Program-made: the position numbers and the translations under genes | Notes under the pieces: generated by a model | Database searches by the model: none | What the model was told of the DNA's origin: nothing | The model's input: the letters and a program-made list of their open reading frames with translations, nothing else | Shown here: positions 1 through 64,000 of the stretch, piece by piece | Layout: the number at the start of each line of letters is the position of its first letter | Position numbering within the stretch: the stretch's first letter is position 1 | Assembly: GCA_030599585.1 (NCBI GenBank) | Contig: JAUVNS010000006.1 | Location: forward strand, 64,001-128,000 | DNA: 64,000 nt | DNA from: Promethearchaeota archaeon | GTDB taxonomy: Archaea; Asgardarchaeota; Lokiarchaeia; Sigyniarchaeales; SOKP01 | Direction: 5' to 3'

Positions 1-53
1 ATTTTCGTACTCAACACCTAATCTTAATTAAAAATAAAAAGGTTTAGTAGAAA

Positions 54-509
54 ATGAGTGAAAAAAAAGTAAAGAAGAAAGATTCGAACGAACTTTTAAA
101 CATTTTAATGATTATACTGGGTATATTATTCTTGTTTAAAGGCGTAATGGACTTCTTGGCATGGGCAGGAATCATAGTTCCTTCTTGGTTAAGTACTTTC
201 GCATCTGATCCTAATTTAGCGGCTGCTCTTACATTGTTCGGAAGTCAAGGTTTAATTTCAATAGCACTGGGATTCTGGTGTCTTGTAGCAGGAATTGGTA
301 TGTTCAGAGAAGAAGAATATGCCATGGGAATAGGTTTAGTAGTTCTTTCTCTTATGGCGCTTACTGGAGTAACCTCAGTTATAGGATGGTTTACTAATCC
401 GGCATCATTTGATGTAGCTTATTGGCCAAATTATATAATTTTGGGTGCCTTTATAATTGGAGTGCTCGGATTTATTTGGTTGCTTGTAACCTATAAAAGA
501 TACGATTAA
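54..509 (+). CDS. Small integral membrane protein (about 4 TM), unknown function
   Basis: 151-aa ORF with four hydrophobic segments, followed by a T-rich tract. Confidence 0.8.
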   Translation: MSEKKVKKKDSNELLNILMIILGILFLFKGVMDFLAWAGIIVPSWLSTFASDPNLAAALTLFGSQGLISIALGFWCLVAGIGMFREEEYAMGIGLVVLSLMALTGVTSVIGWFTNPASFDVAYWPNYIILGAFIIGVLGFIWLLVTYKRYD

Positions 510-528
510 AGAATTTTAAAACTATAAA

Positions 529-547
529 TATTTTTTTTTATTTTTTC
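529..547 (+). terminator. Oligo-T archaeal-type terminator
   Basis: T-run just after the stop of 54..509, between convergent genes. Confidence 0.5.
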
Positions 548-578
548 TATAAGAGATTCAAAACTTCTTATTTATAAC

Positions 579-1541
579 TTATAGCAAGCACAAACCAAAT
601 AACTGTGTTTTAGAATAAGATTCTTCTTTAATATCGCTCTGTTCTTTTAGAAATTGCGTTAATGGAATACCTTTTTCATATAGTTCGCTAAATTTCTCAT
701 TGAAAATTTTATAAATGTTAGTATTTCGTGATATGTAAGCTCCTATCAATTTATTAGTAGGATCAAAACTTGGTTGAACCAATTCACTATCGGTTAAATT
801 AAAATTACTGAAATCCTCATCTGTAACACGAACAGAGATATTTTTAAAAAGTAAATCGTATGGTTTGAGATAATTGGAAACCAGTTGGAACTCTTCACTC
901 ATTAATAATTCCTTAATTACTTCGGTGTTAAAGATTACTTGGATATCAATATTGATTAGGTTTTCTTTAATTTTTGTTATACCCGATTGCATAGATTCAC
1001 TTAAATCTTCAGGAATACTAGAAATCCCGTATTTTTTAATAACTGAACTAAATTCGTTTTCATATCGGATTCCTAAGGCAATTTTACATTCTTTTTCGGC
1101 TAAAAATGAGTGATAAGTCTCTCCAATATTTTTTAGGTTATAATTAACGAACTCTACGAACTCTTGAGTTACTTGTTCACTCAAATTATAATTTTGAATA
1201 AAATCTGAAAGCGCATTTTCTGCCTCCTCTTTTTTTTCTTGGAATAATTGAGACAGTTCCTCAATTCTTTCGTTAATAATAGTTTGCCATATGGATATAG
1301 GGGGATTTGTTAAGTGAATTTTCATGGGGCGATCGTATATTTGAACTAATCCAAGATCGTTCAAAACCGCACAAATTTTATATCCTCTTTTTAAGGTCAA
1401 ATTGAATTGCGTGCTGACTTCATTTAAGTTGTCAATTCTCTTATGTTTAAGCAAATAGTGGTATATTTTCTCGATGCCTTTTTCAATAATTCCTATTGCA
1501 TCGAATAGAGAACTGAGAGCTAAAAATTCACGGTCAGACAT
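579..1541 (-). CDS. TrmB-like transcriptional regulator (N-terminal wHTH, coiled coil, C-terminal effector-like domain)
   Basis: EKIYHYLLKH..LNEVSTQFNL...GYKICAVLNDLGLVQ..DRPMKI..PP followed by a coiled-coil segment, as in TrmB. Confidence 0.65.
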   Translation of the reverse strand: MSDREFLALSSLFDAIGIIEKGIEKIYHYLLKHKRIDNLNEVSTQFNLTLKRGYKICAVLNDLGLVQIYDRPMKIHLTNPPISIWQTIINERIEELSQLFQEKKEEAENALSDFIQNYNLSEQVTQEFVEFVNYNLKNIGETYHSFLAEKECKIALGIRYENEFSSVIKKYGISSIPEDLSESMQSGITKIKENLINIDIQVIFNTEVIKELLMSEEFQLVSNYLKPYDLLFKNISVRVTDEDFSNFNLTDSELVQPSFDPTNKLIGAYISRNTNIYKIFNEKFSELYEKGIPLTQFLKEQSDIKEESYSKTQLFGLCLL

Positions 1542-1553
1542 TCAATCACCCAT

Positions 1554-2084
1554 TTACTTATTTTCAATTTTTTCTAACGTCAGTTCTGTTAGAACCTCAA
1601 ATGTTTTATTTACATTTTGACCAGTTTTGCTGGATATTTCACCAAATGATGCCATATTATTCTTTTCGGCAATTTGTATCCCGTATTCGCGAGAAACTTC
1701 GCGTGGAGTATCGGTAAGATCGATTTTAGACCCAACAAGCATAATTGGTATAAGTCCTCCTTTCTGGTGAACAATATTTGTCCATTCACTGATATTATCA
1801 AGAGTTTGAGTCCGTGTCACATCGTAAAGTAGGAATGCAGCATTCGCACCTAAACAATATGTAGGGAGTAGGAATCTAAACCTTTCTTCTCCGCCAACGT
1901 CCCAGATTTGGAGTTTTATCTTTTTTCCCTGCAGTTCAATCGTTTTAACATGAAAATCAACTCCAATAGTTAATCGCTCGCTAGGATTAAAGACATTATA
2001 ACAATATCGTTTAGTGAAAGAAGTTTTACCAACGGATGCGTCACCGAGCAATAAAATTTTAAAAGTATAGTCATACGACGACAT
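1554..2084 (-). CDS. Rab-like small GTPase (Ras superfamily)
   Basis: G1 GDASVGKT, RabF-like TIGVDF, KLQIWD and ERFR, G3 DVGG, G4 SKID, G5 SSK. ATG at 2084 preferred over GTG at 2093. Confidence 0.95.
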   Translation of the reverse strand: MSSYDYTFKILLLGDASVGKTSFTKRYCYNVFNPSERLTIGVDFHVKTIELQGKKIKLQIWDVGGEERFRFLLPTYCLGANAAFLLYDVTRTQTLDNISEWTNIVHQKGGLIPIMLVGSKIDLTDTPREVSREYGIQIAEKNNMASFGEISSKTGQNVNKTFEVLTELTLEKIENK

Positions 2085-2302
2085 CTTTAACACCTTTGTA
2101 CATTTTTTTTATACCATCAACCGTATTAATTAAAATTAAGTAATGGTTAGATTTTATTAAAAATTTCATATTTTGGGTCGTAAAACCTATTTATATATAT
2201 AATTATAAATGTAGTTTTTAATTCTTTACTTTTTGTTTAAAATAAGATATCAAAGAACAAATTAAAGGGAAGATGTAGGAATCATTTAAAAAAGCGTCAA
2301 GC

Positions 2303-2857
2303 CTACTCAAAAATTTCTTTTAGATTATCGAAAATTATGGGATTTAACTCTTTATTTAAATGATTCTTTAATTCAGAATAAATTATAGGATTTTTGATGT
2401 GTTTTGATAAAAATTTAATAACGCTCCATCTTACCGAATCGTCTGGATCGTCCAATAAAGGGAGTAGGAATTTCATATATCTTACGTCGTCGTTTTCTTT
2501 AATTTTCATTATAGCTCGAGCTCTAACGATAAAATCGGGGCTATATATTTGTGGTAGCAAATGATATTCTACAGCTTCGTTGTTTATAAAATTGAGAATA
2601 AACTGAAATAATTCTTTTTTAAAATCGTGAGATTGGTCCAATTCTGCAACTATATTTTTAATCGTTGCTTCTGGGACTCTATTCCCCAATTTTAAAAGAC
2701 TTTCAAACGAAATAAAGAATTTATCCGATACATCGTATTTCAGATAATTTAAAAGCTTCATAATTATTTTGTCGTCAACTTTTGAAACTTCAATGACATC
2801 CCAATTAGGATTATCTGTGTCGTTGATATTATCCCCTAAATATTTCACAGTATACAC
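2303..2857 (-). CDS. HEAT-repeat protein
   Basis: SPDFIVRARAI and LLPLLDDPDDSVRWSVI are HEAT-like repeats. Confidence 0.7.
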   Translation of the reverse strand: MYTVKYLGDNINDTDNPNWDVIEVSKVDDKIIMKLLNYLKYDVSDKFFISFESLLKLGNRVPEATIKNIVAELDQSHDFKKELFQFILNFINNEAVEYHLLPQIYSPDFIVRARAIMKIKENDDVRYMKFLLPLLDDPDDSVRWSVIKFLSKHIKNPIIYSELKNHLNKELNPIIFDNLKEIFE

Positions 2858-3069
2858 TCGATATAATTTAATCTTAAGTATAGTTTTAAATTACACAATT
2901 ACCTTTAAATAATGTATTATTAAAACAAAAATAATTGACTAAATCCATTAGTAATTTTTTGACAATTAAATTCAAGTAAGTACTAATTAATTGATTAATA
3001 TAAATCGAAAATCCGAAGAAATTCTGAAAGATTACTTAAAAAAAATAAAATTAGTGAATACTCGTATCA

Positions 3070-3927
3070 TTAATTTGAAATTAAATTGTTAGTATTGTTA
3101 TAGAATATATCTTGCTTTTGGTCACTCTTAATTGGTAAACACATTATTTTTTCTATTTCAAGCTGAATAGGATTAGTGACGGGCGCATCTGATCCAAATA
3201 AAAGTCTTTTATGACCAATCATCTTCACTAAGGATAATATTGCGTATGGTATTGAACATGAGGTTTCAAAGTAGATGTTTTTATATTGTTTTAGACTCAG
3301 ACCAAAGTCTATCGCAAATTCCATGGCTAGTCCCGCATGACCCAAAATGATATGTAAGTCTGGAAAACTTTGAGCTAATTTTGCAAGATCTTTGGAGGAA
3401 ATTCCTCCAAAAGCTGAAAATTTTGGTGTAAAGTGAATATATAAAGGAAAGCTCTTGTTATATTCTTGCATGAAAGAGGCTAAAGTCATTATATCCCTCG
3501 GAATTTTTACGAGATGAATTCCTGAATGGATTTTTACACCACAAAAACCCATTTTAAAATGATTTTCTAATATCTTATAGTTTTTATCTTCTTCATCCCG
3601 ATCGATTTTAGGATTGAACCAAAAGAACTTGAAAAACCTTTCAGGATCTAATTTTGAGATATTTATAACATCCTGGTGATCCAATTGATCCTTAGGCATC
3701 AAATTTCTCAAATTTTCAAAAGCTTTTTTAACTCGATTTTCATTAGACACCTCTTCTCCAATTCCATTATCGTCTTTAGTGAAAATTTTAGAACTCGCTG
3801 CTCTATTGACTGTAGTTATTATTGCCTTTTCGACATTGTATTTGTCCAAATAACTCAGAAGATCTTCATTTTTTCCAAGAAATGTCCCGTAAGTGTGGAG
3901 ATGTGCGTCGAAAATTTTATACTGCAT
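3070..3927 (-). CDS. Amidohydrolase family (Amidohydro_2 type) metal-dependent hydrolase
   Basis: DAHLH, GVKIH, IILGHAG, YFETS, LFGSDAP motifs. Confidence 0.9.
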   Translation of the reverse strand: MQYKIFDAHLHTYGTFLGKNEDLLSYLDKYNVEKAIITTVNRAASSKIFTKDDNGIGEEVSNENRVKKAFENLRNLMPKDQLDHQDVINISKLDPERFFKFFWFNPKIDRDEEDKNYKILENHFKMGFCGVKIHSGIHLVKIPRDIMTLASFMQEYNKSFPLYIHFTPKFSAFGGISSKDLAKLAQSFPDLHIILGHAGLAMEFAIDFGLSLKQYKNIYFETSCSIPYAILSLVKMIGHKRLLFGSDAPVTNPIQLEIEKIMCLPIKSDQKQDIFYNNTNNLISN

Positions 3928-3971
3928 AACTCTATTGCATTGAAATTAATTATTAGGTTAAAAATCTTCTA

Positions 3972-5132
3972 TTAATAATTTCCGAACTCATTAGCTGCAT
4001 CAAACATTGCTACTATATTTTGAGGTGGGACCTCCGCTGTGATGTTATGAATGTTAGATGCGATAAAACCTCCTCCTGGCTTCAAGCATTCAAAGTTTCT
4101 TCTAACTTCTTCTCTAATCTGTTCAGGAGTTCCAAAGGGTAAAGTTTTTTGAGAGTTGCATAAGCCTCCCCAGAACGACATAATATTCCCAAATCTTTTT
4201 TTTAGAGAACAAGGTTCCATATCGTAAGCGCTTATTTGAACTGGATTAACGATATCGTATCCAATTTCAGCGAAGTGAGGGATAAATTGAGAAATTGCTC
4301 CGCACGAATGGTAGTTTATTTTGGCGTCTACTATATCTTGAATTCTTTGTGATAACTTCCATTCAATAGGTTTAATTAATTTTTCGTAAAGTTTTAAACT
4401 CATTATAGGGCCCGCTTGTTCTGCTATGTCTCCGTTAATGCACACAACATCAAGATACTCTCCAACCTCAGTAAGGAAAGTTGTAGCATAATCTGTCCAA
4501 TATTTAAGTAGTTCTTCCATAGTTGCCATTAAGATTTCTGGCTTTGTTCTCAAATATCTTAGCGTTTTGGTAAATCCAAATAAAAAGGTGCAATATTCGT
4601 AGACACAACCAACTGGAGGTGTTGATAAGGCAAAATCTGTTGTTTCATGCATTTTTCTTGCGCGATCTTTCAAGCCAATAAAAGGTGTCTTCTCTAACCC
4701 ATCTGGCCAATCGTAATTCTTTACATCACTTACCGATTTAAAATCAGCAAAGGGATGAATAACAGGATCATAGTATAAAATGTCAGTTATTTTTTTTTTT
4801 GCGTTATTTCCCCAAAACACGCCAAATTGGTCGTATTGCCCTATATATTTTTGTTCGACTTCTGGTTTCATATCTTGAACTCTAATCATTCCTCCTAAAG
4901 GTTGGATGTATCTTACATCAATTTGGAATCGCTCTAGAATTTTCTCGCAAGGTGCGACAATCTGTTGAACGAAATCTGCGTATTGTATGTTATCATCTTC
5001 AATTTCGAGGTATTTAAGCAATTTTTTGTAAGCTATGATATGAATACTTGATTGATTACCACCTAAATCGAGCGGAACTTTGTCCGGTTCTTTATGGTTT
5101 AATGTTACATTTAATCTCTCTCTCGAATTCAT
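3972..5132 (-). CDS. Uroporphyrinogen decarboxylase / MtaA-CmuA methyltransferase family protein
   Basis: MNSRER..LNHKEPDKVP N-terminus, YHSCG, NPVQISA, PGGGFI..HNI..EVPPQN. ATG at 5132 follows GGTG. Confidence 0.9.
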   Translation of the reverse strand: MNSRERLNVTLNHKEPDKVPLDLGGNQSSIHIIAYKKLLKYLEIEDDNIQYADFVQQIVAPCEKILERFQIDVRYIQPLGGMIRVQDMKPEVEQKYIGQYDQFGVFWGNNAKKKITDILYYDPVIHPFADFKSVSDVKNYDWPDGLEKTPFIGLKDRARKMHETTDFALSTPPVGCVYEYCTFLFGFTKTLRYLRTKPEILMATMEELLKYWTDYATTFLTEVGEYLDVVCINGDIAEQAGPIMSLKLYEKLIKPIEWKLSQRIQDIVDAKINYHSCGAISQFIPHFAEIGYDIVNPVQISAYDMEPCSLKKRFGNIMSFWGGLCNSQKTLPFGTPEQIREEVRRNFECLKPGGGFIASNIHNITAEVPPQNIVAMFDAANEFGNY

Positions 5133-5264
5133 GATTTCAACACCAAGCAATAGTTATTTGATTTGATTTGTAGCCACTATAAATTTGTAATAGTAATGCC
5201 TATACTAGAGTTATTTATTTCTTAATTATTAAATTTTTAAACTCTAAATGATAATGAGTTAATT

Positions 5265-6707
5265 ATGGAACGCGAGAAATCTCTTCCAAATATCATACTT
5301 TTTGTGGCTGATGAACTAAGAGGAGATTGCATCTCCCTCGGAGGTAAGAGAAATTCTATTATAAACACACCAAATATTGACAAATTTGCACAAGACGGTG
5401 TCGCTTTTACGAATTGTTTCACTGTTAACCCAGTCTGTGGGCCTTCGAGATGTTGTACTTTTACGGGACAATATGTGCATTCTAACAATCATAGAAGTCT
5501 TTATCAATTGCTACAACCTCATGAAGATAATCTATTCAAATTCTTAAAAGATAAAGGATATACCGTAATTTTAGTAGGTCGGAACGATCTTTTTACAAAA
5601 AAAGCTATTAAAGGCAGCATATCAAAAAGAATTAGAATTAAACCTAGAATGATTAAGACCAATCCTTATCCACTAGAGCATTCAATGAGAAAATCTTTCT
5701 ATTTTGGAATAAGAACGGAAGAAGAGGCAAAGGATATTGATTACAACATCACCCAAGAAGCGATTAACTATTTAAAGTCAAATCCCGGAAAACCTTTTTG
5801 CTTATTCATTGCATTAGGCTTCCCACATCCTCCTTACACAGTAGAGGAACCTTTTTTTTCTATGTACGATCGAGAAAATGTGCCCTCTCCAATACCCCCA
5901 AAATTAGAGGACAAACCAGAATTTATGCGACTAATACATGAAAGATATGGTTTAAACAATTTAGATAAAGGAGATTTTAAAGAAATTATTGCTACTTATT
6001 ACGGAATGGTTTCTCGCGTAGATCACCAATTTGGTTTGATAATCAACCAATTAAAAGAAATAGGAGTTTATGAAAATAGTGCAATAGCCTTTTTTGCAGA
6101 TCATGGAGATTTTCTTGGGGATTATGGTTTAACAGAAAAATGGCCAACCGCGTTCCAAGATTGTTTACTTAACATCCCCTTAATTCTTAAAATTCCCGGC
6201 ATTGAACGAAAAAATGTGATTTACGACCAACTCGTCCAATCTATTGATATTTTTCCAACTATAATGCACATCGCTCAAGTTAGCACTCAATACACTCATT
6301 TTGGCAAAAATTTAATTCCCCTCCTCCAGGGCCATTTAACAAAAGTTAGGAATGCTGTATTTGCAGAAGGAGGTCATAATCCTCGGGAACCGCAATGTTT
6401 TGAACCCGTTATCGCGAGTCCAGAACTACCAGGAATCGGAATTTACTACGACAAAACGAATATACCTAAAGAAGATAGCTCTACTGTGGCACGTTCTGCT
6501 ATGATAAGAACTAAATTATGGAAACTTATTATTCGTGATCAGGGTAAAGAAGAATTATATGATCTTATGTACGATCCTAACGAAGCGAACAATCTTATAG
6601 ATATTTATGCTTACGATAAAGTAAAAACAGACCTCAAAGAACAATTACTTCGGTGGTATTTAAGGACGAGCGACAATGCTGATTGGAAACGGGAGAGAAA
6701 TGTATAG
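5265..6707 (+). CDS. Sulfatase (formylglycine type)
   Basis: PNIILFVADELR, CGPSR..FTGQY (CxPxR), PHPPY, ADHGD, ELYDL..DPNE. Confidence 0.93.
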   Translation: MEREKSLPNIILFVADELRGDCISLGGKRNSIINTPNIDKFAQDGVAFTNCFTVNPVCGPSRCCTFTGQYVHSNNHRSLYQLLQPHEDNLFKFLKDKGYTVILVGRNDLFTKKAIKGSISKRIRIKPRMIKTNPYPLEHSMRKSFYFGIRTEEEAKDIDYNITQEAINYLKSNPGKPFCLFIALGFPHPPYTVEEPFFSMYDRENVPSPIPPKLEDKPEFMRLIHERYGLNNLDKGDFKEIIATYYGMVSRVDHQFGLIINQLKEIGVYENSAIAFFADHGDFLGDYGLTEKWPTAFQDCLLNIPLILKIPGIERKNVIYDQLVQSIDIFPTIMHIAQVSTQYTHFGKNLIPLLQGHLTKVRNAVFAEGGHNPREPQCFEPVIASPELPGIGIYYDKTNIPKEDSSTVARSAMIRTKLWKLIIRDQGKEELYDLMYDPNEANNLIDIYAYDKVKTDLKEQLLRWYLRTSDNADWKRERNV

Positions 6708-6775
6708 AATTTAAAACCTTTTTAGTTTTCAACACAAAAATATTTATAAAATAAAAAAAGAGAGCTCCAATTTAT

Positions 6776-7846
6776 TTAAGGATCGATCTCCTTAGGCTCG
6801 TCCAGAGGTAATCGTTCTTCCATTGGGAAAAAACTTTGCTTTTTATGTGGTTCCGCTTGATACCAATATGCTGTTGAGGAAAAATCGTCGGATCGTTGAT
6901 TTGCATGACCATGTTCTATTTTAACCGATATATTTTTATGGAAATATATTGGATCTTCTATGTGATACCTATAATAAGATATTTTACCGCTCCACTTGCT
7001 TCCACCAGGAATAGTCACTCCAAAGTACGGGGAACAATAGAATTGGGAAGGGCACCATGCGCCGCAGAAATAATCTTCGGTGCCCGTGCCATATAAAATT
7101 GTCTCTTCGTCATCAATAACGATGTAATCGTCGCCTTCCCCAGGCCACCAATGATCGTTCTTTACCGTATTTTCAGGCGTCATCAGATTATGGATATTTA
7201 AATGACACCCAACAAAGTGTCCTTGTCCTTCTGCGTCAAGAATTAGATAATCACCCTCATGTGTAGGGTTTTTCTTAATAAAACGTTCTACTTTTTTTCC
7301 CGTACCGTAGGGTTTTCCATCACATGGGTTTTGCCGATTCCAGAAAGCATGAAATCTCCCAAGATCGTTTGAGATATTACTATATTCTTCGTAATCTATA
7401 TAAAAATATATAACGGTAGTAAGATCTGATTGGTTTTCTACTTCAATCTTAGCCCGAGAAGCATAAGGCATTGGAAAAAAACAGTTAAAGCCCTTACCAT
7501 CCTCTGGACCGTTAGAGAAAGGAAGACTCCAAAAATTTACGGTCTTGCCATGACCAACTCCAAAAAAGTCTCCTATCGGGACCTCAACAGAAGGGTGTTC
7601 CTCGTTATCCCACCACATCCTCAAAACCATCTTTCGTAGATAATTAGGGTCAGCAGAAGCAATAGTCATCCAGATATGTTTGATAATACCAGCACCTTTT
7701 ATGTCGCAGATTTGATAGCTTTCATTAGGATTTAATAGAACATTATCCATATTAGACCCCGTTTTATCATAACTAGAAACTCGTTTCCTTTTTACATCCT
7801 TTCTTATTTGAGCCAAATTTGCTAAAGAATTCATTCCGATTTTCAT
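6776..7846 (-). CDS. DUF2961 / glycoside hydrolase family 172 protein
   Basis: SSYD.TG.N.D, G.I.HIW.T, SVEVPIGDFFG, FNCFFPMPY, WWPGEGD, GTGTEDYF, YRYHIEDPI.F, AYWYQ. Confidence 0.9.
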   Translation of the reverse strand: MKIGMNSLANLAQIRKDVKRKRVSSYDKTGSNMDNVLLNPNESYQICDIKGAGIIKHIWMTIASADPNYLRKMVLRMWWDNEEHPSVEVPIGDFFGVGHGKTVNFWSLPFSNGPEDGKGFNCFFPMPYASRAKIEVENQSDLTTVIYFYIDYEEYSNISNDLGRFHAFWNRQNPCDGKPYGTGKKVERFIKKNPTHEGDYLILDAEGQGHFVGCHLNIHNLMTPENTVKNDHWWPGEGDDYIVIDDEETILYGTGTEDYFCGAWCPSQFYCSPYFGVTIPGGSKWSGKISYYRYHIEDPIYFHKNISVKIEHGHANQRSDDFSSTAYWYQAEPHKKQSFFPMEERLPLDEPKEIDP

Positions 7847-8035
7847 GAAAATATCCCTTACTTATTTTAATTTTTTAATTGAACGTGAGGTTCATACTCC
7901 AAAACGTTAGGAAAAATAAATTTATATTGGTTACAGAATTTCCTTATTAAATTTAGAAAATACGAGAGGAGATTTAAAATTTCATCAGGCGGAGAATTAG
8001 GCAAGCATACAAAAATTTTATTAATCGTAGTTCTA

Positions 8036-9193
8036 ATGTCAACAGCGTTCAGAAGTATGGGGTTGAGTATTATCCAAATCGGTTTGCCTTCCTTTGTTGA
8101 AAGTCTTGCTGGCTCTCTAACTTCCTATGGAATAATAATTGGTATTTTCTCCGTGACTCAAAGTATTTTACAATATCCTTATGCAGCACTCTCAGATAAA
8201 TTAGGACGGCGAAAAGTAGTCCTATTCGGAATGTTTGTATATTTATTAGGAACATTTTTATGTTTTACAGCTCAAGATGTAATCCAATTAACCATCTACA
8301 GAGCAATTCAAGGAGCAGGGGCTTACACATCAATTTTACAAGCAGTAATTGGCGATATCTACAAAAAGGATCAACATAGTAAGGGAATGGGTTATTATTC
8401 ATTATACATGAATGTGGGATTCTTTCTTGGATTCATAATAGGGGGTTTTGTTGCAAGTTTCTTTGGGTTTAGGAGCATTTTCTTGATATCAGGATTCTTA
8501 ATAATCTTTAGTATAGTGTTTATTTTTTTCACTCTGAAAGATGATAATAAAACGGAGAAGAGTGAGAATCAAGATAAAAATATGGAGTTCAACATAACAA
8601 ATATAAAAATTCTCCTTAAAGAGCGTCAATATATCTTTACGCTAATATTAAATAGTATGAGATGGTTTTTATTTGGATTTATTACTGCTTATTTGATATG
8701 GGTTTTACAAGACAACGTAAAAGGTTTTGGATTGGATGAATTCACTTCAAGTTATTTAATGCTGGTTGTTATGGCTATTTATGTTGTTTTTATTTTTATA
8801 GCCAGTAAGTTATTAAATCGATATGGACCTCGAAAATTGATGATGGTAGGACAAATAATAGTTATGTTGTTCGGAATTCCTTTCTTTTTTGGAGATTTTG
8901 TTATGAACCTACCTGTGTTTTTGATTGTAGTATCATTTTTGGCAATAGGTATAGCTTTGTTTGATCCCGCGGGCATTACTCTTTTATTAGAAGTAATTGA
9001 AGATATTCAACCTAAGTTAAAGGGTTCGGGGATCGGATTCAATAATGCGATCGGCCTTTTCTGTGGAGCAATCGCTCCAATGATCATGAGTCCTTTAGGT
9101 GAAATAGAAATCTTGTTTCCTTTTTATGTCGTTTTTGGTTTGATGATTGTATCTCTTACGATAACTAAATTTTTAGTAGATAAGAAATTTTAA
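8036..9193 (+). CDS. MFS transporter (true start probably upstream, see findings)
   Basis: About 12 TM segments, motif A LSDKLGRRKV, RAIQGAG. Confidence 0.9.
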   Translation: MSTAFRSMGLSIIQIGLPSFVESLAGSLTSYGIIIGIFSVTQSILQYPYAALSDKLGRRKVVLFGMFVYLLGTFLCFTAQDVIQLTIYRAIQGAGAYTSILQAVIGDIYKKDQHSKGMGYYSLYMNVGFFLGFIIGGFVASFFGFRSIFLISGFLIIFSIVFIFFTLKDDNKTEKSENQDKNMEFNITNIKILLKERQYIFTLILNSMRWFLFGFITAYLIWVLQDNVKGFGLDEFTSSYLMLVVMAIYVVFIFIASKLLNRYGPRKLMMVGQIIVMLFGIPFFFGDFVMNLPVFLIVVSFLAIGIALFDPAGITLLLEVIEDIQPKLKGSGIGFNNAIGLFCGAIAPMIMSPLGEIEILFPFYVVFGLMIVSLTITKFLVDKKF

Positions 9194-9197
9194 TAAT

Positions 9198-9617
9198 TCA
9201 TACCTCTCCCGTTATTTGAACGTATACCTTTCGATTTCTTGGTCCATCATATTCTGCTATCATTATGCCTTGCCATGTTCCTAGCATTAATTTACCCTCG
9301 TGAATTAGAAGACTTATTGAATTTCCCGTTAAGGAACATTTAATGTGAGCATCAGAATTCCCTTCACCGTGCTTAAAAGAGCATCCTAACCCTCCACCTT
9401 TAGGAATTAACTTATTTAGATAATTCGCGACATCCTTCATTACGGATCTATCTGCGTTTTCGTTTATAGTTATTCCCGCAGTTGTGTGGGGGACGAATAC
9501 GCGACAGGTACCTTCGTTGATCTTAGAATCTTTCACGATTTTTTTAATTTCATCTGTAATTTCTAGTAATACTTCTCTTTCAGGGGTTTTTACTCTAAAT
9601 TCTTCAAATACAATCAT
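9198..9617 (-). CDS. yjbQ: YjbQ/UPF0047 family (secondary thiamine-phosphate synthase)
   Basis: PHTTAGITINEN, EGNSDAHIK, LGTWQGI..EYDGPR. Confidence 0.93.
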   Translation of the reverse strand: MIVFEEFRVKTPEREVLLEITDEIKKIVKDSKINEGTCRVFVPHTTAGITINENADRSVMKDVANYLNKLIPKGGGLGCSFKHGEGNSDAHIKCSLTGNSISLLIHEGKLMLGTWQGIMIAEYDGPRNRKVYVQITGEV

Positions 9618-9647
9618 TTTATCACCATTTTAAGGACAAATTTATAG

Positions 9648-10418
9648 TCAAGTATTATTAAAATTACCATGCTTTCCTTTCCCTTTTACAAAAGTTTTGC
9701 TTCCCTCCAAGTATTCTCCACTTTCAAGCGTTTTTAAACCAAGTTCAAATTCTTTTATCATGCCTTCGTCAACACTTAATCCCATTTGACTATAAACAGA
9801 AAGACGGTCATTTCTCATGCAAGTTTGAGGAAAAGCAGCAATTTCTCGAGCTAAATTTTCGGCTTCAATTCTTGCTTCGCCAATTTCTACTACTCGATTA
9901 GCTAACCCCCAAGTTAAAGCTTCTTCAGCATCTACGGGTCGCCCCGTTAGAATCATATCTAAAGCACGACTTAGTCCAATAATTCGCGGTAACCTAACTG
10001 TACCACCATCTACTAGAGGAACTCCAAATCTACGACAAAATACGCCAAAAATTGCATTTTTCTCAACAATGCGCATGTCACACCACAATGCAAGTTCTAA
10101 GCCACCAGCAACAGCAAAGCCAGCTATGGCTGCGATAACTGGTTTGTTTAAACGCATTCTCGTTGGACCCATTGGTCCATCTCCTTCTTTTTCTATTGTA
10201 TTTCCTCGTCCTTCAGTAATCGCCTTTAAATTGGCACCAGAACAGAAAGTCCCATTAGCACCCCATAACACAGCAACTAAAGCTTTTTTATCGCCTTCGA
10301 ATGATCTAAAAGCGGAACTTAGTTCTCGAGCCGTAGTGCCATCAACAGCGTTTTTAGTTTCGAGATTATCAATGATAATAGTAAAAACAGGGTAATTCTT
10401 CTCAATTAATACTACCAT
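9648..10418 (-). CDS. Enoyl-CoA hydratase/isomerase (crotonase)
   Basis: FCSGANLK, KPVIAAIAGFAVAGGLELALWCDMR, GVPLVDGGTVRLPR. Confidence 0.93.
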   Translation of the reverse strand: MVVLIEKNYPVFTIIIDNLETKNAVDGTTARELSSAFRSFEGDKKALVAVLWGANGTFCSGANLKAITEGRGNTIEKEGDGPMGPTRMRLNKPVIAAIAGFAVAGGLELALWCDMRIVEKNAIFGVFCRRFGVPLVDGGTVRLPRIIGLSRALDMILTGRPVDAEEALTWGLANRVVEIGEARIEAENLAREIAAFPQTCMRNDRLSVYSQMGLSVDEGMIKEFELGLKTLESGEYLEGSKTFVKGKGKHGNFNNT

Positions 10419-10518
10419 GTAATTTATTAGAATTAGAAGATTGATAAATTTAATTTAGGGATAAACTTTTGTTCTTTCACCATTTATTTCATAGTAAATT
10501 ATTGGAGAGTTTGGAATA

Positions 10519-11652
10519 ATGAACGCTCGGAAGAGAGTAATACAAGCATTAAATCACGAAGAACCGGATCGCGTACCTATATTTTGCCAAATTATCATGC
10601 CGGGATTTCAACGAGAACTCCTGAACTATTGGGGGGATTCTTACACTCGGGAGAGGAAATATAAGCTATCTTATAGAGACTATAATTTAGAGTTTAAGCT
10701 TGGTTTTGATATGTCATGGGGTTTCGACTCATTTCCAACATTCATTCCCCAGAAACACATGCAAGAAAATCCGTTACCAAAATTACCAGATAATAATAAA
10801 TATCTTGATTATAATGGCAGAATCTTTTTAAAACAAAGAGATAGGGATATGGGGGATGCTTATTATATGGGACCTTATATGAATACTGAAGAAAAAGCAG
10901 ATTATTTTCACGACACATATTTCTCTATAGAATGGGAAGAAGCTCCGGATTTTGCTAGAAACATTAACAAACGATTAAGAAAATTCCCAACTGATGAATT
11001 TGTACCTTGTTGCCATCTTGACCCAATTTTGGAGCCTCTTTGGGAGGGTTTAGGTCTAGGACTATTAATTAAGTTGATACGGAAAAACAAAAGTAAAATT
11101 AAACATTATATCGAGTTAAGGACTAAAAAATTAATTACATCAGCAAAACTAAACGCAGAAACGGATTTTGATGTTTTTTTTATGTGCGACGATACTGCTT
11201 TGAAAAATACTACAATGATAAACCCAAAATACCATCGAGAACTCATTATTCCTGCCTATAAGCAAGCCATCCAGATTTTAAGGAAAGCGGGCAAATACGT
11301 GTGCTTTCACTCAGACGGATTCACTGAACCATATTTTGAAGGGCTGATTGAGGCAGGCTTCAGCGGTGTTGAATCTTTAGAACCCATGGCAGGCATGAAT
11401 TTGAAACATTTGAAAGAAACATATGGAGATAAGTTATGCTTAATTGGGAATATTGACGTGTCTCAATTATTACCTTATGGTACTAAGAATGACGTTGTAG
11501 ACGCCGTGAAAAAGTGCATTAGCGATGCTGGTGAAGGTGGGGGATATATGTTGAGTGCTTGTACGGATATTACAAATTCGTGTAAATTAGATAATGTTTT
11601 AGCAATGATTTCTGCAACTAAGAAATACGGGGAATATCCTTTGAAGTTGTAA
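10519..11652 (+). CDS. URO-D / MtaA-CmuA family protein
   Basis: MNARKRV..ALNHEEPDRVP, CDD, FHSDG, LEPMAGM, GNID, GGGYML. Confidence 0.9.
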   Translation: MNARKRVIQALNHEEPDRVPIFCQIIMPGFQRELLNYWGDSYTRERKYKLSYRDYNLEFKLGFDMSWGFDSFPTFIPQKHMQENPLPKLPDNNKYLDYNGRIFLKQRDRDMGDAYYMGPYMNTEEKADYFHDTYFSIEWEEAPDFARNINKRLRKFPTDEFVPCCHLDPILEPLWEGLGLGLLIKLIRKNKSKIKHYIELRTKKLITSAKLNAETDFDVFFMCDDTALKNTTMINPKYHRELIIPAYKQAIQILRKAGKYVCFHSDGFTEPYFEGLIEAGFSGVESLEPMAGMNLKHLKETYGDKLCLIGNIDVSQLLPYGTKNDVVDAVKKCISDAGEGGGYMLSACTDITNSCKLDNVLAMISATKKYGEYPLKL

Positions 11653-11694
11653 ATTGAGATTGTAAAAATAAAGTAAAAATAAAAAAAAATTAAA

Positions 11695-13140
11695 TTAAAA
11701 GCCAAGTTCAAGTAGCTTGGCTTTGTTTTCAAGAACTTTTTCTTGCGTAAGTGGATAAAATTTCCAAAAGATCAAAGTACCCGCTAAGATGAGCAACGCA
11801 GGGATAACTCCTAGAAGGAAACGAATTCCCCATTGGACAAGTTCTACATTTGCACCAGAACCAACTAAAGCGGCATAATCTACTAGTCCTGCATTAAATC
11901 CGGTAATAGCAAATACCAAAGTTATTAAAGCTTCGTCAATAAAGGCTGTAGCGAGTCCTATTACCGCCCAAGTACCAACCATAATACCTTTCTGGTTCTT
12001 CCCAGTACGCACAACAAAATCATCTTGTGCGTTCGAATATAATACAGGCATTCCAATAGTCCACACGCATCCATTTCCAAAACCCACCAAAAATATGATA
12101 ATCATTAAAGAAATATCGCCTTGGAAAAAGGTCATCGGCACAGTAAGTATAACTAATAAAAAACTACCGATAAGATAGGTTTTTTTATTGTTATTCATTT
12201 TCTTAAGAATTTTGAGCCAAACTGGAATAGAAATTAATGATCCCAAGAGAAAAAGTGCGAGAAATGGAATCATTGCATCCGGATCATTAGATTGAAAAAT
12301 AAATGTTACTAAATACGCTACCATTCCAGTCATTAGCGAGGCAGTAGCCGCGAGCCATAGAACATAATGAATAAAGAGAGCCATAAAACTTTTTTGCTTA
12401 ATTACTTGCCATACACCTTTAAATACATGCAGTCGTTCATAATCTCTAGAATAATATCGATCAATAATGATCTTATCCTCCCGAGCACCCTTCAAAACGA
12501 ATAATATACCAAAGATTATCGCTATTAAAGCAATAATTGCTGCCATCACGGCGTAGGATAAAATCGTTGCTCCAAAAAACAAAAGAAGTGGTGGAATCAT
12601 CATTCCAAGGACTTGCGCGATCATGTCAAAGAAACCCCAGGATCCTGCACCTTTCCTCCTTTCTGCTTCTGTTCGAAATTTATCTGTACGAAGGATGGCT
12701 GTATGAACATCAACAAGCGTAGCAAATAAATCGAACACGAACAGAGAGAGCAAGAGCCAAAGCATCACAGGTAAAGGATTTATCAGCACACCATCGATAT
12801 TCTTTGGAAAATCTGGAGGAGAAAATATCATGATTAGAGATAACGCTTCCGGAATAAAAGCGATTGCTATCCACGGAAAGCGTCGACCCCATTTTCTTGT
12901 CCACTTAAAATTTCGATCAGTTAACCACCCTATTAAAGGGTCGTTAAGACCTGCCCATATTGTGTTTATAGCAACGACAGTCAATATCCATCCTGCTTCA
13001 AGACCCACAACTGTATGATAGAAAAAAAACATGAAAAGACTCATTGTTGCTGTTGGAATTGTCCATAGGATATTGTACGTACCGAAAGATAGATAAGTTA
13101 AGAAAGAATGTCGTGAAGAAGATTCTTCATTTTCAGTCAT
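11695..13140 (-). CDS. GPH (MelB-like) MFS sugar/glycoside:cation symporter
   Basis: NDPLIGWLTDR..WGRRFPW, RTGKNQKG, FYPL C-terminus. Confidence 0.9.
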   Translation of the reverse strand: MTENEESSSRHSFLTYLSFGTYNILWTIPTATMSLFMFFFYHTVVGLEAGWILTVVAINTIWAGLNDPLIGWLTDRNFKWTRKWGRRFPWIAIAFIPEALSLIMIFSPPDFPKNIDGVLINPLPVMLWLLLSLFVFDLFATLVDVHTAILRTDKFRTEAERRKGAGSWGFFDMIAQVLGMMIPPLLLFFGATILSYAVMAAIIALIAIIFGILFVLKGAREDKIIIDRYYSRDYERLHVFKGVWQVIKQKSFMALFIHYVLWLAATASLMTGMVAYLVTFIFQSNDPDAMIPFLALFLLGSLISIPVWLKILKKMNNNKKTYLIGSFLLVILTVPMTFFQGDISLMIIIFLVGFGNGCVWTIGMPVLYSNAQDDFVVRTGKNQKGIMVGTWAVIGLATAFIDEALITLVFAITGFNAGLVDYAALVGSGANVELVQWGIRFLLGVIPALLILAGTLIFWKFYPLTQEKVLENKAKLLELGF

Positions 13141-13344
13141 AAAAACACCATTTTCAGATTTTAAAATGCTTTTAATTTATGTTTTATTTATAAAAAATTT
13201 TAATTAATACTAATCAACTTTTCTTATTTTAAATATTTCTCTTTTTGTTTTGCATATTTATGTTTAAAATGACACGAAGTATAACTTTGACAGATTAGGC
13301 ATAAAATTTAGGTCTAAACTATATCTAAATACATCTTTGAATCG

Positions 13345-13370
13345 AAACAAAATTAAAAAAAAAAAAAAAA
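13345..13370 (-). terminator. Long oligo-T terminator after the GPH transporter
   Basis: A-run on + (T-run on -) just downstream of the 13377 stop. Confidence 0.5.
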
Positions 13371-13376
13371 GATTAT

Positions 13377-14804
13377 TTAAAAGCCAATTTCCTCGAGTTT
13401 TGCTTTATTTTCTGCTACTTTTTCTGGATCAAGAGGATATGCTTTCCAAAAAACTAATACTCCTAATAAAAGAATGCACATTGGTATAATCCCTATTAAA
13501 AATCGAAGCCCCCATTGTATTAGCGCAACATTTGCTCCGCTGTCTATTAATCCTTGTAGCGTTGAAATTCCCGCGGGAAACATCGTTATAGCAAATACAA
13601 TTGTAATTAATAATTCGTCAAAGAAACTCGTGAATCTGCCAATCAGTGCCCATGTTCCTAATATCATGCCTTTCTGATTTTTTCCTGTTCGTACGACGTA
13701 ATCGTCTTGTACATCAGATAATACCACCGGTACACCTAATGTCCAAATGCATCCCATTGCTAAACCTGCAATAAAAAAGAAAATAAGAAAATCGACTAAA
13801 GTAACGAAGAAAGACAAGGGTATTAAAGCTGCGCATAATACGAACCCCCCAATTGTATATACCTTTTTGGTATTATTAATTTTCTTAAGGTATTTATGCC
13901 ATAGTACAACAGAAATCATGGCTCCTATTAGAAAAGTTGCCATTAGCATTATAAATACATCTTCTCCAGCGTTTAAAATGAAAGTTACCATATATAAACC
14001 CATTGCCGTCATTAGAGTTGTTGCAATGCCAAAGGTAGTGTATGAAGCGTAAAATACCATAAAGCTTTTCTGTTTAACTACTTCTTTCATTCCTTTAAAA
14101 AAGCTCATCCTTTCGTATTCTTTTGAATAATAGCGATCGATAATGTTTTTATCCTCTCGAACACCAGGTAAAAACAAAATTGCAAATATTATTGTTAAAA
14201 AAGCTATAATTGCCGCCATAAGAGCATATGAGGCTCGAGTATTACCCAGAAAGAGAAAAAGCGGAGGAATCATCGTACCAAGAGCTACAGCAATCATGTC
14301 TACAGGTCCAAAGAATTTAGAGTATCTTTTGCGTTGAGCATCAGAGCGAAATTTATCCGCACGAAGAGTACCAACATTTACATCCAGTAAAGTAACACAA
14401 GTGTCAAATATGAAAAAGGACATTATTAACCAACCAAAAACGGGCCATGGATTTATTGCAGGATCGATATTAGGTGGTGTGTAAATAAGGTAAAAAGAAA
14501 GGCACCATGGGATAATACTCACTACTACCCATGGAAAACGTCTCCCCCATTTTCTAGTCCATTTAAAGTTCCTGTCAACTAAGAAGCCAATTAAAGGTTC
14601 GTTGATTGAATCCCATACCATAAAAATAGCCATAGCAAGAAAGATTAGAATTGGTTCGAGTCCGACAACTGTGTGATAGAAGAAAAAGTAGGTCAAGTTT
14701 AAAGCAGAAACTATAATTGACCACACTATCTGGTACATGCTAAATGAGAGGATATTTAGATTAGAGTATATTGTTTCTTTTACTTCCACTTCTGTTTGAT
14801 TCAT
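13377..14804 (-). CDS. GPH (MelB-like) MFS symporter, tandem paralogue of 11695..13140
   Basis: Shares DRNFKWTRKWGRRFPW, VVRTGKNQKG and ENKAKL.E.GF with its neighbour. Confidence 0.9.
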   Translation of the reverse strand: MNQTEVEVKETIYSNLNILSFSMYQIVWSIIVSALNLTYFFFYHTVVGLEPILIFLAMAIFMVWDSINEPLIGFLVDRNFKWTRKWGRRFPWVVVSIIPWCLSFYLIYTPPNIDPAINPWPVFGWLIMSFFIFDTCVTLLDVNVGTLRADKFRSDAQRKRYSKFFGPVDMIAVALGTMIPPLFLFLGNTRASYALMAAIIAFLTIIFAILFLPGVREDKNIIDRYYSKEYERMSFFKGMKEVVKQKSFMVFYASYTTFGIATTLMTAMGLYMVTFILNAGEDVFIMLMATFLIGAMISVVLWHKYLKKINNTKKVYTIGGFVLCAALIPLSFFVTLVDFLIFFFIAGLAMGCIWTLGVPVVLSDVQDDYVVRTGKNQKGMILGTWALIGRFTSFFDELLITIVFAITMFPAGISTLQGLIDSGANVALIQWGLRFLIGIIPMCILLLGVLVFWKAYPLDPEKVAENKAKLEEIGF

Positions 14805-14930
14805 TTTTCATTCATCTGTTTAATTTTTTTAGTAAAGTTAATTAATTCTAGTCTAAGGTATATTTATAGGTTTAACTTTTTACTCAACACCCGTTCAAAA
14901 TAGTAATATTAACAAGAATGTCGATTAATA

Positions 14931-17069
14931 ATGAACGCAACTCGTTATAATATATCTAATCAATATTGGAAGTTGGAAATTCAAAAGAATAGAAATTGGT
15001 TTATTTATAAATTAACCAGTAAAATCAATGACGAAATCTATGCAGATCAGGATTATCATTATAGGATTTTAACATCTAGTAAAAGAGTATCTCGTTTTGT
15101 TTATTTAACTCACTTAAATTCAGAAACTAAAGCCAAAAAGTTGTCATCAAGAAGTATTCGCATGGAAGGAAATGACACTATAATTATAGAAGGAAAATTC
15201 GAGGATACAGAGATTCTAATTACTCATGAATTTAAACTTGTGGAAAATAGTAAATGGTTAGATGAAAAAATCACATTATCTAATCAAGGTAAGAAAAGAT
15301 TTAGGTTTAGTTTGATTAATCTAGGTTTTAGGAAATTTTTATTTAAACAATATTCTGGCTGGAATGTGCATTTAGACGAATATACGTTAACATCCATTCC
15401 AACTCGAAGATATTTTGGATATGGAGACGATCGTAGAAAAGAGAACTTTAGTGCTAATGACATTCTTTTCGGGGCTTGGATCGCTAAAGAAGCAGAAATG
15501 CCGGGTTTTTGTGCCGAGGGATGGTTGTGGGGTAATGAACAGGGGGGATTACTGACGTGCAAATATAATCCCTCTCAAATGGAATATTCTCGATTTCAAA
15601 GAATTCCAACCACATTACCGGGAAGAGGTGTTGAGGATGTTGATCTTGTTTTTGGAGGTGTTTCCTTATATGAGGGCAATCCGGAGCTAGCTACAACCTT
15701 AAAACCAGATCAGAGCTATTCATTTGGAGTTACGAGATATGCTACATACCAAGGAGATTATAAAGAGGGATATTATCTTTACAGGAGTCATTTAGAGGGG
15801 CATGGACATATTTTTAAACCCAACTACGATCCTCCCGTTCATTGGAATGAATTGTACAACTTAGGATGGGTTTCCGAAAAGACGGGATTTTTTGTAGAAG
15901 GTATAGAATTCAAAGTTTACACTTTAGAACAATTGTATGAAGAGGCAGAATTAGCTCGAGATATTGGTGCTGAATGCTTATATTTAGATCCAGGGTGGAA
16001 TATAGCTTTAGGCTCTTCCATTTGGAACGAAGAGAGATTTGGTCCTTTAAAAGAATTCTCAAAAAATATCCATGAGAAATATGGATTGAAGTTAGCGCTG
16101 CATCTTATGATGAATTTTGAAGGAGAAGACGAACCCGAGGAGTTCTACTTAATAAGCAAAACGGGAGTAAAAGTCGTAGCAGATCCCTATATCAACCTCT
16201 TTAGTTTGTGTGCTAATGATCATTGGGTTGATGAAAAAACGCGTAGAATATTAGAATTAGCAAAAGAAGGAATAGATTTTTTCATGTTTGATTTCACTGA
16301 TTTTTCAACATTTATGGTTAACGAAATTGGTTGTTATAGCAAGGAGCACGGACATGAAGTGCCAATGCTCAGAAACACTCACGCTGAAAACATATTTAAA
16401 GTCATTCAAAATGTAAAGAAGAAATTCCCCCATATTCTTATAGAAGCACACGACAGAGGTGTAAAACCTCGAAATCCATTATATTACCAGCACAATCTTC
16501 CTCACAGTTTTGACGAAAATTGGGGTTTTGAATGTATGTGGAATCCGATGCAAGATTTATTGTCTGGGAGGGCAACGCAACTTTTTGAATACAATTTAGC
16601 TTATTCTATACCCTTATACTTGCATATAAATGAAAATAGCGATAATGAGAACATGCTACAATTCTGGTGGTACGCTTCCCTTGCGAGACATTTGGGAATT
16701 GGAGGATTGAGTGATAGACAAAGTGTAAAATATATGGCATTAAAAGAAGCTATGACCCTTTATAAAAAAATTAAGCCTTTCTTCACGCGGGGAATATTTT
16801 ACGGTATTAACCAAAACATTCACCTTCACGTGGATGAAACTGAGAAGTTAGGAGTTATTACTACCTATAATTTGAGTAGTCGGGTTCAAATAATAGATGT
16901 TCAATTTGATCCCATAAAATATGGTCTGGATGTTAGTACTGTAGAAATTTATAATGGAACAAATAAAATAATTTCTACAATAAAATTAACTCAGAATTCA
17001 AACAACGTTCGTCATTTTAAGGTTGAAATCTCTCCTTTATCACCGATAATCGCAATTCTCAAAAAATAG
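14931..17069 (+). CDS. Putative glycoside hydrolase, GH36/clan GH-D-like (alpha-galactosidase-like)
   Basis: N-terminal beta-rich domain, then HWNE..., ELARDIGAECLYLDPGW (compare DDGW), GIDFFMFDF, KKFPHILIE, and a C-terminal beta domain. Confidence 0.55.
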   Translation: MNATRYNISNQYWKLEIQKNRNWFIYKLTSKINDEIYADQDYHYRILTSSKRVSRFVYLTHLNSETKAKKLSSRSIRMEGNDTIIIEGKFEDTEILITHEFKLVENSKWLDEKITLSNQGKKRFRFSLINLGFRKFLFKQYSGWNVHLDEYTLTSIPTRRYFGYGDDRRKENFSANDILFGAWIAKEAEMPGFCAEGWLWGNEQGGLLTCKYNPSQMEYSRFQRIPTTLPGRGVEDVDLVFGGVSLYEGNPELATTLKPDQSYSFGVTRYATYQGDYKEGYYLYRSHLEGHGHIFKPNYDPPVHWNELYNLGWVSEKTGFFVEGIEFKVYTLEQLYEEAELARDIGAECLYLDPGWNIALGSSIWNEERFGPLKEFSKNIHEKYGLKLALHLMMNFEGEDEPEEFYLISKTGVKVVADPYINLFSLCANDHWVDEKTRRILELAKEGIDFFMFDFTDFSTFMVNEIGCYSKEHGHEVPMLRNTHAENIFKVIQNVKKKFPHILIEAHDRGVKPRNPLYYQHNLPHSFDENWGFECMWNPMQDLLSGRATQLFEYNLAYSIPLYLHINENSDNENMLQFWWYASLARHLGIGGLSDRQSVKYMALKEAMTLYKKIKPFFTRGIFYGINQNIHLHVDETEKLGVITTYNLSSRVQIIDVQFDPIKYGLDVSTVEIYNGTNKIISTIKLTQNSNNVRHFKVEISPLSPIIAILKK

Positions 17070-17098
17070 GGAAAATTATTCTGGTTTTCTGATGTCTT

Positions 17099-18274
17099 TT
17101 AATTCAAATTTAACGGATATTTTCGATATTTTTCAATTGCATCTCGTAATACTACAATATTTTCCCAAGATGTATTTAAAATATTATGGCTGGGACCGAC
17201 AAAATAACCACCATTAAATCCTGCGGATTTCACGCAACGTTTGACTTCCTGTACAATATCGTTTGGTGTTCCAAAATTAAGAATTCGACTTGAATCTATT
17301 CCTCCCATAAAACTTAATTTATCTCCGAGAGTTTGCTTTAAGTAAGCTAAATCTACACCGGCAGGAGGTTCAAGTGCTTGAATACAATTAAGGCCTGCTT
17401 CTGCCATATATGGCAAGTTTTCATCAATATACCCACAAGAATGTTGAACGATAAACATACCTCGTTGCTTACAAGCGCTATAAAACTTTTTATAATAAGG
17501 TAAAATAAATTTCTTAAATTGTTCAATTGATAAAATTGAGCGCCCTTTAAACCCTAAATCGTCTGAATAAAAAACGACATCTACTCCAGCTTCATGAAAC
17601 CGTTTGATAACTTCGATATTTAATTTAGTATACTCACTAAGAAGCTCATGGATAAACTGGGGGTTTTTTCGCATATAATAGGCTACACGGCCCATTGTCA
17701 TCCCTTCAAATAGAGCTTCATGAATAGCTACCGGTACGAACGCCATCGGATATAAATACTTTTTTAGAGAATCTACATATCCATCCCAAACTTTGGGTGT
17801 ATAATTAAGCTTGTCATTGACCTGTTCTGAAGGCTTTCCATATTTATCCCAGTAATGATGTACAATCTCCGGAGTTCGAAAATGTCCATCTACATACCAC
17901 AGATAAGCCAAACCCGTATCAACTTGTTTAACCAGTTTCCACACACATCCGTTAAGCGCACTGATCATGCAATCAGGATATTCAGGGGGAGCACGCTTTA
18001 CACGTTCTTTATATTTTTTGGGTCCCCAAGGATCCATTGAATGGCAATCAACATTCCAGAATCGTAGCTCAGTAATATCGCCTGCCCAGCAGTATTTAAC
18101 TTTAGAAAAATCGTTTTCTACGATTGTTTTATATTTGGTATATTCCTCAGTTTTTAGAAATCTCTGATAGGCACTAGCAGTAAATTCAAAACCTAAATAG
18201 TGAACAGGTAGCTTGTCAATATTGTCATTTAATTCTAATGTCCTAATCACTCTTTCTCTTTTTGATAATTTCAT
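17099..18274 (-). CDS. URO-D / MtaA-CmuA family protein
   Basis: SDDLGFK, QHSCG, LEPPAGVDL, MGGID, GGYFVGPSHN. Confidence 0.9.
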   Translation of the reverse strand: MKLSKRERVIRTLELNDNIDKLPVHYLGFEFTASAYQRFLKTEEYTKYKTIVENDFSKVKYCWAGDITELRFWNVDCHSMDPWGPKKYKERVKRAPPEYPDCMISALNGCVWKLVKQVDTGLAYLWYVDGHFRTPEIVHHYWDKYGKPSEQVNDKLNYTPKVWDGYVDSLKKYLYPMAFVPVAIHEALFEGMTMGRVAYYMRKNPQFIHELLSEYTKLNIEVIKRFHEAGVDVVFYSDDLGFKGRSILSIEQFKKFILPYYKKFYSACKQRGMFIVQHSCGYIDENLPYMAEAGLNCIQALEPPAGVDLAYLKQTLGDKLSFMGGIDSSRILNFGTPNDIVQEVKRCVKSAGFNGGYFVGPSHNILNTSWENIVVLRDAIEKYRKYPLNLN

Positions 18275-18382
18275 GACAAAAGCTCGTATTATTGTAGTAA
18301 TGTAAAAAAGAAATTAAACTTTAAAAATTAAGCCCCTTTTAACAACTTATATAAAATTGTATAAAATTGTTGACTTTATAGT

Positions 18383-19297
18383 ATGAGATTTGGAATTTCA
18401 CCCTTGACTTACGATCTGTTAATTGATGGAATTCTTGCTAAAAAAGGTTTGAAAGGCTTATCAGATTTCCAATTTTCTGATATTGTTAAAAACGCAGCAA
18501 CAGCAGGATATCAACATTTTGAGATCCAGTTGGATTTGTTTCAGATTTTTCCAATTACAATGGATAGTAATCAAATTAAAATATTACAAGAAATCAAAAA
18601 TGAATATGACATCACGTATTCGGCTCATCTGCCTTTTTTAAGCTTAGATCTTGGGGGTCCCAATAGATTCATATGCGAAGGAAGTGTTAATTCTTTAATA
18701 GATGCTTACAATTCTATTATAGAATTAGAGGACGATATTGATGTCTTTGTCTTGCATCCCACTGGGGAAACGGTTGCAAGCGTTATGGGATTTATCGAAA
18801 GTCCTCAGATTAAACAAATAACATCTGAATTATTCAGCGTTAATGCTATACAGAGCATTGAGAAATTCATAGAAGAGACTGGTGTAAAAAGTGACAAAAT
18901 CGCTATAGAAAATATAGTATTTCCTTTTGAAGCTACAATTAAAATCATTAAGAAATTGAAGACAAGGCTATGTATAGATACCGCACATGTTCTTGGTGGT
19001 TTTTCAGGAAATCACGATCTCCTTGAAATTACAGAAAAATATTTGAATATAACAGCCGAAATTCATCTCCAAGACTACGACGAAGAGAATTTATTTTCCG
19101 ATCATGCCGCTTTAGGGGCTGGAAAGAATTTTCCGCCCGAATTTCTAAATTTGATCCATCAGAAGAATTTTGATGGTCCTGTTGTCTTTGAATTACCTCA
19201 AAATGATACAATAAAATCGATTAAATATATAAGAGAAAACGCGCCTCAAGTAAAAATTCCAGAGATCAAGGATCAACCCTTTTATAAGAGAAATTAG
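18383..19297 (+). CDS. AP-endonuclease-2 / sugar phosphate isomerase TIM-barrel protein (CbiR-like candidate)
   Basis: SAHLPF, VLHP, IAIEN, LCIDTAH, EIHLQD, DH..LG.G, VVFE metal ligands. Confidence 0.75.
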   Translation: MRFGISPLTYDLLIDGILAKKGLKGLSDFQFSDIVKNAATAGYQHFEIQLDLFQIFPITMDSNQIKILQEIKNEYDITYSAHLPFLSLDLGGPNRFICEGSVNSLIDAYNSIIELEDDIDVFVLHPTGETVASVMGFIESPQIKQITSELFSVNAIQSIEKFIEETGVKSDKIAIENIVFPFEATIKIIKKLKTRLCIDTAHVLGGFSGNHDLLEITEKYLNITAEIHLQDYDEENLFSDHAALGAGKNFPPEFLNLIHQKNFDGPVVFELPQNDTIKSIKYIRENAPQVKIPEIKDQPFYKRN

Positions 19298-22047
19298 AAC
19301 TTTTTTAATTGATCTTCAAGTTGTTCAATTTTAAACTTTAATTCTTCAAGTTTTTTTCTTTCCTTTTCAACTAAATCTTTTGGAGCTCGTTCTGAAAATT
19401 GACTCTGCAGCTTCTTTTCGATTTTAACAGCCTCATTTTTGGCTTTTTCTAACGAGGTGTGGATTCTTGCTTTATGCTTTTCAATATCAGATTCAGACAA
19501 GGGAACAAATGCAGGTATTCCCCTAAGCACGATTTGGGCTGCTTGAGGAGGTGGAACGATTTTTTTATCGATAATAAATTTATTTTCGTCTATAAATGCC
19601 ATTTTAACTAATTCGTTCCTACATAATTCAAACAATTCTTGTTGAGCTTTAGTTTCAATTGAAATTTGTAATGGGACAAGAGTCTTTAAGGGAATTCCAA
19701 AATCATGTTTTACCCATCTTATCTCCCGAACAAAATCTGCCATCAAGAGAAAACTTTCTTCTATGGTTGGATCGATAAATGATTCTTGTGCTGTTGGCCA
19801 AGGAGCATACATTATTGTGGGTGTAGTTTTAAGGTTGTCTGGAAGAGATTGCCATAGTTTTTCAGTAATGAACGGCATAACAGGATGGAGTAATTTATAG
19901 AATGTTTCTAATACATGGAGGAGTATCGCCTTTTGAATGTGTTTATCGGAATAAGTTTCATCGTATAGAAAAATTTTGCTCATCTCAATGTACCAATCGC
20001 AAAATTCACTCCAAAAAAATGATTTTATTTCCCTTGTCATCCGCAAGTAATCGTAATTATCCATGCACGATTGTACTTCTTTAATCAGTGAGTTCAGGCG
20101 AGAAAGAATCCATTTATCTGGGAATTTTAGCTTATCCAACTCGATTTCGTCGATTTTAGGAATTTCCTCATCTGAAGTAATGTTGGTTAAAACATAGCGA
20201 GAAGCTTGCCAGATTTTATTACAATATTTATGAGCAACCTCAATATTTTTGGGATCATAACTAGTGTCTAATCCTGGAACACTATTTGATATCATTACAT
20301 AACGGAGAGAGTCTGCTCCAAAATCTTTTATAATTACTAAAGGATCATATTGAGCGATATTTTCCATAGATTTGCTTATCTTTCTTCCTTTTTCGTCTCG
20401 AATCATACCGTGTAGATAAACTGTGTGGTATGGAGTTTGTCCTGTTAGCTCGATTCCCATCATAAGTTCTCTCGCAACCCAAAAAAAGAGAATATCATAA
20501 CCTGTTTCTCTAGTATCGGTTGGATAGAAGCGTTTGTAATCCGGATGATCGGTATTCGGCCACCCCAATGTTGAATAAGGCCATAAACCACTTGAGAACC
20601 AAGTATCTAATACGTCCTCATCTTGATGAACTCTGGAACTCTTACATTTAGGACATGTTAATACAGATTCCACATCAGGTTCGGGGCAAATTTCTTCACC
20701 ACATTCATCACAGTACCAAACTGGAATCCTGTGACCCCACCAAAGCTGGCGTGATATACACCAATCGTGTATATTTTCCATCCATTGGAAAAAACGACGC
20801 TGCTCCCTTTCAGGAATTATATTTGTCTCACCACTCCGAACTTTCTCCATAGCAGGCCCAGCAAGTGGCTTTGTTTTCACAAACCACTGAATTGAAACGC
20901 GGGGTTCTATGATTGCATGACATCGTTGACAGTGTGGTTCAGCATGAACATAAGGTTCGATATCAGTTATTAATCCTTCTTTTTCAAGATCTTTTAGGAT
21001 TGCTTTCCGACACTCAAATCGATCCAAACCGGTATAAGCTTCAACAAACCCAGAGAGAATTTGAGCGTTCTCATTAAAGATATTTATGAATTCTAAATCG
21101 TGCTTTTTACCAATTTCAAAATCATTAGGATCATGAGCAGGAGTTATTTTTAAAGCTCCTGTACCAAATTCGGGATCCACAAATTGATCTGCAATTATTG
21201 GAACGGAACGACCGACAGCTGGGATAACTGCTTGTTTACCAATATATTTAGCATATTTAGGATGGGATTTAATTGTAGCCACAGCGGTGTCACCTAATAG
21301 CGTTTCAGGTCTAGTTGTAGCAACAACAATAAAATCTGTAGCACCTTCTGCCCATTTACCACTTGCCCACGCATATTGGGGGCTTTTCCAGGCTTTAGTA
21401 ATAATTGGATACTTGATATACCATAGATGACCGTGTTCATCAATAGCTTCAGTCTCTAAGTCGGATATTGCGGAAACACACCGTCCTGGGCACCAATTAA
21501 CCATGTATTCTCCTCGATATATTAATCCTTTATGATACAATCTGTAGAATGCTTCCCGTACGGCTCGTGATAAGTTTGGGTCCAATGTGAAATATTCCCG
21601 ACTCCAATCGCAGCTAATACCCATGCTTTTCGATTGTTCGGTAATTCGGGCGTGATACTTATGTTTCCATTCCCAAACTTTTTGTACGAATTTTTCACGC
21701 CCTAAATCTTTATGATTTATGCCTTGTTTTAATAGTTCCCTAACAACAACATTTTGAGTTGCAATTCCGGCGTGGTCGGTACCCGGGATATAAAGAGTTT
21801 CTTTCTGCCGCATACGCTCGTAACGCGTCATTAAATCCTCAAGTGAAATCACAAGGGCATGACCTGAATGGAGTTGGCCTGTTACATTAGGTAAGGGAAT
21901 CGTAATACAAAACCGTTCAGATTTTTCATTAGTAATTCCCAATTCTTTGGACTTTTCAGGAGCAAAGAAACCCTCTTTCTCCCACCACTCATACAATTCC
22001 TTTTCAATTGTTCGATGATCGTAAATTTTAGTTAATTCGCTAGTCAT
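19294..22047 (-). CDS. valS: Valine--tRNA ligase, bacterial-type architecture
   Basis: PNVTGQLHSGH, GTDHAGIATQ, ATTRPET.LGD, DWCISRQLWWGHRIP, LDTWFSSGLWP, KISKS, C-terminal coiled coil (F.ERAP..LVEKE). Confidence 0.97.
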   Translation of the reverse strand: MTSELTKIYDHRTIEKELYEWWEKEGFFAPEKSKELGITNEKSERFCITIPLPNVTGQLHSGHALVISLEDLMTRYERMRQKETLYIPGTDHAGIATQNVVVRELLKQGINHKDLGREKFVQKVWEWKHKYHARITEQSKSMGISCDWSREYFTLDPNLSRAVREAFYRLYHKGLIYRGEYMVNWCPGRCVSAISDLETEAIDEHGHLWYIKYPIITKAWKSPQYAWASGKWAEGATDFIVVATTRPETLLGDTAVATIKSHPKYAKYIGKQAVIPAVGRSVPIIADQFVDPEFGTGALKITPAHDPNDFEIGKKHDLEFINIFNENAQILSGFVEAYTGLDRFECRKAILKDLEKEGLITDIEPYVHAEPHCQRCHAIIEPRVSIQWFVKTKPLAGPAMEKVRSGETNIIPEREQRRFFQWMENIHDWCISRQLWWGHRIPVWYCDECGEEICPEPDVESVLTCPKCKSSRVHQDEDVLDTWFSSGLWPYSTLGWPNTDHPDYKRFYPTDTRETGYDILFFWVARELMMGIELTGQTPYHTVYLHGMIRDEKGRKISKSMENIAQYDPLVIIKDFGADSLRYVMISNSVPGLDTSYDPKNIEVAHKYCNKIWQASRYVLTNITSDEEIPKIDEIELDKLKFPDKWILSRLNSLIKEVQSCMDNYDYLRMTREIKSFFWSEFCDWYIEMSKIFLYDETYSDKHIQKAILLHVLETFYKLLHPVMPFITEKLWQSLPDNLKTTPTIMYAPWPTAQESFIDPTIEESFLLMADFVREIRWVKHDFGIPLKTLVPLQISIETKAQQELFELCRNELVKMAFIDENKFIIDKKIVPPPQAAQIVLRGIPAFVPLSESDIEKHKARIHTSLEKAKNEAVKIEKKLQSQFSERAPKDLVEKERKKLEELKFKIEQLEDQLKKF

Positions 22048-22163
22048 TTTAATTCCTCAAATAATGTTATATAGTTCCAGAAATATCTTAAAAATTTCGG
22101 ATCAACCTAACAAGAATCAATTGAAATGTAAAAATTAATTTGTTTTGTTTTAATCTTTTTTTT

Positions 22164-23420
22164 ATGGAATATAAAGAGGATATTGATAAAGCAAAGGAAC
22201 GAATGAATGCATGGTGGGATCACGAAATCATCGATCGACCAGTTCTAAGCTACTATTACCCAAAAAAAAGAGGAAAACTTGGAGTATTTTTAGATACCGT
22301 AGGTGAAGATTGGACTTTAGCTAAAAATTATGAAGATATTGATAATGCATTGGATGGATACGAAAAACGAGCCGGGGAAACCTATTTTGGAGGGGAATCG
22401 TTTCCTTTTTTCTTTCCCAACTATGGTCCAGGAATAATGGCGGCAGTATTTGGAGTAATCCCCACTTTTAAATCTAGCACAGTTTGGTTTAGTCTTCCAA
22501 CAAAACCAGAAGATATCATAGAACACTTGGAAAGTATTAAGCTAAACCAAAATAACGAATGGTATTCAAGACTACTCAGAATAACTGAAACTGCGGCAAA
22601 GAGAGCCGGAAAGAACTACCTAATATCAATGACCGATATTGGTGGCGTTTTAGATATACTTTCATCGTTCTTAGGACCAACCAACATAATTCTAACCATG
22701 AAAAGAAAACCTGAAGTTATAGATACATGCCGGTCTATTATTCTAGAGAAATTATTAAGGGTGTACGATGATTTACAGAAAATTGTTGATCAATATTGCG
22801 ACGGGTGTACTTGTTGGTTAGGTGTTTGGGGCAAAAAGCGATGGTATGCGTTACAGAGCGATTTTTGTGCGATGCTGAATCCTAAATGGTTTAAAAAATT
22901 TGTCTTACAAGATCTCGTAGAGCAAGCCAACCACATGAATTACGCCATTTATCATCTAGACGGGCCAAACGCATTACCACATTTAGATTATCTTTTAAAG
23001 GAACCCAGTATATCAGGAATTCAATGGGTTCCAGGAGCAGGAAATGCATCTATGGGTTCGAACGATTGGATACCTCTTTATAAAAGAATTCAAGAAGCAG
23101 GTAAAAATTTAGTAATTGATTCTGCGCCGGAAAATGTTTCACATCTTTATAAAAACCTGGACCCTAAAGGGTTATATGTGCGAACCTTTTATCGATCGGA
23201 ATATATTGCAAACCAATATTTACCTAAATTTGCAGGAGGTCATGAGGGTGAACTCATATTAGAAGCAACTAATTGGTTAAAAGAACAAGGAAAGGATAAA
23301 ATTACCAAGGAGGCGTTAAATAATTTTTTGCTTTTTAAAAAATCAGAATTAGAAAACAAGTATCGAAAGGATTTGCTTAAAGAGATCAATAATATATTTT
23401 CAAGTAATTGGCATTACTAA
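22164..23420 (+). CDS. Divergent URO-D-like TIM-barrel protein (methyltransferase-associated type) with a C-terminal extension
   Basis: AWWDHEIIDRP, NYGPG, LQSDF..M, YHLDGP, IQWVPGAG, IQEAGK. ATG at 22164 preferred over TTG at 22140. Confidence 0.7.
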   Translation: MEYKEDIDKAKERMNAWWDHEIIDRPVLSYYYPKKRGKLGVFLDTVGEDWTLAKNYEDIDNALDGYEKRAGETYFGGESFPFFFPNYGPGIMAAVFGVIPTFKSSTVWFSLPTKPEDIIEHLESIKLNQNNEWYSRLLRITETAAKRAGKNYLISMTDIGGVLDILSSFLGPTNIILTMKRKPEVIDTCRSIILEKLLRVYDDLQKIVDQYCDGCTCWLGVWGKKRWYALQSDFCAMLNPKWFKKFVLQDLVEQANHMNYAIYHLDGPNALPHLDYLLKEPSISGIQWVPGAGNASMGSNDWIPLYKRIQEAGKNLVIDSAPENVSHLYKNLDPKGLYVRTFYRSEYIANQYLPKFAGGHEGELILEATNWLKEQGKDKITKEALNNFLLFKKSELENKYRKDLLKEINNIFSSNWHY

Positions 23421-23446
23421 ATACAATACAATTATATACTCACTTT

Positions 23447-24607
23447 TTACAGTTTTAAAGGGTATTTACGATACTTCTCAATTGCAGCTCTCATTGCTAA
23501 AACATTCTCCCACGGCATATTTAAAATGTCGTGACTAGGTCCTACAAAAAAACCGCCGCCTTTTCCAGCCTTCTTTATTGTGCTCCTTACATTTTCGTAC
23601 GTATCTTCGGGAGTTCCATGAGTTAAAACCCCTGAGGAGTCCAATCCACCCATAAAGCACAAACGGTCCCCTAGCGATTCTTTTAATCCAGCCAAGTCAA
23701 CTCCTGCTGTTGCTTCTAAAGATTGAATGCAATTAAGCCCAGCATCAACTAAATCAGGTAAATATTGATCACATTTCCCACAAGAATGGAGTACAACTAT
23801 CACACCCCTTTTTTTACATGTATTGTAAATTCTTTTGTGATATGGAAGGATAAATTCTCGAAAAACTTTCATAGAAAAGAATCCATTGTCTTTATAACCC
23901 AAATCATCGCCGAACATTACTATATCAACGCCTACTTCAGCTAACCGTTTAACTATTTCAATATTAACCTTCGTGTACTCGTCCATAATTTCGTGAATGA
24001 ATTTTGGATTTTTGCGTATATAATAAGCAAAACGAGTAAAAGAAAGACCCCCAATTAAAACTTCAGATGGGTTAATGGGTAAATTTGCCATTGGATAGAA
24101 ATAGGGCGCAAGGGCTTCAACAAATCCGTCCCATTTTTGAGTCGAGTATTTAACCCTATCGTTAATTAATTCGGTAGGTTTGCCATACTGATCCCAATAC
24201 GAGTGCAAGATCTCCGGATTTGTAAAATAACCTCCAACATACCAAGCATATTCCAAACCTGTATTAATTTGCTTCACAGTTCTGTATAATCTTCCGTCCA
24301 TCCTATTAAGACGACAGCCAGCGTATTCAGGAGGTGCGTTTTCGTATCGCACTTTTATTTTATTTTCCCCAAATGGGTCCATTCCATAAAGATCGGCGTT
24401 CCAAAAGCGTTGTTCTGTAATATAGTATTTAATATTAGCTTTCGTATTTTTTACGGAACTATGATATCTTTTCCGTTCTTCTGATTCTTTAAAAGCTTGG
24501 AAAGAAAGCCCTGTTTGTTCAAAACCAAATAAATGTATAGGAACAATATCGGGTTCGCCATCAAGCTCGAGAGTTTTGAATACACGCTCCCGCTTTGATA
24601 AGCCCAT
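23447..24607 (-). CDS. URO-D / MtaA-CmuA family protein, close paralogue of 17099..18274
   Basis: GDDLGYK, LHSCG, GVDLA, MGGLDS, GPSHD. Same LSKRERV N-terminus and IEKYRKYPL C-terminus as 17099..18274. Confidence 0.9.
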   Translation of the reverse strand: MGLSKRERVFKTLELDGEPDIVPIHLFGFEQTGLSFQAFKESEERKRYHSSVKNTKANIKYYITEQRFWNADLYGMDPFGENKIKVRYENAPPEYAGCRLNRMDGRLYRTVKQINTGLEYAWYVGGYFTNPEILHSYWDQYGKPTELINDRVKYSTQKWDGFVEALAPYFYPMANLPINPSEVLIGGLSFTRFAYYIRKNPKFIHEIMDEYTKVNIEIVKRLAEVGVDIVMFGDDLGYKDNGFFSMKVFREFILPYHKRIYNTCKKRGVIVVLHSCGKCDQYLPDLVDAGLNCIQSLEATAGVDLAGLKESLGDRLCFMGGLDSSGVLTHGTPEDTYENVRSTIKKAGKGGGFFVGPSHDILNMPWENVLAMRAAIEKYRKYPLKL

Positions 24608-24778
24608 AATTTCTGTGAAATTTACTCAATATAATTTTAAATTAGATTAATAGAGGGTAGAATTATATTAAACTAAAAAACATTTCTTAATTGAAGGTTT
24701 ATATAGACTTAAAAGTAAGATTTCTTTTAGCAAGAGCTATAGCCATTCGGTTATAGATATGGTTTAGTAAGCATTAAC

Positions 24779-25426
24779 TCAAACATATATTTCTTTGCGG
24801 AAACTATCGAAAATAAGCATCGTTCCTATTATTAATATTATAGGTGAAGTAATATTCATAAGGTTTATTAAAAAGATTTCTGGTCTTAAAATACTTCCCA
24901 ATCCAATAAAAATTACGCCTGAAATCACTTTCAGAGATTTCTGTTTTGCTATTCCTGTATTTTTTAAAAATTTAAGGAATAATAAATAAGGAATGAATGA
25001 AGTGATAGTTAAAATACATAGTAATATTATATTTGGCAGACCCGTGAAACTTAAAATAAGTATTATAATTAATGGGATTATTCCCGCAAAATAATGTCTT
25101 TCATAAGTAATCTTATTCATTACTTTCTCCAAATGTATGATTTTGTTCCAAAATGGAAAGAACAACAGTAAAATTCTGGCTCTAAGTAGAAAATCGTAAG
25201 TAATAATATCTATTGGTAAAGAGACTGAGAAAATTTTCATAAGATTTTCAATGGCTATAATAAAAAAGAAGATTTCCCATGAAAATAAGTCGTTATAAAA
25301 GTGAAAGTCTTTTTCTTTAGAGAATTTCTTTGAGATATAAAGCTTATTAATTATAATTAAAGCAATAGATATTGATAAAACTACATTAACTAAAAATAAT
25401 ATTACACCGATAAATACAAAATCCAA
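24779..25426 (-). CDS. Multi-pass membrane protein, unknown function
   Basis: 215 aa with 6-7 hydrophobic segments, starting 2 nt after the upstream gene's stop. Confidence 0.75.
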   Translation of the reverse strand: MDFVFIGVILFLVNVVLSISIALIIINKLYISKKFSKEKDFHFYNDLFSWEIFFFIIAIENLMKIFSVSLPIDIITYDFLLRARILLLFFPFWNKIIHLEKVMNKITYERHYFAGIIPLIIILILSFTGLPNIILLCILTITSFIPYLLFLKFLKNTGIAKQKSLKVISGVIFIGLGSILRPEIFLINLMNITSPIILIIGTMLIFDSFRKEIYV

Positions 25427-25428
25427 TT

Positions 25429-26718
25429 TTATCCCTCTAATAAATGAAATACTACAATTGGTATTAAATTTCCTTCAAGGGATACTCGCTCATTATTGGC
25501 ACGATTTACCAAATTATTTGCCATACTATTAATCGACTGTTCAGCAGAATCGAGATCGAACAATTTTCTATATTTTGGATCATCTGGATTTGATAATATT
25601 TTCCTTTGCCATTTCAAACCTAATGCATTTGCCTGTAATTGTAGCCCTGCTAACGCCATTCCAGCCTCAACTTCGGCCCAATACTTAAGATTCATAACTC
25701 TGTGCATTAATCCCGTACAAGGCTTTTTTCGATCAATACATAATAATATGGCATAATTAGAGAAACTAATATCAAACTCCTTTTCAATCTCAGTTCTAAA
25801 AGTCTCAGAGCTAAATTTTTGTATAAAATGGTCGTATGTTATGGCTCCATTAACCTTAATCCATCTATTCAACGCAGAATACCCGACTGGATTATAATGG
25901 TATGATCCATTTGGGACATTAGCAAGATCCCGTACATAAACTAGTGGATATACTGCATATCCCGCACATCCTGATGCATGCACACGACCGTAACCATTTT
26001 TCTCTAAAACATCACGGTTTCCATGAGTCGCATGATCTGTTTCTCCTTGACAAGCCCAGAGTAGTTGAGAGATTTGATGTAAATTTGTATAGTTTGGTGC
26101 TTTTTCATCAACCAGATTAAAAATAACATCGTCTAGTGGAATACCTTTATACTTATTCTCATAGATTGCACGGTTCTTGTAACAAGCTGGAGTGTCAAGT
26201 AAGATAGTACCCACCTCTACTTTTTTTTGAAGAGGTTCTGCAGTATCTTCTACTAATGCTGCCCTATCTCTCTCTCGAACTGCTACCGAATATAAAAAGG
26301 TATAATTTTGGTTCATTAAATTGTTAACGAGTTTATTATATTTTTTAGGTGCTCTTGCTCGTTGTGATACACCAAGCCCAATACTATCCATTTTTAATGA
26401 GAGATACTGCCATGTAATCCCTACCCGAATTAAATCCTCAAATTCAATAGATTCCTTCCAAACTAATTCGGGATATAGCTCCATAGTAAATTTTGTTTTT
26501 TCTTTATCAGTTAATCGATCCAAACCATCACTATTATATTTATATATCCCTCCGGTATAATCGTCCCCCTCAGGTAATACAATAAATAGAGAATTTGAAG
26601 GTGCTGCTTGAAATGTAGAATTACATACTTCCTTAATAACAGATAATTGCAACACACGCCCTTCACCTGAGCAATCTTTACGCCTTGCCAAACTCTCTTG
26701 AAGACTCACTTTAAGCAC
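25429..26718 (-). CDS. SagB/ThcOx-like nitroreductase-fold flavoprotein with two lobes
   Basis: ISQLLWACQG, RVHASG..YAVYPLVYV..V.NG.YHYNP, EAGMA..LQLQANALGL, plus a degenerate N-terminal copy (LQESLARRK, AAPS, GIYKY). Confidence 0.65.
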   Translation of the reverse strand: MLKVSLQESLARRKDCSGEGRVLQLSVIKEVCNSTFQAAPSNSLFIVLPEGDDYTGGIYKYNSDGLDRLTDKEKTKFTMELYPELVWKESIEFEDLIRVGITWQYLSLKMDSIGLGVSQRARAPKKYNKLVNNLMNQNYTFLYSVAVRERDRAALVEDTAEPLQKKVEVGTILLDTPACYKNRAIYENKYKGIPLDDVIFNLVDEKAPNYTNLHQISQLLWACQGETDHATHGNRDVLEKNGYGRVHASGCAGYAVYPLVYVRDLANVPNGSYHYNPVGYSALNRWIKVNGAITYDHFIQKFSSETFRTEIEKEFDISFSNYAILLCIDRKKPCTGLMHRVMNLKYWAEVEAGMALAGLQLQANALGLKWQRKILSNPDDPKYRKLFDLDSAEQSINSMANNLVNRANNERVSLEGNLIPIVVFHLLEG

Positions 26719-26818
26719 TAAACTAATTTTAATAAAGTAATTATAATAAGAAGATTAGTATATTAGTTCAAAACTTTTTTGACTTTTAAAAAAAATAAGA
26801 ATAAAAAATAAGATTAAA

Positions 26819-27907
26819 TTATTTTTGGTTTACCAAGTATTCGTTCATTTCAACGAAAGAGCTTGTTCGGATGATGGCTGCTTTGAGAAATTGAAACCCT
26901 ATGTCGTAGGTTGACCCGTCTCCACCGATGTGGATAACATATGGCACATCACCTTTGTATAATCCCTTGGCTTTTAAGATTTTATAGGTTGTGCTTATCC
27001 CGTCTGCAACAGTCGCACCTGATTCAAATAAATGGTGAATCCAAGGAACTTTCCACGAGCCTACAAAATCTTTGGAAGTAGAGACCTCAGCACAACTGGT
27101 ATTATTTACGTATATAATATTGTTTCCAGCGATAGCAGAGGCTACAGTTGCCATCTGATTCAATACCATTCCTGCTCCACATCCAGGACAAAGTCCATGT
27201 CCGGGGTGCAGATGAGTTTGTGGTTTTAATGTCCTTCTATTAACCTTATAAAAGTCTACAGGTTTTTCAGCTCCAAATTGTTCAATAAGTCCTTTTAATT
27301 TGAGATTTCGTTGTTCTGTAAAATATATTATCTGGTCAATTTCTTTTTCCATAAATCTTGGTTTAAACAAGTGCTTGAATTTACCCATTGACTTAAGGTA
27401 TTCTACGAACTTTTCTTTATCAATATCTAAACCGCGATAGTAAGAAAATGTTGGTATTCCGTCTTTAACTCTTATGGTATAAAGAGGCCAATATCCACAA
27501 TCAGTAGCTAATTTTGAGATACTTGCCGCATCACCAGCATCGTGACGCCATCCTCGCATGCAATCTGAATAGGATTGAATGAAAGCAGACCCATTTGATT
27601 TTAGAGCATCAGCAACTTTTCCCATGAAATCTGCGGGGTAAGCAGGATTAGCCGTAGCTAAAAATAGAGATTTTGTACCAAAGAAAGCAAAAGGAGTTAC
27701 CAGATCTTGCTTAACACCGATTTTTCCGGGTATTTTTTCACCCCCCGGACCAGTCGTTGTTGAAGCGTACGGTGGAGTTGCTCCTGATTCCTGAATACCT
27801 GTATTCATAAAAGCTTCGTTATCATAGTTAAGAAACAATACATTAGTCTTAGAAGTTCTTGCGAGAATGTCTTCAAATACGATCACATTTCTTTCTGGTT
27901 TTGACAT
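26819..27907 (-). CDS. porB: 2-oxoacid (pyruvate):ferredoxin oxidoreductase beta subunit, circularly permuted
   Basis: YDNEAFMNTGIQES.ATP is at the N-terminus; GHGLCPGCG, TSCAEV and GGDGSTYDIG are at the C-terminus. ATG at 27907 directly follows the porA stop. Confidence 0.9.
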   Translation of the reverse strand: MSKPERNVIVFEDILARTSKTNVLFLNYDNEAFMNTGIQESGATPPYASTTTGPGGEKIPGKIGVKQDLVTPFAFFGTKSLFLATANPAYPADFMGKVADALKSNGSAFIQSYSDCMRGWRHDAGDAASISKLATDCGYWPLYTIRVKDGIPTFSYYRGLDIDKEKFVEYLKSMGKFKHLFKPRFMEKEIDQIIYFTEQRNLKLKGLIEQFGAEKPVDFYKVNRRTLKPQTHLHPGHGLCPGCGAGMVLNQMATVASAIAGNNIIYVNNTSCAEVSTSKDFVGSWKVPWIHHLFESGATVADGISTTYKILKAKGLYKGDVPYVIHIGGDGSTYDIGFQFLKAAIIRTSSFVEMNEYLVNQK

Positions 27908-27908
27908 T

Positions 27909-29132
27909 TTACATATCCACCTCATGAATTTTATCTTTGCTTTCTCTAACACCTAGATATGTGTAGAGTTGTCCTTTCATGTCGTTCACTGATTTCATCT
28001 TCCTTTTAGTGACATCGAATTCGTCTCGCGTGACATCTCTACCACCTAATCCGACAATAAAGCTTCTAAATATAGTATTAAGTGGATATAATGCTGTTGC
28101 GATTGAGGTTGAAAATGGTGGTAGAAGATTGTTCAACGAATCAGATTTCTCTAAAATGATTAATTTTTCAATGTTGTGTTCTTGTACAATTTTTTGTAAC
28201 TCTTCATAAGGGAATGGTCTGTAAGCTCTGATTTTGATTAATCCTATATCTTTATTTTTAGTCATCCAACTAATAATGTTTCCACACATCGAACCCATGG
28301 TAATAAATGCAGTTTTTGAGGAATTATCTAAATTATAGGTTTCAATTAAGTTATAATGGCGACCAGTTGCTTTTCCGAAATCATCAAAAGATTGTTTCAT
28401 TACATCTAACACGGATTTTTTGGCGATATCAAGGCCCATTCTTCCCTCCATAAAAAAGCCTGGCGTGACAAGTCCACCCCAGACTCCTGGACGTTCAGGT
28501 GTGATTGTATGACGAGGTTTTTTTGGTGTTAAATTACGTACGATTTCATCGGGAGTTAACCATAATTTCTGAACTGAATGAGAAATTATAAAGCCATCGT
28601 GAACAAACATAGTTGGGAATAATGAATTGTCAGATATCATTACAGATAAAATTGAGGCATCATATGTTTCTTGGACATTTTCTGACACAATGCAGTTCCA
28701 CCCATAATCGGTTATTACATACTCCCAGCTATTCCAGATAGATATATTTGGGGAGTTGAAAGCACGGGCGGAGATCATCATCGTTAATGGGACTCGCCAG
28801 CCTACAGGCATAGGTAAAGCTTCCGACATCAATAAGTAGCCTTGAGACGCAGTTGCTGTAAATGTTCTAGCACCTGCTGCACAAGCAGCAGTTGAATAAC
28901 TCATAGCTGCTAATTCCGATTCGACATTAACGAATGCTGCTTTCAACCTTCCTTGATGAACCACATCGGATAATCCCTCAACAGACTGCGTTTGAGGCGT
29001 AATCGGGAAAGCACATACAACATCGGGATCCGTTTGAGTGACCCCTCCTGCTACGGCGTAATTACCAATCATTGCAGTTTCAATTGGTTCTTTAATCTCC
29101 TTAAAAAATAATTTCATTGGTTCTACTGACAT
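27909..29132 (-). CDS. porA: 2-oxoacid:ferredoxin oxidoreductase alpha subunit
   Basis: AFPITPQT, VESE.AA, GARTFTATASQG, HDGF.ISH, RPFP, GLGGRD. ATG at 29132 follows GGAGGT. Confidence 0.93.
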   Translation of the reverse strand: MSVEPMKLFFKEIKEPIETAMIGNYAVAGGVTQTDPDVVCAFPITPQTQSVEGLSDVVHQGRLKAAFVNVESELAAMSYSTAACAAGARTFTATASQGYLLMSEALPMPVGWRVPLTMMISARAFNSPNISIWNSWEYVITDYGWNCIVSENVQETYDASILSVMISDNSLFPTMFVHDGFIISHSVQKLWLTPDEIVRNLTPKKPRHTITPERPGVWGGLVTPGFFMEGRMGLDIAKKSVLDVMKQSFDDFGKATGRHYNLIETYNLDNSSKTAFITMGSMCGNIISWMTKNKDIGLIKIRAYRPFPYEELQKIVQEHNIEKLIILEKSDSLNNLLPPFSTSIATALYPLNTIFRSFIVGLGGRDVTRDEFDVTKRKMKSVNDMKGQLYTYLGVRESKDKIHEVDM

Positions 29133-29133
29133 T

Positions 29134-39018: not shown

Positions 39019-40929
39019 ATGCCTTCTCCAATAAATTACCCCCCTAAAGAGGTTATAGAACCTATCTTTGGTAAAATTAACTTTGAATTAGTAATACTCT
39101 GGATGCTTAATAACAACGAAGTATGTACGTGGTCGAATTTAAAAAAAAAGATCAAACCTTCAACATTATCGATTTATCTAAAAAAACTTTTGTTGACAGA
39201 GTTAATTGAAAAGAAAGAATTTAATCAATATACGATAACAACAAAAGGGAAAGACAGATTTTATGAACTATCGCAGGCCACGAGACAAAAAAGGAAGTTA
39301 AATTACCCCCCCAAAGCAATTTTGTGGAAACGGAATTACGATCATTGGATATTATGGATGGTTTACAACAATAATTTCTGTAAATGGGGAGATTTACTGA
39401 ACGAACCTCTTTCAATTAATAATTCCTCATTATCTAAAAATATGAATGCCTTAATTGAAGACGGATTTGTCAAGAAAAAAAATAAGGAGTATAGGATTTC
39501 TCAATTGGGTAAAGCTGAATATTCTGTAATGCTGAGGGATTACGATTTAGACCGTCAATCGATTTTGGAAGACGAAAGTAATCGAATCAAAGAAAATACA
39601 ATAAAAACATTGAAATTTTTCAAAAAGTATAGAATAAGTGAAGATGAAACTAGATTTCGATTTCTCAATAACCTTTTGAGATTACCCCACGAAAGAATCA
39701 AGCAATCTTTAAAAAGTGAAGAAGATTTCTTCAAAATACTTCTATATTTATCCCTCAATCATCCATCACATTATCCTATCTCTATTTCAACTGAGAAATT
39801 TGCTAAAAAATATGGGTTAGAATTAGTAGTTCTAGAGTTTCATGTTTTGCAAATTATTGATAAAAAGATTTTCCCTGTTAAATTTTTCAAATTGGAGGGA
39901 GATATTGATAAGATATATTATTTCCAGGCTAATGAAAAGCTTGAAAGGATGTTAAACGCCGTAGTCGAAGAACATATCACAAAATTTACCTACTTAAATA
40001 GATTGTATGAAGAAGATAAAGATAAGACCTACTCAACAACTTTAGAATCTACAATAGATGCGATATTAGACGAAGTTTGCGGTTCACTTTTTCATGAAGG
40101 TCAGCGCTCTTCTTTAAAGAAGTTGTTACCAAGTTATATTGCTTACTTGGCCTACAAAGTGGAAAAAGAGAAAAAGTTGATTGACACTTATGACAAGTTA
40201 AGGGGTTTAATATGGCATGAAGTACAGACCTATAGTTCGAAAAAATATTTACTTCAAGAATTCACAAATTACGACGAGAATATTAAAGAAGTGGATAAAG
40301 CCCTAAGCTTAAATCCTGACCAGTTTGACAGTTATGTTGATAAAGAGCGCGTGTTAATTTACTTTAACAAGTACGATGAATTATTAACATTTTTAGATGA
40401 AATGCTCGAAAAATTCCCCGATGAAGAGAAGGACATCAAAATTAAGGTTGCCTATATTTATAAAGAGAAAAGAAATTTCGAGGAAGGGCTTAAAATTATT
40501 AATGAATTGCTCGAAAAATACTCAGAAGATACCGAACTTCTTACTTATAAAGCTTATTGGTTACAATATTTAAATCGAAAAGAAGAAGCGGTAGAAATAA
40601 TTCAAAACCTAATCGAACAAGACCCTGATAACAACATTTATCATGATACATATGGTGAAATGTTAATGTCCTTCCAAGATTATGAAAATGCCAAAATTGA
40701 GTTCCTCAAAGCCATCGAAATAAGCTCAGACGAATGGTTTACATTCCAAACGCACATCAAGTTAGGGATATGTTATAAAGAACTTGGTAAGTTTAAGTTA
40801 GCACTCGAAAAATTGGAGTCTGGAATTAAATACGCAGAGAATAGTAAATCTGATTTAGAAACAAAAAAAAATTGGCTTGCCATTGCTAATCTCTTTATTG
40901 CTGAAATTGAAGAATCAAAAGAGAATTAA
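39019..40929 (+). CDS. Tandem winged-helix + TPR protein (putative transcriptional regulator)
   Basis: Two internal repeats (NYPP..ILWM.NNN.C.W..L....STLS..L..L....I.K....Y.I...GK), then C-terminal TPRs (YHDTYGE.L...YE.A..EFLKAIE). Confidence 0.8.
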   Translation: MPSPINYPPKEVIEPIFGKINFELVILWMLNNNEVCTWSNLKKKIKPSTLSIYLKKLLLTELIEKKEFNQYTITTKGKDRFYELSQATRQKRKLNYPPKAILWKRNYDHWILWMVYNNNFCKWGDLLNEPLSINNSSLSKNMNALIEDGFVKKKNKEYRISQLGKAEYSVMLRDYDLDRQSILEDESNRIKENTIKTLKFFKKYRISEDETRFRFLNNLLRLPHERIKQSLKSEEDFFKILLYLSLNHPSHYPISISTEKFAKKYGLELVVLEFHVLQIIDKKIFPVKFFKLEGDIDKIYYFQANEKLERMLNAVVEEHITKFTYLNRLYEEDKDKTYSTTLESTIDAILDEVCGSLFHEGQRSSLKKLLPSYIAYLAYKVEKEKKLIDTYDKLRGLIWHEVQTYSSKKYLLQEFTNYDENIKEVDKALSLNPDQFDSYVDKERVLIYFNKYDELLTFLDEMLEKFPDEEKDIKIKVAYIYKEKRNFEEGLKIINELLEKYSEDTELLTYKAYWLQYLNRKEEAVEIIQNLIEQDPDNNIYHDTYGEMLMSFQDYENAKIEFLKAIEISSDEWFTFQTHIKLGICYKELGKFKLALEKLESGIKYAENSKSDLETKKNWLAIANLFIAEIEESKEN

Positions 40930-42644
40930 TGCAATATTGCTCGTTCAATAAATATTTCATTAACCAGGGAATCAAGTGAAGGAATGTCTTTTTCTTGAAC
41001 AAGCCGATTTGCTTGATAATATTTTTTAATAGGTTCCCATATTTTTTTGTCGTTTTGAATGGTATCGATAAAATGCTTTATTCTCTGCAGAGCTAAGAAC
41101 GACTGTCCTTTAAATAGATAACAGACGATAAATGGAGAGACAGCATTCATGATTATCGTATATTCCCCAAAAATAGCACGATCTAATCCTTGAGAGAACA
41201 TTTCATCACTAAAGGAATTAACAGCAGATAAAAAACCTCCAAACAAATGGTCTTGGAATGACCATCCCTCTTCAAACGATTGGGAGAAGATTGGGTTTCC
41301 CCCTTTTGAGATAATTAAAATTACAACAGAATCCTCTTCTTTGACCTCATCTGGTTCAACCACACGTTTTCGAAGCATGTTGTCCATTTGCTCATTTAAC
41401 CGAGCTAATTCCATACGTTCTTTCAATGATGAAGTTGATTTTTTTAAGTTCTCCCACATAGTTAATTGTTTAAGAAGTTCGTCATGTTCGTTAGAAATTT
41501 TGATAGCTAATTGATAAAATCCATATTTTTCTGCTATAATTTGAGCCTGAGTTAAAAATTGGCGAGCTTCTCTGATATTTAAGGATATTAATGCTAATCT
41601 AGCTTGTAATAGATGAGTTTCACACAAAATCCAATATGAGTGCTGTTGCTCAGCAAAATCTAATAACTTTTGAATGTATGGTTGTATCTCGTCAATTATT
41701 TCGGGATAATTAGTAATACGTAATTCAATAAGGAGTAAATCACAAAGATTAATAATAGTAAAAATGTATTTTTTAATCCATAAAAATTTTAGACCACCAC
41801 TAGAAATATCTTTAGTATTAATAATTTCTTTTAATAGTTTTTCAGATTTAACTCGATTTTTTGAACGTAGACTCGTTTTTAATAATATAGCTTTATAATA
41901 TCGATATAAAATGTCGTTTATTTCACTTTTATCTTTTTCTCTAATCTCACTTATCTGTTGGAAGTAACTGTTTGCCCCTTCAATATCACCCTTATCAAGC
42001 AAAATATCAATTATAAATCCTATCGCATATATTAACCAAGGCAGATATTGAATCTCAATAGCACGCTCTGCATACAATTTCGCGTTATCATAATCACCTA
42101 ATAAGCCATATTTTTCAGAAATATTGATAAGACTCGCAGAAATCAGTTCTTTATTTTTACTATCTTTTGCAAGTTCAAAAGCTTCTTTATTAAGTTCTAG
42201 AGAACGATGAATTTCACCTCTCCAGGTACAAATATTAGCTTTTATCCTAACCAAAAAAGATTCGCTTTCTCTTAAATCTAATGTTGCTGTTTCCTTAATT
42301 TTTATAAATAGGTTATCAGCCTTCTTAATTAGATCTTCACCTTCACTTATATTTCCAAGCATTACGTTTGAAAATGATTTGATCAATAAAGCATCTAGAT
42401 AGGTCAATAAATCTCCTTGTTTCTGGCTTTCTTGCATTAATTGATCAGTGTAAATGTTCGCTTCTGAAAACTGCAACGATTTATATAAAAGGTTTGCTTT
42501 AAGGAGTTTATAAAAAAGCATTTCTTTAGTTGTGAAATTCTCCATATTCTTTAAACCTAAAGCGATTTGGTAAGCTTCTTCAATTCGGCCTTCTCTCAAA
42601 AGGTTCTTTGCTTTAGTCAACTCTTTTATTACAGAATGAGACAT
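40926..42644 (-). CDS. TPR protein with a C-terminal longin-like domain (class B)
   Basis: Helical TPR-like repeats, ISNEHDELL..L.MWE linker, then ILIISKGG.PIFSQSF...LFGGFLSAVNSFSDEMF. Confidence 0.8.
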   Translation of the reverse strand: MSHSVIKELTKAKNLLREGRIEEAYQIALGLKNMENFTTKEMLFYKLLKANLLYKSLQFSEANIYTDQLMQESQKQGDLLTYLDALLIKSFSNVMLGNISEGEDLIKKADNLFIKIKETATLDLRESESFLVRIKANICTWRGEIHRSLELNKEAFELAKDSKNKELISASLINISEKYGLLGDYDNAKLYAERAIEIQYLPWLIYAIGFIIDILLDKGDIEGANSYFQQISEIREKDKSEINDILYRYYKAILLKTSLRSKNRVKSEKLLKEIINTKDISSGGLKFLWIKKYIFTIINLCDLLLIELRITNYPEIIDEIQPYIQKLLDFAEQQHSYWILCETHLLQARLALISLNIREARQFLTQAQIIAEKYGFYQLAIKISNEHDELLKQLTMWENLKKSTSSLKERMELARLNEQMDNMLRKRVVEPDEVKEEDSVVILIISKGGNPIFSQSFEEGWSFQDHLFGGFLSAVNSFSDEMFSQGLDRAIFGEYTIIMNAVSPFIVCYLFKGQSFLALQRIKHFIDTIQNDKKIWEPIKKYYQANRLVQEKDIPSLDSLVNEIFIERAILH

Positions 42645-42777
42645 CGCTATAGTGAGTTTGATATATCTTAACTATTTTGTATAAACTTACTACTATTGTT
42701 CTATTATAAGCTAATTGAAATTTTAAATATAATGTAAAATTCCTTTTTTTTGTACAAAATCACATTCTCTCAATAAT

Positions 42778-43098
42778 ATCGAACAATACCCTGATAACAG
42801 CATCTATCATGATACTTACGGAGAAATGTTAATGTCATTTCAGGATTACGAAAGTGCCAAAAATCAGTTCCTCAAAGCTATTGAAATAAATTCTGATGAA
42901 TGGTTTACATTCCAGACTCACATCAAATTAGGCATATGCTATAAAGAACTTGGGAAGCTTAAATTAGCAGTCGAAAGGTTAGATTCAGGAATGAAATACG
43001 CAGGGAAGAGTAAATTAGATTTAGAAACGAAACAAAAATGGTTAATGATTGCGAACCTTTTTAAAGCAGAAATAGCAGAGTTAGAAAGTGGGGATTAG
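42778..43098 (+). pseudogene. 3' fragment of a wHTH-TPR paralogue (last TPRs only)
   Basis: IEQYPDNSIYHDTYGEMLMSFQDY...WFTFQTHIKLGICYKELGK closely matches the C-terminus of 39019..40929. Similarity stops abruptly at about 42778. Confidence 0.8.
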
Positions 43099-43153
43099 GA
43101 TAGGAGATTCGTCAACTTTAAAGGTTTATTAGAGTAAGTTTTTTAAAAAGATT

Positions 43154-43714
43154 TCATAGTTCTTCTGATAATGCCTTAAATTTATGATAGAGGTTTCCAA
43201 TAATAGCATCAAAGGCTTCAATTACTCCGTCCCCAGTTTTAGCGCTTGTTTTATAAAACCCAAGAAAGTTATACTTATCAACTAATTCTTGGATTTTAGT
43301 ATCATCAGAACTATTTTCATTCACTAAATCTACTTTATTTGCAAAGATAACTATAGGAATCTCACCACAATATTTGGATATATCCGCATACCAATCATCA
43401 ATGTGTTCGAAGCTTTTTGTTCCAAGGTCGTTATCTTCCAGTGAAAATATAATTATTGCTGCCCGACTATTGTTGAAAAAAGAGGATCGTATAAAATTAA
43501 AGTCAACTTGACCAGCTATATCCCAAAATAGCAATTTAATTTTGTCCCCATCAATTTCCTTATCAAATACAGAAAATTGCGCTCCAATAGTCTTAATATA
43601 ATCTTTTCTAAATGCGCCTTTCGTGTATTTTTTAATTAACGACGTTTTACCGACCATTCCGTCGCCTATGACGGTAATCTTAAACCTAAATTTTTTGCCG
43701 ATCTCTTCTGTCAT
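43154..43714 (-). CDS. Rab-like small GTPase, paralogue of 38221..38772
   Basis: GDGMVGKT, TIGAQF, WDIAGQ, NKVD, SAK. Confidence 0.95.
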   Translation of the reverse strand: MTEEIGKKFRFKITVIGDGMVGKTSLIKKYTKGAFRKDYIKTIGAQFSVFDKEIDGDKIKLLFWDIAGQVDFNFIRSSFFNNSRAAIIIFSLEDNDLGTKSFEHIDDWYADISKYCGEIPIVIFANKVDLVNENSSDDTKIQELVDKYNFLGFYKTSAKTGDGVIEAFDAIIGNLYHKFKALSEEL

Positions 43715-43883
43715 CTATTTTCTTCGTAGAATGGAAGTTAAGTTCCTAATTTTATTTTGTTATTTTATTAAGATTAGGGTTTTTTTAATATAAAATTACG
43801 CTTTCAAGAAGGAAAATGTAAGGAATTTTACATAATTCTTAAAAATAATTATCAGAACGGTTTATTATGTGATGAGATTTAAG

Positions 43884-45713
43884 TTAGGAATTTATGGTTA
43901 CAAATATATCGTTGAGTAAGGGTTCCATTAACGGAATGTCTTTTAATTCAACTACTTGACTTGATTTTTCGAATTTTTCAAAAGTCTTCCATATCGCGGG
44001 TTCCTTTTGTAGAGTTTCAACAAACTTCTCTAATTTTTGTTTTGCAAAGTATGTCTGCCCTTGGAATAGATAACAAATTGAAAAAGATCCGACAGATTGC
44101 AGAAGAATTGTATCTTCTCCGAATTTAGCTCTATCTAGACCTTGAGAAAAAAATTCATCACTGAACGTTGAAAATGCTGATAAAAAACTTCCAAATAGGT
44201 CGTCATCGCGTTTCCACTTATCAGTAAAAGGATGAGAAAATAAGAGAACACCACCCTCAGCAAGTATTAGCAGTAGTACTGGTTGCTGACCACCTGACTC
44301 AAGTGGCTCAATTGCTCTTTTTCCTTGCATGCGTTCTATTACACCATCGACAGAAGCTAACCTCAGGCGTTCTGCTACGGATGTTTGTTCTTTCTTAATA
44401 GATTCCCAGAGCTTCAATTCTTCCAATAGACGATCGTGTTCTTTTGAGATTTCACCGGCTAAAAGTTTAAGGCCGTGCTCATCTGCTATATTTTGTGCTT
44501 CTGTTAAGAGCTTTCTAGCCTCGACCATGTTAACTTGAAGTAGGGCTAATTTAGCTTTTAACAGTTTTACATTTGCTAACAAAGAATATGAATTCTCAAG
44601 TTTAGCGTTTTTTTGCAGATGATCAATGAGGGGATGAATGTCTTCTAATATTTCTATTTGATTGGATATTCGGAATTCATCAAAATACCAATTACAAAGA
44701 CTGGTTAAAGCTACATTTGTCGTAAATACCGAGATGTCCTTATCGACAATTTTTTTCAAAATATTTTCCGCTTCGACATGATCTCGCAATCGTGGACTCG
44801 ATTTTAAAAAAATCGATTCAGCTAACTGGTGAAACACATAATTGAACTCATCCCTATATTTGTTAGAGAATTGCTTGAATTTCTTAAGATAATTTTGAGC
44901 TTGCTTAATGTTTTTCAGAGCGAGTAAAACATTTATGATGTTAAAATATGCAAAAGCCGTCCACCAACCTAATTTGGATTTCAGATAAATTTCAAGGCTT
45001 GTTGTATGGTATTCTAACGCACGATTCAAATCCCCCTTTTGATGATGCGTACCCCCCATAAGGCGATAAATATCAGCTTTCATCCTCATTGGGAGATCGT
45101 ATTCCATTTTAGGGATTAGAGATAAAACTTTTTCAGTTATATCTAATGAAATCTGTAATTCTCCCTTTACTCCATAGATATATGCCATATAAACCAAAAT
45201 ACCGGTTATTGTACTAGAATGAGGATCAACTTTTTCCAATAATGTTAGACTTTGTTTAAATTCGGCCAAAGAAAGATCCATATTGCCACTATAAAAACTT
45301 CCAGCCCCTTTCGAAAATAAAAATTCTGCTTCTCTTTGCTGAAACTCTATTGTATCTTCTGGTGGAATTAATTTAAACAATTTTTCATGTTGTTCAAGAT
45401 TTATATAAAAATCTTCTCCAATTGCAAAGTTTACTATAATAAGACCTTTAATAAATAAGGCATCAAGTGAAAAAAAAGGCATATTCATTTCTTGACTCTT
45501 TCGGTAAAGTTCTTCAACGATTTTGAGTGCAAATTCTAGTTGTCCTAAACCATGATAGATCAAGCCCTTGAATCGTTGAATTATTAATGACTCTTCAGGG
45601 ATGGGAGTTTTATTTTGCTCTATTTCATTAATCCGTTGAATTCCTTCTTCATACTTACCTTTATCAATTAACTCTTTTATAAGTGCCAGTTTTTTGGATA
45701 CAGAAATAGACAT
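43884..45713 (-). CDS. TPR-longin-like protein (class A TPR region, class B-like C-terminal domain)
   Basis: TPR repeats, ISKEHDRLLEELKLWE linker, C-terminal LFGSFLSAF..FSDEFFSQGLDRAKFGE. Confidence 0.8.
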   Translation of the reverse strand: MSISVSKKLALIKELIDKGKYEEGIQRINEIEQNKTPIPEESLIIQRFKGLIYHGLGQLEFALKIVEELYRKSQEMNMPFFSLDALFIKGLIIVNFAIGEDFYINLEQHEKLFKLIPPEDTIEFQQREAEFLFSKGAGSFYSGNMDLSLAEFKQSLTLLEKVDPHSSTITGILVYMAYIYGVKGELQISLDITEKVLSLIPKMEYDLPMRMKADIYRLMGGTHHQKGDLNRALEYHTTSLEIYLKSKLGWWTAFAYFNIINVLLALKNIKQAQNYLKKFKQFSNKYRDEFNYVFHQLAESIFLKSSPRLRDHVEAENILKKIVDKDISVFTTNVALTSLCNWYFDEFRISNQIEILEDIHPLIDHLQKNAKLENSYSLLANVKLLKAKLALLQVNMVEARKLLTEAQNIADEHGLKLLAGEISKEHDRLLEELKLWESIKKEQTSVAERLRLASVDGVIERMQGKRAIEPLESGGQQPVLLLILAEGGVLLFSHPFTDKWKRDDDLFGSFLSAFSTFSDEFFSQGLDRAKFGEDTILLQSVGSFSICYLFQGQTYFAKQKLEKFVETLQKEPAIWKTFEKFEKSSQVVELKDIPLMEPLLNDIFVTINS

Positions 45714-45738
45714 TATAGAACTTCTTTACCTAATTGAA

Positions 45739-45781
45739 TTTAAAAAAAATGAAGATTGGCTTCCTTAAAAGTGTTTGCTAC
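45739..45781 (-). promoter_or_regulatory. Conserved promoter: TTTTAA box overlapping an inverted repeat (copy 1)
   Basis: Repeated ~42-nt element, with the TATA about 52 nt upstream of the ATG at 45713. Confidence 0.65.
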
Positions 45782-45816
45782 TAAAAGGATAGAGTGATTT
45801 TGCATAATGCAGAAAA

Positions 45817-47640
45817 TCATTTTATAAAAATTTCATTTACAGTAGTTCCGAGTGAGGGGGGATTATTCAATTCCAGCATTTCACTCGTTTTAGCTGCTCG
45901 ATTTAAAGCGTCCCATATCTCTGTTGTTGTTTTTAATGTGTCTGAGAACCTAGTTAACTTTTGTTGAGCGGAATAAGATTGTCCTTTTATAATATAACAC
46001 GCGAGAAAAGGCTCAATCGGGTTTATAAGGATGGTGTTCTCACCGATTTTAATTCTGTCAATCGATTTAGAGAAAATTTCACCACTAAATGTGTTGAAAG
46101 CAGACATGAAAGCGCTGAAAAGATCGCTAAAGTCCCAATTCTCCACAAATATGTGATTAAAATAGGTTGCACCGCTATTGTCCATGATTAAAAGTGATAT
46201 AGGTTCTTCGTTGGTTAACTCAGGAGGTTCTATTTTGCGTCTTCCTTGCATGCGTTCTAAAACTTCATCAACAGAAGCTAATTTCAAGCGCTCTGATACA
46301 GACGCTTTTGTCTTCTTAATAGATTCCCATAATTTTAGTTCTTCCAACAAGCGATCGTGTTCTCTCGAAATTTCACTGGCCAAAATTTGAAGACCGTGCT
46401 CTTCGGCTATTTTCTGTGCTTCGGTCAAGAGTTTTCTAGCATCAACCATATTTATTTGTAGTAGAGCTAGTTTAGCCTGAAATAATTTCAAAGTAGCTAA
46501 ACCAAAATATGAAGATTTCATTGTCGTTTCTCCTTGCATTTGGTCGATAAGAGGTTGGATATCGTCTAATATTTCCATTCTATTAGTTAGTTGATATCTC
46601 TCAAAATACGACCTACAAAGGTCAGATAAAGCAAAAAAACGCACCCATAAATGTACAATAGATTCTTCTTTCACGATTTTCTTCAAGATTTTTTCTGCTT
46701 CGACATGGTCGCCGATTTTAGAACTCGATCTTAAAATAATGGCTTTAGATAACTGGTATAGTAATACCTGGACATTTGATCCCGGTTTTTCAGTATCATT
46801 TTTGAATTGTTGAAGATATTTCTGTGCTTGATTAATTTGTTTTTTCATAACCAATAAGTTTATTATAGCATAATATGACCAACCTATCCTCCAACTTATT
46901 TCAAATTTCTTATAAATTTCGAGTGCGCGTTTATGGTATTCCAACCCGTTATTTAAATCTCCTTTTGAAGAAAAAGTTAATCCCATACCCCGATAAATAT
47001 CAGCTTTAGAGATCTTTGGAAAATAGTGATCTCTTTTAGAGATATGAGATAAAGCCTTTTCATAAAACTCTGAAGCAAGTTGCACCTCTCCCTTAGCATT
47101 ATAGGTAAAAGCCATAGAGGAATAAATATTGGATATGTAAAGAGATTGAAGATCACTTTTTTCCAACAGGGTCAAACTTTTCTCAAAATCTCTTAAAGCA
47201 AGATCAAAATTGGTTTTATAATAACTCACATTTGCTTTCAAAATCAGGAAATTTACTTCACGTTCTTGATACTCTAACGAATCTTCTTGAGGAAGTGAGT
47301 TAAACATTGTTTCTTGCTGTTCAAAGGTGTTGTACAATTCCTCAAATTTTCCTAGGTATGTTAAAACCCACGCTTTGAGAAATAACGCATCCAACGAAAA
47401 GAATAACATTTCCGTTTCCTGACTCTTTTGGTATAGCTCTTCAGTAGTTTTTAAAGCAATTTCAAATTGTCCTAGATAGGAATAAATAAAAGCCTTATGT
47501 CCCAGAATTTTTAACTTATCTTCAATAGGAAGATTGTCGTTCTCTTCAATATCCTTAATTAATTGAAGTGCTTCTTCCATCTTGCCTTCTTGCATGAGTT
47601 CTTTCACAAGTGCAAGCTCTTTGGAAGCGGAATCGGACAT
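45817..47640 (-). CDS. TPR-longin-like protein (class A)
   Basis: TPR repeats and C-terminal DLFSAFMSAFNTFSGEIFSKSIDRIKIGE. ATG at 47640 chosen by alignment with paralogues. Confidence 0.8.
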   Translation of the reverse strand: MSDSASKELALVKELMQEGKMEEALQLIKDIEENDNLPIEDKLKILGHKAFIYSYLGQFEIALKTTEELYQKSQETEMLFFSLDALFLKAWVLTYLGKFEELYNTFEQQETMFNSLPQEDSLEYQEREVNFLILKANVSYYKTNFDLALRDFEKSLTLLEKSDLQSLYISNIYSSMAFTYNAKGEVQLASEFYEKALSHISKRDHYFPKISKADIYRGMGLTFSSKGDLNNGLEYHKRALEIYKKFEISWRIGWSYYAIINLLVMKKQINQAQKYLQQFKNDTEKPGSNVQVLLYQLSKAIILRSSSKIGDHVEAEKILKKIVKEESIVHLWVRFFALSDLCRSYFERYQLTNRMEILDDIQPLIDQMQGETTMKSSYFGLATLKLFQAKLALLQINMVDARKLLTEAQKIAEEHGLQILASEISREHDRLLEELKLWESIKKTKASVSERLKLASVDEVLERMQGRRKIEPPELTNEEPISLLIMDNSGATYFNHIFVENWDFSDLFSAFMSAFNTFSGEIFSKSIDRIKIGENTILINPIEPFLACYIIKGQSYSAQQKLTRFSDTLKTTTEIWDALNRAAKTSEMLELNNPPSLGTTVNEIFIK

Positions 47641-47666
47641 TTTACACCCTTTTTGCAAAATCGTAG

Positions 47667-47708
47667 TTAAAAAATAGGAAGATTAGTTTCCTTAAAAGTA
47701 TTTGCCAC
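47667..47708 (-). promoter_or_regulatory. Conserved promoter with AGGAA-N7-TTCCT (copy 2)
   Basis: TTAAAAAATAGGAAGATTAGTTTCCTTAAAAGTATTTGCCAC. Confidence 0.65.
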
Positions 47709-47743
47709 ATCAACTTAAGGGTAATTTTAGAAAACAAAGAACT

Positions 47744-49558
47744 TCAGCTTATAAAAATCTCGTTTACTGCACTTCCGAGAGAGGGTGGATTATTTAATTC
47801 CAACATTTCACTAGTTTTGACTGCTCTATTTAACGCCTCCCAAATCTCTGTTGTAGCTTTAATGGCATCTGAAAATCGAGTTAGCTTCTGCTGGGCGGGA
47901 TAGGATTGCCCTTTTATAATATAACAGGCTAGAAATGGCTCAATTGGGTTGATGAGGATTGTATTTTCACCAATTTTAATTCTGTCAATCGATTTGGAGA
48001 AGATCTCGCCACTAAATGAGTTGAATGCAGACATAAAAGAGCTAAAAAGATCGTCAAAATCCCAATCACCAATAAAAGAGTGATTGAAGTAGGTTACTCC
48101 GCTCTTATCCATGATTAAAAGGAGTATCGGTTCTTCAATATTCGCCTCTGGCACCTCAATTGCGCGTCTCCCTTGTAAACGCTTCATAACATCATCAATT
48201 GAAGCCAACTTTATGCGTTCTGATACGGGTGTTTGCGTTTTTTTAAAAGATTCCCATTGTTTCAATTCATCCAACAAAAGATCGTGTTCTTTCGAAATTG
48301 CACCCGCTAAAAGTTGAAGGTCGTGTTCATCGGCTATAAGTTGGGCTTCGGTTAAGAGTTTTCTTGCTTCAAGTAAATTTATTTGAAGTAATGCCAATTT
48401 AGCTTGAAACAATTTTGTGTTAGCTAAAAATAGAAATGAATTTGTTTCTCTAGCATTTCTTTGTAAATGATCGATAAGTGGATGAATATCGTCCAATATG
48501 TCCATCTGATTAGAGATTCGAAATTCTTCGAAATACCAATCACAGAGGTTCATTAACGCAAAATTGGTTAAAAAAATAAAACTACTTTCTTCTACAATTT
48601 TCTTCAATATAGTTTCTGCTTCAACACGGTCACGCATTCTTGAACTAGATTTTAATACTAAAGCGGTTGCCAATGGATATAAGTTGTTACTCAACCAATC
48701 CTCAACATTTTCCTTACTATATTGTTTGAACTCCTTCAGATAATTCTGTGCTAGAGTAAATTCCTTTTTAGTGAGTAATACTTGTATTATGTGAAGGTAT
48801 GACCAAGCCATCCACATTGAACCCCCCACTTTCATGTATATATCGAGAGCACGCTTTTGGTCCTCCAAAGCGTTATTTAAATCCCCTTTTTCCTGATATA
48901 TGACTCCGATAACTCGGTAAATATTAGCTTTATTAACCAAATAATATTCTCCTTTGGGATTAGAAGATAGAGCTTTTTCAGCATATTCTAAAGCAAGTTT
49001 TAGTTCTCCTTTCGCAAGATAGATAAAGGGCAGAAGCTCTGAAGGACTGAATGAGCTAGAACTATGAGTATGTCCCTGTTCTTGCAGAATTAAACTTTTG
49101 TTACAGTAGTCTAAAGCTAGATCAAAATTACCGGATACATAATTTTGATATCCTTTTTGTAACAGTAATTCTGCTTCTCTTTCTTGAAATTCGGGCGAAT
49201 TTTCTCGTGGAATTGATTTAAATAGATTTTCGTGTTGTTGAAAACTTTTGTACGATTCTTCAAATTCTTGAAGATTGTACAAAATCCACGCTTTAATGAC
49301 TAGTGCATCTAACGAAAAGAGAGGCATTTTCTTTTCCTGACTCTTTTGGTATAGTTCTTCAGTGAACTTGAGAGCATTCTTGTATTGTCCTGAATTGTAA
49401 TAAAGGTCGGCTTTATGAAACAGAGTTCTTAATGTTTCTTTATGAGTGAGATTTTCCATCTGTTCAATATCCTTAACAATTTGAAGAGCATCTTCAATTT
49501 TGCCTTCTCGCATGATCTCTTTGACAAGTGTTAATTTTTTGGAAGCGGAATTGGACAT
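47744..49558 (-). CDS. TPR-longin-like protein (class A)
   Basis: C-terminal domain nearly identical to that of 45817..47640. Confidence 0.8.
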   Translation of the reverse strand: MSNSASKKLTLVKEIMREGKIEDALQIVKDIEQMENLTHKETLRTLFHKADLYYNSGQYKNALKFTEELYQKSQEKKMPLFSLDALVIKAWILYNLQEFEESYKSFQQHENLFKSIPRENSPEFQEREAELLLQKGYQNYVSGNFDLALDYCNKSLILQEQGHTHSSSSFSPSELLPFIYLAKGELKLALEYAEKALSSNPKGEYYLVNKANIYRVIGVIYQEKGDLNNALEDQKRALDIYMKVGGSMWMAWSYLHIIQVLLTKKEFTLAQNYLKEFKQYSKENVEDWLSNNLYPLATALVLKSSSRMRDRVEAETILKKIVEESSFIFLTNFALMNLCDWYFEEFRISNQMDILDDIHPLIDHLQRNARETNSFLFLANTKLFQAKLALLQINLLEARKLLTEAQLIADEHDLQLLAGAISKEHDLLLDELKQWESFKKTQTPVSERIKLASIDDVMKRLQGRRAIEVPEANIEEPILLLIMDKSGVTYFNHSFIGDWDFDDLFSSFMSAFNSFSGEIFSKSIDRIKIGENTILINPIEPFLACYIIKGQSYPAQQKLTRFSDAIKATTEIWEALNRAVKTSEMLELNNPPSLGSAVNEIFIS

Positions 49559-49583
49559 TTTACACCCTTTTACTTAATTGTAT

Positions 49584-49625
49584 TTAAAAAATAGGAACAT
49601 TGGTTTCCTTAAAAGTGTTTGTTAC
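49584..49625 (-). promoter_or_regulatory. Conserved promoter with AGGAA-N7-TTCCT (copy 3)
   Basis: TTAAAAAATAGGAACATTGGTTTCCTTAAAAGTGTTTGTTAC. Confidence 0.65.
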
Positions 49626-57328: not shown

Positions 57329-58531
57329 ATGGAATATAATTTTAATAGATTTATTGATCGTAGGGATTCGTTTTCTCTTAAATGGAGTAAAGAAGCGCTC
57401 CAGATGGTTTTTAAAAAGGATGATGATGATCTTTTACCACTCTGGGTAGCAGATATGGATTTTGAATGTCCAAAACCCGTGGTTGATGCTCTTAAAAAGG
57501 AAGCAGAAGGATGTGTCTACGGGTATAATTGGCACGGCACTCCTAAATATTTTGATGCGGTAACCGGATGGATGGACCGAAGACACCAATGGAAAGTTGA
57601 TCCTAAATGGATTGTATATAGCCCCGGGATAGTTCCCGCTATTAACATGATGGTTCAGACGTATTCAAACATAGGAGATAAAATCATCGTTCAACCTCCA
57701 GTGTATTATCCTTTCTTTAGTGCGGTGACCGCAAATGGAAGACGACTCTTGTTAAACCAATTACATTATGAGAATCAGAAATATACATTTGATTTCGAAG
57801 ATTTTGAAGAGAAAGCAAAAGACCCACTTGCTAAGATATTTATTCTTTGTAGCCCTCATAATCCCGTAGGAAGAGTATGGACCAGGGAAGAACTCAAAAA
57901 ATTAGGAGATATATGTTTAGAACACGATATATTGATCATATCTGATGAGATTCACCACGATCTCGTACTTCCAGGGAATAAACACACGGTATTCTCAACT
58001 ATCTCTGAAGAATTTGAACAAAAAACTATAGTTTGTACAGCACCAAGTAAGACGTTCAATCTTGCGGGTTTACAGGTATCTAATATCGTAATACCTAATG
58101 AAAAAATGCGTCAATCGTTTATTAATACCATCGTTAATAAAAACGGAATAGGGATACCAAACTCGTTTGGAATCGTGGCAATGATAGCGGCATACAACGA
58201 AGGAGAGGAATGGTTGGAACAAGTACTAAGATATATAGATTCTAATTTCGGATATTTAAAAGATTTTATTAGAAGCAAAATTCCTAATGTCAAATATATT
58301 GAACCAGAAGGAACCTATCTTGCATGGCTAGACTTTAATTTGTTGGGCTTGAATGATGAGGAGTTAAAAAATGTCATTTTAAACAAAGCAAATATAGCAC
58401 TCGATGGGGGTAAATTATTTGGAGCTGGTGGAGAGGGATTTCAAAGAATTAATGTGGCTTGTCCAAAATCAATTCTTGAAGAAACAATGCAAAGAATTAC
58501 AAAAGCAATAGATCAACTTAAAAAAGTATAA
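57329..58531 (+). CDS. PatB/MalY family PLP-dependent C-S lyase / aminotransferase
   Basis: LPLWVADMDF, LCSPHNPVGRVW, ISDEIH, PSKTFNLAGL, EGTYLAWLD, RINVACP. Confidence 0.95.
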   Translation: MEYNFNRFIDRRDSFSLKWSKEALQMVFKKDDDDLLPLWVADMDFECPKPVVDALKKEAEGCVYGYNWHGTPKYFDAVTGWMDRRHQWKVDPKWIVYSPGIVPAINMMVQTYSNIGDKIIVQPPVYYPFFSAVTANGRRLLLNQLHYENQKYTFDFEDFEEKAKDPLAKIFILCSPHNPVGRVWTREELKKLGDICLEHDILIISDEIHHDLVLPGNKHTVFSTISEEFEQKTIVCTAPSKTFNLAGLQVSNIVIPNEKMRQSFINTIVNKNGIGIPNSFGIVAMIAAYNEGEEWLEQVLRYIDSNFGYLKDFIRSKIPNVKYIEPEGTYLAWLDFNLLGLNDEELKNVILNKANIALDGGKLFGAGGEGFQRINVACPKSILEETMQRITKAIDQLKKV

Positions 58532-58549
58532 TAAAATTTAAAAAAAAAA

Positions 58550-59404
58550 CTAGTTTGGTTTTATAGCTCGAACTTTAAGGCTAACTGCGGGAATAGAGTT
58601 GGCAAATTCATTCATTTTTTCCAGTCTTTCTTTTGGAATTGTACTAGCATCAACAATTTCTCCAGTTTCAGCTTTATAAGCTATAGATGGTGATCCACAA
58701 GAAGTCTCCTCAGTAACTTCGCCTAAATTAAAGCCAACTTCTTTAATCACCCCTAAATAATCGTCTTTTAACATAGCACCTGCTACACAACCAGCATACG
58801 CACCCACATTTTGCTTGACGCTTTCGGGTAATTCCTCATAAAGAACAATATCTGAGACAACTATCCTTCCACCTGGCTTCAATACCCTGTATGCTTCTTG
58901 ATATACCTTCTTTTTATCAGTTGACAGGTTAATAACACAATTAGAGATTATAACATCTACAGTATTGTCTGCAACTGGTAAATTTTCGATTTCTCCTAGT
59001 CTAAATTCTACATTTTCATATTTCCCTTTTATTGCGTTCTCTCTTGCTTTATCAAGCATCTGATAAGTCATATCTACTCCAATGACTTTTCCTGATTCAC
59101 CAACCTTATTAGCTGCTAGAAAACAATCAATACCCGCACCAGAGCCTAGATCAAGCACTACTTCACCTGCTTTAAGGTCAGCAGACGCTGTAGGGTTCCC
59201 ACATCCAAGACCTAAGTTTGCTCCCTCAGGGAGATTTTTTAATTCTTCAATACTGTAACCCAATTCATTGATACTTTCCGTGGGCCCGCAGCATGAAGAT
59301 GCTGCTTTTGGTTCTGCAGAAGGAGAGCAACAGCTCGAACTCGAAAAGTTTGCAATTTTGCTGTATTGGTCTCTTACCATTTTTTTTATTTCGTTATCTT
59401 CCAT
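58550..59404 (-). CDS. arsM: Arsenite S-adenosylmethionine methyltransferase
   Basis: LGLGCGNP, VLDLGSGAGIDC, ISNCVINL, GCVAGA, N-terminal CC pairs. Confidence 0.93.
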   Translation of the reverse strand: MEDNEIKKMVRDQYSKIANFSSSSCCSPSAEPKAASSCCGPTESINELGYSIEELKNLPEGANLGLGCGNPTASADLKAGEVVLDLGSGAGIDCFLAANKVGESGKVIGVDMTYQMLDKARENAIKGKYENVEFRLGEIENLPVADNTVDVIISNCVINLSTDKKKVYQEAYRVLKPGGRIVVSDIVLYEELPESVKQNVGAYAGCVAGAMLKDDYLGVIKEVGFNLGEVTEETSCGSPSIAYKAETGEIVDASTIPKERLEKMNEFANSIPAVSLKVRAIKPN

Positions 59405-59476
59405 TTAAATCACTCTTAAACCTTTTTTTAAAGAAAATTTTAAGTTTTTCTTCTTAAGAAGTTATAGTTAATGCAA

Positions 59477-59510
59477 TTATATAAAGGATCCGAATATTTA
59501 GGATCCGAAA
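59477..59510 (-). promoter_or_regulatory. arsM promoter: TATA box with an adjacent GGATCC-N9-GGATCC operator-like site
   Basis: On +: TTATATAAAGGATCCGAATATTTAGGATCCGAAA. Confidence 0.5.
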
Positions 59511-59539
59511 TAAATTTCATATTAAAACCAGAGTAACTT

Positions 59540-60019
59540 TTAGCAAGAATCTAATTCAGTATCTACTAAAGATTTGTCCAATTTTTTTAAGAGAATTGTT
59601 AGGAGTTGAATGTCATTAGGATCAAATCCGCTACAACAATTATCTAAAATGGAATTAATATTGGGAGTCTCTTTTTCAAGTTTTTTACCTTTATCGGTAA
59701 GCATAACTAGGACACTCCTCCGATCCTCAGGATTCATTTTTCGAATTACGACATCTTTTTTCTCCATCGTGTCTACAATCCCAGTTATCGTTGATTGAGA
59801 GCAACAACACGCTTCGGCTAATTGTTTGAATTTAATACCGTCATTTTTCCAAAGTTGCTGCAAGATTGAATATTGAGCGGTTGTGAGGTTTTCTTTTTGA
59901 ATTATTTTTCGCTGTAATTTTTCAAATTTTTTATTTATTCTATTGTTCAATTTGTAAATTTCTGAGAAATCAAGGACAACGCAGTTGTTATTCTCACAAT
60001 TAGTATTTTTATCTGACAT
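59540..60019 (-). CDS. Cys-rich MarR family transcriptional regulator
   Basis: LT.AQY.IL..L, LAE...SQSTITGIVD.MEKK..V.R..NPEDRRS..V.LT.KG, with CCC, CC and terminal Cys. Confidence 0.92.
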   Translation of the reverse strand: MSDKNTNCENNNCVVLDFSEIYKLNNRINKKFEKLQRKIIQKENLTTAQYSILQQLWKNDGIKFKQLAEACCCSQSTITGIVDTMEKKDVVIRKMNPEDRRSVLVMLTDKGKKLEKETPNINSILDNCCSGFDPNDIQLLTILLKKLDKSLVDTELDSC

Positions 60020-60195
60020 AAGCTTATTTTTTAATTATTAGGTAATAAAATATTTGTACCCTTAATATATTTATTTTTTATCTCATATTTAATCTTTCAT
60101 ATTAAAATGTGCTAAAGAGTATATTTCCGAAAACCAAAACCAAACTTAAACAAAAACAATAATACAAAACAACGTAAAAAAAAGAAAAAAGAGAA

Positions 60196-61569
60196 TTATT
60201 TAGGATTTTCATTTCTAACTATTGTAGCAATAGACATGCCAAAGCCAACGCACATACTGCTAATAGCGAATTCGTCTCCAGTTTTCTCTAGTTGAAGAAC
60301 ATTAGAACCAATTAATCTGCAACCTGTCATTCCAGTTGGGTGTCCTAGAGCAATGGCTCCACCCCATGGATTAAAATTAGGAGCATTCCAATCTAAACCC
60401 AATTCTTTACAACAAGCATAGATTACTGGACTAAAAGCTTCATTGATTTCAATATAACTCATATCATCAAATGTCATATTTGCTCTTTTTAGTGCTTCCG
60501 GCATTGATTTAACAGGACCATCTAGCATTATTATGGGATCGGTTCCAACAATGGCAAAATTTAGGATTGTGGCGCGTATTTTTAGCCCTAGTTCTTCTGC
60601 TAGACTTCTTGTCATCCAGATTTGTGCTGCAGCTCCATCGCTAGTAGGACAACTATTTCCAGCAGTTAAGAACGCTTGACTTTTTCGACCTGTAATTGTT
60701 CTCAAGCCTGCGAGTGCTTCCATAGTAGAGGAGGGGCGAGGAGCTTCGTCGCGAGAAGTTAAAACAGAAAGACTCTCATTTTTTGCAACATTATTGTTTT
60801 CGTCTAGCGTAGGTTTTCCATTTTCATCCAGTTTTGGGCACCATATTGGCTCAATTTCTTTTCCTCTGTCATCCCATGCTTTATCTGCTTTTTGATGGGA
60901 AAGTAAAGAGAGTTGATCTAATTCTTGTTTGAAATTATCTTTTAATTCTCCCTTAAACTCTTTAGGCGTTATCCCATTATGTTTGGAGAAATAATGTATC
61001 CCTAATACATGCGCACTTGTAATTTGCCCCGCAAGAGCGGTTTTGTGCTCTTTTATTTTTGCAGCAACTTCGGGATTCGTTAAAATCTTCTTATTGGGAG
61101 CAATCATTAAAGGTTTTCCCAATTCTTCATTAAATACAAAGGCGTCAGCCATAATAGGGTATTTATTTTGAATTTCTATACCTCCGCAAATGACAGCATC
61201 GTGCACACCACTAGCTATTGCTTGCCACGCAGATAAAACAGCTTGAGCACCACTCGCACAGTGTCTATTGAGACTCATCCCCCCTACACTCACAGGAAGA
61301 TGCGCGCCTAATGCTGCACTTCTTCCAATATCTAAAGCACATTCACCTATTTGACTATTACATGATACCATTGAATCACCGATAAGGCTCAAATCAAAAT
61401 CATTTCGCTTTATTAAAGCTTCATAACAATGTATTATTAGATCATCTCCTCTATGCCTTACGATAGTCCCTCTCCTCTTACCTATTGGAGTCCTCACATA
61501 ATCGACCAAGACAGGTTCACGTTTTGGATCTTTGAAATATTTTTCATATAAACTTACTGCTTCTGTCAT
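60196..61569 (-). CDS. Acetyl-CoA C-acyltransferase (thiolase)
   Basis: RTPIGK, NRHCASG, TAGNS..SDGAAA, EINEAF, GGAIALGHP.G.TG, MCVGFG. Confidence 0.95.
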   Translation of the reverse strand: MTEAVSLYEKYFKDPKREPVLVDYVRTPIGKRRGTIVRHRGDDLIIHCYEALIKRNDFDLSLIGDSMVSCNSQIGECALDIGRSAALGAHLPVSVGGMSLNRHCASGAQAVLSAWQAIASGVHDAVICGGIEIQNKYPIMADAFVFNEELGKPLMIAPNKKILTNPEVAAKIKEHKTALAGQITSAHVLGIHYFSKHNGITPKEFKGELKDNFKQELDQLSLLSHQKADKAWDDRGKEIEPIWCPKLDENGKPTLDENNNVAKNESLSVLTSRDEAPRPSSTMEALAGLRTITGRKSQAFLTAGNSCPTSDGAAAQIWMTRSLAEELGLKIRATILNFAIVGTDPIIMLDGPVKSMPEALKRANMTFDDMSYIEINEAFSPVIYACCKELGLDWNAPNFNPWGGAIALGHPTGMTGCRLIGSNVLQLEKTGDEFAISSMCVGFGMSIATIVRNENPK

Positions 61570-61732
61570 ACATCTTCACATCAGATTAAATTTTAGTGGA
61601 TCAAATGATTGTTAATTTTTTAATGTACTTTAAAAAGCGGATTATGCATAATCATTCATTTTAAAATTAGATGTAAGAATATTTAGATGGGAAAGAGTGA
61701 ATCTTATATTTTATGACAACTCTTACTTAATA

Positions 61733-64000
61733 TTAAGTTTCTAAGTAAATCGCTGGTTTTTTAGGTAAAGCTTTAGTTGATCGCTTTTTAGGGTCGTATT
61801 CTGAATTAATGATTATGTTGCTGTTGATTCTTTTTTCAATATAACCTTTGTATTCTTCTAATAGATCCTTTTCATTTAAAGGAGTTAGATCCTTTTCCCA
61901 AATCCGATTCTTTATCTGATTTTTGACAAATGGAATCAAGTTCGGATTTTTTATAAAATCCGGTATGTGCTTACATTCATCTATAATCTCCTTGAAATTT
62001 CCCTCTTTTGAAGTAGTTATTTTTAAAGCCTCGTATTTCCAACTTGGAGCAGTGTACAGATAAAATTTGCTTAGATTATTGGACGAAACAATTTTTTGAA
62101 TATTTAGAATGTCAGCGATTACGTTAGAAATATAGTCAAATTCAGTTTCGATATCGTTGTTGATATACCTTTTGTCAAAATCGTCCCAAATGACAGTTGA
62201 AAGGAACTCGGTATTGCCCATCATTTCCCATAGTTCTTCGCATAAGTGAGGCATGGTTAATGAAAGTATTTTTACCCAGTTTGGAAAAATAATTTTATAT
62301 ACTTCTAAAATATCATTTGCATCTTCGCAAAATCTATTAAAATCTTGAATTATGTTAAAAACCTCGTAAAAAGAAAGTTGAAGGTATTTTCTTATGTTTA
62401 AATCTTTCAAACCAATTTCCGCTTCAACAAATTTCTTAGTGCATTTCGATAAAATGATTTTCGCATATTTTGTGTTAAGGTTAGCTATTTTTCCCTCAAT
62501 TTTACTTAATTTACCTGTATTTTCCGAAATAAAATTATAGAACCGCATTATGTGATTTTGTACAATTTGTAATTGTTTCTCACGCCAATCTACGCTAATT
62601 CCAAAGTCAGCACTATGACAGATATAAAATCTAAATAAATCAGCCGAGTAATCAGCTTTAATATTTGCGATTGAAATTACGTTTCCTTTAGATTTTCCCA
62701 TTTTTTGACCTTCAATAATTACCGGTTCTATTAGAGAAACAATTTTTGGCCAGTGTTCTTCGGGAAAAATAGCGACATGATGGAAGATATAAAAGCTCAA
62801 ATGATTGGAAATGTGCATAATTGCCGTATGTCTGTGATCTACGGGATACCAATAAAAAAACTCTTGTTGCATTTGTTCTAATACAGTTACTTCAATCTTA
62901 GTTTGGTTAGACAAACTCCTAATATCACCTATATTTAATAAAACATAATCAAAAAACGCGGGCGTAAGCTGCTCTGGTTTGATATCGTTTTTCTTTATCA
63001 GATGTATTATGGTGTAGAAACACATATATATTGTTGAATCGCTTAATGACTCGATAATCCAATTTTTATCAAATGGAAGTATAGTTCCAAGACCTCTCTT
63101 CCGCGCACAAGGTCTTTTCTCTAACCAATTAAACACATGCTCAAAATTCTTGCGATATTTTTTGGGGACAATTTCCATATTGCTCAAGCATTTTGACGCT
63201 TTTTGCTTCCAATCTCCCGCATTAAAATTTAGGAACCATTGATCGCTTAATATCGAAACCAATATTTCTTTTCCACATTTACATTTAAGATCCTTAGTAA
63301 CAGGTAGGAAAATCTTATCTGCCTTTTCGTCCTCAATTAAATCGTCAATAACCTTAACCACCGCCTCGTTTACTTTCATTCCTTTATATTTTCCGCACTT
63401 ATCGTTCAGAACACCGCTATAAAATTCCACCTTATAATTCTCAGCTGTTGCTTTATCTAATTTTTCAAAATCTGTTTGAGTATGGACATCGTATTTTTCG
63501 CAATACGCTTTTGCTGGAAAATCTTTGAAATCCAGTAAGTCAATGATTTGAATAGGCTCTATTTTCTTTATTTCCTCTGAATTTAATTTGAACTCTTTTA
63601 TAGCTACCTTATTTTTTTGTAGGTCTAATAATGCTACATAATCGTATGGGGCGTGGGCAGGAACGGAGTAGACTACGCCAGTAGCAACCGTAGTGTCTAC
63701 GAAATCTCCCGGCAAAATTAGAAGATCTCGGCTTCCATCGATACTTTTAACCTTTTTTCCAATTAAATCTACTCCCTTAAATTTCTCGAGTATCTCTACA
63801 TCTTTATTCTGATTTCTTAATAGTAATGTTGCTTCCTCAGAAATAACCCATGTATCCCCATTCACTCTAGCGTAAACATATGTACCAGCAGGGTTCATCC
63901 AGAGGTTAGTCGCACCGTAGATTGTTTCGGGTCTCAATGTAGAAGGAACTAAATAAGCGTCCTCAAATGGAAATTTAATGCAAGTGTATTCGTTAATGTC
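61733..64000 (-). CDS. leuS: Leucine--tRNA ligase, archaeal type (5' end lies beyond the window)
   Basis: TLRPET.YGATN.W, ATGVV.SVPAHAPYDY, DQWFL, GLGT.LP.D..WIIESLSDSTIY, NHL, KMGKSKGN. The frame stays open to the window edge. Confidence 0.95.
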   Translation of the reverse strand, partial: DINEYTCIKFPFEDAYLVPSTLRPETIYGATNLWMNPAGTYVYARVNGDTWVISEEATLLLRNQNKDVEILEKFKGVDLIGKKVKSIDGSRDLLILPGDFVDTTVATGVVYSVPAHAPYDYVALLDLQKNKVAIKEFKLNSEEIKKIEPIQIIDLLDFKDFPAKAYCEKYDVHTQTDFEKLDKATAENYKVEFYSGVLNDKCGKYKGMKVNEAVVKVIDDLIEDEKADKIFLPVTKDLKCKCGKEILVSILSDQWFLNFNAGDWKQKASKCLSNMEIVPKKYRKNFEHVFNWLEKRPCARKRGLGTILPFDKNWIIESLSDSTIYMCFYTIIHLIKKNDIKPEQLTPAFFDYVLLNIGDIRSLSNQTKIEVTVLEQMQQEFFYWYPVDHRHTAIMHISNHLSFYIFHHVAIFPEEHWPKIVSLIEPVIIEGQKMGKSKGNVISIANIKADYSADLFRFYICHSADFGISVDWREKQLQIVQNHIMRFYNFISENTGKLSKIEGKIANLNTKYAKIILSKCTKKFVEAEIGLKDLNIRKYLQLSFYEVFNIIQDFNRFCEDANDILEVYKIIFPNWVKILSLTMPHLCEELWEMMGNTEFLSTVIWDDFDKRYINNDIETEFDYISNVIADILNIQKIVSSNNLSKFYLYTAPSWKYEALKITTSKEGNFKEIIDECKHIPDFIKNPNLIPFVKNQIKNRIWEKDLTPLNEKDLLEEYKGYIEKRINSNIIINSEYDPKKRSTKALPKKPAIYLET

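What the first reader, a model, noticed from the sequence alone, without database searches (positions are those of the whole stretch)
26819..27907. Circularly permuted PorB with the TPP-binding motif split between the two ends
Known: OFOR beta subunits run GHxxCxGC, then TxCxE, then GDG-X(24-27)-DN, then CxxGW. Seen: this ORF begins with the second half (YDNEAFMNTG at about 27826-27797, CMRGW, YWPLY), passes a linker at about 27300-27205, and then has GHGLCPGCG (about 27203-27176), TSCAEV and GGDGSTYDIG (about 26926-26895) just before the stop. All key ligands are retained, the frame is uninterrupted, and the gene sits in its normal place after porA. The N-terminal ILARTS and C-terminal IIRTS look like two remnants of the helix at the break point. 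Inference: the gene arose by tandem duplication and trimming and is functional.
Basis: partly seen in the sequence, partly recalled or inferred. Interest (0 to 1): 0.85.

Follow-up and report, generated by a model that had tools for sequence, protein, structure and literature searches.

The report
Circularly permuted PorB in Lokiarchaeia
In this Loki-type Asgard archaeon and most of its class, including two cultured species, the cofactor-binding subunit of a pyruvate-type ferredoxin oxidoreductase is encoded back half first, which splits its hallmark thiamine-diphosphate motif between the chain ends, yet the gene is intact, conserved and transcribed.

Summary
ORF 26819-27907(-), 362 aa, matches PorB in swapped order. 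Residues 20-189 match profile positions 118-288, and residues 223-352 match positions 4-122. D29-N30 lie at the N-terminus and G329-D330-G331 at the C-terminus.

It is not a misassembly. The same full-length layout occurs in 130 of 160 other genomes of the class and in 1 of 239 from other Asgard classes, that one a likely bin contaminant. Carriers include closed genomes and the cultured species P. syntrophicum and L. ossiferum. P. syntrophicum DSAG12_00808 is transcribed at RPKM 286.

All four cluster cysteines and the ThDP/Mg motifs are invariant. dN/dS is 0.03-0.08. The fused porGD-porA-porB order is conserved. A PorA/PorB model scores 0.75 against 0.00 for its best control.

Read in canonical order, the protein aligns at 41-43% with canonical PorB of other Asgard classes. 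The permuted clade is monophyletic, on a long stem that PorA shares.

The claimed "ILARTS/IIRTS" duplication remnants are not supported, so the origin is unresolved. I found no paper describing this. NCBI labels these proteins "hypothetical". This scan had already noted the same feature in other genomes.

The parts
29134..30141 (-). Fused porG-porD gene, 335 aa. It carries the gamma domain plus a 2x[4Fe-4S] delta domain and is the first gene of the operon.
   Evidence: Pfam POR PF01558 matches residues 28-195, and Fer4 families match residues 257-327. NCBIfam gives PorG 168 bits and PorD_KorD 51 bits. The fusion is kept in L017 and L018. Other Asgard classes have a separate porG of about 200 aa.
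27909..29162 (-). porA, the alpha subunit with Pyr domain I and domain II. The ORF is 417 aa from a GTG. The likely real start is the ATG at 29132 (M11), which leaves a 1-nt gap after the porGD stop.
   Evidence: Pfam POR_N scores 2.4e-50 and PFOR_II 3.1e-13. NCBIfam PorA_Arch gives 290 bits against a cut-off of 550. Invariant alignment columns begin at M11.
26819..27907 (-). Circularly permuted porB, 362 aa plus stop (P0001).
27842..27907 (-). New N-terminal head, residues 1-22. The model predicts a strand at 6-10 and a short helix at 11-15. It has no significant match to canonical PorB.
   Evidence: AF2 secondary structure; shuffle test; dN/dS of 0.16-0.76 where computable, looser than the core.
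27323..27841 (-). Canonical second half of PorB, residues 23-195. It comprises the strand leading to D29-N30-E31 (27823-27815), MNTGIQ, the fourth cluster Cys C116 (27562-27560) and YWPLY.
   Evidence: Matches 9bt4_C residues 119-284. VIA-align Z is 11 against PFOR domain VI residues 980-1173. N27-A32 and C116 are invariant.
27227..27322 (-). Linker, residues 196-227, joining the old C-terminus to the old N-terminus. The model shows it within a long helix at 187-211 followed by an extended segment.
   Evidence: This is the gap between the two matched stretches. AF2 secondary structure. dN/dS is 0.03-0.19.
26867..27226 (-). Canonical first half of PorB, residues 228-347. It comprises GHGLC240PGC243G (27190-27179), TSC272AE (27094-27092), HHLFE and G329-D330-G331 (26923-26915) with its helix up to R347.
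   Evidence: Matches 9bt4_C residues 5-115. C240, C243, C272, G329-G331 and R347 are invariant. It forms the predicted contact surface with PorA.
26822..26866 (-). New C-terminal tail, residues 348-362. It is modelled as an extension of the GDG helix and is variable across the family.
27917..27922 (-). GAGGTG, a Shine-Dalgarno-like site 9 nt upstream of the porB ATG and inside the end of porA. This suggests translational coupling, which is an inference.
   Evidence: Read from the sequence.
26788..26808 (-). T6 and T8 runs just after the porB stop, a likely archaeal oligo-T terminator that ends the operon. This is an inference.
   Evidence: Read from the sequence.

Best explanation
This is a genuine, functional, circularly permuted beta subunit of a Por-type four-domain 2-oxoacid:ferredoxin oxidoreductase. 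Beta is the ThDP-binding PP domain plus the proximal [4Fe-4S] cluster.

The chain starts in the loop between the GDG helix and the beta-strand that ends in DN. It runs through the canonical second half and crosses a linker of about 32 residues that joins the old termini. It then runs through the canonical first half and ends just after the GDG helix. The two Mg-ThDP ligand elements, D330 of GDG and N30 of DN, are 300 residues apart in sequence. They are expected to meet in the fold, but that is inferred and not shown. Cluster ligands C240, C243, C272 and C116 are kept.

The subunit pairs with PorA, encoded just upstream, through its GDG-helix/HLFE face. Together with the fused gamma-delta subunit it would oxidise pyruvate or a related 2-oxoacid to acyl-CoA plus CO2 and reduce ferredoxin. 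The substrate is inferred.

The rearrangement arose once in the stem of the Lokiarchaeia class, which includes Helarchaeales. It arose from the canonical Asgard PorB, together with the gamma-delta fusion and a burst of change in both alpha and beta. It has been under strong purifying selection since.
For: - **Swapped collinear homology.** Read in canonical order (residues 223-347 followed by 18-205), the protein aligns contiguously over about 300 aa at 41-43% identity with canonical PorB of other Asgard classes, E 1e-72 to 1e-75. It aligns at only 30-32% with the two canonical paralogues of its own genome. The junction fits with a 2-residue insertion.
- **Conservation.** More than 100 clusters at 90% identity give full-length hits of 53-95% identity. 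All ligand motifs are invariant.
- **Distribution.** 130 of 160 class genomes carry it, against 1 of 239 outside the class (my count). It is present in closed genomes and in the cultured species. G143 carries QEE14985.1, which is DSAG12_00808 of P. syntrophicum. G138 carries UYP46588.1 of L. ossiferum. G135 is Ca. Harpocratesius repetitus.
- **Transcription.** DSAG12_00808, 809 and 810 have RPKM 286, 372 and 314 and were used as the PFOR by Imachi et al. (PMC7015854 supplementary tables).
- **Selection.** dN/dS is 0.03-0.08.
- **Synteny.** porA lies directly upstream of permuted porB in 13 of 14 related loci; porGD was also detected in 11 of them.
- **Single origin.** The permuted clade is monophyletic with SH-aLRT 100 and a stem of 1.35. 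It sits inside a clade (support 96) with canonical Asgard PorBs. The alpha stem is 1.72 and the beta stem 1.37, against 0.4-0.66 for other classes.
- **Fold.** The AF2 model has pLDDT 79.6 and pTM 0.85. Each half matches solved OFOR beta or domain VI, with Z 11 and Z 4.6.
- **Complex model, PorA with permuted PorB.** The score is 0.75 and the best of 3 controls is 0.00. That mark was reached by 58 of 80 solved complexes and 2 of 110 mismatched pairs. The counts hold only roughly because my own alignments were used. The runs agree in at least 93% of contacts and the partner pLDDT is at least 83. Like complexes are solved, so the pass may partly reflect memory.
Against: - No activity, protein-level or structural data exist for any member.
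- The tools expose no model coordinates, so the proximity of D330 and N30 was not verified. Sequential aligners cover only one half at a time.
- The ThDP loop (residues 32-62) and residues 274-282 have pLDDT below 50.
- NCBIfam scores are below the equivalog cut-offs for beta (207.6 against 405) and for alpha (290 against 550), so substrate assignment is open.
- This genome has two further canonical Por/Vor-type operons. At least seven class genomes of 95-100% completeness lack the permuted gene. The enzyme is therefore dispensable in some lineages.
Confidence: 0.85

Rival explanations
1. This is an assembly or binning artefact. A tandem repeat or a chimeric join would have produced a falsely rotated gene.
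For: The window comes from a 52-contig genome with 8.9% estimated contamination. One relative has an N-run inside the operon (L031).
Against: The same single 360-369-aa frame occurs in about 130 independently assembled genomes, including single-contig ones (G135, G138, G143, G189), and in cultured strains. Sequence divergence runs from 53% to 95%, with matched ends.
Confidence: 0.01
2. This is a decaying or non-catalytic relic. The permutation broke the ThDP site and the protein survives as a pseudoenzyme or scaffold.
For: The motif that defines the family is split. The stem branch is long. Several complete genomes have lost the gene. Canonical paralogues exist in the same genome.
Against: Every cofactor ligand is invariant over a class-wide radiation. 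dN/dS is 0.03-0.08 in both halves and in the linker. The dedicated alpha and gamma-delta partners co-evolve and stay adjacent. The gene is transcribed in P. syntrophicum. A scaffold would have no need to keep the GDG, DN and four Cys residues.
Confidence: 0.05
3. On origin only: the permutation arose by gene fission at the GDG/DN loop, followed by re-fusion of the two pieces in swapped order, or by another rearrangement. It did not arise by tandem duplication and trimming.
For: No vestige of duplicated sequence is detectable in the head or the tail. No tandem or partly trimmed intermediate appeared among 1281 library hits. The same loop region hosts inteins in other lineages, so it tolerates interruption.
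Against: No split two-gene form was seen either. The searches were mostly limited to near-length proteins, and shorter hits looked like contig-end fragments. Duplication followed by trimming is the commonly accepted route for natural permutants (my own knowledge). A stem of 1.35 substitutions per site would erase short vestiges anyway.
Confidence: 0.35

Closest known systems
PorB of the four-subunit archaeal pyruvate:ferredoxin oxidoreductase (Methanosarcina acetivorans, PDB 9bt4 chain C; NCBIfam NF008819)
   Same: It is the best sequence and fold match (E 3.5e-47). It has the same cofactor motifs, the same four Cys residues and the same gene position after porA.
   Different: The order of the two halves is swapped, with the break between the GDG helix and the DN strand. 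The permuted protein also has a 32-residue linker, a 22-residue head and a 15-residue tail. Its score of 207.6 bits is below the 405-bit cut-off, so NCBI names the proteins 'hypothetical'.
Canonical PorB of other Asgard classes (loci L020-L030 and L034-L043)
   Same: These are the closest evolutionary relatives. They share 41-43% identity with the protein read in canonical order, and the permuted clade nests among them. They have the same G, A, B gene order.
   Different: They have canonical topology of 312-344 aa and a separate porG of about 200 aa rather than a fused porGD. The stems leading to them are much shorter.
Oxalate oxidoreductase of Moorella thermoacetica (PDB 5c4i; beta subunit NF045792, fused 'delta' NF045790)
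   Same: It is the second-best PDB match (E 5.5e-43). It is also a three-polypeptide OFOR in which the gamma-like and ferredoxin-like domains are fused. The window's porGD scores 70 bits against NF045790.
   Different: Its beta topology is canonical and its substrate and clade differ. Scores are far below the equivalog cut-offs.
Domain VI of homodimeric PFOR (Desulfovibrio africanus 1b0p, M. thermoacetica 6cin)
   Same: It has the same PP-domain fold. The second half of the permuted protein aligns with Z 11 to residues 980-1173.
   Different: It is part of a single 1,170-1,230-aa chain with canonical order.
Domain-order rearrangements among ThDP enzyme families (PP and Pyr domains in different orders or on different chains; cited from my own knowledge, not tested here)
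   Same: They show that the ThDP site tolerates different chain connectivity.
   Different: Those rearrangements move whole domains. Here the cut lies inside the PP domain and inside the GDG-X-N signature itself. Five literature searches found no description of such a case.

Membership tests
OFOR beta subunit, PorB type (NCBIfam NF008819; Pfam PF02775 TPP_enzyme_C) | Sequence homology over the whole PP domain | tested here: met
   Both halves match. NF008819 scores 2.4e-61 in two stretches. 9bt4_C gives 72.7 and 91.0 bits. Read in canonical order, the protein aligns contiguously over about 300 aa at 41-43% identity.
OFOR beta subunit, PorB type (NCBIfam NF008819; Pfam PF02775 TPP_enzyme_C) | Collinear match that reaches the curated equivalog cut-off (405 bits) | tested here: not met
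   The score is 207.6 bits, split over two stretches in swapped order. Pfam sees only residues 18-111 at 24 bits.
OFOR beta subunit, PorB type (NCBIfam NF008819; Pfam PF02775 TPP_enzyme_C) | Contiguous ThDP/Mg motif GDG-X(24-27)-N(N) | tested here: not met
   Both elements are present and invariant (G329-D330-G331 and D29-N30), but DN precedes GDG by 300 residues. Canonical relatives have a spacing of 27-30 in 109 of 150 sequences.
OFOR beta subunit, PorB type (NCBIfam NF008819; Pfam PF02775 TPP_enzyme_C) | Four Cys ligands of the proximal [4Fe-4S] cluster (CxxC, TxC, CxxGW) | tested here: met
   C240, C243, C272 and C116 are invariant in 38 family members.
OFOR beta subunit, PorB type (NCBIfam NF008819; Pfam PF02775 TPP_enzyme_C) | Encoded with alpha, gamma and delta partners | tested here: met
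   The fused porGD-porA-porB order is seen in the window. porA lies directly upstream of permuted porB in 13 of 14 related loci.
OFOR beta subunit, PorB type (NCBIfam NF008819; Pfam PF02775 TPP_enzyme_C) | Assembly with the alpha subunit | tested here: met
   This rests on a model only. The score is 0.75 and the best of 3 controls is 0.00. That mark was reached by 58 of 80 solved complexes and 2 of 110 mismatched pairs; the counts are rough because my own alignments were used. Runs agree in at least 93% of contacts and the partner pLDDT is at least 83. Like complexes are solved, so the pass may come from memory.
OFOR beta subunit, PorB type (NCBIfam NF008819; Pfam PF02775 TPP_enzyme_C) | ThDP-dependent 2-oxoacid oxidation with ferredoxin reduction, and substrate identity | not testable with these tools
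   There is indirect evidence only. The best family is PorB for beta and PorA_Arch for alpha, both below cut-off.
Circular permutants formed by tandem duplication and terminal trimming | Vestigial duplicated sequence at the new termini, or surviving tandem intermediates | tested here: not met
   Neither head nor tail scores above shuffles. For the tail, no member exceeds the 95th percentile; for the head, 5% do. No tandem form appeared among the 150 best of 1281 hits. Absence after a stem of 1.35 substitutions per site does not exclude this route.

The most novel reading that the evidence does not exclude
The permutation may be one part of a single adaptive remodelling of the enzyme in the Lokiarchaeia ancestor, not a neutral topological accident. 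The other parts are the gamma-delta fusion and a 3-4-fold longer stem in both alpha and beta. On this reading, the new chain ends beside the Mg-ThDP pocket (the head strand and helix, and the extended GDG helix) change cofactor loading, substrate range or partner docking. The main 2-oxoacid oxidoreductase of the cultured Asgard archaea would then differ functionally from textbook PFOR.
Probability: 0.2. Interest if true: 0.75.

Novelty: new variant of a known kind. Interest (0 to 1): 0.62.

Why it matters
2-Oxoacid:ferredoxin oxidoreductases sit at the centre of the proposed amino-acid-fermenting, syntrophic metabolism of Asgard archaea (PMC7015854). That metabolism underlies current models of eukaryogenesis.

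The enzyme that Imachi et al. assign as PFOR in P. syntrophicum (DSAG12_00808-810) turns out to have a beta subunit with a rotated chain that cuts the signature ThDP motif. I found no paper describing this.

In practical terms, profile-based annotation fails on it. Every NCBI-named member I saw is labelled 'hypothetical protein', so pipelines that rely on those models will score the PFOR of Lokiarchaeia as incomplete.

For enzymology, it is a natural experiment. It shows that the GDG-X-N Mg-ThDP site can be built from the two ends of a chain. The permutation is also a clean synapomorphy for the class. The organisms are cultured and the operon is compact, so the question can be tested directly.

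Tried and rejected
- **Duplication remnants.** I built HMMs of the canonical strand-GDG-helix-loop and loop-strand-DNEAYMNTG segments and searched them with the heads (residues 1-17) and tails (residues 348-end) of 38 members against 40 shuffles each. There was no excess. The window's own PERNVIVF scores 2.7 bits, just above the 99th percentile, but this does not hold across the family.
- **Intein link.** The closest canonical library hit, P0127 from Altiarchaeales, carries an intein in the same motif. The insertion site, V|CYDNE, lies about 9 residues after the permutation break. The host is not Asgard, and the Asgard canonical genes (312-344 aa) have no intein. I dropped this as an explanation.
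- **Whole-fold superposition.** Foldseek and VIA-align are sequential and cover only one half at a time (TMq 0.40; Z 11 and Z 4.6). Model coordinates are not exposed, so the D330-N30 distance could not be measured.
- **A 715-aa 'alpha-beta fusion' in G258.** This is an N-run scaffold gap.
- **The single hit outside the class (G075).** It sits on a 2.8-kb contig carrying a Loki-like operon at 73-86% identity, most likely a bin contaminant.
- **Mapping G135 to P. syntrophicum by genome size.** This was wrong. G135 is Ca. Harpocratesius repetitus.
- **Genome-size literature search.** It returned nothing.
- **Literature searches for the permutation.** Searches found nothing relevant.

Full report
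**Observation**

The minus strand of the window carries three tightly packed genes. They are a fused porG-porD (29134-30141), porA (27909-29162; probable start at the ATG at 29132) and a 362-aa ORF at 26819-27907. The last ORF starts one base after the porA stop, with a GAGGTG 9 nt upstream. Oligo-T runs follow its stop.

NCBIfam PorB (NF008819) matches this ORF in two stretches in swapped order. Residues 20-189 match profile positions 118-288, and residues 223-352 match positions 4-122. The solved PorB of M. acetivorans (9bt4_C, E 3.5e-47) and the oxalate oxidoreductase beta subunit (5c4i_C, E 5.5e-43) show the same pattern.

As a result, D29-N30-E31 and MNTGIQ sit at the N-terminus. C116 (CMRGW) and YWPLY follow. 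A linker of about 32 residues (196-227) joins the old termini. The chain then continues with GHGLC240PGC243G, TSC272AE, HHLFE and G329-D330-G331.

**Not an artefact**

A word-indexed search returned more than 100 protein clusters of 53-95% identity, nearly all 359-368 aa. They come from Lokiarchaeota, Promethearchaeota and Helarchaeota assemblies from several sources.

In 400 genomes of the phylum, a full-length permuted match (E below 1e-100, or an end-of-contig fragment of it) is present in 130 of 160 genomes of the window's class besides the window's own. Outside the class it appears in 1 of 239 (my count from the table). That one hit, G075, is a 2.8-kb contig carrying a Loki-like operon at 73-86% identity, most likely a bin contaminant.

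Carriers include single-contig genomes. By exact look-up, G143's protein is QEE14985.1, which is DSAG12_00808 of Promethearchaeum syntrophicum MK-D1. G138's protein is UYP46588.1 of Ca. Lokiarchaeum ossiferum, and G135's is from Ca. Harpocratesius repetitus.

In a library of 1.84 billion representatives at 50% identity, the only full-length one-stretch hit is a Helarchaeota protein, P0122. A few short one-stretch hits look like fragments. The other hits listed match in two stretches or only one half, as canonical order would give. Among the 150 best hits, 109 have the normal GDG-to-DN spacing of 27-30, and only P0122 has DN before GDG.

**Evidence for function**

- In an alignment of 38 members (mean column identity 71%), N27-A32, N35-G37, C116, G119-R121, C240, C243, C272, E274 and G329-G331 are all invariant.
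- Pairwise dN/dS against seven congeners is 0.03-0.08 for the whole gene. It is low in both halves and in the linker. The 22-residue head is looser.
- porA lies directly upstream of permuted porB in 13 of 14 related loci, and porGD was also detected in 11 of them. The exception, L009 in G231, has a different gene upstream.
- In P. syntrophicum, Supplementary Table 3 of Imachi et al. lists DSAG12_00808, 809 and 810 at RPKM 286, 372 and 314. Supplementary Table 4 uses them as the organism's pyruvate:ferredoxin oxidoreductase, with no remark on topology (PMC7015854).
- AlphaFold2 with the family alignment gives one compact model with pLDDT 79.6 and pTM 0.85. The low-confidence parts are the ThDP loop (residues 32-62) and residues 274-282. 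Each half matches solved OFOR structures: Z 11 for residues 19-209 against PFOR domain VI, and Z 4.2-4.6 for residues 227-362 against OFOR beta subunits.
- A complex model of PorA with the permuted PorB scores 0.75, and the best of 3 controls scores 0.00. That mark was reached by 58 of 80 solved complexes and 2 of 110 mismatched pairs. The counts hold only roughly because my own alignments were used. The runs agree in at least 93% of contacts and the partner pLDDT is at least 83.
- The predicted interface uses PorB residues 262-347 and PorA residues 47-48, 74-98, 114-118 and 214-233. Because alpha/beta complexes of this family are solved, the pass may partly reflect memory. It shows likeness, not binding.

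**Evolution**

Read in canonical order (residues 223-347 followed by 18-205), the protein aligns contiguously with canonical PorB of other Asgard classes at 41-43% identity, E 1e-72 to 1e-75. It aligns at only 30-32% with the two canonical Por/Vor-type beta subunits of its own genome, on contigs C9 and C4. The junction fits the canonical sequence with a two-residue insertion.

In an 82-row tree the permuted clade is monophyletic (SH-aLRT 100). It sits on a stem of 1.35 substitutions per site, inside a clade (support 96) that holds canonical PorBs of other Asgard families. Trees with matching genome sets outside the clade give stems of 1.72 for alpha and 1.37 for beta, against 0.4-0.66 for other class-level stems. 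The other classes also have a separate porG of about 200 aa, whereas here porG and porD are fused.

Three changes therefore map to the same branch: the beta permutation, the gamma-delta fusion, and accelerated change in alpha and beta.

At least seven class genomes of 95-100% completeness lack the gene, among them G267, G270 and G207. Their best matches are no stronger than this genome's own paralogues give. This looks like loss of the operon, not reversion to canonical order.

**Origin**

The N-terminal RTS occurs only in this sequence among the 38 aligned. Across the family, neither head nor tail scores above shuffled controls against the canonical profile. No tandem or half-gene intermediates turned up. 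Duplication plus trimming remains plausible but is not shown. Fission followed by re-fusion cannot be excluded.

**What is known**

Five full-text searches found no description of this or any other permutation within the PP domain of a ThDP enzyme. All NCBI-named members are labelled 'hypothetical protein'. This is explained by the 207.6-bit split score against the 405-bit cut-off. JGI, KEGG and Prokka call it a beta subunit.

This scan had already flagged the same feature in other genomes. I re-tested the leads from those notes independently here: the cultured strains, the transcription and the roughly 130 genomes.

**Verdict**

This is a real, class-wide and very probably functional circularly permuted PorB. 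It is a new topological variant of a well-known enzyme subunit. The substrate and the origin mechanism remain open.

Noticed in passing
P0127, P0136, P0181 and P0154 (library proteins): Canonical PorBs of other lineages carry inteins inside the same ThDP motif. P0127 comes from Altiarchaeales MAGs. Three have a LAGLIDADG-type intein at FTYV|CYDNEAY, about 9 residues after the Loki permutation break. One has an intein directly after GDGG. The GDG-X-N segment therefore recurs as a site of interruption.
   Followed up: partly
window 25429-26718 (-): A 429-aa ORF lies just downstream of the operon. It has a sub-threshold match to the SagB-type dehydrogenase domain (TIGR03605, 44 bits against a cut-off of 78) and no Pfam hit. 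It is kept next to porB in five of the eleven congeneric loci checked (82-91% identity), in which it lies next to porB.
   Followed up: partly
L009 (G231:C94:5740-9825): This congener has the permuted porB at 92% identity but no porA upstream. An unrelated 385-455-aa ORF lies there instead. This could be a local rearrangement or a misjoin.
   Followed up: partly
L031 3752-3961 (G258:C34): About 500 nt downstream of the permuted porB there is a 70-aa stretch 49% identical to residues 264-333 (the first-half type). It may be part of another OFOR beta gene or a fragment.
   Followed up: no
G000:C9:30440-31240 (L002/L004) and G000:C4:51506-52333 (L003/L005): The same genome has two more alpha-beta pairs with canonical beta subunits of 299 and 312 aa. 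They score almost equally for VorB and PorB (378-405 bits, at or just under the cut-off). The permuted enzyme is therefore not the only Por/Vor-type OFOR here.
   Followed up: partly
L017, L018 and L044 (Harpocratesius, Lokiarchaeum, Promethearchaeum orthologues): These orthologues carry an extra acidic insertion of about 10-15 residues after the strand pair at about residue 160. They read GDGSTVNIG where the window has GDGSTYDIG.
   Followed up: no
G267, G270, G179, G200 and G207 (same family, 99-100% complete): No permuted porB was found with this query, and no closer canonical orthologue either. This looks like lineage-specific loss of the operon.
   Followed up: no
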